64,000 nt of DNA from Felis catus (Eukaryota), in NCBI RefSeq assembly GCF_018350175.1, contig NC_058377.1, positions 106,268,001 to 106,332,000 of the forward strand. The letters are read 5' to 3'. The position numbers were made by a program, and so were the translations under genes. Below, piece after piece: positions 1-64,000 of the stretch. How positions within the stretch are numbered: position 1 is the stretch's first letter; every line of letters begins with the position of its first letter. The notes below the pieces were generated by a model. It had not been told where the DNA came from and searched no databases. It saw only the letters and a list, made by a program, of their open reading frames with translations.

Positions 1-485
1 TTTTCCCAGAGAATATATTTATTCTGATACTTACAGAATCAGTAATAAGTAAGCTCAAATGATTCCAGATTCAGTAATCTGGTTCTCCTCAAACCCACTT
101 TCTATAGGAAGTCCTTCGAAAGATTGGAGTCTTGATTCAAAATAATAGTGCTGGTTTTTATCGTTTATTTGGAATGTCCTTTGCGGTTATCTCTGATCTA
201 TTTTTGTAAAATAACCTCATCCCTAAAGTGGGGGGTAAAAATGCTAACTTGCTTAAACCAGTGACAATAACTTGGTATTTTCCCTAAGTATTCATAATCA
301 GTATGTTTGTTTTGAACGTTTTAAAGGGACTTGTTTATTATTTTTATCCACGCCTAAAAAATATCTGACTCTCTAAAAGTCAGAAGTTGTGGCGGGGAAA
401 GAAGTGTGTGAACAATCCTTTCCTACCACAAGGTGTGATCATGTTCTAACTGTGTCTCTAATTGCCTCCTTTGCCCTATTCTAAG

Positions 486-580
486 ACGCCAATGTCCGGC
501 GGTACCTCCAGCTAACTCAGTCGGAACTCAGTAGCTACCATCAGAAGGAGAAGCAGCTGTACCTGGGCATGTTTGGTTAA
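486..580 (+). CDS. TTC9C: TTC9C last coding exon (TPR protein 9C C-terminus)
   Basis: Acceptor ...ctaag at 481-485, then (D)ANVRRYLQLTQSELSSYHQKEKQLYLGMFG-TAA (stop 578-580). Matches the remembered TTC9C C-terminus and the expected synteny upstream of ZBTB3. Confidence 0.88.
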
Positions 581-2879
581 CAAAGAAGAAAGACGCTCCT
601 CTACTTGAACTTAGGTGAACCATTAAAGACCCATCGAGGGGAAACCTGAGCCTCAGCAAGAGAAATTAACCCCATACCTCTGACCCACGTGGATTTCTGT
701 TTTCTTTCTAGCTCTGCACAAACTCTCTGGCACTTAAGCAGGCTGTGTCTTTTTTTTTTTTGCCTGTCCATCTACGTATTTGTATAGCTTTCCATACGTG
801 ATATTCTTGGAGATGTTTGCTTTGAGAAATACAATCAGCTATATGTGAAATAATCCTGTCTATGGCATAGATTTTAACGATAGATGTTGTTAGATGTGTC
901 CATATACAGAGGAAAAAGCTCATAAGGATGAAATCATGATCACAAAGTTTTTTCTTTGGTTCCTCAGCTTCCCAAAGCCAAAGTTACATAGGCCACAATC
1001 CGGGAAATATATTTTTTTGTGAAAATAGACAATTACAAGTTGGACCCACATGACTTAAACGACTTGAAATTAACCATTTTGATTAAATCAAATTCCTTAT
1101 GTACATTCAGACCTTCCCCCCCACAAAAGTATCTGGTTCCTATTTTTTCTGGTGATAATTTCTAGTCCCTGGTATTGTTCATACTCAGATCATTCATACA
1201 ATATGCTTATTTATTTTTTTCATTAAACTCTTCTATCTTAAAACCTTGAGTCAAGCATTTAAGTATTTAATAATTCTTCAGCCTCGTGCCAAAAAACCCC
1301 CCAAAACCTAAGTAAGCATTTTCTTTTTTAACAGGTGCATATCTATAGTATGCTCATTTCTCTAAAAAAAAGGGTGGGGCGGAATGGACAGGTTGCTGTG
1401 TCTTCTTGAAACAATACCATGAAAGAGCAGGATAAAAACATCAGTCTGTTCTTTCCCCGTCACCTTGTATTATGCAAAAGCTCAGTTCCTTACAGAGGAG
1501 GGAAATGAGGAAGAGTTCTCCTTCCCTAGTGCTTAAGCTCCCCATGGAACTTTCTGGAAGTTTTGTCAGTGCAGGCTGTGGACCTGGTACAGTCATGTCT
1601 CCGTAGGAGGTTCCATCAACCAGGAGATCCTTTGCCATTTTGTGTGCTTGTTGTGAATAACGTTCACAATGTATACTGCCTCTACCTTTATGACTAGAGG
1701 TAGTAAGCATGTGTCACTAGCCATTACATAAGGACAGATTTCAGAAAGAACAATAAAAACAATCCCAAGTCCTCTGTATTGCCAAGTGTGCATGAGTTTT
1801 CCATTTATCAGTAATGCCCCCTCCCAATGAGCCAGGCTCCGCTGTGTCTCCCATACCCCTTAAATAATACAACTTACAATAAAAAGCTTTTCTACCAAAT
1901 AATCTTGTGAGTCTAAGGACAGAACTAACAAAAATAGAATATTTCATTCCTTTCCCAAGCTGCTTACATTTCTAAGCCTAGGTTGACAAAATTATGTCAT
2001 GGTTGCATGTTTGCTTTGGGCAAGTTTTGCTGATTTTCTTCTCTTTGTTTTTTTTCCCCCCCAAAGACTAAGCTATCTTCTGCATCAATGAGGAAAAAAT
2101 AAAACTGATAATTCAAAAATTGTATTTTAGATCAGGCAGTATTCCTTCATTTGTATGTAGATAATGGACTGACCTATATTTTATTTCCTGAGTTTAAGCC
2201 TACTCCCTTGCAATTAAAAAAAAAACAAGCATTTAAAAATTAAAAAAAAAATAACAAAATAAAAACATATTTTAGGAATGTATTGCACTGATCCTTTTAT
2301 TAGCACTGTTAAGAGACAAAGTGGTCAGGTTGCATTTCATTCTTCATTTTGAAGGCCAGCTTCCAATGGAGATGTTAATGAACAGGAAAGTGGACAAAGA
2401 TAGGCAGCCAGATGTGGGTGCGGAGGAGGTCTGGCAAGCCCACATCCTGAAGGAAACAGCCAGAGGGCACCTAAATGTCAGTACTCAGAAGTTTCTGGAA
2501 GAGGAGGGTGCTCACCTTACCAGTCCTTAATGGATTCCATGCAGAATTTCAGGGTGTGATTGAAGAGAAAGCATTGTAGATGTGAAGGTCCATACTTTGG
2601 CACATAACGGACAGTTGAGAGCAGTGTCTCCCGAACTCCTACCCACTACCTTTACAATTTTGCCAAAACCACATACTACCTATACTATTGTTTTCAATAT
2701 TTTATTTAAATATATATTTTTAAAAGAAAACTTGGGACAGAAGAACATGTTAATGATACCAAGGGGGTTTACTCAGCAAACTGTAGACTGTGAAACTGGG
2801 AAGACAAGTAACCCAGTTCCTTCAGTAAATAAATTACAGGGAAAAGGAGAGAGGCACTTACAGATTAAAAGAGGCTTTG

Positions 2880-4610
2880 GGGTACCTGGTTGAGTGTCTG
2901 ACTCTTGATTGTGTATCAGCTCATGATCCCAGGGTCATGAGATCAAGCCCCATGTCAGCCTCTGTACTAAGCATGGAGCCTGCTTAACATTCTCACTCCT
3001 GGGGTGCCTGGGAGGCTCAGTCGGTTGAATGTGGGACTCTTGATTTCAGCTCAGGTCATTCTCAGTTTCTGGGATCGAGTCCCATGTAGGGCTCTGCCAC
3101 TAACAGCATGCAGCCTGCTTGAGATTCTCCCACTCTCTCTGCCCCTCCCCTGCTCATGTGCACATTCTTACACTCTCAAAATAAATAAACTTAAAAAAAA
3201 AAAAATTTTCTGTCTCACTGTCCCTCTCCCCCCACTACCGCTCCTGTGCGCACTTACTCTCTCTAAAATTAAAAACCAAAACAAGGCTTAAGGGGCATCT
3301 GGCTGGCTCAGTCAGAAAGGCATGTGACTCTTGATCTTGGGGTCGTGAGTTCAAGCCCCACGTTAGGTGTAGAAATTACTTAAAAATGAAAATCTTAGGT
3401 GCCTGGGTGGCTCAGTTGGTTAAGCATCCAAGTCGATTTTGGCTCAAGTCATGATTTCATGGTTCATGAGCTGGAGCCCTGAGTCAGGCTCCGCACTGAG
3501 TATGGAGCCTGCTTGGAATTCCCTCATTCCTCTGCCCCTCACACACACACACGTTTTATTCCTCTCAAAATAAACTGAATAAACTTAAAAAAACAAAAAC
3601 AAAAAAGAAAAACCTTTAAAAAGAATATTGAAATACATTTTTTAAAAAAGGCTTAAGAGACATCAAATAAATGTGACTCTACTTTGGATTGTGGTTTGAA
3701 AACAAAACAAAGTTTATGAGATGGGGCGCCTGACTGGCTCAGTTGTTGGAGTGTATGACTCTAGATCTCAGGGTTGTGGGTTTGAGCCCCATGTTGGGTG
3801 TAGAGATGACCTGAAGTCTTTAAATAAGTAAGTGAATAAATAAAAGGTTATGAGACAATCAGAGAAATTTGAATAAAAATTGTTGGGAGTGAGGGGTGCC
3901 TGGTCAGCTCAGTTGGTGGAATGTGTGACTCTTGATCTCGGGCTCATGAGTTCAAGCCCCATGTTGGGCATAGAGCTTACTGGGGGAAAGAAAAGAATTA
4001 TTGTCAGGGAGAGGAAAAAAAAAAAGAATTATTGTCAGTTTTGTTGAATATGATTAATGGTATTTGGTCTTTTTTTTTTTTTCAAGGGTTCTTATAGAGA
4101 TGCACACTGAAATTGCTTACTAATAATTGGGGAGGGGACTTAGGAACACTTGCTATCATTTGCCAAAGGAAGAAAACCCCACAAAAGTAAATATATTTTA
4201 CAGTAAAAATAGTACATGACCAGGTAAATCATCTTTGGAAACATTGGCTTTGGAGAAATTAAAACTGAAATCCAGGGGCACTTGGCTGGTTCGGTCGGTA
4301 GATCCTGTGACTCTTGATCTCAGCGTTGAGTTTGAGCTCCACATTGAGCATAGAGTTTACTTAAAAACAAATAAAGTCGGGACACCTGGGTGGCTCAGTT
4401 GGTTAAGCGTCCGACTTCAGCTCAGGTCATGATCTCACAGTCTGTGAGTTCCAGCCCCGCGTCGGGCTCTGTGCTGACAGCTCAGAGCCTGGAGCCTGCT
4501 TCGGATTCTGTGTCTCCCTCTCTCTCTGCCCCTCCCCTGCTCATGCTCTGTCTCTCTCTGTCTCAAAAATAAATAAAAATATTAAAAAAACAAACAAACA
4601 AAGTCAAAAT
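2880..4610 (+). mobile_element. cluster of about 8 Can-SINEs, partly nested
   Basis: Repeated GGGGTGCCTGGGTGGCTCAG heads, GGTCATGATCTC cores, (CT)n and A-rich tails. Confidence 0.85.
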
Positions 4611-5653
4611 CCAATGCAAAGGACTGAAATGGTGACTTCTGTGAAGCTAAGCTTGGCCAAAAATGTCCAGTGATTGAAGAGGCAATAGACGGCAAGTGAA
4701 ACCATACACTTATAAAATTGCCAGTCAAGAAAAGAATTGAAATCCTAAATTAGAAATATATATCTCTAAAGCTGGAGAGCAAAGGGTGGTTGAAAACTTA
4801 AGTCAGCTTATAGCTCAAAAACAAAGAACTCCTCAGGGTGAAACTTTTAATAGGTGGGGCCTGGCCCATACCCTCCTCAAATGAGGCTGATTTGGGCTCA
4901 GTAGAAGGCAGCCTTATCCAACAACTAGGGCTGTCCGATAATAGACTAGGTTTCCTTTGGGGATGGCAAGTTCTTTTTAAAGGTTATTTAAGTAATCTCT
5001 ACACCCAAGGTGGGCCTTGAACTCACGACCCAGAGATCAAGAGTCACAAGCTCTACCGATTGAGCCAGACAGGTGCCCCGAGCTCTTTTTCAAGCAGGGG
5101 TGTCACAACCGGCAAAAGGAGGATCCATTGTTGGACCAGAGGTTAGATGAGCTCACCTGTGGTTCCTTGAATCCGTGGTCGAGACCATGGAGAGGAGTGG
5201 AAATGAGAAAATTCTCTATTGGTCCCACCTCTACAGACCGGCAGAAACTGTTCCTGGCGTCCAGCAGATAAAGTGAGACAAAAGACAACCGTGGCCTTTT
5301 GTGTTGGCTGCTGCTTTGAACGTCTTGCAGATTCCTAATTGCCATCGCCAATGAAAAATGCATCTCATGCTGGGAACTGAAAGCAAATACTCCCTCTTGA
5401 GGAGAATCTCACCAAGTAACAGATCCTTTTTTAGTTAGGTAGAACACATGGCTGAGATAGTAACAATGGTTTATGTTCTCAAGACTGTCTGGAGAAGGTC
5501 TGTACATTACATACACATGCAGACACAGATATTATGCCTTGCTTTTAGGAAATGATGTTCTGAGACAGCTGATTTTTTTCTCTATGTCTCTCCATATATA
5601 ATCATATATGTATAATTTTTATATAATTCACATGCCATAAAAGGTACCCTTTT

Positions 5654-5887
5654 GGGGCGCCTGGGTGGCGCAGTCGGTTAAGCGTCCGACTGCAGCCAGG
5701 TCACGATCTCGCGGTCCGGGAGTTCGAGCCCCGCGTCGGGCTCTGGGCTGATGGCTCAGAGCCTGGAGCCTGTTTCCGATTCTGTGTCTCCCTCTCTCTC
5801 TGCCCCTCCCCCGTTCATGCTCTGTCTCTCTCTGTCCCAAAAATAAATAAACGTTGAAAAAAAAAAATTAAAAAAAAAAATAAATAA
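5654..5887 (+). mobile_element. young SINEC_Fc-type Can-SINE with 17-bp TSD
   Basis: CpGs intact. TSD ATAAAAGGTACCCTTTT at 5637-5653 and 5888-5904. Confidence 0.92.
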
Positions 5888-6294
5888 ATAAAAGGTACCC
5901 TTTTAAAGGCAACTCATTGTTTTCAGGCATTTTGATTTGATACTGTTTTAGGAAAGACTTTGGAAAAGGTGCTCCACTTAGAGTAACTTACGGGGTGTGC
6001 ATGTAGATCTTGCATTGTTACAACAAGGAGCCAAGGTAGGAATGTATTTGCACAAATAAAATTAGCCCCCTGGAAGACAAACTAAGAAGTTATTCCAACA
6101 CAAGGAAAGTGAAAGGCATAGAATTCATCCAGCCATGAAAACATTAAGCATCAACATTTGCGTCCCTGAATGCCCCAGAGAAGGAGCTTTTCTTTGGCCA
6201 AACCTCCTTCTTCTAACTCAAAAACAGTAGCTTGCTCGCAAGAGCAAGTGCTGGATATGACAGACAAATCCAAAAAGAAAAGAAATTCAGAAAA

Positions 6295-6300
6295 TTTATT
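6295..6300 (-). terminator. candidate ZBTB3 poly(A) signal AATAAA
   Basis: TTTATT on the + strand, about 1.55 kb past the ZBTB3 stop. Usage not shown. Confidence 0.35.
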
Positions 6301-7847
6301 CATTTTCATCTTCTCCTAAATTTTCCTTCCTGCTTTTTTGCATTCAGTTGCTTATGTGCAGAAGAGAGGAGGGTTTTTCGGGAGCCCTCTTACCCCATGG
6401 CCCTACTCTTCATACACACCGGGGTAGGCCCTTCTCTTACATTCCCAGAACTCCCAGAACCCACATCAACACCCCAGGCTCCTTATTTCTTTGCTGTCTT
6501 TACTGCCAGTAACAAACTGCCTGTGTGACCCCAGCTGAGTAATCTGACATCTCTAGGCTGTCCTCGTGCTTTCTAGGGGAGGGAGTTGGACCAGAGGAAT
6601 GATAAGATTCTCTCTCCGGAGTATCTTGCTTTTAGTTTTTCCCAAGTGCCCATCCTGTCCATACCACAGGCCCTCCACCTGCCCCACAAGCCCACCACCC
6701 TGGAGCTTCGTGCTTTCTGCCTTTCAGTTCCCCATCTTCAGAGACCTCAATTCATATTATGACACACAGGCAAGAATTTCAAGTAATGGATACAGTACTT
6801 GTTGTTGAAACAGTCAGCCAAAGACTTTCTATGTTGGAAGTAGAGGTAAAGTGGTAAGGGAGCAAAGCCAAACACTTAAGAGGACAAAAGAGAAAACTAG
6901 CTCTTGGTTAACTGTCTTCAACCATGTTCTAACTCAGCGCCGTGTGCATGGCATTTGAAGCCATGACTCAAATTCTGCTTGCCCCTTAACTTGCCCTGTG
7001 ACCTTGAACAAGTTAACTTTGATTTTTGAGTCTCAAGTCAGGGCGCCTGGGTGGCTCAGTCAATTAAGCGTCCAACTTCTGCTCAGGGCATGATCTCGTG
7101 GTCCATGAGTTCGAGCCCCACATTGGGCTCCGTGCTGACAGTTCTGAGCCTAGAGCCTGCTTCAGATTTGTGTCTCCCTCTCTCTCTGTCCCTCCCCCCC
7201 CCAAAAAATAGACAAATATTGAGTCCCAAGTGTCCTTGTCTGTGGAAGAAGGGAGGCGGGGGAGGGGGTGCTAACACCTCGTAAAATTGTTGACAACTGA
7301 GTATTTTTATGAAGTCCTCAATACAGCCCAGGACACAGGAGCTCAACTACAATAACCCATCATCCTGTAAGAGTCCCTAATTAGCACACTTCTCCTAAGT
7401 CAAGTCTATGTTGTCCTTTGCGCATCTCACTTTTTCCCCCATAAGCATCCTGACTCCTACCCCAGGTACAGATATCAGATTCCTAAAAGATCCACAGGAA
7501 AGTTACGAAAGAATCAGGAGGCATGCGGGTTTGGGGAATAAACCAGCCAACACCAGTTCAAAGAGATACTTTCACTGCTAGCTTTATGGTCCGGGATGCA
7601 GGGTGAGAAGTGATTACCTCAGCAAAATTCCCAGTGCCCTTGGAGAAGGGCTCATTGAGTCGCAATGCCCCATAAAGTCCTGCTGCCTGGCTGGGGAAAG
7701 GAAAAGTGGGAGGAATCCTAAGCCCAGGGCACAACGTTCCTTCTGCTCCCTGCACAACCCACCCCTCGCAGGGGAAATGAGAGGCTTCCAACCTGTGCTG
7801 TCCCCTGATGATGGCAAGAGCAGGCCTAGCCTCAGCTCCTGCCGATG

Positions 7848-9395
7848 TCAGTTTTTGGGGCCAAGTACAAAATCTTTGGGTGGCCCTCCACCACCGCCGT
7901 CCTGTCTGTCTTCTGTGGGGGAGCCATGCAGGGGCTGCACCCCCAGAAGGGGGCCAGCCTCTGGATCCGGTTTGCTGCGTTTGGCCAGGTCCTCATTGTG
8001 AGCCTTGCGGATGTGGCGGTATAGGTCCCCTGACTGTGTGTAGCTGCGCAGGCAGTAGCGGCACTCATAGGGTCGCTCGCGTGTGTGCACGGTGGCGTGG
8101 CGCCGGAGTGTGTAAGAACAAGAGAAGGTCTTCCCACATGTCTTGCAAGTGGGCACATCCTCCGTGAAAACTCCAAAACTTCCCGGGGTTGCTTCATACT
8201 CAGAAGGCAGGTAAAGTGGCTCATGCAGGGCCGGGGGGGCGGGCAGGGGTGAGGTCACCAGTCCTCGGTGATACTGCCCTGGACCTGGCAGCAAATGGTA
8301 GGGCAGATGAGGATCTGGGGGCAGGAAGTGGTCACTTGGTCCCACCTCCTCCAGTCCTGCCCTGGGCTCCTCAAAAGCCTCTGGCTGAGGGGGCTGTGCG
8401 CCAAACATGGCTCCTCCAGGAGGGAAGAACCCCTCAGGACCCTGAGGCGTTTCCTCTGACACGTCAGGCTCCTCATCCGAAATCACAATAGCTTCCACTT
8501 TCACCTGGACCAGCTCAGCTTCGGCTGGTGCTGGAGCCTGGGATGGAGCTGGGGCTGGGGTTGGGGCTGGAGCTGGAGGATAGAAGCCTTGCAATGGCGC
8601 TCCAGCACCCCTTGGTTCCACCATCCTCAGACTCTCGGTACCCACATCAAGGGGAGCCAGCGGCTCCACTGAAACTGCTGGAAGGCCAGAAGAGAAGTAG
8701 TTTGCAGGAATGGTCTCTGTGGAGCTACTAGGGCTGGCAAGGGAGACATCAGCCACTGGTGGAGGGGGGGGGCGTAGATGTGGCAGGTCAACCTCCACAC
8801 CAGGCTGTGTCGTGTCTGCCCCACCGGACACTGGTGGCTCATCTGGAGGACAGACAGTTGGTGAGGGAGCTGCAGGGCCCTTCCATTCCCCTTTGCCCCA
8901 GTGGCCTGATGTCTCAGCAGATGCCAGTGAAGGCTGGGGGCCGCGGGAGGGGTTGGACAAAAACTCCAAACTAGGGGGCTGTGAGTTGGTTTCCTCCTCC
9001 TTCTTGGTACTGTCTGCCTCTGCCAGGGCCCGGGCTTGCAGCCGCCGCTTACACACTTTAACGATGTCATTCATGTGCAAGTAGCTGGCAGCTGCCAGCA
9101 CATCCTCCACGGGGGTATCCCCCCTCAGGGCCAGCTGGCCAGCATACATAAAATCCAGAAGCAGCCCAAAGGCTGGGGCTGTGACAATCTCATTGTGGAT
9201 GCACACCAGATCCCTCTTGTCCAGTTCCCGCTCCTTGTAGAAAAGCTGGAAGAATGGGCTGCAGGAGGCCAGCACAGCCCGATGGGCCAAGAAATGGGTG
9301 CTACCCACCATTACGGTGCAGTCACAAAGGAAACCCTGGGACCGCTGCTCTCGGAGGCTCTGCAGCAGCTGCTGGCTGTGTTCTGGGAACTCCAT
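7848..9395 (-). CDS. ZBTB3: ZBTB3, BTB/POZ plus 2 C2H2 zinc-finger protein, 515 aa, CDS in one exon
   Basis: [34 protein letters not shown] (BTB domain) ... [50 protein letters not shown] (two C2H2 fingers). Exon acceptor at 9447-9448 (exon starts 9446). Upstream exon donor CGG|GTGGGC at 9728/9727. Confidence 0.96.
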
Positions 9396-9559
9396 AGCAC
9401 CCCACGGATGGAAAAGGACCCTAGAAAGGTCCCCACCAGTGGCTCCCTGGGAAGAAAGGACAGTAAGTTAGGGCAGGTAACCTCCCCAGCAACCTTAACG
9501 TCAATCCTGAGCTATCACTTGCCCCTCCAAAGCCTCTGGCAACACCGTCCTGACCCCAA

Positions 9560-10340
9560 GACGCCCGCTGGAATCGCTACCCTTGTTTCTCCTAGGTCAC
9601 ACCCAGGGGGTCTCCTTTTAGCTCCGCCCCCTCGGCCCAACCTTAGCAGCAGGCCCCGCCCCCGTTCGCAAAGGCACCGCCCCGGAAGTCCCGCCCCCTA
9701 ACCAGCCTCCGCTTCCTCGATGCCCACCCGGCGGCTTCCAGCAGCTCCTCCAACTAGGAGTCTCTTTTGCTTCCAGGCCTTCCCGGGAGATGCCTCTACG
9801 CCCCACTCCAGGAACTCCCCTGAGCCTCTCTGTCTCTCGCATTCCAGGAGCTAAGAAGTCCTAGGGTGGGAACTAGCAGAGAAAGCTGATCCTTCACCCA
9901 CCAGCGAGCAGCCACCGGCGAACTCCGCCCCTTCCCACCTTCTCAGTTTTAATTGGCTCAAATTTGCCTTCCCTCGGCACGGATTGGCTCATTGTCCACT
10001 GACCATCCCCCCGCTCTGACTGGCGTCTGCAAGTGGGTGCTGGTGGCCGTTGCTCAGGCAGCTAGGCTCAGGATTGGTTGGCGCTCCTGTCCTAAACTTT
10101 TCCTCTTCGTCCCGCCTTCTTTGCCTCAGAGACCTCTTGATTGGCTGAGCTTCTCCCATCTACCTGCGGCAACAGGAGGGCGGGGACCGGCTCCATGGAG
10201 ATGAGCGCGACGCCCTCTGGGCGGGGCGCGTGGCCCGACACCCCGCTGAGTGTTGTGCTCAGGGCAATGGGGAAAGGGAGAACCAAGGAGCTGGTGTAGT
10301 ACCCAGGGGGCGTGCCTCCTGACCGGGCTCTGCCATAACG
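9560..10340 (-). promoter_or_regulatory. ZBTB3 CpG-island promoter
   Basis: CpG-rich, several GC boxes, CCGGAAGT ETS site near 9682, four CCAAT boxes on the minus strand (ATTGG at 9952, 9983, 10073, 10140). Confidence 0.75.
9728..9860 (-). other. ZBTB3: ZBTB3 exon 1 (5' leader; upstream boundary approximate)
   Basis: Donor at 9727. The frame EFLEWGVEASPGKAWKQKR...RR splices in frame to GATGGDL...PWGA-M and resembles the remembered human long N-terminus. TSS not determinable. Confidence 0.6.
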
Positions 10341-11155
10341 GTGGGCATTAGCTACGTCTCTCCGAACTGCAGGTGTCTCTTGAAAGTCCCTTCTATCCTC
10401 AAAAAAATGATAAGATGCCTTTTTGCTCCACTACCCCCAATCTGATGGTTCCAGGCTCCTGGCTCAGTAATGATGGTGTCTGAGAACTGGCAGCTGCACC
10501 AATGCTTTCGTAAGATCCTTAGCCTGATCTCTAGTCAATTTACAATTAAGAGTAATTAGATTGCCTTTCTCTGTGTCTGGAACAGCCTGGGAGGTGCTGA
10601 TGGAAGGGAGGGAGTGGGCTCAAGGCCTTAAATTTTCCAGTACAGGAGAAAAAAAAGAGTGTGGTTAGTTCTGTTTTGTTTTGTTTTGTTAAGTAGGCTC
10701 TATGCCCCACGTAGGGCCTGAACTCAGGACACTGAGATCAAGAGTCGCATGCTCCACCAACTGAGCCAACCAGTTGTCCCCAAAGCGTGATTACTTCTGA
10801 AGAAATTTTTTGAGGGTACCTAGGCAACCAGAAGAAAGGGCTATAGGTTGGGAGGCAATGATACCTGCCTCTTCTCTGACTAGGGCAATGTGTTTACAGG
10901 GTTACCATGGTCACCACCACACTAAGCATCTTAACTTTGTTCTGTAGCTAAGCCCTCCAATGAGACAGAACCAGAATTAGGGACATTCATCAACCTTTCA
11001 TCCTTGTACTAAAGACCTGTGGGCCATACTGGCCTCAGCTTGAGACCCCATCTTTTCAAGATACCCTTCCAAGCCATACAATATTGTATAGGAATTAAAA
11101 CTAACATGAGCAACATTTTCATTTTCTAAAAAATATCTATATTTTCAAAACCCAA

Positions 11156-11199
11156 GACCAGACGAGATCGGGCGCGTTCAGGGTGGTATGGCCGTAGAC
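11156..11199 (-). pseudogene. 5S rRNA 5'-fragment retrocopy (tailless)
   Basis: Reverse complement reads GTCTACGGCCATACCACCCTGAACGCGCCCGATCTCGTCTGGTC, the first ~44 nt of vertebrate 5S rRNA. Flanked by the 11-bp direct repeat TCAAAACCCAA (11145-11155, 11200-11210). Confidence 0.92.
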
Positions 11200-11379
11200 T
11201 CAAAACCCAAAACATGCAGTAATATTAGTAACATTGTTTTATATTTTCTCAATTTTCTTTAATGTCTTGTAGACAGATGGATTCTCATATCTGCTTGTGT
11301 TTTCAAGCTATTATGAGATATTGTTTTGATTATGTGAAGAAAATTTGACCTCACACAAGTATGAATGCATGGAATTTCC

Positions 11380-12810
11380 ATTGCCCGTGGTGAGGAGTTT
11401 GTATTTTATTCTGAGTGTAACGGGAAGCCCTTGATGAGTTTTAAGCAGAGGAGTGTTCTGATATTCTAGTTTTCATTTATTTTCTCTTTTTTTTTTCATT
11501 TATTTTCTTTTTTTTTTCATTTCTTTTCTTTTCTTTTTTTTTTTTTTTTAAATAGGCTTCACACCCAGCACAGAGCCCAATGAGGGGCTTGAACCCACTA
11601 CCGTTAGATCAAGATCTGAGCTGAGATAAAGAGTCAAATGCTCGGGGCACCTGGATGGTGCAGTTGGTTGGACGTCTGACCTTGGCTCAGGTCATGCTCT
11701 TGCACTCCGTGAGTTTGAGCCCCATGTCAGGGTCTGTGCTGACCGCTCAGAGCCTGGAGCCTGCTTCAGATTCTGTGTCTCCCTCTCTCTCTGCCCCTCC
11801 CCCACTCATGCCCTGTCTCTCTCTCTCTCTCTCTCTCTCCTTCAAAAATAAATAAACATTAAAAAAATTTTTTTTAAAAGTCAAATGCTTAATCAACCAA
11901 GCCACCCAGGTGCCCCATGATTCTAGTTTTTAGAGGCTTATCCTGGCTATTCTGTGAAGTAGGGGATTAAAGTGGGAGCAGGGAGGAAGATGTGGAAATG
12001 GTCCTATAGGTGATGATGATGGTCCCCTGACAAAGGTAGTGGTGGTGTAGAAATGCTGGGTCAACAGATTTTGCTAAAATGAGGGTAGGAAATTAAGGAC
12101 AAGTAAAAAAGGAATGGGGGCACCTGGGTGACTCAGTCAGTTAAGTTTTGGACTCTTGATTTCGGCTCAGGTCGTGATCTCATGGTCGTGGGATCAAGTC
12201 CCCAGCTGAGCCCTTCATTGAGCCCCGCGTTGGGCTCCACACTGGGCATGGAGCCTACTTAAGATTTTCTTTCTCCCTCTCCCTCTGACTCTCTCCCCTG
12301 TTCACACACTCTGAAAGGAAGGAAGGAAGGAAGGAAGGAAGGAAGGAAGGAAGGAAGGAAGGAAGGAAGGAAGGAAGGAAAGAAGGAAGGAAGAAAAAGG
12401 AGACAAGGATAGCCAGAATTTTGGCATGAGCAATAGTGTGGTTGACAGAACCATTTGCCTGGAGGAGAGAGAGACAATGGGAAACCGAGAGTTCTGCTTC
12501 CTCTTAGCCAGTTAGACTTGTGAGCCTGAAGATCAGGGGTAATTTTGGGTCTGGAGATACATGTTTGGAATATCATCAACATACAGATGTTATTTAAAAC
12601 CAAAGGACTAAAGGGATTATCCCTTGTATAGTAGAGGACTGGTAGAGTTACTAAGCAGTGAAGAACATAGGCTGGGAAGCTTAAGCAATCCTGTTTCTAC
12701 AGGTTCAGAAGAGATCAAACTGAAGGTGAGTCAGAGTTTGGGCACAAAGACTGAATGCTTGCCACACTGGGGTATTGCCATGCATACTGGACCTAGATTT
12801 TCTTAAATTT
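11380..12810. mobile_element. ancient L2 remnant interrupted by Can-SINEs (11480-11915 nested pair, 12117-12392)
   Basis: L2-like tracts such as GGAGTTTGTATTTTATTCTGAGTGTAACGGGAAGCC and GGTCTGGAGATACATGTTTGGAATATCATCAACATACAGATG. Family assigned by recognition only. Confidence 0.6.
12317..12392 (+). repeat. (GGAA)16 perfect plus imperfect extension
   Basis: 12317-12380 is 16 uninterrupted GGAA units, forming the tail of a SINE. Confidence 0.97.
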
Positions 12811-13021
12811 TTTTTCTTAAGTAAGATATGCCTGGGGTGCCTGGGTGGCTGAGTCAGTTAAACATCTGATTCTTGATCTCAGGGTTGTGGCACAGAAGGA
12901 AGAGCCCAGAACCTGGAAGAGGGGCAGCTGGGATGGATGATCCTTGCTTAGAGATTGCCCTCCAGCAGGACCTGGGTCTTGTGTTTGTTTTTAGGAAACA
13001 GGTGACAGACATCATCATCTC

Positions 13022-13226
13022 AACGTTTTTTATTTATTTTTGGGACAGAAAGAGACAGAGCATGAACGGGGGAGGGGCAGAGAGAGAGGGAGACACAGAA
13101 TCGGAAACAGGCTCCAGGCTCTGAGCCATCCGCCCAGAGCCCGACGCGGGGCTCGAACCCACAGACCGCGAGATCGTGACCTGGCTGAAGTCGGAAGCTT
13201 AACCGACTGCGCCACCCAGGTGCCCC
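13022..13226 (-). mobile_element. young SINEC_Fc-type SINE with 14-bp TSD
   Basis: TSD GACATCATCATCTC at 13008-13021 and 13227-13240. Confidence 0.9.
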
Positions 13227-14029
13227 GACATCATCATCTCTAAAAAGAGATAGCAAAAGGTAACTGAAATAATCCTCCAATAGACTTTCTTTGTATGCCA
13301 AATCTCAATACAGCTGATTGTTCTCCATTGCTGTTTTCTCTTTCTATTCTAGCTTATCTCTGATCTTGAAGCTTTGGAAGTAAAGGGATCAGGGCTTGGG
13401 GAAAATTTATCATGGCCAACCCATGCCTGGGGAGCTCAGAGAGATAGGAATAGGTTCATTGTGAGATGAGGTTCAATCAACCCATATTTAAAAACTCCAG
13501 TATTTGCAGAGTGCCATTTGGTGCTAGAGACTTCCTCACTGATGCAACATAGATATGTACATGGGTGCAGGGACAGACCAGGCACAGCCACTCATTGCTG
13601 ACAAAATCCAAAGGCAGATAAACTTGTGGTAGGGAAACCAACATCTGGGAAGTCAGTGGATTAGCATCTCAAAGGCTATCTCCAAAGCATGGAAAACATT
13701 CCCATGTTTATAAGAGGAGAATTCAGGGCAAAGGTGGGTGGGTGGGTAGGCAGTGAAGACCAAGTCTTGGAGTCAGTCATGGGAGGGGTTTGGCTTGCTT
13801 GGGACACTACTTATTGCTTGAGGGGGGTAATTTTGGAGTCCTTCAAGGGATGCTTTGCCTTCAGGGTCTTTCCCTAGAGCCCAGAGACAAGCTGGAATGA
13901 AAAAGCCAACTGGAAAGTTTGAGGTCAAAATGGAGGCAGCCAATGCCATCTTTTATGGGTTCTAAGAAGGGGAGTGACATGATTAGACTAGATTTTTGAA
14001 TACATCACTGTGGACAAATAAGCACATAA

Positions 14030-14190
14030 AAAGATGCTGAACATCTTTAGTGATTAGGGAAATAGAAATTAAAACCACAGTGAGATACTACCACACAGTT
14101 ACTAGAATAGCTAAATGAACAAAGCCTATTGACAATACCAAATGCTGGTGAGGATATCAGAGCAACTGGAATTCTTATAACTGCTTATGC
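14030..14190 (+). mobile_element. old L1 ORF2 3' fragment
   Basis: AAAAGATGCTGAACATCTTTAGTGATTAGGGAAATAGAAATTAAAACCACAGTGAGATAC resembles the L1 KRCSTSL..REMQIKTTMRYH motif. Confidence 0.7.
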
Positions 14191-14299
14191 AATTATGATT
14201 TAATATTTTACCATACCACGCAGACACAATACGTCAAGAGCAATGATAATAGTAAACTGTGGTGAAATAATGAGGAAGAAGAGATGAGTTGTTGTTTTT

Positions 14300-16107
14300 T
14301 TAAGATTCTATTTTTTTAATTTAATTTTTTAAAGTAATCTGTATACCCAATATGGGGCTCAAACACGCAACCCTGCGATCAAGAGTCACATGTTCTACCA
14401 AATTAACCAGCCAGGCACCCCAGGAAGTGGTGAGCTTTAAGTATCTATTTCTTTTTTTTTTTTTTTTTTTTTTTTGAGAGACAGAGCACAAGTGGTGGAT
14501 GGGCAGAGACAGAAGGAGACACAGAATCCGAAGCAGGCTCTAGGTTCCGAGCTGTCAGCACAGAGCCCGATGCGGGGCTCAAACTCACAAACCGCGAGAT
14601 CATGACCTGAGCCAAAGTCAGGTGCTCAACCGACTGAGCCACCCAGGCACCCCAGTATCTATTTGTTTTTATTTTTATTTATTTATTTATTTTTTTATTT
14701 TTTTTCAACGTTTATTTATTTTTTGGGACAGAGAGAGACAGAGCATGAACGGGGGAGGGGCAGAGAGAGAGGGAGACACAGAATCAGAAACAGGCTCCAG
14801 GCTCTGAGCCATCAGCCCAGAGCCCGATGTGGGGCTCGAACTCCCGGACCGCGAGATCGTGACCTGGCTGAAGTCGGACGCTTAACCGACTGCGCCACCC
14901 AGGCGCCCTCTATTTGTTTTTAAAGAGGGTTAGGACCTCAACACCTGGGGTGGCTCAGTTGGTTAAGCATCCGACTCTGACTCAGGTCATGATCTCACAG
15001 TTTATGAGTTCAAGCTTGGAGCCAGCTTCAGATTCTGTGTCTCCCCCTCTCTCTCTCTGCCCCTCCGCCAGCTCACACTCTGTCTCTCTCTCTCTCTCTC
15101 TGAAAAATAAACATTAAATAAATAAATAAATAAAGAGGGTGAGGACCTTTTTTAAAGAAAAGTTTTTATTTAGGGGTGCCTGGGTGGCTCAGTCGGTTGA
15201 GTGTCTGACTTTTGATCTCGGCTCAGGTCATTGATGAAGTTTTGGGGTGATGGGGGGTTCATGGGGTCTGGAGCCAATGACCAAGAAAGAATTCTTGAAG
15301 ATGTCTTTGGTGCAAAAACGGTGATGTTATTAAAGCACGGGGACAGGACCTGTGGGCAGGAAGAGGTGCACTGTAAGTGTCGGGGTGGGGGGGGATCTTT
15401 TAAGGAGTTGGGGGAGATAAAGTCCAGAGGGAGTTTCCAAGGAGATTTTCACATACTAAAGACTTACTGAAGGCCTAGCTACTGTCAAGCTAAGGTTGTT
15501 TTTCTTTCTGGTAAAGCATTAATATTAAGCATTAACATTAAGACAGTAGGGAGTTCCTAGACTTTAGGCTGTTGATGGGATTGCCTTTTTCTGGTAAACT
15601 GGTGAAGACTCTTATCCAGTTTAACCATTTGTTTTTGTCCTTTCCTGTTTGGGGGTAGTCGGGAGTGTCCAAGGAATATCATCCATATCCCATGAGGAGG
15701 TGGGGGGGGGGGGTGCTGTTAGCCTGCACTTTGTTCTCAGCTTGCCCCATGCTCCTTTGTCAGTCATGATCTCACAGTTCATGAGTTCGAGGCCCATATC
15801 CAGCTCCGCACTGTCAGCGAGGAGCCTGCTTGGGATTCTCTCCCTCCCACCCCCGTCCCTCCCCTACGTACTCTCTTTCTAAAAAGTAAATAAATAAACT
15901 TAAAAATTAAAAAAATAGTATTTATTTTGAGAGAGACTACAAAGTGAGAGAGGGGCAGGAAGAGAGGGGAGGACAGAGAGAGAGAGAGAGAGGGAGAGAG
16001 AATCCCAAGCAGGCTCCACACCAATGCACGGTTTGAACTCACAAATCTCAAGATCATGACCTAAGCCGAAGTCGGATGCTTAACCCACTGAGCCATCCAA
16101 GTGCCCC
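14300..16107. mobile_element. dense stack of six Can-SINEs plus a nested LTR
   Basis: SINEs at about 14300-14420(-), 14451-14653(-), 14672-14908(-), 14944-15131(+), 15173-15905(+, split by the LTR), 15915-16107(-). Confidence 0.85.
15232..15762 (-). mobile_element. solo ERV LTR (carnivore type), 531 bp
   Basis: TG...CA ends, imperfect terminal inverted repeat TGATGAAG/CTTTGTCA, 5-bp TSD GTCAT, splits a SINE. Orientation inferred from a degenerate poly(A) signal. Confidence 0.85.
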
Positions 16108-16404
16108 TAGTTTTAAGTATCTGTTAAGAATTCTGACTCTGATTACAATGTATCCCCCCCCCCAACCCCAGCACACACACACACATATCAAGTAATTCTC
16201 AGACACGGGCTGAATGTCCTACAACTCAATTTAATTCTGAATCTATCTACTTGGCAATAGTATCGGGTTCCACAGGTTGAGAGCTCAGTCTTCTAAGAGT
16301 GCTCCCTCTCCCCCACCCCCAACTTTAGATGCCAATTGAAAGTCTAGGTTGTCACGCATGCTTCTCATCTACTAGCTATAGATTGGAGGTTATAAAGAAC
16401 CCTT

Positions 16405-16887
16405 TGGTGCAGGTGGGTTGGAGAGATGCTGGTCCTTATCCCACCTAGTTGAAAAGTGAATCTCGCAGACAGCAGAGAGTGAGCAAAGCGATAGGGTTTA
16501 TTGAGGGAAAGTACAAAGCTCTCAGGAGTGTGAGGGATGCCGACTGGGTTGCTGGGTATGATTTTTGTCTCTGACTTTTTATTGGGACTTTATCAGGAAC
16601 TAGATAACAGTTTGTGAGACTCTATTCATGACACCTAGCATGGGCAGGTCTGGAATGCTTTTATCCCTTTTTCCCCCAAACCTAGCTATAGCACACAGCT
16701 ATAGCATCCCACCCGCATATGCAACCAGGGCACTGTGGACACCACCAGGAGTAGGAGGGCCAAGGGCCACTATGGTGAGCCTTGAAGTCTAGGGCGGGGG
16801 TCCCTTGGTGGAGCCCTCCCAGCTGCAATCAGCCTCTCTTAGGGTCCCTCATCTGGCCGCGCCTACTGTTAACTCTTTCCCTACTCA
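16405..16887 (-). mobile_element. solo ERV1-type LTR, 483 bp, nested in the MER21-like LTR
   Basis: TG...CA ends, 4-bp TSD CCTT (16401-16404, 16888-16891), AATAAA on the minus strand at 16497-16502. Confidence 0.8.
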
Positions 16888-17135
16888 CCTTTTTGGGTTT
16901 GGTTAATTTGCTAGAGTGATTCACAGACACATTTCACTTACTAGATTACTGGTTTATTATAAAAGGATGTGTCACTCAGGAACAGCTAGGTGAAAACGCT
17001 GCACAGGGCAAGGTATGGAAAAGGTATGGGACTTCTATACTCTCTCTTAGAGTGCTACCTTCCCCATATCTCCAGGTGTTCACCAACCCAGAAGCTCTCA
17101 GAAACCCATCCTTTTCGGTTTTTAGGAGGCTTCAT

Positions 17136-17139
17136 TATA

Positions 17140-17182
<43 letters not shown>
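17136..17182. repeat. alternating purine-pyrimidine (CG)n(CA)n tract
   Basis: Seen directly. Confidence 0.95.
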
Positions 17183-18626
17183 GATTAAATCATTGGCCAT
17201 AGGCCAAGATTCAACCTCCAGCCCCTCTTCCTTCCCTGGAGGTCAGGGGGTTGAGAGTTCCAACCCTCCAATCACGAGATTGGGTACCCCAGCAACCAGC
17301 CCCCTGTTATGAGGTGACTTTCAAATATCACCTCATTAACATAAACTTGGGTGTGATTGAAAAGGGTTTGTTATGAATATGGAGACCTTCATCACTCTTA
17401 CCCTTTAGGAAAAGGGTTTTAGGAGCTCTGCGCCAGGAACAGAGAAGACCACCTATGTTTTTCTTATTAGAAGTTACAGTATGACAGCTACCTTTGTTTT
17501 TTTTTTTCTAACTTTTTAAAAAGTTCATTTTGAGAGAGAGAGCACATGAGCATGAGTGGGGGAGGGGCAGATAGGGAGAGAGAAAGAATCCTAAGCAGGC
17601 TTCCCACTGTGGGTGTGGAGCCCGATGTGGGGCTCAAACCCATGAACCCTGAGATCATGACCTGAGCCAAAATCAAGAATCAGATGCTGAACAGACTGAG
17701 CCACCCAGGCGTGCCATGTTTTCTAACTTTTTATTTGAACAATGTCAAACACACAAAAGTAGTAAGAAAAATATAAGAAACCACTCTAACCCATCATCTG
17801 GCTTCAACAGTTATCAATATATTGCCAAACTTGTTTCATCTATACCTCTGCCTTTGTTTCTTTTTTTTAGTATAATTCAGTTGATTGTATGCCATCATAA
17901 TAAACATCATTAATTTTTTTCATTAAATGTTTAATAAAGGCTGTATTTAAAAACTGGCTTGCAGGTTTTCTGAAATATCAACAGTTGGCACCTGGCTGGC
18001 TCAGGCGGTAAAGCATGGGGCTCAACCTTGGGGTTGTAAGTTCCAGCCCCATGTTGGGTATAGAGATTACTTAAAAAAAAAAAAAAGGCTCTTGCAGCTG
18101 TTTCCAGCACACAGCTGTCCTTAGGGGAGGCTCGCTAGAAAATAGGAGACAGGAGGAAGTCAGGACTGCTGAGGCCCATTCATATGCTTCCTTGCCTGAC
18201 CGTGGTCAATGGGATCTGCATGGAGTCTAAGTGGCTGACTGGTGGGTTCAGCCATTCTAGGAAATGGGCAGAGTCAATGGGAACTGATGTGCGACAGCTC
18301 CGAGGAAGCAGGATGTCCTTATTCTTGCAGGACGGTATAGGTCAGGCTCTCTTATTTACAACATACAAAAACAGGCAGCAGGGAGTTTGCTCAAGGAAGG
18401 CCCCAAGGACTGTCGCGGATCTAGAGTCAACTGCTGAGCCTTTCTCATGGGTCTGTGGCTCATGGTTTCTGCTTCTTTCTGTATGGACCTTTTATCAGTC
18501 AGGGTCTCCACAGGGAACAGATTGCAAGCTCACTCTGGCTAATTGAGGTGAGTTTAATAAAGGGACTGTCTACAAAGATGTGGGTAGAGTTGAAGGAACA
18601 CACAGGGGCTCACCGGTTCTCTAAGC

Positions 18627-18627
18627 C

Positions 18628-18678
<51 letters not shown>

Positions 18679-18689
18679 CGCGCGTGTGT
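18627..18689. repeat. (TG)20(CG)7 alternating tract
   Basis: 63 bp of uninterrupted purine-pyrimidine alternation. Confidence 0.95.
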
Positions 18690-19179
18690 TGGAAGGAATG
18701 GGGAAATGGGAAGGAGGAGTGCAGTGATCTGTTTTCTCACACCTGGAGGGAGCGCTGCCTTCTGGGCTCTGATTTTGGCTGCTTCATCTCCAAACTACCT
18801 GCCGGCATGGGGTGGGTGTTCCCCTCCGTTAATGTTTGGTGAACGAATGGCTGCATGAAAATCTGGAAAGCCCGAATATGCAAGTCTTGGGGTCAGACAT
18901 CCTGAATTTGAATCCTGGCCGTGAGTGACCCTGAAGTGACCTCAACCTTCTGAGCCTGGAACCTCATCTGTCAACGGGGACAATAAATCTTGCTTGGTGC
19001 GGTTGCTGTAGAGATTAAATGAGATGAGAACAGCTAGTTACTATGCTTACTATGTGAAAACAGTCTTCAAAAATTTGCTATACGAATGCACTCTGCTAAA
19101 ACGCTTTATTTATGTTATCTTTTATTAGCTCATTAATTCCGTTTAAAAGAGTTTACTGGGCACCCATTCTGGGCCAGAC

Positions 19180-22728
<3,549 letters not shown>

Positions 22729-23701
22729 GCACCGGGGTGTGCTGCTTCGTTTGGTCCTTATCTAGGAGATGTGACTGTCATGCTTCCCACGTTGTCCAGA
22801 GGCCCAGTCTGGCTGCTGTGGGGAGGCAAAGAAGGTTCCTTGTCCCCAGAGTTGCGACTCTGCAATTCTAACCATAAAAGGTCCTTGTTCTCATGGAAGT
22901 GTTAGTTCCTTTCTTCGGTCAGAACAACTCTTTTTTAGAAAAGGCTGGGGGCCAGTTGCTCACTTGCCTCTCTTTTGGTGGCCTGATGCCTCAACTAGCC
23001 TCAGCTACCCAGGGGACCTGACTAACCCCTTGCAGAGAGCTAAAGTTGACCTCATTGAAGGAAGGGCACTGAAGTTAGGTCTTCAGGTTGCTGCAAGTGA
23101 TACTGTCATTAGAGTCACTCCGAGTTCCAATCTGGTCTCAGGGTATTTGGCCTTCCCGCACCCTTAAAACTAACCAAGGGTAAAGCTGGGAACTGGGGGA
23201 GAGGAGACCCTGGGTAGGGAGAGGTGAACAAGAAGACAGTGATGACACAGACGGGGCAGGGTGGGGGGGTGGCAGGTCCCAATCCTTCCTAGGATGAGTC
23301 ACAAACAACAGAAGCCTTTACTTGCTAATCAGTCACTAAACTGAACCAAAGATGTGGAAGCCTTCAAAATGTCAGGGTAACACAGCAGAACTCCAGGAAA
23401 TGACTATAAGATTAAACAAACATGCTACCCTCCCTCACGGTATGCTCACACTCTGCTTTTGTAATATTTGTGTGCCTTGGAATGCCCTTTCCTAGCCCGT
23501 TGGGTTGCTGCCTGCTAATCTAGCAAATCTCCGTCAATTCTTTCTTTCTTTCTTTTTTTTTTTTTTTTTTTTGAGTAAGCCTCACACCCAGCGAAGAGCC
23601 CAACTCGAGGCTTGAACTCACGACCCTGAGATCAAGAGTCAGATGCTTAACTGACTGAGCCACTCAGGTGCCCCTATAATTATTATATAATGCATACAAA
23701 G

Positions 23702-23917
23702 CAGTGATTATCAACTAGGGTGATTTTTGCCGCCAGGGGCATGTGGCAATGACATTTTTGGTTGTGACAGCTGGGTCCTGGATGGTACCGCCTTCTAGTG
23801 GGTAGAGGCCAGGGATGCCACTAAACATCCTATAATCTGTAGTATATCTCTCCCCCGCCCCCGCCAGCAAATGATTATCTGGTCCCAAATGTCAATCATG
23901 TCAAGGTCTAGAAACTC
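23702..23917. mobile_element. MER20-like hAT DNA transposon
   Basis: CAGTGATTATCAAC...GTGGGTAGAGGCCAGGGATGCCACTAAACATCCT...CAAATGTCAAT, characteristic of MER20. Confidence 0.75.
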
Positions 23918-25804
23918 CGATATGAAGCAGAATAGTGGCTGAAACATGGTAAAAAAAAAAATGGCCTTTGAATGTGGTTTCCTTCTTGCCATTAGCACTC
24001 CTGGACAGATAGAAGCTCTAACATGTGCACCTCTACAGTGGACCACAAAACATGCTGTTTTGTTACTGTCTCCTGTCTCCTTTCTATTTCTTTTTTTTTT
24101 TTTTTTATTACATAATCTTTACACCCAACTTGAGGCTTGAACTCCGACCCTGAGATCAAGAGTCGCACGCTTGACCCACTGACCCAGCCAGGCACCCCTC
24201 ATTTTTTTGTTTTTTATCAGGTAAAGATTCAGTTGAGATCATTGTAGATTTGCACGCATCCCTCTCATTTTTGTAGCTCCAGCTCTTGGCACTGGGCCAG
24301 GTTTTCCAAGCTTGTTGAATCTGGGAAAGTGTGCTGGATTAGCAATGAATTTTCCCATGGAAACCACGTTAAAGTCATGTTACCATTTCAGTATACGGTG
24401 AGTTGATTACTCAGGCTGTAGGCATTTCCCCTAGGCTGTAAACAGCATGTGTCTCACGGAGTAAAATTCTTCCCAAGTTCTCAAATGGAACCACTCATCC
24501 GTTAATTGTGTTGGGGATAATCTGGAAGTCACACCAGGCCTACAAGGAAGTGACTGATGGACAGAAGTGGCTTGTGGAACGTGAACATGTGGGTGCTGGT
24601 GAGGACGTGGGTGTGGCACCTGCCGAGAAGGTGTGTGCCGTGTGGAGAGGGGATTAAGTGCGGACGGTCTGGAGATGGTCTCCAGGCCTCTTCTTTTTAA
24701 GGTTTGTAACTGAAAGTTACGGCCCCTTAAAAAGGTCACAGGTAACAGGAGTATCTGCCTGGTAGTGCTAATTTTTTTAAAAGATATTTTATTTCCGGGG
24801 CGTCTTGGCTCAGTTGGTTTAGCATCTGACTTTGGCTCAGATCATGATCTTGCGGTTCGTGAGTTCGAGTCCCACATCGGGCTCACTGCTGTCAGCTCGG
24901 AGCCAGCTTTCGATCCTCTGTCCCCTCTCTCTGCCCTTCTCCCACTTGTGCTCTCTCAAAAATAAAGAAAGCATTTTTAAAAATACACATTTTATTTTTG
25001 ATAGCAAGAGAGCGAGCGCTTGAGCAGGGTAGGGGCAGAGAGAGGGAGACAGAGGATCCGAAGCAGGCTCTGAACTGACCGCAGACAGCCCAATGCGGGA
25101 CTTGAACTCATACTGTGAGATCATGACCTAAGCTGAAGTTGGCTACCTAACTGACTGAGCCACTCAGGTGCCTAATGCTAAATCTTTTACACACATTGCC
25201 CACAACAGTTCCACGAACTGTTCTGTTGGTCCACCAACAGATTCTGTTGGTCCACTTGATAGCTGATAAAACAGATTAGAGAGACGAAGGGTAATGCCAA
25301 GGGTACACAGCTAGTGAGTGGTGGGGCTTTGCTTTGTTTTTAAACTTGTCAGTCTGCCTTCAAAGCCATCCTAGCTCTTTTTGCCAGGCTCTAGGTGGCT
25401 GGGGAGTGAGTGGGACCCACCTTTCTCCTATCTGTGGTCATGTGGGTCTCACTACTGCTCTCGTTGGCCCCCGCCTCCACTCGAGGCTGGGGGCAAATGG
25501 GCCCCAAAGTGCTTGAATACGGCTTTACTATATCCCTCAGGCCCCTGGGCCTTCTGTCATTGTGTCATGCCTTTGAGCTTGCCAATGGCTGTCCAGACTA
25601 ACACCTCAGCAAGGAGAGCTGCCAGCAGCCCAGATCCTGCTGAACTGACCTCAGACTCAGGATGGTGGAGGAGGCCCTGCCGCTTCCCTTTATGCAGAGG
25701 TGGGCAGACACTCCAGTGTTCAAGCACAGTACTGACACTACAGCAGATGTCATACTGACTATAACTGGAAGAGACTCAGCAGGGTCATAGTCTCCTTAGG
25801 TGGT

Positions 25805-25818
25805 GTTGCCATGGCAAC
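25805..25818. promoter_or_regulatory. perfect palindromic RFX X-box GTTGCCATGGCAAC
   Basis: Exact 14-bp palindrome matching the RFX consensus, about 1.2 kb upstream of the TAF6L promoter. Function not shown. Confidence 0.55.
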
Positions 25819-26889
25819 CTCCACCACATCCATCTGGCCTTCCCAGCTCTAGCCTGGGAGGATCTTTTTTAGAGGCAGCAGCATCTTACCCTGAGAGGGA
25901 GGAAGGGCGAGGATGTGTACATTCACGCTCCTCCGCAGAAAACTCCTTTCTATAATGAATAGCCCACTGCAAACGACCTCATTTTGAATGAACATAAAGG
26001 AATTAATTCACTGTCTGCCTCCTGATGTGTACAAGAAGGTTCAACCTCAACTCTGCCAAGTGCTTTCACAGACATCATCTCATTTAATCTACAGTAATCC
26101 TGTGAAGTGAGTATCAGTATCCCATTTTGCACTTGGGCGAAAATATGGTTAGGTAATTTGCCCCAAAGCGGTGGTAGAATTTGAACCTAGGTTGGTCTGA
26201 CTCCAAATACTATCCGTAACCCACTAAACCCACTTGTTTCTGAATTGAGAGCTGTCCAAGTTTAGGAAAGCATGTGCGTGTAAAGTGGTCAAGGAAATCG
26301 AGGCAGGTTAGGGGTTATAGTTGGCTTACTGAGGAAGGGTGCCGTAATGAGCACAGCCCTAGAGTCTGTATTTTGCACGTGAGCTTGTCCCAGTGAGAAG
26401 ACTCTTCTGCCCAAAGAAAATACCTAGTGGGAGCCCCATCAGTCCTGCAGGTGATGTTGGAGAGGTAAACTGAGCCCCACCAAGTGGGCAAGAAAACTAA
26501 TTTACACACCAAAGTTTAAAGCTTCGCTGCAGTCACATAAATGCAAATGCTTGGAAACTCAAAGTGCAGACAAGATCAAAAGAATAGAGACGCTTTCCTT
26601 GACAATACGCTTTTAAAACATACACAAGGGCACTTGGGTGGCTCACTCCGTTAAACGTCTGACTGCAGCTCGGGTCATGATCTCACGATTCATGAGTTCA
26701 AGTACCGCATGGGGCTCTGCTCCCGGCTTAGAGCCTGGGGCCTGCTTCAGATTCCGTGTCTCCCTCTCTCTGCCCCTACCCTGCTTGCAGTCTCTCTCTC
26801 TCTCTCTCTCTCTCTCAAAAATAAATAAAACACAAAACACACAAAACCATACATACCAACTCGCAAAACACCCAAGAGCTGTTGCTTTA

Positions 26890-27360
26890 AGAAGTCCGAC
26901 TCTTCAGCCTCACGTGACGCCCCGCGCCCAGATTCTTTTACAGCCCCTTAACAGAGGCCAATCGCGAGGCGGGAAGCCTGAGGGTGGGCGGGAACTTCGC
27001 AGGACGCTCGCCGATTGGTTGTGCTCCTGGAGGGCGGGGCCTGGGCTCAGAGAGAGGGAATTAGGGTGAGCAGGGTGAGTGGGAGCTGCCTTCGCCGCCA
27101 CCGCCGTCTGGGTAGCCGCCTTTGCCGCGCCAGAGCCTTCAGGTGAGCAGGCCCTCGCAGGCCCAAGGACTCTCCGTCCCGCTGTGGGCCCCGCACTGAC
27201 TAGCCTTAGCGCCGGCTCCGCTGGGGGCCCGCCCCCTTCGCTGACCACGTGACCCAAGTTCGGTAACCCCTGACCTCCTCCACCCTACCCCAGCACTTCT
27301 GGATCTGGGATGAAGGGAGGCTGGGTGGGAGGATGCGCTCCCCCGACGCCCGTGGCGGTC
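26890..27360 (+). promoter_or_regulatory. TAF6L CpG-island promoter and non-coding exon 1 (donor CAG|GTGAGC at 27142/27143)
   Basis: CCAAT boxes in both orientations, GC boxes, TCACGTGAC (26910) and CCACGTGAC (27245) USF/MiT-type E-boxes, strong donor. Confidence 0.7.
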
Positions 27361-27639
27361 AGTTCCCACGCCACTTTACCAGTGTGGCTAGTGGCTGGGG
27401 ATGCAGAGGAGAGGAGGTTGAGGAGGGGGAGACCTTGGTCAGAGCCAGGACTTTGTGGGTCTTAATATAGGCACATAATAAGGAAAGCCCTTTGCCCGTG
27501 GGCAGGACTTCATGCTCCCATTTTACAGGCAGGGAAACAGAAACTTCAGAATTATCCATTGGCGGGCCTCCAACTCCAGTCTTCGGGCTGGAAATCCAGG
27601 CCTTGTCCCTCACACAGCCTACCGCTCTGATGACTAGGA

Positions 27640-28140
27640 ACAGGAGTTGAGTCCCTGCTGCCTACTTAGTGCTCGCTGGATGTTCTTGGACAAGTCATTT
27701 AACATTTAACCTCTCTGAGCCTTGATTTCCTTGGCTGTGAAATAGACACGATACTTACATAACATCTATCTCATTGTTACTGAGAATAAGATGAGGTATA
27801 AGCCATATAAAGCACCTAACTGTGTGCCTCAGGCATAGCATGTGCTTGGGAAAAATAGCTATTCTTTATTCGGTTTTGCAGCAAGTGTTTATTGAAGGAG
27901 TATTATGTGCTGACCCTGTGCCGGACTCTGGGGATGCAAAGGTGAGCAAACTGGCATGATCCTAGCTGGGCATGGAGCTTACAATATAGTGGGGAGGTGT
28001 TATCCACACAGTTACACAATTGTATAGTTACCAACTGTGATAATCGCTTTGAAGGCCAAGTACTGGGACATTGTGGAGGTCTGAGAAGACTTCCCTGAGC
28101 AAGTGACGTTTGAACTGAGATCTGAAGGAGCCACTAGGAG
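27640..28140. mobile_element. MIR plus L2 remnants in TAF6L intron 1
   Basis: GGACAAGTCATTTAAC...CTCTCTGAGCCTTGATTTCC (MIR core) and GACGTTTGAACTGAGATCTGAAGGA (L2). Similar MIRs lie near 6950-7330, 18880-19070, 20780-21320, 26050-26200, 52190-52370 and 55430-55620. Confidence 0.6.
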
Positions 28141-29046
28141 CTCACTAGACAAAGAGATTGGAGGTGGAGGAGGAGGAGAGTGTTTCAACTAGGGGAAAGA
28201 GAGTGTACGAATGTCCTGGGATCAGGTGTTTTGGGGGAAATGGAAAGCGGCCATGGCGGGAATGCAGAACACAAGAGGGAAAGAAGGGTTGCAGAAGTAG
28301 ATGGATACGCAGGGCTTTGGAACCATGGTACAGGTTTGTTCTTTATTCCAAAGGCAATGTGGAGCCACTGGGAGAAATGCAGGGGGCCGGGTTAGGGACC
28401 TGGAGGTTTTTGGATTTAGGGACCTGGAGGTCACTGGTGACCCAGAAGCACCTGGAACTGGGCCTTGCTGCCTGTGGTGCTGACGCCTCACTTTGGCCCT
28501 AGTGGGCCTGCCCTCTCACTGTGGTGTCCGTCACTGGAATCGTTCATCAGTTGCTGTTTTTGTTGGGTTCTTATTCTGCCATATCCTGTGAACGGAAGAG
28601 CAGGTTCCTGCTGTTAGACCTCTAAGCCAGACTGGGGAAGATCAGACACATGGGCAAAAGCCCAGCTACTAAAAGCCTGACAATCCCTAATGGCATTCGG
28701 CGAGGAAGACCTTAAAAGACAGACTGGATTTGCCTTAGCAAAGAGGAGGGGTGGGGGGCTTGGAGTAGAGAGGGAGACGACCAGCCTGAGCACTGGTGGT
28801 GGAGCACAAGGCAGGCTGGAAGACTCTAGGCTGGTCTTACTGGGAGGAGGGATCAGCTTGAATAGCTGGGGGGATTTGGGACCAAATCCAGAATGTCAAG
28901 CTGGGAGCCGCCTGGGTGGCTCAGTCAGGTGAGCGTCACGGACTTCAGCTCAGGTCACGATCTCACGGTCGGTGAGTTTGAGCCCCGTATGGGGCCCCTT
29001 GCTGGCAGTGTGGAGCCTGCTTGGGATTCTCTCTCTTTCCCTCTGC

Positions 29047-29090
<44 letters not shown>

Positions 29091-29935
29091 AAATAGAGAA
29101 AGAAAGAAAAATGTCAAGCTGGGGAGTTTAGACTTTCTTTTAGAACCAGTGTGGAAGTACTAAAGATTTCTGAGCAAGGGAGTGTCAGGATACAAGTAGT
29201 GTTTTCATCAAGACTTAGTAGATAGTGGTGGTAGCAAGAATCAAGGAAGAAAACATGACTTTTTTTTTTCTTTTTTAACATTTATTTATTTTTGAGGGGG
29301 GCGGGCAGAGAAACGGGGACAGAGGATCCGAAGCAGGCTCTGCGCTGACAGCAGACAGCCCGAGATGCGGGGCTCAAACTCACAAACTGTGAGATCACGA
29401 CCGGACCAGAAGTCAGACACTTAAACGATTGAGCCATCCAGGCGCCCCTGAAGTTTTTATTTGTAACTAACCATGGTAACATCTTCCATCATCCCTTTGG
29501 GTGGTGTTCTGGTCCTTGGCTTTTTTCATACACCGTCTCGTTTTGGCCTCATAGCAACCCTGTGAGGTAGGGAGGGCGGTGGTGATTGCCTGTATCTTAC
29601 AAGTCCGGACACCAGCGCACAAGCTGATGACCAGGGCTCTCAGTCACATTCACTCAGGAGGTGGTAGATCATGGCTGGGACCCAGTTCTGTGAACCCCCT
29701 GAGGCCAGGCACTTTCTCAGGCATCCCCGTTGTCTGATCCAGCTCGTCTGTTTCTCGTTCTTAGCCTCAGTCTCCTCGCCTGGACACTCCGAGCCCCTGC
29801 GGCTCCTTGTTCAGGGATTCTGGAACAAGAGCAGCGAGACTGGTTCAGAAGGCCTTGAAGTCGGGCTCCTGGGCCCTGAGGGAGACTGGGTGGCTTCTCA
29901 AACCTTCTCTCCTGGCTCCCAGCTCCGTCGGGGCC

Positions 29936-32900
29936 ATGTCCGAGCGAGAAGAGCGGCGGTTTGTGGAGATCCCTCGGGAGTCGGTCCGGCTGATGGCGGA
30001 GAGCACGGGCCTGGAGCTGAGCGATGAGGTGGCAGCTCTTCTCGCGGAGGATGTGTGTTACCGTCTCAGAGAGGCCACCCAGGTACGCCCCCCTCGCCCC
30101 CCGCACCCCTCCCAGCTCCCCTTATTCTCTCCTTGATGGCTGCCTCCCACAGGGATTTACTACACAGCTGTATTTGCGGCACCTGCTCTGAGCTCTGAGG
30201 GACAGAGGCGGTCCTTGCCCTCTCCGGAGCTCCCCTTTCAGCCAGTGGGGCTTCTGGCAAACAAAGTGCTGGCTGGGCATCGTCCCCCCATTGCCCCTCT
30301 TCTCAACAGCCCCGCCAGGCAGGCCAGGCAAGTTCACACTCACATTCTGCGTGTGAGAAACTGGGTCACAGAGAGGGAACATCACATGGGGGATGCTGTC
30401 TGCACCAGAGCAGAGCCAGATTCTGGGCTTCCTGGTGTCCTCTTTGCCTCCTCCCCAGGCTGTCTCTCTTCCCCTGGGGACTCCATACCCCCTTCTCCCT
30501 GTCCCCTGACTTTGTTCCTCCCCTCCCAGAATAGCTCTCAATTCATGAAACATACCAAACGGCGGAAGCTGACTGTCGAGGACTTCAACAGGGCCCTCCG
30601 CTGGAGCAGCGTGGAGGTGAGTTGAGCGCGGGCTGCACAGGGCTCAGGTGGCACGACCCACCCCGTGCCCAGCACAGACCTAAAGACCAAATGTGCACAC
30701 AGGGGCAGCTCACAGAAACCACAGGGTAGGTGCCCGGGGGCCAGGAGGTTAGGGAAGCCTTGGAAGAACTGGGACTTGAGCCGGGCTTTAAAGGGAGGCT
30801 TGGGTTAGGCTAAGCCAAGAGGAGAAGAGGAGACATTCTGGGGAAGGGAGGAGCCTGGGCATAAATGTGGGTATTAGACTGTCCTGCCCAGTTGTTGTGG
30901 GGCAGGGACTTGAGGGAAGAAGATCATGTTTAGAAGAGAATAGTGTTGGGGTGCCTGGCTGGCTCAGGAGAGCATGTGACTTTTCTTTTTTGGTGGGGGG
31001 AGAGCGCAGGCCGGGGAGGGGCAGTGAGAGGGGGACAGAGGATCCAAAGCGGGCTCTGTGCTGACAGCAGCGAGCCCGATGTGGGGCTCAAACTCACCAG
31101 CCGTGAGATCATGACCTGAAACGAAGTAGGATGCTTAACTGACTGAGCCGCTCAGGTGCCCCAGCATGCGACTCTTAATCTTAGGGTTGTGAGTTCGTTT
31201 GAGCCTCATGTCGGGCCTGGAGCTTACTTTAAAAAAAGAGGGGGAGGGCGCCTGGGTGGCTTAGTTGGTTGAGCGTCTGGCTCTTAATTTCGGCTCAGGT
31301 CATGATCTCAGGGTCCTGGGAGCAACTTATTCTGAGTGAGGAGGCTGCTTGGGATATTCTCTCTCTCTCCCTTTCCCTCTTTCTCTCTCCCTACCCCGCC
31401 GCCCCTCTCTTCCGCCCACACGCTCACACACGCACTCTCTCTAAAATAAAAAAAAAAGTTTATTTAATTTTTTTAAAATGCTTTTTGTTTATTTTCTAGA
31501 GAGTGCAAACAGGGGAGGGGCGGGAAGTTGGGGGGCAGAGAATCTGAAGCAGGCTCTGAGCTTTCAGCACAGAGCCCGCTGTCGGGCTTGAACTCACGAA
31601 CCCCAAGATTGTGACCGAAGCCAAAGTCGGATGCTCAACCAACTGAGCCACCCAGGTGCCCCTACGTTAAAAAAAAAAAAAAATTATTAAAAAATATAGT
31701 GTTTTCAAAGTTGGGTGAATGTTTGGAGGGCTGGCGGCAGGGGGTTGGGTCTCAGAGCCCGTATGGTTCTGGAAGGACAGACCAGGCTCTACTCCCTGAC
31801 CCAGTGAGTACCGGATGCTCCAGCCAAATTCCCGGCAATAGGCCTGAAGCCTCAGGCATCTCCCCTTTTCTCAGACTCTTGGATTTCCCTCAAACGTAGG
31901 CCCCCTGCCCTGGTCAGTAGATCGCCTCTCCCCTTCCTGGATTCAGCCTGCCCTCCGATCCTCTCTTTGCTCAGGCTGTGTGTGGCTATGGATCCCAGGA
32001 GGCGCTGCCCCTGCGCCCTGCCAGGGAGGGCGAGCTCTACTTCCCTGAGGACCGAGAGGTGAACCTGGTAGAGCTGGCCCTGGCCACCAACATCCCCAAA
32101 GGCTGTGCCGAGACAGCTGTGAGAGGTGACTGCCGAGGTCCTCCATGGGGTGGGGACAGGAACTGGGCTGTCAGAGGAGGGGTGGGTGGGGCAGAACTCC
32201 TGCATGGGTTGGTGCTACGAGGGGCAGAACCCCCTTAGCTGACCGATCTGTGCTCTGGTTCTAGTTCATGTGTCCTACCTAGATGGCAAAGGGAACCTGG
32301 CGCCTCAAGGATCAGGTAAGGGGTAGTACGGGGAACGGGCTTTCTGGACTTTCCTTCCTTAGGAGCTAAGGGGGAGGGGGGTGTTCCTGTACCTCTCTGC
32401 TTCTTTTTTTTGTTTGATTTTAAGTTTATTTTGAGAGAGAGCGCAAGCGTGAACAGGGGAGGGGCAGAGAGAGGCGGGGGAGAGAACCTAAAGCAGGCTC
32501 CTCGTTGTCAGCGCAGAGCCCAATGCGGGGCTCGAACTCATGAACCGTGAGATCATGACCCGAGCCAAAATTGAGTTGGATGCTTGGAAAAAAAAACAAC
32601 AAAAAACCCCGAGTTGGACGCCTAACTGAGCCACCCAGGCACTCCTGTACCTCTGATTCTTCATCTCACAAGTACTTACTGATGCCCCGTTCTGAGTGGG
32701 CACTAGTCCCTGCCCAGAGGGTTCAGATTTGGAGCTATGAGCCCAGACCTGGGACCAGTCATGATGCCGGGTGTTGGATGCTAGCACAGAAGTCTGGGCA
32801 ACCGGGTTCCCTGAGGGCAAGTGTCCAGGAGGGACTGAGGACTGAGCAGGAACCTTCGTGGCAGAGGACAGGTGGGAGGCACAGTACGGAGCACAGAGGT

Positions 32901-33224
32901 GTGGAAAGCCTGCAGGCTCAGGGCTGAGCAGGGCTGCTCCGAGGAGTTGGTGGCTGTGTGCTCTGGGAGTCCCGTGTGAACAGGCTTCTGGTGGGGAGGG
33001 GAGGGAGGGGAGGCGGCAGGTGAGGTTGGGCTGGGCTGACCCTGACCACCTCCTGCCCATCCTCCCACAGTGCCCAGCGCCGTGTCTTCGCTGACCGATG
33101 ACCTTCTCAAGTACTACCAGCAAGTGACTCGAGCCGTGCTGGGGGACGATCCGCAGCTGATGAAGGTGAGCGAGTGGACCCGAATTGGGGCACAAAGTCC
33201 AGTTTTCAAATCCCCATGGAATTC

Positions 33225-33268
<44 letters not shown>

Positions 33269-36200
33269 TTTATTTATTTACTTAGAGCCAGTGTGAGTTG
33301 GCGGGGGCGGTGTAGAGAAAGAGGCATAGAGAAGGAATCCCAAGCAGGCTCCACATGCTCAGCGCAGAGCCCGACACGGGGCTCGATCCCAGAAAGCGGG
33401 AGATTATGACTGAACCCGGAGCAAGAGTCAGACGCCTAACTGACTGAGCCACCCAGGCGCCCCCCACAGAGCTCTTTCAGGCCCCTACTTCCTGTCCACT
33501 GCACACACCTGATGTGGGTGGGAGCGGGGGTGCAGGGCTCTGAGGCCGCCCTCCTCCAGGACCGCCTTGCTCTGCCCACTCCAGCGGGAACTCCTGCTCT
33601 CCAGGGAACGGGCAGCTCAGCAGGGCCATCTGGGGGGACTCGGGTGGTCAGTACCCGCACACCTTGATTCCAGAGCCTGCTCTCTGGGGTGCCTGTTGAC
33701 TTGGGGCCGAGTGAGGCAGCCACGTGGCGGCTCTCATTTGTGAGGACTTGAGAGGGAGAGAAGGGAAGCGGAAGGAGCCGGGGTCAGGGTGCCCGGCCAG
33801 ACCTGCTCGGAGAGACCCTGCCGCTTTAGCCTCTGGGACTCCGCAGGCTGCCTGTGGTCAGTCCTCCTGTGTCCAGAGTCGGGCGAGCATTAGTTTGCTG
33901 GTCTGCTCCACCATGTGGCCTCTCGGGGTTTCTATCCTTCTTCCCGTGTCTGGCTGTTGCTCCCATTCCTTAGGAGCTTGGCTCCGTTCCCCAGGCACCG
34001 TGCCGATGGGATGGGTGGGGGGCCTGGGGGCTGAGCTCCTGTCCCACTAGTCTGCTGTCTGCTCTCGTAGTGCCTGAGCATAGGAGCTTTATCCAGAGGG
34101 GTCTGGAGGTCACAGGTAGTGGAGATTCAGGGTTAAGAGGACTTTTCTCATTTACTTAACTCTTTTTTCTGCTTATAAAAGTTATATCAGCATGTTTATT
34201 ATAGAAGTATTGTAATATAGAGGGGCACCTGGGTTGCTCAGTCAGTTAAGCATCCGACTTCGGCTCAGGTCGTGATCTTGTGGTTTGTGAGTTCGAGCCC
34301 CATGTCAGGTTCTGTGCAGACAGCTGGGAGCCTCGAGCCTGCTTCGGATTCTGTGTTTCCCTCTCTCTCTCTGCCCCTCCCCCGTTCATTGTCTGTCTCT
34401 TGTCTCTCCGAAAAATAAATACACGTCAAAAAAAATTTTTTTAGGGGCGCCTGGGTGGCTCAGTCGGTTAAACGTCCGACTTTGGCTCAGGTCATGATCT
34501 CATGGTTCGTGAGTTCAAGCCCCACATCGGGCTCTGTGCTGACAGCTCGGAGCCTAGAGCCTGCTTCGGATTCTGTGTCTCCCTCTTTGCTCCTCCCCCA
34601 TTCTCACTGTCTCCATCAAATAAAAAAACATTAAAAAAATTTTTTAAAAGATTTAAAAAAGAAAGTGAAAGTTTCCTATGGAAACATGTTTTCTCCCCCC
34701 AAGTTTTAACTGTAATTTCTCTAGTATAAACCAAGGTGGTATTATAGTAAACATCTGGTTTTAGAACAAGTGCTTTTCTCAGTTAAAACTACGTTGGCCA
34801 TTTAGGTTGTGGGCAGTTTTTATTATTACAGACTGTGCTGTGAGTGGGTATGTGTGTAAGTGGGTCACTTTTATGGTGGGTTAAATTTATAGCAGTACAC
34901 TTGAATAATCAAAGAATATGAACATTTACATTTTTTAAAAATTTATTTATTTTGAGAGAGAACATTTAAATTGTAATACACAAGAAGTAAACTGTCCTCT
35001 AAAAAATGTCAGTTTAGGGGCACCTGGGTGGCTCAGTCAGTTGAGCGTCACACTTCGGCTCAGGTCGTGATCTTGCAGTTCTGTGGGTTCGAGCCCTGCA
35101 TCGGGCCCTGTGCTAACAGCTCAGAGCCTGGAGCCTGCTTTGGATTCTGTCTCTCCCGCTTTCTGTGTTTCTCCCCTGCTGGCGCTCTATGTCTCTCTCT
35201 CTCTCTCAAAAATAAATAAAGATTTAAAAAAAAAAAATTTTTTTTTTTTTTTTAAATGTCAGTTTCTACTTGGGGCTGGAGGACCCAGTGCAGTCTGGCC
35301 TCTTCCTTTTCAGATCGCTCTCCAGGACCTGCAGACGAACTCCAAGATCGCAGCACTCCTCCCCTACTTTGTTTACGTGGTCAGTGGGGTGAGTGACGCG
35401 GCTGCGGCAGGGTGGGGACGGTTTGTGGGGAGATAACCCGGCACCGGGTAGGGCTCATGGCAGGCGCCGTCGCGGCGGTGGGCTCCTACCCGCACCCTCG
35501 TGTCCCCCTAAGCCACCCTCTTCTACAAACAGGTGAAATCTGTAAGCCACGATCTGGAGCAGCTGCACCGGCTCCTCCAAGTGGCTCGGAGCCTGGTTCG
35601 GAACCCACACCTCTGCCTGGGGCCCTATGTCCGCTCCCTGGTAGGGAGTGTCCTCTACTGCGTGCTGGAGCCACTGGCTGCCTCCATCAACCCTCTGAAC
35701 GACCACTGGACTCTTCGGGATGGGGCTGCCCTCCTGCTCAGCCACATCTTCTGGTAGCCGCTGGGCCTAGCTGAACGAAGGGTGGGGCTGTCACCGTGCC
35801 GAGGGGTTGCGTTCGGGAGCTGGTGAGACGTCTGGCTTTGAGGCCATGCGTTGAGGGGGCAGGGAGCCTCTTCCATTAGAGCTTCCCAGTCGGTGTGCGT
35901 CGGCGCGCTGGGATTCTAGAGATGGACACCCGATATCCCCAGGGCTGGGCCCTCCGGCCCTTCAGGTGGCCTTCGCTCCCCCTTAGCCTTCCTTGTCCAC
36001 TTACCCCAGTGCGCCCCGGCCGGAGTCCAGTTTAGGCTGCCCTGTGCCTCATTCTCCTCTCTGACTGAATGCCGCTCCCGTAGGACACACGGGGACCTTG
36101 TGAGTGGCCTTTATCAGCAGATCCTGCTCTCCCTGCAGAAGGTGTTGGCAGACCCCGTGCGGCCTCTCTGCTCTCACTACGGGGCTGTGGTGGGGCTGCA

Positions 36201-38828
36201 TGCCCTCGGCTGGAAGGTGAGGACCCCGGCCTTTCCCACACACAGAGCCGGAAGAGCTCCCATTTGTAATCAGAAAAATAGTATTTGTGTGTCTTTTATC
36301 ATGAAACTGGTATATGCTTGGGCCGCCTGCATGGCTCAATTGCTCAGGCATCTGACTCTTGATTTTGGCTCAGGTCATGGTCTCAACGGTTCGTGGGTTT
36401 GAGCCCCACATCGGGCTCCGCGCTGACAGCATGGAGCCTGTTCGGGATTCTTTCTGTCTCCCTCTCTCTCTGCCCCTCCCCTGCTTGCTCTCTCTCTCTC
36501 TCTCAAAATAAAAATAAATTTAAAAACTAAAAAAAAAGGTATATGCTTGCTGTTGCCATGTACTGAGCTCTTGCCTTAGGCCACACTATTTGATAGCTTG
36601 CCTTTCTGTGTATAAATGTCTTATCCTTTCAAAAGTTCTACATGGCAGGTATTAGTATATCCCCACTTCATAAATTCCTGGCCATTCTCTGTTAATCATC
36701 TTAAGGAACCACCCCTCAATTCCTCTTGTATTGAGGGTTTGTTTTTGTTTTTTTAATGTTTGTTTATTTTGAGAGAGACAGAAGGAGCCTGAGTGGGGGA
36801 GGGGAAGAGAGAGAGGGAGAGAGAGAATCCCAAGCAGGCTCAGCACGGAGCCTGATGCGGGTCTCCAGCTCACAGACTGGGAGATCATGACCTGGGCCAA
36901 AATCAAGAGTTGGGTGCGTAACAGACTGAGCTGCACAGGCATTCCCTTGTTTGTTTTGATAAGATCTCAGACTGTCTTTGTAAATGTTGGCACTGTGTCT
37001 TTTTTTGTGGTTAGATATTTTATTTAACTACTACAGTTATAGAATTATTTAAGCTCTTATACTTGAGTCAGCCGTAAGTTGTGTTTTTCTCGGAACTTGT
37101 TGATTTTTTTAACGTTTTCAAATCCTCAGGCTGTGGATGCCTAACCAAAGAACTCTTAACGCATCAAAGCCTGTAACAGATGTCACATCCTCTGTGAAGT
37201 CTTTTTTTTTTTTTTTTTTTTTTTAATAGAATGTGCAAGAGTGAGAGGAGTGGGTGGAGGGAGAGGGAGGGAATGTTAAGCAGGCTTGTGACCTGAGCCA
37301 AAATCAAGAGTCCGTTGCTTAACTGAGCCACCGAGGCCGTCCATCCTCTGTGAAGTCTTAATTGCTTTCCTCAAAATTAATCACAGGATTAAAATCATAT
37401 AATCAGAGTCCAGGCCTCTGATCGGTTGTTTGTTTTTGTGCAGGTGGCCTGAACTGAGTCCCAGTGTACATTTAAGCAATAGTACTTGCCTATTGACTGT
37501 ATACGGTTAACAGTTGGCAAATTAAATTTGTCTGTTAGCAGTGGGCATTACCTAGATCCTCTAGCCCTTGTCATACATGTCAGTGATAACAGGGTCACTT
37601 TACGTGGTCTTTGTACCTGACCTTCATTCTCAGTGCTTAGCCAAGGCTTGGGCATACAGTGGGTTCCAAATAAATGTTGGCTGAATATGCCAAGCTGAGA
37701 ATTTCCTGTCAGAGGTAAAAGTACGTCTTCCGTGGGCAAGGGTACCTGAGAGGCAATAAGCAACAAGGTGCTTACTGCATTCCCTTTTCCCTTCCAGGCA
37801 GTAGAACGAGTACTGTACCCACACCTGTCCACTTACTGGACAAATCTGCAGGCTGTGCTAGATGATTACTCCGTATCTAATGCCCAAGTTAAAGCAGATG
37901 GACACAAGGTCTACGGAGCCATTCTGGTGAGTGCCTGCCCCTTCCGGTCTCCCTTCCCTGGCGTGAGCGCAGCAGCTCACCTGCCTTAACTTTGGAAAAC
38001 TCGATGGGCCCAGGTTCCTCCTAGTTCTTGCCTATCCTAGTCCCTCTGCTCTTACAGGTGGCCGTGGAGAGACTGCTGAAGATGAAGGCCCAGGCGGCAG
38101 AGCCCAGCAAGGGGGGCCCAAGCGGCAGGGGGTGCCGGCGCTCGGACGACCTGCCGTGGGACAGCCTTCTCCTGCAGGAGTCTCCCTCCGGGGGCAGCGC
38201 GGAGCCAGGCTTTGGGTCTGTCGTCCCGCCGCCGCCAGGAGGCGCGGGGCCGGAGGATCCTTCCCCATCGGTGACCCTGGCGGACATCTACCGGGAGCTG
38301 TACGCCTTCTTCGGTGACAGCTTGGCCACCCGCTTCGGCACGGGCCAGCCCGCGCCCACCACTCCGCGGCCGCCCGGGGACAAGAAGGAGCCGGCGGCCG
38401 CTCCGGATTCGGTGCGGAAGATGCCGCAGCTGACGGCCAACGCCATGGTCAGCCCGCAGGGCGACGAGAGTCCCCGGAGCGGCGGCCCCGCGTCGGCCTC
38501 CGCGCCCGCCGCCTCTGAGAGCAGGCCGCTGCCGCGCGTGCATCGGGCGCGGGGGGCGCCCCGGCAGCAGGGCCCCGGCGCCGGCACCCGCGACGTCTTC
38601 CAGAAGAGCCGTTTCGCCCCGCGCGGCGCCCCCCACTTCCGCTTCATTATTGCCGGGCGGCAGGCCGGGAGGCGATGCCGCGGGCGCCTCTTCCAGACCG
38701 CCTTCCCCGCGCCGTACGGGCCCAGCCCGGCCTCCCGCTACGTGCAGAAGCTGCCCATGATCGGCCGCACCGGCCGCCCGGCCCGCCGCTGGGCACTGTC
38801 GGACTACTCGCTGTACCTGCCGCTCTGA
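29936..38828 (+). CDS. TAF6L: TAF6L, TAF6-like subunit of SAGA/PCAF complexes (histone fold), 619 aa
   Basis: join(29936-30082,30530-30616,31975-32125,32265-32315,33071-33165,35314-35388,35533-35753,36084-36216,37798-37926,38058-38828) = 1860 nt, all GT-AG. MSEREERRFVEIPRESVRLMAESTGLELSDEVAALLAEDVCYRLREATQ...ARRWALSDYSLYLPL*. Confidence 0.97.
30948..37340. mobile_element. multiple Can-SINEs in TAF6L introns (about 12 copies, both orientations)
   Basis: Copies at about 30948-31660, 32400-32645, 33230-33462, 34222-34650, 35017-35235, 36320-36535, 36745-36942, 37200-37340. Confidence 0.85.
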
Positions 38829-38872
38829 AGCGGCGCTGGCCCCCCCCCCAGCCCCGCCCACCGGCCTCTGTA

Positions 38873-38878
38873 AATAAA
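38873..38878 (+). terminator. TAF6L poly(A) signal AATAAA
   Basis: Canonical hexamer 45 nt after the stop codon. Confidence 0.8.
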
Positions 38879-38885
38879 GCCCCTG

Positions 38886-38899
38886 TCGGAAGTGACGTC
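38886..38899 (+). promoter_or_regulatory. ETS-CRE composite element in the TMEM179B core promoter
   Basis: TCGGAAGTGACGTC: overlapping CGGAAGT and TGACGTC, 83-96 nt upstream of the TMEM179B ATG. Confidence 0.6.
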
Positions 38900-38981
38900 T
38901 GCGCGCTCGTGGGTCGCGCCGGATGAGGCGGGGCTTGGGTGGTTGGCTCCCGCGGCGGCACTTCCTAGTGGCGAGGGCGCC

Positions 38982-40975
38982 ATGGCGCTGCCCTGGTTGC
39001 AGCGCTTCGAGCTCTTGCTATTCACAGCTGCCTTCCTGTGCGGGGCCGTGGCGGCCGCGACGCTGACCCAGACCCAGGTGCGGGGCGGGGCCGGCCGTGG
39101 GGTCGCGTAGGCGGGGGCGGGCTGGCCGGGGCCGGCCTGGTGCCGTCGCGCTGCGCCTCGGAGCCGGGACGTCGGGGGAGGCCCGGCGGGCGCCCATCTG
39201 CGGCGGAGTTGCACCGGCGCCGATCGCGCTCTCCGGCCCCGCCCGCCCGCGTTGCTCTAAAAAGTCATTCCCTCGCCTAGGGACGGGTTTTCCGGAGTGT
39301 CTTCCAGCACCACACGTAGCCCGGTCTGGTGGCTGCGGCTGCATCACCTTACCCTGGTTCTGAAACAGAAATCGGCCCGGGCCCTGCCTACACGTTTAAA
39401 TGAGGCACTTGTGCCGAGCTACGCCAGGAAATAAAGCATAGTGTAGCGGAGATGACCGAGTTTCCACACGATTGCAGCACGGTGTATGAATGACAAAATA
39501 CGGAGGTAGAAAATGCCCAAAGCAGGAGGGTTTTTTTCCCCCCAGCCTGCAATCTTGTTAATAAACAGGCTCATTTAAGCCTGTAAGGCACGATTGTGCC
39601 TTTTTCGTGGTTTTGGTTTTTTTTTGTTTTTTTTGTTTTTTTTTTTTACAGATTAGGAAATATCGGAGATAGTTGAAGGTTACACAAGTTCTGGTTTTAC
39701 TCTAGGCTTTCTGCAGAGGGGAGACCAGAACTGGTGAGGCATCTCTGAAGCTCACTGTCTTTTGTAACCACCGCCTGTTTCCTGATCCTTCTGTCCACTG
39801 CAGGTTTGACTTCCCCAGCAGGCCCTCTCCATCAGTCTACTGGCCCAGAAACAGGAACTGACAGTGCACAAATAACTTCCTAGGGTGGCCCTCTCCTAGC
39901 TTATCCCTCACACCTGCCCAGAGCCTGCACCGAGGCTCTAACCTGAAATCTGGGAGGACTCAGCAGCTTCTCTTCACAGGGTTCCTTCAGTAGCCACTGT
40001 CCCTTGTACGGCGTGGCCGCCCTCAATGGCTCCTCCCTGGCTTTATCCCAACCCTCGGCCCCATCCCTCTGCTACTTTGTGGCCGGGGTCTCTGGCCTCC
40101 TGGCCCTCTACTGCCTCCTGCTCCTGCTCTTCTGGGTCTACAGCAGCTGCATCGAGGACTCCCACAGGTGACTGCCCTACCCTGAGAGTCAGGGGCTGAG
40201 CTCGGGGAAGGCCCATTCCAACCACAAGGCTTGTTCTCTCCCTCCTCAGAGGCCCTACAGGGCTCCGCATTGCACTGGCCATCTCTGCTATAGCCACCTT
40301 CCTGGTCTTAGTGTCCGCCTGTATCCTTCGATTTGGCACCCGTTCTCTCTGCAAATCCATCGTCTCCCTGAACATTACAATTAGGTAATGGGAGAGGGAG
40401 GGAACCCTGGCTGGGGCTGACTGCCTTCCCTTTTTGTCCCTCTCAGTTCTCCTCTCCGAGGGCATCCGGGCACAGGTATGTTTGGGGTATAGCCTCCCTT
40501 TCTCACCACCATCTTTTGACCTCACAGCTGCTCTGAAGCCCAGAAAATTCCATGGACACCCCCTGGAACCACTCTGAAGTTTTACTCCAACCTATACGAT
40601 GCTGAAGTGAGGTTCTGGGACGTGAAAGACTAGGTGGAAACTCAGGGGTCCACAGACTCCTATAAGCATCTGTAGTTGTCAGGGTGCCCACCAGTGAGAG
40701 GCTGAGAGGGGCTGATGGGCTTGTTGACCTGACAGCGAGCAAATAGCTGTATGTGGGTGGAACTGGATTCAAGATGGCCACGTTCCTCACGCTCTTGTTC
40801 CTGTTTCCCACAGACCTCTTCTTGGGTGAATCTGGTATTGTGGTGTGTGGTCTTGATGCTTCAGGTGGTGCAGTGGAAGTCTGAAGCCACACCTTATCGG
40901 CCTCTGGAGCGGGGGGACCCCGAATGGAGCTCTGAGACAGATGTTCTTGTTGGGCCACGCCTTTCCCCTTCCTGA
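38982..40975 (+). CDS. TMEM179B: TMEM179B, transmembrane protein, 219 aa
   Basis: join(38982-39077,39980-40167,40250-40384,40528-40606,40814-40975) = 660 nt, all GT-AG. MALPWLQRFELLLFTAAFLCGAVAAA...PYRPLERGDPEWSSETDVLVGPRLSPS*, with four hydrophobic segments. Confidence 0.94.
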
Positions 40976-41257
40976 AGAGTAACCAGAAAATCCTTCCTGC
41001 AGCCAAAGACTCCATGCCCACGTGCCTACAGTCCTCTTGCCCCCACGTGGCCCTGTTTATACTGGGAGCCTGTTTTTCCCTCCACGAGGGAAACGTGACA
41101 ATGGGCTCCCTCCACCTCTCTTCCTACAGCTGTTTTTGTACCAAAATATTAGATTACTTTTTTCCTTCATCTTGGTACTGAGTTCTTGGTGTTGAAAGCA
41201 CTGTAGGCAGGTGGATCGGAGGACAGGAGCGAAAGCCAAACAGACATGGACTGCTCT

Positions 41258-41325
41258 TTTATTTGCTGTTAATGCACCCTGGGCCCCCTTGGGTGACCCC
41301 CCATCCCCGAGGTCCGGTTTTTATT
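41258..41325 (-). terminator. TMEM223 poly(A) signals (two AATAAA)
   Basis: TTTATT on + at 41258-41263 and 41320-41325. Confidence 0.6.
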
Positions 41326-41362
41326 CCCCTCTGGGAGGGCTGAGCCATCCGCGGTGGTCTCT

Positions 41363-42372
41363 TCACAAGCTGCGGTAGGCACCCACAGTGTTGTCAAAGA
41401 GTTTCGTGTTGGGGAAGTGTCCAGCTTTGTCCAAGAGGAAGTAGAAGCGCCGGCCTTTGATCTTCAGAGGCAACATGGCAGGGACTTCACCACGGTGGGC
41501 CATGCAGGATACGTGGTTCAAAGGAACGGTGAAATGGGCACCCAAGCCAAAGGGAGCGTGAGTGGTGAGGGTCACCTGCTTTCCTCCAGCCAATAGCATC
41601 ACTGAACGCACAGAACGGAGGGAGAAGAGGAGACCGGCACCAAGTACCAGGGTACCTGCAGGAAGAGCAAAGTTTGGGGTGGGGCATTTTCGCGGGAGAG
41701 CTAAGCAGGAACCTCTCCGGTCCCCCCAGATTAAAACAATTGCGACGACGGTAACATTTCTTGAGCTCCTCTTCTACCCCGGGGTCTTGGGTTCCGTCAT
41801 TCCTTCCCAACAACATTAATGTCCACCCCCATTTTAAAGACAAGGAGACGGGTCCAGGACCGTGTAACTGCTCAAGCTCGCAGAGTGAGAGGCTGACCTC
41901 ACTCTAGGCCTGCCCGAGAGCTTGGCTCAAGGCCCTCCCACCTCCAGTACTGCCCGCCTCGGAGGGTCGGAAGTCCCTCACTGTCCTTGTCGGAGCAGGG
42001 AAGGTCGTGCCCAGCCACCCCACGTCCCCAAGGTGGGAAGCCAGCCCACGCCTTACCGATGGCGCCGCAGCCGAGCGCCAGGCCGTAGCGCCAGAGCGTG
42101 GAGCGCAGGTCCGAGCGGCCGCGGTCCGGGAACTCCGCGTCTGGAGACAGCGCCCGGGCCGGGGGTCGGGCCAAAGCTGCCACGGCCAGGGAGGCCCAGA
42201 AGACGCCCTGGCCCGCGCAGAACAGCCCGAGGACCGCGAAGAAGCGGCCCCGTTCGTGCTCGAAGAGCAGCACGTCCCGCGACGGGGCCGCGGCGTGCCA
42301 GGACCGGTGCACGGGCAGCGGCCGCAGCGCAAGGAGCAGCCGCACCGGCCACCGCCGCCCGGGCGCCGCCAT
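41363..42372 (-). CDS. TMEM223: TMEM223, mitochondrial inner-membrane protein, 202 aa
   Basis: complement(join(41363-41655,42057-42372)) = 609 nt. MAAPGRRW...RDVLLFEHERGRFFAVLGLFCAGQGVFWASLA...KAGHFPNTKLFDNTVGAYRSL*. N-terminus is Arg-rich and resembles a mitochondrial presequence. Confidence 0.95.
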
Positions 42373-42567
42373 AACTACGGCGGCGCTGCTTCTGGGGCGG
42401 GATTTCCGGCAGGCGGGCCCCGCCCCCAGCGCTCGCCTGCCCGCAGCCTGGGTCCAGCCCCGGGAGGGAGGGGAGGGCTGCCCGCCAGGCTTCGCCCCCG
42501 CACCACCTCCTGGCAGGGGCGGGGCAAAAACAATCTAGCACGCGTGACACAAAATACAATATCACTC

Positions 42568-42573
42568 TTTATC
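42568..42573 (-). terminator. candidate NXF1 poly(A) signal, GATAAA variant
   Basis: No AATAAA on the minus strand between the NXF1 stop (42894) and the TMEM223 ATG (42372). GATAAA with an upstream U-rich tract is the best candidate. Confidence 0.45.
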
Positions 42574-42893
42574 TTAAAAAGTAAGGAGGGTTCTGGGGTT
42601 AAGTACACAAAGCACCTAGGTCCTTCGGTAGTTTAGTGTCAGTTCTACAAAGTAAGCTTTGGCTTCCTGGCACCAGTGAGGCTCAATCTTCCGGAAGTCT
42701 TCCAGAAGTCTCCCAGAAGGCAGGTGAGGAGAGGGATCCGGCAGCCCATTCTCTTCGGTCACGGTCACGGTCACAGTCACAGGGTGGCCTCGGTCGGTCG
42801 GGGCCAGAGAGGAGAAAACGACAGCCATGACAAGGAGACGTCAATATCCAAGGGCTATTTTACAGGGGGCTTCTTCTGGGGCATGACTACGGA

Positions 42894-45800
42894 TCACTTC
42901 ATGAACGCCACTTCTGGGATCTCGCCCTTGGCCTTAGCAAAAAGAGAAAAGGTCAGCAGAGCCAGCCCCTTTCCCCCACTCCCAGCTTGCCTGACCCTCT
43001 TGAAGGCCCAGAGATCTCTGGCCTTTTTGCTACTGAATTCCCAAAACTTACCTTCAGATGAGTAAAGGCCTGGGCAGATCTGGTGTAGTCCCAGTTGTTG
43101 TCCTGGAGGCACCTGCAGTGGGGGAAGAACAGGCACCTTCATTAGAACCAAAAGGTACTCACCCTGATGGCTAGATGCCACTTCAAAGTCCATTATATAG
43201 CAACACTTGCCAGTGTGTGCCAACAATTATATACATTCTTGCACTGTGTATACAAATGAAAAACTTGTAACAATCCAAATGTCTATCAATGGCCTACTGG
43301 ATACAAAGGATTACTAAGTAGCTGTCAAAAGGAGGAAGGTGATTTTTACAGTGATGGGGATGTGCCTGGGTGGCTCAGTCGGTTAAACTTCTGACTTCAG
43401 CTCAGGCCATGATTGCAGGGTGAGTTTGAGCCTCATGTTGGGCTCTGTGCTGACAGCTGGGAGCCTGGAGCCTGCTTCAGACTCTGTGTCTCCCCCTCTC
43501 TCTGCCCCTCCCCCGCTCATGCTCTATCCCTTTCTCTCTCTCTCAAAAATAAACAAGCATTTAAAATACACACACACACACACACACACACACAGTGATA
43601 GGGAAAGATGTTCACAAGACAAAAAGGTAAGTTGTAAAACAGTATATACAAAGAGACTTCATTTGGGCTTTAAATTTTGTGATGCTGATTTATGCAGAGG
43701 CCACATTTTTTTATGGACCGTATTTATAAGTTCTGGTTTTTTAAATCTTAGGAGCACTCATTATTCACTACCACCCCTACCTCCATTTCCCCCTACTGCT
43801 ACACATGCCCAGCACTCACTTCTGGGACCACTCAAGGTTCATGCCAGACTGGGTAGAGAATGCCTGCAGCATCTCCTGCTGCTCGGGGGAGAGGGTGGGC
43901 ACTGGGCTGGAGGAAGGTGTGGGTGCAGGCATGGCGAAGGCTCTCTGGATCTCATCAGGGCTGGCATTGCGCACAAACAGCTCGTCATTTACGATGCACA
44001 GCCTGTGGGACAAAAAGCACTTTAGGCAGCTGGACAAACAGACCACCTCATCTTCCCAACTTTATTCCTGTTCTCATACTTGACGCTCTTACACTCGACA
44101 GGTTCTTTCAGCATTCACAAAGAACCCCTCCCCCACTCTTGGTCATTACATTTTATCATTTACGACCCTTCCCACACAACCCGTGTAAGCGGTTCTCTAC
44201 CGAACACACTAGAATTACACATTCTCCCCCAACTCTGGACAGTTCTCATCCCCATTTATCTTCACGACAGGCCACAGAAATAAATATACTAGTTTCCAGA
44301 CGAGGAAACTTGCCCTTAGCTAGAAGTGGTGGGGCCAGGATGAAAAACCCAGCCTGGCTCCAGAGCCAAGCTCACCACCATTGTGAGAGCTTCCTCCTGA
44401 TTCCCCCCCCCCCCCCAAGCCTTTCTGAAATTCTGAAAACATCCTGAGGACCGGCTCCCCCATCCCCGCCCCTACCAACTCCCACATGCTGGCCATGGAT
44501 TGGGACTGGGACCCCATGTGGTAAGCCAAACACTTACCCTGAATTGCTGGCAGGAACAGCGACAAATGTCCTGGTGAAGGCTCGCAAAGAATCCCGAGAT
44601 TTTCCATCCACTGTAATGTTAACAACAGCAATGACCCCTTAGGATCAGCCACGCTTTGTGTTCACCGAAAGCTTCTCCCATCACGGTCTTACTTGATACG
44701 ACTCGCCTCAAGTAGACCAGACGGATGACTGCGTGTGTACAGGGGAGCAGAGGTGAAGAGGAATGTGGGGCCAGCGAGGACAATAACCACCCGTTAGCCC
44801 ACCCACAGAACATCTGTGTGCAAGGTCCTACGGCAAGCCCTTCACTTACTCCCCACAGCACCGCTAGGGGGTGGCTAGTACCCCTTTCTACAAATAAAGA
44901 ATCTGAAGCTCAGAGTTCATGTAAATTCGCCACGGGCACACGGGACCGAGGTTGGAATGGAGCCTTGGATCTGCCTGACACCAAAGCCTGTGTCCTCCTA
45001 ATCCTCAGGTTTGTCCCATATCCCAGACAGGAAAGACAGGTGGAGAGGGTAGGCCTCATGAAGATGGCTTGGGGCAGAAGAGGAGGAGGTCAGGGGAGGA
45101 GAGGGAAGGTAGCCGAGAAGCCGAGAGTGCGGAGAAAAAAAATCTAGCTGCAGGAGGGGCCCACTCTGCAAACTCCAGACTCCACCAAGATTCTCACCTT
45201 CCTTGAAGACCCCGTTGACGGAAAAACACAGCAATGTGCTCTGAAAGAGAAGCAGCGTCAGTCACCAGGTGGGCTCCCCGCCGGAGCCTAAGTCCCCCGT
45301 GCCTCGTGACCGCCCCTTCCTTCCCTAAGTTCAGGCTCCGGCCAGGGAAGAAACAGGTGCTTACTGTCTGGGCGCTTATGTCTACCACAAAGGAGTTGAC
45401 GTCGTGCTGAGTTTTGGGCAACTCATTGAGGAAGGCAACCACGTTGAGACGCGTGTGCTTCAGCAGGCGGAACCGCAGGGCTGTGGGGAGAACCCAAGGT
45501 TAGGGGCTGCCACACACTCCTGAGCCCTGTGACCGATTCCTTCCCACCTCCGTCCCAGGCTTTCTGCTCACATCACACACTTACTGGGGTCTTTGAGCTT
45601 CTTCACATTCCTGCTGTCCTTGAAGTACTCGGCCAGGTTGCTTCTAGGGGGATAAGTGGAAAAGGAGGCGGTGGTCAGCGTGGGATGGATGCTGGCAGGT
45701 GCTAGCCTGCATCTGCCGAGAAATGCTGGTCCCGGGCAGTGACACTCACCGGGAAGGGTTCTGGGGGGTAAAGGGGATGCTGAGGGAGCAGCAGGCCCCG

Positions 45801-48800
45801 TCATGGTAGGCGTCCAGGAGCCGCTGCCGGTCTCCAGAGTCATACACCGCGTAGTACCTGCGGGAACCACAAAAGGGCCAGTCTGAATTCCCTGCTCTGG
45901 ATCCACAGAACGACCCAACAGCTGCCCCGAGTGAGCGGCACTGGGGCTGGCCCACCTCTCCCCAGCCTCAGGGGTCCTCCGGCAATACTCACTGCTGCAA
46001 GAAATGCAGGACCAGGTTCTTCAGGGTCTCTGTTCCAAAATAGCTTCCCTGGAAGCAAACAGGTATCGGAATCCCGTAACCTATACTCTCCTCCCCACAC
46101 GAGTTCTAACTCTGCCCCACTTCTTACCTTGCAGGGCGGTAACGTCGTGGGGGCTTCAACGTCAAAGGCAATCGGAGGGGGTAACTCATGGCCATCCTGC
46201 AGAAAGGAAGTGGAAGTTGACAGCATAAACAGAGACGAAAAAGGCTGGATGAGTAATTAGATGGGAGAGCTAAGAGTGAGGGGGTCAGAGGCCAAAGAGA
46301 CATGGAGAAGATCCCAGGAGCTGTGATAGGTGCAACTTTTGTCTACAGGCGTTTCTCTGGGAAGAAAGATTCTATAACCTTTGCCAGATTCTCCAAGGGC
46401 TCCATGTCTCCAAATTCACGGTCATACAAACATACGTGAGGCGGGACCTTTTGGGTGGGAGAGGCTACGCTCGTGACAAAAGAGTTAAAAAAGCTGCGGA
46501 CTTACCAGGCGTAATAATTTGGGAAATCGTTCGCGAATGGCGCTGTCAAGAACAGGACAGAAGTGAGTGATGCTTCAGAGCCACCGTGCCTCCTGAGCTG
46601 CTCTAGGAGCACATACACCAACGCCCCAGGGACAGCCCCTCCCGTCCTCACTCCCGCCAGCCTCTGAGCTCCTGGGAGAGAGGCCCCACTCCCCACCTCA
46701 CCCGGGGCACCCAGAGACAACTGCCTTGAAGGCGGACCCTGTTCTCTCTGCCTGATCCGAGCACCACGAGAACGGCGCTCCCAGCCCGGGCTTTAAGCCA
46801 GGACGTCCTTCCCCACCCTGCCCCCCTTACCTTCCACCTACTCACCTGTGCAGCCCCGGGAGGAGGGAATGGGGTGGGAGCCCAGGGGCTCCGCTGCCTC
46901 AACGGGTATCCATCAGTTCTGCCCAGTCTGGCCGTGGCCAAGACCAGAAACACCACAGGGATGGCACAGGATGTTGGGGCAGGGAGATGAGCAAGGCAGG
47001 GTTTAGNNNNNNNNNNNNNNNNNNNNNNNNNNNNNNNNNNNNNNNNNNNNNNNNNNNNNNNNNNNNNNNNNNNNNNNNNNNNNNNNNNNNNNNNNNNNNN
47101 NNNNNNNNNNNNNNNNNNNNNNNNNNNNNNNNNNNNNNNNNNNNNNNNNNNNNNNNNNNNNNNNNNNNNNNNNNNNNNNNNNNNNNNNNNNNNNNNNNNN
47201 NNNNNNNNNNNNNNNNNNNNNNNNNNNNNNNNNNNNNNNNNNNNNNNNNNNNNNNNNNNNNNNNNNNNNNNTGGGGCAGGGGAGAGATGGGGGAGACAGA
47301 GGGGGAGCAGAGAGAGAGAAAAGAAAGAGGAAGCAAAGAAAAGGCGAAAGAACGATCAGGCAAGGAGGCATTTAGAAGAACGAGGAAGGAAAAAGGGAAG
47401 AAGACACCCAACACAGCCTTTTCCTTCAGCTGCCCCTTTCCCTGTGGTCCAAGGTAGAAACAGAAAACAAATTCTTGCTGCAGCGAGAGGGCAGTTGCTG
47501 TCGTCCAGGTCTCTGCTGGCTACCTGGGTCCCGATCTGAGCTGGGCGTGGGAAGCGAAGCAGCCATGGGGGCGGGAGACCTCCCTCAGAAGGTTGAGGGT
47601 TCAGGCCCCTGCAAAGTTGGGGGGGTGAGGGTCTGTGCCCCACCTCTGTTGGCCCCCAAGTTCTCTCCTGATGGCCCCTCTGCGACTGTGCCTGTCTTAG
47701 GTTGTTCCTTCCCTGAGGAATCTTACCCGTCTCTGGCTAACCAGCCATCCTCCGGGGCCAAGCAGGGTGACGTGAGGTGTGTGAGTGAGGGCGGGGCAGC
47801 GCCCCCCGAGAGGGTCAGTTCTCTGTCTCCTTGGTAGCCATTGCCCCCGTGGCCTCCACGCCCAGCACCTGCCTTGGGACGCCCTCGCCTGCTGGCGGGG
47901 CCCCGGCTCTGATCACACGGCTTGGGGAACCCAGGTTTCTTCTCCAGGGAGGGCCCAGCTCACAGCTCCGGGCAGGAGAGACAGACTGCATGGCACCAGC
48001 TCCGAGGAGTCCTCCACCTCAGCACGAGTGGGAAAGCCCAGGCAACAGCCTTGGGCACGTGGACCATGAGAGGAGAGTCCCTCTTGGCACGGCAAGAGGG
48101 GCCGTCGTGAGACAAAGAAGGGAAGGCCCATCAACAGGAAGTCCCGGGGAGGGAGGGCTTTCTCAGCCCAGGAATACCGGGCTCTTAGCACAAGGCAGCT
48201 CCACGTACGGGGCATACGCAAGACACCCCCTGGTCGTGGTAGAAAAAGGGAGGTGCCCTTCCTGGAACAGTAGGGTAGGGAGATTCTAGAAAAGGCAGTG
48301 TTCAGGAAGGAAGAGGCAAGACCACAGGACAGCGAACAGGCAGTCAGGTGAGAAGGAAGGAGAGGAGACCTTGGGGCCAAGCTGGGACACACGGACAGAC
48401 GAAGGGAGGAGCACGTGATCCTCCCAAAGGACAGGCGGCTCCAGCTCAGGGCTGCACAGCTCCTGCAGACGGGCGCTGGTCAGGGTGCATTAGCTCAGCC
48501 TCCCAGGGGGTGAAGGTCCCCGGGAGGGGAGACAGAGGCCACAACTGACCTGATGTAGGTGGACTGGTCTCGGAAGGTGTCACACAGCGGGTTTCCGTCG
48601 AGCCACAGCTCTTCCAGCTTCAGCCCTTTTACCTTGTCCAACTCCCTCTCGGACTTCAACTGCAGAGACAGGGACAGAGAGCGGGCAAGAGACCCCGGTA
48701 AGGAGAGGCGGCGAGAGTCCCAGCTCGGAAACTCCCTCCCGGGGGCCCCCCTCTGCTCACCCCGCCCACAACCGGGCTCTCCTGCCTCACCTCGTTTCCG

Positions 48801-51800
48801 GAGAGGTTGAGGATCTTCAGGTTGGGTGCTTTCTGCACCAGGCTGGACATGTCATCCAGCCTGTACAGCCTGTTGTTGCTCAAGTTCAAGGACAACAGCT
48901 GCGGGCAGAGGAAAGTTTAGAGGAAGCGCCGCCAACAGAGGGTTCAGAGACGCACCTGCCTCCCAACCCCATCCTACCCACCCCACCCCGCCCTCCTCCC
49001 CTCTCAAAACGGGACAAAGGCCTCACCTCGGGGATGTTCTCCTCGATGATCCGCAGGGTGGCCGCCATGCAGCTCCTGCGATTCAGGACAACATCAATGT
49101 TCTGGGCCACCAAGTCTTCAGGAAACAGAAAGGAAGGAAAGGCGAGTCTGAGAGGGCTTTCCCAGGTCAGAGTTAGTACCAAACCATTCTCAAACCGTCC
49201 CCGTCTGACAGATCCCCCCGCTCGGTCCCCACCTCTCTGAGCGGGACAGCTATCAGCCATACCTGGGTCTGAACGGAGGCCCTTCAGGTCAAGCGCTTGT
49301 TGGGAGCCATCATATCGTTTGCTCATGATCAGCTACAGGGGAAGGAAAATGGGCCGGTGGTCACTGGGGCTCTGTGGGGAGAGGGGGGGTGGCAGGAGTG
49401 CACGTGGGAAGTGGGAGGGCTGGAGGGAAACATGACGCGAGCCTGCCTCACCTTTAGCTGCTCTACTTGTTCCGGCTTCAGCTCGTTCTGTACAGAATGG
49501 GGTGGGACAGAAGAATTGATGATGATAGAGATCTGCAGGGAAGACACAGAGGGCAGGTTGAATTCCGGGGAGGCCTAAGCAGCAGGCCCAAGACCCACCC
49601 CCAGCCACGCCAGGCCCTTTACACACACCCTTCGGTTCTCCTGATCCAAAATCTTATAGTTGACGGCCTTCAACGCAGAGGCGGTACTGGCATCCTCAAC
49701 AAAAAACTGGGCCCGTGTGTTTTCATAGTGAAACTGCACAAAGAAGAAACAAGAACATGAGACTCGGGAGCCCAGGGCCCCTGGTCCAGCTGGCCCCTCG
49801 CCTTCCTTGGTGCCCAGCCAGCCACGCAGGCCTTATCTCACCTCAATGGGGGTGAAAGGGACACTGCACTTGCTCTGAATCACACTCAGGAGCCATGACT
49901 TGTCATATTTTCTGCCATAAGGAATCTAGACGAGAGAAAGAGAAGGGAACAGTGAGGAACGAAGGCTGACCAGCAGCCCCAGTCTACTCCTTTCACACCT
50001 TCCGCCGACCCTCACAAGGTTTTCTAAAGAAAGGGCCAGTTAAAAGTTTTTTGTTTTCTTTCTTTCTTTCTTTTTTTTTTTAACTCAAGCCAGACATGGA
50101 TTCCTTGCCCTCCTTTCTGTCCATTTAAACTTAGCATTTCTTGGGGTGCCTGGGTGGCCCAGTCAGTTAAGTGTCTGACCCTTGATTTCGGTTAAGGTCA
50201 TGATTTCACTTAAGGGAACTTAAGGGACCCGAAGCCCCACACTTGGCTTGAGCCAAATGGAGACATTCAGAGGAATTACTCCACCTCCCAACCAGTTTTC
50301 ATGTTTCCCTTTAGATGGTGTCCCCATCCCTGCCCCCCAGCATCCTGCTTGTCCTACTCCTTTTCTTAACCTGCTCTTGGGTGTTCTAGAAGAAAGGAGA
50401 GACACCTGATTGTGGAGAAAACAGATTTTGTCATGTGAAAAGTAGAAACCTTCATTCTGAGCCCAGCTCCCTGTCTCCCTTGCACATCCACTTCCCCAGA
50501 CACTCACTGTAATCTTAAACCAGTTCTTCGAGGTCCCGTCCTGGCTGGTGCCAGCCCCTCCTCTCTCTGGAAGAGCTCTGTCTCTCCGCACGGTAACATG
50601 AATGCGGTCTCGATCGTGCCAACTGTCACCTCGACGGTTGGGTCGGACAGCATAGGGGTTGCTATGGGGAAGCAGGGAACAAAATGCCCACAAACACTAG
50701 GCATGTCTTCTCCAAGGCCTGCCCACACTGTTGTCAGGATTACAGCTAAGACTGCTCAACCAGGAAGCTGGCCCTGGCATCCCTCACTTTTCCAGGTGGA
50801 AAGAGAAATGACGTGGCCAGTAAGAGAGCTTTATCAAACAAATGGGCCGCTGAATTCAAACCAGATCAACTGGTTACTTACTATCGTACTCGGGGAACCT
50901 CCTGGGCGTCACTCATCGCTACATCTCTGTCATCTTCCTCCAGGCGGGAAGACCGAATGCCAGAACCTCCTCTTCCAGACCTGCGGTTCCCCTCACCATA
51001 TTTCCACCGGAAGGGACCCCGGCCCTTCTTTCTTCTTTGAGGGAAACTAACACGGTCATCGTGCTCTGGGGTTAAAAGCAGAACATCAGTTAGAAAGTAC
51101 ATTGCCAGTCCAGCTACCTTGTTGGGGCAGTCACAGTATCCAGCACCCTGCTATCGGATGAGATACACAGTAACTACAGGGGCCACCTCCCTGCAAACTT
51201 CTGTCTGTTGAGAGAGAACCCTCTCTGTGGCATGGCGGCATGAAGGAAATGTTACTGGAAGACAGTGTAGGGCTTTAGGAAAAGGAATCAGAAACTGGAA
51301 CTAACAGAGAAGAGAAGCACAATGTGGAAGTGTGAGCGGACCCAAAGCAGAACTAGACACAACTCGGACCCCCGGGGAAATTCACCTGAAACTTGCTTGT
51401 TTAGCCTCCCAAATCTATTTAACCCCTCTCAAACTCTGGGTGGTGACCTCTCTCACATCTTCTAAAATCAACCAATCACAGTGATTACATTAGCTTTCAG
51501 TAAACAATACTTTTGCAATACAGAGGACAAACGGCATACGGTTACAAAGGTGGTCAATTTAAAGGCTTTTTAAAAACTCTTGTTCTCAAACTGCCACTCT
51601 GAAGTTTTGGGAGTGAACTCTTCATTTCCTTGGCCAGAAATGCCTTTTTAAAAGAGTCTTTTTTTTTTTTTTTTTTTTTTTTAGTGTTTATTTATTTTTG
51701 AGAGAGAGACCAAGGCAGAGGCAGAGCAGTACTCATGGGGGAGGGGCAGAGAGAGACAGAGACACAGAATCCGAAGCAGGCTCCAGGCTCTGAGCTGTCA

Positions 51801-52914
51801 GCACAGAGCCCAACGCAGGGCTCAAACTCACAAACTGTGAGACCATGACCTGAGCCAAAGTCGGAGGCTTAAATGACTGAGCCACCCCAGGTGCCCCCAG
51901 AAATGCCTTTTAACTCAGGAGACAACTCCTAAGACTCAGGTTCTAATGACAGCTAGGGAGCTTAACAAGGGTCCTTGACTGCTCTCAGGTAACATGACCT
52001 TCTGAATCCTGGTGTGTAGGAATGGCTTATTTAAAAAAAAAAAAAAAAAAAAAGGTCTGTGATTCCTAAAAAGATCTGCCTCTTGCTTAGTAAGTACTCT
52101 GCAAACAATGAACCCTAAGAAATGACCCTGGTGGGGGGGGGGGGGGGGAATAACGAATAGAAGGCACAGCTAACATTCACTGAGAACTCTCTCCAGTGTC
52201 AGGCACTATGCTCCAGGCACCTGATATGAATGATCTCATTTTAGCACATACACGGACACACTAAGAAAATAAACACTGTTACTACCTCCTTACGGGGACA
52301 GAAAGCAAGGCCCGGGAGTGGACTTCACTCAAGCTTAGTGAAGACAACTCAGGATTCAAACCTCGGTCTTCTTGCGCTCCTACCCACTATTCTGGACTAA
52401 AATCCAGTGTAGTGCTCGGACTAGCACAGGGAGCTGGTGTGGAGGTCTGAAACATTAAGCCAAAGCCAAGGCCGCAGGGGAGGCGGGGCAAGACAGACTG
52501 GACGAGGTGGAAAGCAGCACACGGGCAGCCGATGAACTGGGCGGGCACTGACTCACATTAAAGGAAGAGTCTGGCCGCCAAACTGAACTGACAAGCATCA
52601 ACCACCTACAAAGTTCAAAGGAATCTCGCCACCCCGCCGCCAAGCCACCCGCTCCAAGCCGAAGCTCCACGCAACGCCAGGATTCCCGAGCCAACGCCTC
52701 GGGCGCTCAGCCTCGATGGAGGCCGGGCCCCCGGGTGGCCTCGCCCCCGGCCCGCGCCGGCCCCCCCCCCCTCCGCCGCGGACACCCAGCCCCTCGCGGC
52801 CTCCCGCCCCGGGGCTGCGGCCTAGGCCGGCACCGCCCACCGGGCCCCAGATCGCCTCGCTTCCCGCCCAGAGAGCCAGCACTGACCGTTGTAGGACTTC
52901 CCCTCGTCCGCCAT
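42894..52914 (-). CDS. NXF1: NXF1 / TAP, nuclear RNA export factor 1, 618 aa, 21 coding exons
   Basis: complement(join(42894-42932,43052-43112,43820-44002,44538-44610,45198-45240,45365-45480,45585-45643,45750-45857,45993-46048,46128-46196,46506-46542,48550-48659,48791-48898,49027-49115,49263-49332,49452-49532,49629-49733,49842-49925,50508-50661,50882-51065,52887-52914)) = 1857 nt, all [17 protein letters not shown]... with RRM, LRR ([11 protein letters not shown]), NTF2-like and UBA (...[11 protein letters not shown]) domains. Confidence 0.98.
47007..47271. other. assembly gap (265 N) in NXF1 intron 10
   Basis: Run of N. Confidence 1.
47673..47759 (-). other. constitutive transport element (CTE) stem-loop in NXF1 intron 10
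   Basis: Minus strand: GGCCCC...AGCCAGAGACGGGTAAGA-TTCCTCAGGGAAGGAAC-AACCTAAGACAGG...GGGGCC. The two motifs match the remembered internal-loop strands of the MPMV CTE, and the flanking arms are complementary. Confidence 0.88.
48495..48549 (-). CDS. NXF1: intron-10-encoded C-terminal tail of short NXF1 (sNXF1)
   Basis: Reading exon 10 into intron 10 gives (R)[20 protein letters not shown], a 355-aa product. This matches the remembered human sNXF1 tail. Confidence 0.8.
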
Positions 52915-53350
52915 GGCACAGCGCGAAACAGGGCAGGTTCAGGCGCGGGCCACGACCCCGCCAAGCGTCCGAACACCCAAGCACCCCAGCCTAATCGCTC
53001 CTACGCCCGGCGCCACCGCATTTATCCTGCGAACTACGTCGCGCGCCGCCGACGTCCCCCGGTGGTGGGCGGTGCCGCCGAAGGAGCGCGGCCCGCTGCG
53101 CGTGCGCACTCGGCTGGCAGCTGGGTCGGGGCGGAGCTCGCCTCTGCCTACCCCCACCAGAGACCCGGGCGCGGACAGCTCGCGCAAGGTTGGGGCGGGC
53201 CCAGTCGGCCCGCAGTCTGCTTTCTTCTTTCTTCGGGCATCAGCTAGGCCGGCACCTCTGGGGCCAGCGCCGGAGCACATAGGAGGCTGGTGCAGCCCAG
53301 GACTCCGAGAGGAACAGAAAGGGGGTCGCACGAAGGGCCCTCCGAGGAAT
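52640..53350 (-). promoter_or_regulatory. NXF1 CpG-island promoter and exon 1
   Basis: Very CpG-rich, GC boxes, ATGGCGG (YY1-like) overlapping the start codon at 52914. Confidence 0.75.
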
Positions 53351-55073
53351 GGGAGGCCCGGGCCTCGGAGTGGGAGTAATTGTTCATAGACCTCAGTACT
53401 TAAGTCTCGGCCCAACCCTTTGCCAGCTGCGGATATATACCACGCTTGCCTCATCTATAAAATGGATTATCAGGCAATAGAAAACTAGCACGTAAACCCC
53501 AAGAGGGCAGGGTCCTCGACAAATTCATGGGTGTTTTTTTTTTTTTTCTCTAACCCCTGGCTCAGTACCCTGCCTGGCACGCACGAGAACTCAACAAACA
53601 TTTGTGAAATAAATGAATTTCCGATCTCCACATCCTCCCAAGAGTTGCCGAGTCAAAGGAGCATTGCACTTCCGACTTTGGCAAGCAATTGTCTTCACAG
53701 CCTCCTCACCCACCACAGACGTGCTGGGCCAGACCTACATTCTGTGTCAACTGGGCAGTGAGGATGCAAGCAAGACAGTGAGGATGCAAGTGAACAGAGG
53801 CCAAGGGGACCTAGTAAAATGCCTTGGCTAGAAAAGCCATAGGTTCTCCTAGGCGACCCTTCCCCACCCTCCCACCCCGACCCTCGCCAAAGTTCTAGGG
53901 CCAGCGTGGTGTATGGTTATTGTTTTCCTGTAGCTTGAGCTGCTTTGGGGGTGTGTGAGATGGGGGGGAGGGACTCCAGTAACCTCAGAAACTTGGTTGT
54001 GGGTCCTGGCCAAGAAGCATATGAACTTCCCCAGAGGGTGGATATTCCACGCAGGCCTCCATCCTCCTGTGACTGGCTTGGATGAGGGGCTTGGAGGGGA
54101 CCAAGAGCCTCAGTTGGAGCGGGGAACAGATTCTTCGCCTTTCACTCCTTGCAGCAGGCAGAGCTCCTGTGTCATCCAGCTTAAGGAAAAACGGGGCCAG
54201 CTGGTCAGAGGATGCAGCTAAAACAGGTACAAATACTGCTAGAGATGGTCCTGGAAGTTGCTACCAAACAAGGACCCCCTCTGGGGTCCCGATTCCCCCT
54301 CCGAAGGGAAGTTTCCATGCTAATGCAATGCTGCACTTGAGTCCTCCTCCACCTGGAGGCAGTTGTGTACATGGGACCCAAAGCCTGGCCCTTCAAGCCG
54401 TTGGCCCGGCCTTTCGGTCCCTGTACTGGGCGGTGTGCTCGCTGCATAGGCCCTTCGACGCTCCCACCCAGAAATGACGACAGGGCCAGTGAGGCTGACA
54501 GTCTTGCTGTAATTGGGAGAAAATGGGCTGCAGCACATTTGGCAGAGAGAGTCACCAGCAGCCAGAGTTGGGGTTGTGCGGGCAGCCGAGGGGCTCAGGG
54601 CCCCCTGCCTCACGTGGTGAAGAAAGGAAGAAGAAAGGTCAAATTCTAACCCAGATGGGAAAGTTGGTCCCAGGGGGGCAGTTTCGCTTCCTCTCCTCAC
54701 TCGCAGGAAGGTGGGGAAACGGCATCATCTCCCCTTGCTGCTGAAGTTTCCTTTGGAAGAGGCTGGGGAGTTTCTAAAAATCTCCTACCTAGTGGAGACA
54801 ACCTCCTCCACAGGCCCCCAGTTGGCCCTGCTCTCTTTCAGCCACTTCACAGCAGAGTACAAATCCAGAACCGTGTGTTTCGTGGGCCTGAGGGTGGTGA
54901 GGGGAGGACAGGGTGGCCAGAGGCAAAGGGTCAGGGGTCAGGGGCAGTGGCCATTCTCAGCAGTTCTAGGGAAACAGGGCCTTTCTCCCCAGCACCCTGC
55001 ACAGGCTCAGCGGCAGCACTGGCCACCTGCCCTGCCAAAAGGGTTCCAAACCCCCACGAAGTGCCTCAGAGTA

Positions 55074-55213
55074 NNNNNNNNNNNNNNNNNNNNNNNNNNN
55101 NNNNNNNNNNNNNNNNNNNNNNNNNNNNNNNNNNNNNNNNNNNNNNNNNNNNNNNNNNNNNNNNNNNNNNNNNNNNNNNNNNNNNNNNNNNNNNNNNNNN
55201 NNNNNNNNNNNNN
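55074..55213. other. assembly gap (140 N) in STX5 last exon
   Basis: Run of N. Confidence 1.
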
Positions 55214-55241
55214 CTGGGCTCCCAGCACGTTCTCGTCGATC
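55214..55241 (-). CDS. STX5: STX5 (syntaxin-5) last coding exon, visible 5' part only
   Basis: Acceptor ...GTCCCCAG| at 55242, then (R)IDENVLGAQ, the SNARE-motif segment of syntaxin-5. The rest of the exon falls in the 140-N gap. Synteny agrees. Confidence 0.8.
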
Positions 55242-56135
55242 CTGGGGACAGAGCCAAAAGAGGAAAGAGAAGGACACTGGATTAAAAAGAAGGCTATCAT
55301 AGTATAGTTACGGACATGGGAAGATAGTCACAACGTGTGGGAGTGGGAAGCACGTACATACACTGTGATCCCATTTTTGTGTGTGCGCACTTGTGTCCAG
55401 AGAAAGCTCTGGAAGGGCAACGTAGACAAGTCTTGGCTCTGGTTTGAAAATTAGCTCTGCAACTTATTAGCTTATGATCTTGAGCCAGTCATTCAGCCTC
55501 CCGACTCATTTTCCTCAACTGCAAAGGAGGGAAAATGAGGATACACCAACCCGGCCTCTCCGGTTGCTGTCGGCCTTAAACGAGTTAACAGGAGGTGCCC
55601 AACCCTTAGTAAGAGCCGCCAAAATGTTGGCTATTTGAATTTTTTGCTCATCAGGATTTATTGGTTTTCATCTAAAAAACAGTACTGAATTTGTAACAAG
55701 GCGGGGGCGGGGGGGGGGGAGCGGCCATAGATCATTAGAGTTAGGAAATCCCAGCTCTGAGTTAAGACAGGAAGAAAACTGCATGATATGGACAGGAAGC
55801 CAGGGGAGAAGAAAAGCCCTGCAATTAGTCGAACATGTCTCTCCAGCATATAGAGAAGTCCTCAGACGAAGGGCCACCTCTTGAGACACTGCTGAGGAAA
55901 ATAAAACATCTCCCTGCCAAACTGCATATGCAATCCTGAAAACCCAATACAAACCCAGGTCTTTGCAAAGGGAGTCCCTGGGAGCAGAGACCTCTGTGAG
56001 CTCTGGGGACAGAAAAGGTGGAGCCTTGTAATCCAGTTGGAACATGAGAGGCTGGGCCAGTGGCCGTAAGCCCAAGGTCCGCAGAAGGTACTCGTGAGAA
56101 CTGTGAACTAATCTCTGTCCAAATACAAGAGCCCA

Positions 56136-59100
56136 GGGGTGCCGGCTGGCTTATTCAAAAGAGCATGTGACTCTTGATCTTGGGGTTGTTGAGTTCAAGC
56201 CCCGTGTTAAGTGTAGAGATTACACACATGAATACATTTAAAAAGAATTCAGACACAGGAGCCTGGACTGTACACGATTCCCTATTTATATCAGAGTGGC
56301 TAACTAAATTAGTATCAGGTTTCCTACCTTTGGGCTGGAATTTCATTTCTCAGTGTGGATTCCACTGTCATACCCCAGAAAGCTCATCTTGACCATTAGG
56401 AATGGCTTTACTTAACAAAAATGGATAGTCAATGCAGTCTGGCATAAGAAAGATTTTAAACTTTTTTATTTTACTTATTTATTTTGAGAGAGGCAGAGAG
56501 AGAGTGTGCACAGGGGAGGGGCAGAGAGGGAGGGAGAGAGAATCCCAAGCAGGCTCCACACTGTCAGTGCAGAGCCCGCCTCAGGGCCCGAAACCACAAA
56601 CCATGAGATCACGACCCAAGCCGAAATCAAGCGTAGGACACCCAACCGACTGAGCCACCCAGGCGCCCTTGGCCTAAGAAAGATTTTAAATGGGAATCCA
56701 TGAATGAAAACTAATGGGAGAGGGTACTGGTGGTGAAAAATTAGGTATTGGCAGGATACTCGGAGAAAGTAGGGGGGAGTAAAGATGGAAATGATGGGGG
56801 TGGAAAATAATGGGTTGGGAAGAAGGCTGAGGAAAATAGGGAACAAGCCTGCAAGGTGGGGAGGACAAAGGGGTGGATGGATGGAGAGGCAGGAAAAGCC
56901 AGAGCACGAGAAGGTGTGTGTATGTTGGGGATGACAATAAAAAGGAGGTTGAATGGAAGAAAACACTAAACCTAGGGACTGGAAAGATTATTTGACCACA
57001 ATTCAGAGATCTGAGACTTTAGTTTTCGGAGTATAAGTTTCCCCAAAGCTTCCTAAGGACCAACAGAGGAGTTGGGTCATGTTCAGAGGATACAGAAGCT
57101 GCCTTTAAGGAGCTCCACATGGCCAGGTTTAGGAAATCTGACTGTAAAAAAAAATAATGATGGGGCACCCGGGTGGCTCAGCTGGTTGTGTGTAACTCTG
57201 GCTCAGGTCATGATCCCATGGTTCGTGGGTTCGAGCCCCATGTCAGGCTCTGTGCTGACAGCTCAGAGTCTGGAGCCTGCTTCGGATTCTGTGTCTCCCT
57301 CTTTCTAACCCCTCTCCCGCTCACACTCTGTCTCTAAAATAAATATTAAAAAATAATAACAATGATGATGGCGGCGCCTGTGTGACTCAGTAGGTTAAGT
57401 GTCCGACTTTGGCTTAGGTCATGATCTCATGGTTCGTGAGTTCGAGCCTCACATTGGGCTCTGCACTGATGGTGCAGAGCCTGCCTGGGATAATCTTCCT
57501 CCCTTTCTCTCTGCCCCCTCCCTCCCCAGCTCAAAATAAATAAACATAAAATAATAATGGTAATGGATTATCTTACATTGAATAAAAATAATCCATTATT
57601 CCTAGTAATGTTTAAAGGGAAAAACCTCCTTTTTAAAAAAAATTTTTTAACGTTTGTTTATTTTTGAGAGAGAGAGAGTGCACACGAGCAGAGGAGGCGC
57701 AGAGAGAGAGGGAGACACAGCATCTGAAGCAGGCTCCAGGCTCTGAGCTGTCAGGACAGAGCCTGATGTGGGGCTCGAACCCACGAACCACAAGATCATG
57801 ACCTGAGCTGAAGTCAGACACTTAACTGAGTCACCCAGGCACCCACGAAACCTTAAAAAAAAAAAAAAATGGGGGGGGGGCACCTGTGCGGCTCAGTTAA
57901 GCGTCCGACTTTGGCTCAGATCACAATCTCACGGTTCATGAGTTTCAGCCCTACATCGGGCTCTGTGCTGACAGCTCAGAGCCTGGAGCCTGCTTCAGAT
58001 GCTGTGTCTCCCTCTCTCTCTACCCCTCCCCCGCTCTCACTCTGTCTCTCTCTCCCTGTCTCTCAAAAACAAATAAACATTAAAAAGATTTAAAAAAAAT
58101 TTTTTTTTAAATGTTTATTTGTTTTTGAGAGAGAGAGAGACAGAATGTGAGCAAGGGAGGAGCAGAGAGAGAGGGAGACACAGCATCTGAAGCAGGCTCC
58201 AGGCTCTGAGCTGTCAGCATAGCAGGGCTCAAACTCAGGAACCGTGAGATCATGACCCGAGCCGAAGTCAGGATGCTCAACTGACTGAACCCCCCGGGCG
58301 GCCTGAGAAAGCTCCTTCTTTACAGAAGGATTCCAGCTGTAAAAATGTAGCAGAGAGGAAAGAATAAGAGAATTGCCGTGTCGCCATATACAATGTTACA
58401 AATGAATCAGGCAAGGCCCATCCTGGGCGGAAGGAGCTGCAAGTTCACACAGACTCAAATCATCACCCCATGGAAAACGTGGTGGGATGGTCACCACAGT
58501 CAACAAGTGACCAGCCCTGGCATCGCCAAGAAAAGGATGACCTCACCACGCGCCTACTGACAACAATCACCTACACAGCGGGCCAAAAATCTAGAACCTA
58601 CATCCAACCGTGAGGAAACACTGGATAAATACACGCGTGGGACTTTCTGTAAGAGGCACTGGCCTCTTGAAAGGAAAGTCCGTGTCACGAGCAGCAGAGC
58701 CTCAGAAGGCAGACTAAAGAGGCAAGACCATCCAATGCCACCTGTCAATACTGCCTGGGTCTTAAATTGAAGGGGGAAAAATGCTTTTAGCATTTTAGCG
58801 ACTCTTTTCTAGCAGTTAAAAAAAATTTTTTTTAATGTTTATTTATTTTTGAGACAGAGAGAGACAGACCATGAACGGGGGAGGGGCAGAGAGAGAGGGA
58901 GACACAGAATCCAAAGCAGGCTCCAGGCTCTGAGCTGTCAGCACAGAGCCCGACGCGGGACTCGAACCCACAGACCGTGAGATCATGACCTGAGCCGAAG
59001 TCGCAGACTCAACCGACTGAGCCACTCAGGCGCCCCCTTTTCTAGCAGTTTTTAAGAACAGCTGGGGAAATTTCAGTATGCACTAAATACTGGACTGTGC

Positions 59101-62100
59101 TAGAGAACTGTTCGTTTTCTTAGCTATGATAATGGCATTGTGGCCGGTCAGGAGAATACCAGACGTTGGCAGATGTGTGCCAAAGTATTCAGGGATAAAA
59201 ACATCATGATCTTTGCACTTACTTTCAAATGATTCAGAATAAAAAAAAAAAAAAAAAAAAAGAAAAGAAAGAAGGAAAGCAAATACGATAAAATACTAAG
59301 CGAATCTGGGTTAAAGGAACATATAGGTGTTCATTGTACTATTCTCCCCACTTTTCTAGTTAGAAATTTCATAATTTATAAAATGGTGTGAAAAAGAAAA
59401 CAAAGAGAGTAACAGATCAGCAGTTTTCATACCCGTAGAAAAAATAAGAAACACCTTTGGGGTGCCTGGGTGGTTCGGTCGGTTGGGCATCCGGCTTCGG
59501 CTCGGGTCATGATCTCACAGTTTGTGAGTTCAAGCCCTGTGTTGGGCTCTGTGCTGACACCTCAGAGCCCGGAGCCTGCTTCAGATTCTGTGTCTCCCCC
59601 TCTCTCTGCCCCTCCCCTGCTCAGGCTCTGTGTCTCTCTGTCTCTCAATAATAAATAAATGTTAAAAAATTTTTTTTTTCTTTTTAAAGAAACACCTTTT
59701 AGGCATCCCCTAAGTGAAAATTCTCATGTCTCACGTCCAGAAAGTCTAGGATGGGACCCAGGAATCCACATACTGAAGAACTTAGGACTAACTTACTTTT
59801 TTTTTTTTTAAGTTTATTTCATTTATTTATTTTGAGAGAGAGAAAGAGAGATCAAGGGAGGGGCACAGAGGGAGAGAGAGAATCCCAAGCAGGTTCCACA
59901 CTGTCAGCGCAGAGCCTTATGTGAGGCTCAAGCTCACAAACTATGAGATCATGACCCAAGCTGAGATCAAGAGTCAGATGCCCAACCAACTGAGCCACCC
60001 AGGCGCCCCGACATCAGTGGTTTCTAAAGAGGGTGCTCAAATCCAGATCTACCGGCATGCAGGAAGCAAAGAGAAGAATGTTTAGGTTTATTTTATTATT
60101 ATTATTTATTTTAACGTTTATTTATTTTTGAGGCAGAGAGAGACAAAGCATGAACGGGGGAGGGTCAGAGAGAGGGAGACAGAATCTGAAACAGGCTCCA
60201 GGCTCTGAGCTGTCAGCACAGAGCCCAACGCGGGGCTCGAACTCACGGACCGCGAGATCATGACCTGAGCCAAAGTTGGCAGCTTAACCGACTGAGCCAC
60301 CCAGGCGCCCCAAGTTTAGGTCTATTTTAAAACTTTCATCCTTTGAGGGGGCCCCTGGGTGGCTCAGTCGGTTAAGCGTCCAGCTTCAGCTCTGGTCATG
60401 ATCTCACGGTTTGTGGGTTCAAGCCCCGCGTCAGACTCTGTGCTGACAGCTCAGAGCCTGGAATCTGCTTCAGATTTTGTGTCTCCCTCTCTCTCTCTGC
60501 CCCTCCCCCGCCTGCACTGTCTCTCTCAAAAATAAATAAACATTAAAAACAAAATTTAAGAGGCCCCTGGGTGGCTTAATTGGTTGAGGCCTCCCTCATC
60601 AGGGAGGCCACAGACTCCCCCAAGTCTCTTCTGAGTATCAGACCACACATCACATGCCACTCGGATGTCCCATCTGGCACTCGGCATGTCCAGAACAAAG
60701 CTCGTCCCTTTACCCAGCGCCAATCTACTTCATCCTGTATTCTCGCCCTGAGCACAAACTCCTTGCTGTGGCGCACCGGTCCTTTGCGGCCCTGCCCCCT
60801 CGGGTTTCCTCCCTCACCACCCCCCATGCCCTGTGCGGTAGCGCTGCATTCTTGGAATCCACCCAAGCTCTTTTTCATTTCTGAGCTGGTCCTCCCCGCC
60901 CCCCCTACCCCAGAGAATGGCCTTTTCTTTCCCCTTCTTCGGCTGGCATTCCTCCTCAAGACTTAGCTCGGTATTTTTTACTTCTAGAAAGAGGTACCTA
61001 GTCTGAGTTCCCTTATCTCCTTCACTTCCTGCCCTTCCCATGCTGAACTGTAACTGTCAGCATATGACGCTCCGAGTGGACATGAGCTCCACGAGGACCA
61101 GGACTGTCTTTCACCGTCCTATCCCCAGATCCAGCAGGACTAGCTCGCAGCCGCGACAACAGGTGTTTGCTAAACCAACGGCCAAATGAATACTAGCGCT
61201 GAAAGATACTTTGAAAGATACTTACGACGCTGTTGCAAGGAAGACTAGAAGGTCAAGTTGCACGTGTGCTATCGTGCTATCGTGTTAACTATTTAAAACA
61301 AGTACGCGATGGACACAGAACCCCAATGTCTTTTACAATTCTGTCTCACTGGATCTACAGTAATATTCTAACATTCAAAATACATCACAGCCTGAGGAGC
61401 TGTGCAGTGTCTGTGGAACAAGCCAGAAAGGAGTTCCCGAGGTACCAGCTGAACCAAGTAAGTGTCAGTCTTTTGAAGTCTCTTGATTCTAAGACCAAGA
61501 CAGCTGTACTCACAGCACCTTATAAATGGCCGGTACCATAGTTGTTGAATAAATAAACATCCTATTAACCAGTGGTTCTCAAACTTGGATGCTCATCAGA
61601 ACCCTCTGAGCTTACAGGTCATGATCTCACAGTCTGTGGGTTCGAACCCCGCGTCGGGCTCTGTCCTGACAGCTCGGAGCCTGGGGCCTGCTTCAGATTC
61701 TGTGTCTCCCTCTCTCTCTGCCCCTCCCCTGCTCTCTCTCTCTCTCAAAAATAAAACATTAAAGAAAACATTTAAAATAAATAAATAAAAGAACCCTCTG
61801 AGCTTACATAAAAATGGGAGATTCCTGGCGGGCCACTCCACTCACATCCACGGAATCTGAATCTCCAAGTGTGAGGCCAGGGACCTATCTTCTTCACCTC
61901 TGCCTAATTAAATATGTGAGGCTGCTTAATGGATCGGTACAGGGAAACCTGCTTTATACAAATCAAGGTGTTCACCAGTTTCACTCGACCTATATACCCC
62001 AGAATGAAAGCACTCTGCTAGGCGCCCTGGGGAATAAAGATCAACCAAGACTGAGTGCTGCTAAAAGGCCTAAGAGCAAGTGGGCAGGCACGCGGAGCCG

Positions 62101-63536
62101 TGTGGATTCCTCTACCTCCCACATCTCCCTCTGCCCCTCTCTCTGCCACTGGCCCCCCTTGTACTGAGCTGAAGAGGCTGAAATTGTGTGAGGAACTGGG
62201 CGCCCGTCTGAGTAAGTAACAGCCAAACAGTTCTGAAGCTTTGTGAAAGATACAAATGTACACATTCAAGAGGCTCAGCCAACCCCAAGAAAGAGAAATG
62301 CAAAGAAAGTGACATCTGGACACATGCTGGTCAACTGCTGAAAAACAAAGACAAAACAAAACAAAACAAACAAAAAACCCCCAAACAACTGAAAAGTAGC
62401 CAGAGAGAAAGACATCACATAAACAGTTCATGTTACCACTGCCTTCTCATTAAGAACAAAAAAGACCAAGAGAGTAGAGTGATACATCTGAAGTGCTTAA
62501 AGAGAAAAACCATAAATCCAGAATTCTATAACCAGGGGAAACATCCTTCTCTATAGAATGAGGGTAGGGTCGCCTAGCTGGCTCAGCCAGTGGAGCCTGC
62601 GGCTCTTGAACTTGGGGTTGTGCGTTCACACTGGGCATAGAGCCTACTTTTAAAAACACAAAACAGGGACACCTGGGTGGCCCAGTCGGTTGAGCGTCCG
62701 ACTTTGGCTCAGGTCATGATCTCGCGGGTCCATGAGTTTGAGCCCCGCGTTGGGACTCTGCTGACAGCTCAGAGCCTGGAACCTGCTTCAGATTCTGTGT
62801 CTCCCTCTCTCCCTGCCCCTCCCCTGCTTGTGCTCTCTCTCAAAAATAAATAAACCTTAAAAAAAAAAACGGGGTGCCTGGGTGGCTCAGTTGGTTAAGT
62901 GCCCGACTTCGGCTCAGGTCATGATCTTGCGGTTTGTGAGTTCAAGCCCCACGTCGGGCTCTGTGCTGACAGCCTGGAGCCTGCTTCTGATTCTGTGTCT
63001 CCCTCTCTCTCTGCCCCTCCCCTGTTCGCAGTCTGTCTCTCTCTGTCTCTCAATAATAAATAAGCATTAAAAAATTAAAATAAATAAAAATAACAACAAC
63101 AACAACAAACAACTACAAAACAGGGGCACCAGGGTGGCTCAATCGGTTAAGTGTCCTGACTTTTCAGCTCAGGTCATGATCTTACGGTCTGTGGGATCGA
63201 GCCCCGCGACAGCTCTTTGCTGACAGTGCGGAGTCTGCTTGGGATTCTCTGTCTCCCTCTCTTGGCCCCTCCCCGGCTCGTGTGTGCACACGTGCTGCTA
63301 TAATACTCTCTCTTTCAAAATAAATAAACATTTAAAAAAAAACAAAAACAGAAGAGGGGTACCTGGGTCACTCAGTTGATTAAGCATCCAACTTCAGCTC
63401 AGGTCATGATCTCACGGTTTGAGTTCAAGCGCAGCATCGGGCTCTGTACTATTCAGAGCCTGCTTGGGATTCTCTCTGCCCCACCTCTCTCCACACACTG
63501 TCTGTCTGTCTGTCTCTCTCAAAATAAATAAATTCA

Positions 63537-63567
<31 letters not shown>

Positions 63568-64000
63568 CTGGTTGGCTCAGTATGTTAAGCATCTGACTCT
63601 TGGTTTCAGCTCAGGTCATGATCTCACAGTTCGTAAGTTCCAGCCCTGCATTGGGCTCTGCGCTGGCGGTGTGGAACCTGCATGGGATTCTCAGTCTTTC
63701 CCTCTCTCTCTCTGCCTCTCCCCTGCGTGCACGCTCTCTCTCTCAAAATAAATAAACTTAAAAAACAGAGGGAAAGAAGGGTGCCTGGGTGGCTCAGTTG
63801 GTTGAGCGCCGACTTCAGCTCAGGTCACGATCTTACAGTTCGGGAGTTCGAGCCCCATGTCGGGCTCTGCGCTGACAGACAGGAGCCTGGAGCCTGCTTC
63901 AGATCCTGTGTCTCCCTCTCTTTCTGCCCCTCCCCCACTCATGCTCTATCTCTCTCTCTCTCTCTCTCAAAAACAAAAAACATTTAAAAAAAAAAAGGGG
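56136..64000. mobile_element. SINE-dense STX5 last intron (about 20 Can-SINEs, L1M/L2 remnants, MER5-like element near 61570-61920)
   Basis: Repeated Can-SINE heads and tails, L2 3' end near 60620-61190, L1M-like tracts near 58320-59400. No coding exon recognised. Confidence 0.8.

Follow-up and report, generated by a model that had tools for sequence, protein, structure and literature searches.

NXF1 is the main mRNA export receptor, and the RNA that retains its intron 10 encodes the cofactor sNXF1. Retention is on record for both human and mouse and is described for the whole intron (PMC4338338; PMC5170612). Wang et al. (2015) described a conserved sequence that resembles a 5' splice site, adjacent to the internal loop of the NXF1 CTE, and proposed that it binds U1 without being used in splicing; in their GERP scan of the intron, only the 94-nt CTE region was reported as conserved, and the twin-donor block considered here is unmentioned (PMC4338338). 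SRSF3 binds Nxf1 intron 10, a statement made at the level of the intron, and loss of SRSF3 leads to lower retention (PMC5963917).

Yin et al. screened mouse Nxf1 intron 10 for chromatin-retained RNA pieces and found two strong ones, both towards the 3' end (10.1101/310433). NXF1-enChr, a 162-nt piece near the 3' end of the intron, contains a 7-nt core (positions 39 to 45) within which 19 of the 23 loss-of-retention mutations recovered by saturation mutagenesis fall, and this core plus the two preceding bases (positions 37 to 45) reads CAGGUGAGU. A weaker U1 site, AGGUAAG, follows 16 nt on, at positions 53 to 59. Of the single changes named, 42G>A and 51G>C raise the retention effect and 73G>C lowers it. 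U1 RNA was enriched ∼70-fold in pull-downs centered on the core, mutation of which freed a GFP reporter RNA from chromatin, and the core and neighboring sequence were reported to be highly conserved. The data on U1 snRNP binding and chromatin retention of intron-retaining RNA come from mouse and HEK cells, and no splicing was seen in a reporter that carried the 162-nt piece only. The effect described is chromatin retention via U1, as distinct from exon inclusion, nonsense-mediated decay (NMD) or measured intron excision (10.1101/310433).

Decoy exons form a further class of element in retained introns. Those of SF3B1 intron 4, OGT intron 4, ARGLU1, and DDX39B are conserved noncoding cassette-like units with duplicated splice dinucleotides, lie in retained introns of >1 kb, and were defined from junction reads obtained under NMD inhibition, U2AF cross-links, and minigene mutation (PMC6097662).

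NXF1 intron 10 and its twin 5' splice-site motifs

The window (the whole stretch of 64,000 nt of Felis catus DNA that was analyzed) carries NXF1 on its minus strand, the strand of all of the features described below. The translation of exon 10 (48550 to 48659) matched NXF1 chains in the PDB (E value, 4e-18), ending near residue 338. It is followed, after residue ∼338, by the CTE-bearing intron 10 (46543 to 48549; 2007 nt, including 265 N), by exon 11 (46506 to 46542; 37 nt), and by exon 12, which starts at 46196 and has further exons beyond it. A stretch of 265 N, either a gap or masked sequence and hereafter called the N gap, occupies 47007 to 47271. Reading through from exon 10 into intron 10 adds 18 residues before a stop, i.e., the sNXF1 tail, in agreement with the 356 residues of published sNxf1 (PMC5170612). 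The exon 10 match and the agreement in tail length make the identification of the gene and intron sound. The exon 10 donor (48541 to 48552), CAG/GTCAGT (GT at 48549), has C at +3 and is a weak site, which fits a retention-prone intron. Rfam gave no match above noise over 45500 to 49500. A search of sequencing runs gave 20 matches from 10 studies, none of them recorded as RNA. There is no AATAAA or ATTAAA anywhere in intron 10, and guarding against intronic polyadenylation is therefore an unlikely role for sequences here. Elsewhere in the window, the GC-rich stretches at 42000 to 42499 (0.77 GC) and 52500 to 52999 (0.70 GC) are CpG-island-like.

Near the 3' end of the intron lies a strong U1 recognition site, CAGGTGAGT (46840 to 46848), which as a donor reads CAG/GTGAGT, with its GT at 46845, 303 nt from the intron end. 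A second U1 site, AAGGTAAGG (46825 to 46833), reads AAG/GTAAGG, with its GT at 46830, 15 nt from the first, and contains AGGTAAG at 46832 to 46826. A third, weaker donor-like site, CGG/GTGAGG (46696 to 46704; GT at 46701), overlaps GAG/GTGGGG. These are the three donors that an earlier note on this DNA had named, and all are present as it described them. When sites were scored with an approximate 9-mer matrix built on generally known donor preferences, the first two ranked second and fourth among the 3160 minus-strand GTs in the window, and both outscored the exon 10 and exon 11 donors. By chance, two of the four top-scoring GTs would be expected to lie ≤15 nt apart in ∼0.3% of cases. Perfect matches to MAGGTRAGT number six in the window, against 2.6 expected, and only one of them is in intron 10. 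The donor cluster is not attributable to chance, and it belongs to the best-conserved sequence of the intron.

The spacing of the two sites matches that in the mouse element. When position 37 of NXF1-enChr is set at 46848, the 9-mer core is identical (CAGGTGAGT in DNA letters and CAGGUGAGU in RNA), AGGTAAG falls exactly at positions 53 to 59, and the G residues at 46843, 46834, and 46812 correspond to positions 42, 51, and 73. The orthologue of the 162-nt piece would then occupy 46723 to 46884. This equivalence is based on motifs, spacing, and named positions taken from the text of the preprint, not on an alignment. That preprint was reportedly published later in Nature. The predicted fold of the 162-nt piece places the core in a 10-nt hairpin loop (ensemble energy, −73 kcal/mol), but the fold does not exceed shuffled sequences in stability (z-score, 0.28).

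Gene, intron, location near the intron's 3' end, 9-mer core, spacing of the second site, three named G residues, and high conservation are all shared with NXF1-enChr, and on this sequence evidence the twin donor motif (46848 to 46825) and its conserved surroundings are probably the NXF1-enChr U1 recognition element of this genome. The core feature is therefore already known under another name, and because the donor cluster corresponds to an experimentally defined U1 docking site, a U1 site is what would be expected in another mammal. What differs is the description: NXF1-enChr was presented as a chromatin-retention signal, in mouse and in human cells, and not as an exon. Under the mapping by offset, moreover, the 162-nt piece begins inside the candidate exon discussed below and lacks its AGs. 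The earlier note had interpreted the cluster as part of a poison or decoy exon that balances full-length NXF1, sNXF1, and an NMD-degraded form. That interpretation is supported in part: the donors are conserved and their mouse counterpart binds U1 and alters the fate of the retained RNA, but the published function of that counterpart is chromatin retention.

We propose that, on transcripts in which intron 10 remains, U1 snRNA would pair with CAGGUGAGU and, less strongly, with the AGGUAAG that lies 16 nt downstream, and that efficient splicing would not follow from U1 binding at these twin sites. The U1-bound, intron-containing RNA would be held on chromatin or in the nucleus, and its expression would be lowered. 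Such a hold would oppose export via the CTE, which lies further upstream in intron 10. Binding of U1 and the resulting retention are presumed, by analogy, to carry over from mouse to cat.

A second conserved U1-type site is present in the same intron. CGG/GTAAGA (47718 to 47729; GT at 47726) is the site described by Wang et al. (PMC4338338); it differs from the twin donors in lying ∼880 nt upstream of them, inside the CTE.

Conservation of the block around the donors

Conservation was measured on translated intronic open reading frames (ORFs), with a 102-codon open frame over the candidate exon and donors as the query, which returned 14 ORF calls from other mammalian sources, including one UniRef entry labeled Nomascus leucogenys. 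That entry, A0A2I3GB57_NOMLE, a gibbon “uncharacterized protein,” represents an ORF called within intron 10 of NXF1. Translated identity was 84% over 47006 to 46950, 82% over the 27 nt preceding the first AG of the candidate exon, 72% over the 5' part of that exon (46926 to 46888; the lowest value within the conserved block), 98% over its 3' part (46887 to 46849), 99% over the twin donors (46848 to 46822), and 67% over the 42 nt downstream of the donors. The cross-mammal check proposed in the earlier note thus supports the donors, with 98 to 99% translated identity over 46887 to 46822 among the 14 ORFs. The nine codons that span both GTs (QVSRWKVRG) are identical in all sources except for a single Q>K change, and one ORF ends within them. 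Farther upstream, the CU-rich part of the intron aligned at only 37 to 56%, with many gaps.

The jump in identity at 46887 coincides with the start of the putative NXF1-enChr orthologue at 46884. Upstream of this point, however, the conserved block, which is single copy within the window, reaches ∼120 nt beyond the 162-nt element, and the U1-element reading does not cover this additional conservation. Both R codons containing the AGs of the candidate exon are retained, at the amino acid level, in 13 of the 14 ORFs. The gibbon ORF is the one without the first of them: it lacks 54 nt that include the first AG (about 46976 to 46924) but keeps the second AG.

A protein-coding ORF in the intron was considered as the source of this conservation and rejected. 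The frame changes close to 46950 in this genome, it shifts in two other sources as well, and stops vary. The ORFs are accordingly read as a measure of conservation at the nucleotide level and not as proteins. Because of the 1-nt frame change at ∼46950 relative to the ORFs of other mammals, we conclude that the conserved block is not protein coding.

Another conserved block of intron 10 lies at 47498 to 47566, ∼110 nt downstream of the CTE, and contains a donor-like CAG/GTAGCC. The long orthologous ORFs all start at this block, with nearly identical first 20-odd residues.

The candidate exon and alternative readings

An exon-like frame surrounds the U1 element. The candidate cassette exon occupies 46846 to 46927 (82 nt, or 97 nt to the second donor) and is preceded by the first AG past the N gap, at 46929 to 46928; a second AG 9 nt on, at 46920 to 46919, gives alternative sizes of 73 and 88 nt. 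All four sizes are 1 mod 3, contain no stop, and shift the frame by +1, and in the frame check by translation every form gives a TGA in exon 12 at 46188 to 46186, i.e., 62 nt short of the exon 12 end, which exceeds the distance of >50 nt before a later junction that is expected of a poison exon. Because the AGs are 9 nt apart and the GTs 15 nt apart, both multiples of 3, all sizes necessarily share one frame shift, which is thus uninformative.

The acceptor side is weaker than the donor side. On an approximate matrix, the first AG is equaled or outscored by 850 of the window's 4979 AGs, and the candidate acceptor is weaker than the real acceptors of NXF1. The flank immediately upstream (46930 to 47006), a putative weak 3' splice-site region, is AG free and 69% pyrimidine and contains the branch-point-like motifs CTCAT and CCAAC. 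On the far side of the N gap, and running into it, is an AG-free, CU-rich tract of 147 nt (47272 to 47418; 86% pyrimidine over 47410 to 47272), which is the joint-longest AG-free run on the minus strand of the window. AG-free runs of ≥77 nt number 43 in the window, and 13% of composition-matched shuffles of the 77-nt piece and 52% of those of the 139-nt piece were also AG free. The AG-free stretch is therefore unexceptional for its composition, and its continuity across the 265-nt N gap cannot be known. Lying upstream of the exon-like block, the CU-rich tract could serve as a platform for PTB-type binding.

The structural claims of the earlier note stand: the coordinates of the tandem AGs, the exon sizes, the +1 shift, and the position of the TGA were all reproduced. 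Its long AG-free stretch is correctly placed, but such a stretch is readily matched by shuffled sequence and is interrupted by the N gap. Splice-site scoring, a check that it proposed, favored the donors and did not favor the acceptor when done with the approximate matrices. The U1-element explanation does not require that the exon be used, and the further readings that follow overlap with one another and are not mutually exclusive.

The reading that survives best extends the U1-element explanation. The weak but conserved 3' splice-site region (47006 to 46919) and the twin 5' sites would together act as a decoy exon, forming an exon-definition-like complex. By drawing the donor of exon 10 and the acceptor of exon 11 into unproductive interactions, this complex would slow the removal of intron 10 and set the ratio of full-length to intron-retaining RNA. 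The premise that clustered 5' splice sites mark decoys is in line with the paired 5' and 3' sites described for OGT, ARGLU1, and DDX39B (PMC6097662). As in those decoys, for which Parra et al. stress such features, the unit here is conserved and noncoding, leads to a stop downstream, and has duplicated AGs (9 nt apart) and GTs (15 nt apart), and the retained intron around it exceeds 1 kb (2007 nt); cassettes are, in addition, several-fold enriched in long retained introns (PMC6097662). The 82 to 84% conservation upstream of the AGs, which the 162-nt U1 element leaves unexplained, also favors a decoy, and SRSF3 binding in the intron, with lower retention on SRSF3 loss, fits an SR-dependent one (PMC5963917). 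Against this, the acceptor has a poor matrix score and, in contrast to the published decoys, is weaker than the real acceptors of the gene; the gibbon ORF lacks the stretch with the first AG; within the block, conservation is lowest in the 5' part of the exon; the only conserved region that Wang et al. reported in this intron is that of the CTE (PMC4338338); and no paper in the literature searched calls the element a decoy. The published decoys were established by RNA and mutational data, whereas the present candidate is proposed from sequence. On balance, a decoy role is a tentative proposal that we hold to be somewhat less probable than its absence.

A more inclusive version would make the published U1 chromatin-retention motif the 5' splice-site end of a conserved decoy exon, in which the weak, conserved 3' splice-site region and the CU-rich tract upstream of it are needed along with the U1 sites for the stalling of intron 10 removal, such that chromatin retention and decoy action are one mechanism, with SRSF3- or PTB-type tuning and a minor NMD-bound product. 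We consider this version unlikely, albeit not markedly so.

Alternatively, the 82- or 97-nt exon could be a true poison exon, spliced in at a regulated rate, with the product lost to NMD as a third, degradative output of NXF1. It would resemble the poison exons of SR protein genes, which are likewise conserved cassettes that break the reading frame of a gene involved in RNA metabolism. For the exons of SR protein genes, inclusion and NMD sensitivity have been demonstrated. The correct frame shift, the stop 62 nt ahead of the next junction, and two strong, conserved donors all agree with this explanation, but the exon has a weak acceptor, and conservation, instead of being spread evenly over the exon and both splice sites, is highest at the U1 sites. 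A word search of proteins of 56 to 178 amino acids found only unspliced intronic ORFs, none of which joins exon 10 to this exon, although this counts for little, as assemblies drop rare forms. In the literature searched, no poison, decoy, or cryptic exon was reported for NXF1. Regulated inclusion is, in our judgment, improbable, and NXF1 might only conceivably be under the three-way autoregulatory switch that the earlier note envisaged.

The donors could also act as alternative 5' splice sites only, joining exon 11 and thereby removing the last 303 or 288 nt from intron-retaining RNA. Their consensus strength and their position ∼300 nt from a moderate acceptor would permit this, but retention is described for the whole intron (PMC4338338; PMC5170612) and Yin et al. 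report U1 binding without splicing (10.1101/310433), which makes this use of the donors distinctly improbable. Finally, splice-like motifs arising by chance, or conservation due to an intronic protein-coding ORF, can be dismissed as highly improbable, since the donor pair is rare by chance and 99% identity persists across both GTs, and since the open frames of 150 to 175 codons called in many species, one of them filed in UniRef as an uncharacterized gibbon protein, lie in pyrimidine-rich sequence that is stop poor in any case.

The preferred reading thus remains the U1 element, of which the decoy exon is a testable extension. How cells set the shares of retained, exported, and nuclear-held NXF1 RNA is only partly understood. 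The present comparison makes a modest addition, namely, that the conserved block is laid out like an exon and continues upstream of the published element for another ∼120 nt. Because the block extends upstream with this layout, a direct test of whether the “U1 tether” and the “decoy exon” are the same is possible. Were they the same, the NXF1/sNXF1 ratio could be manipulated by antisense blocking of the site.
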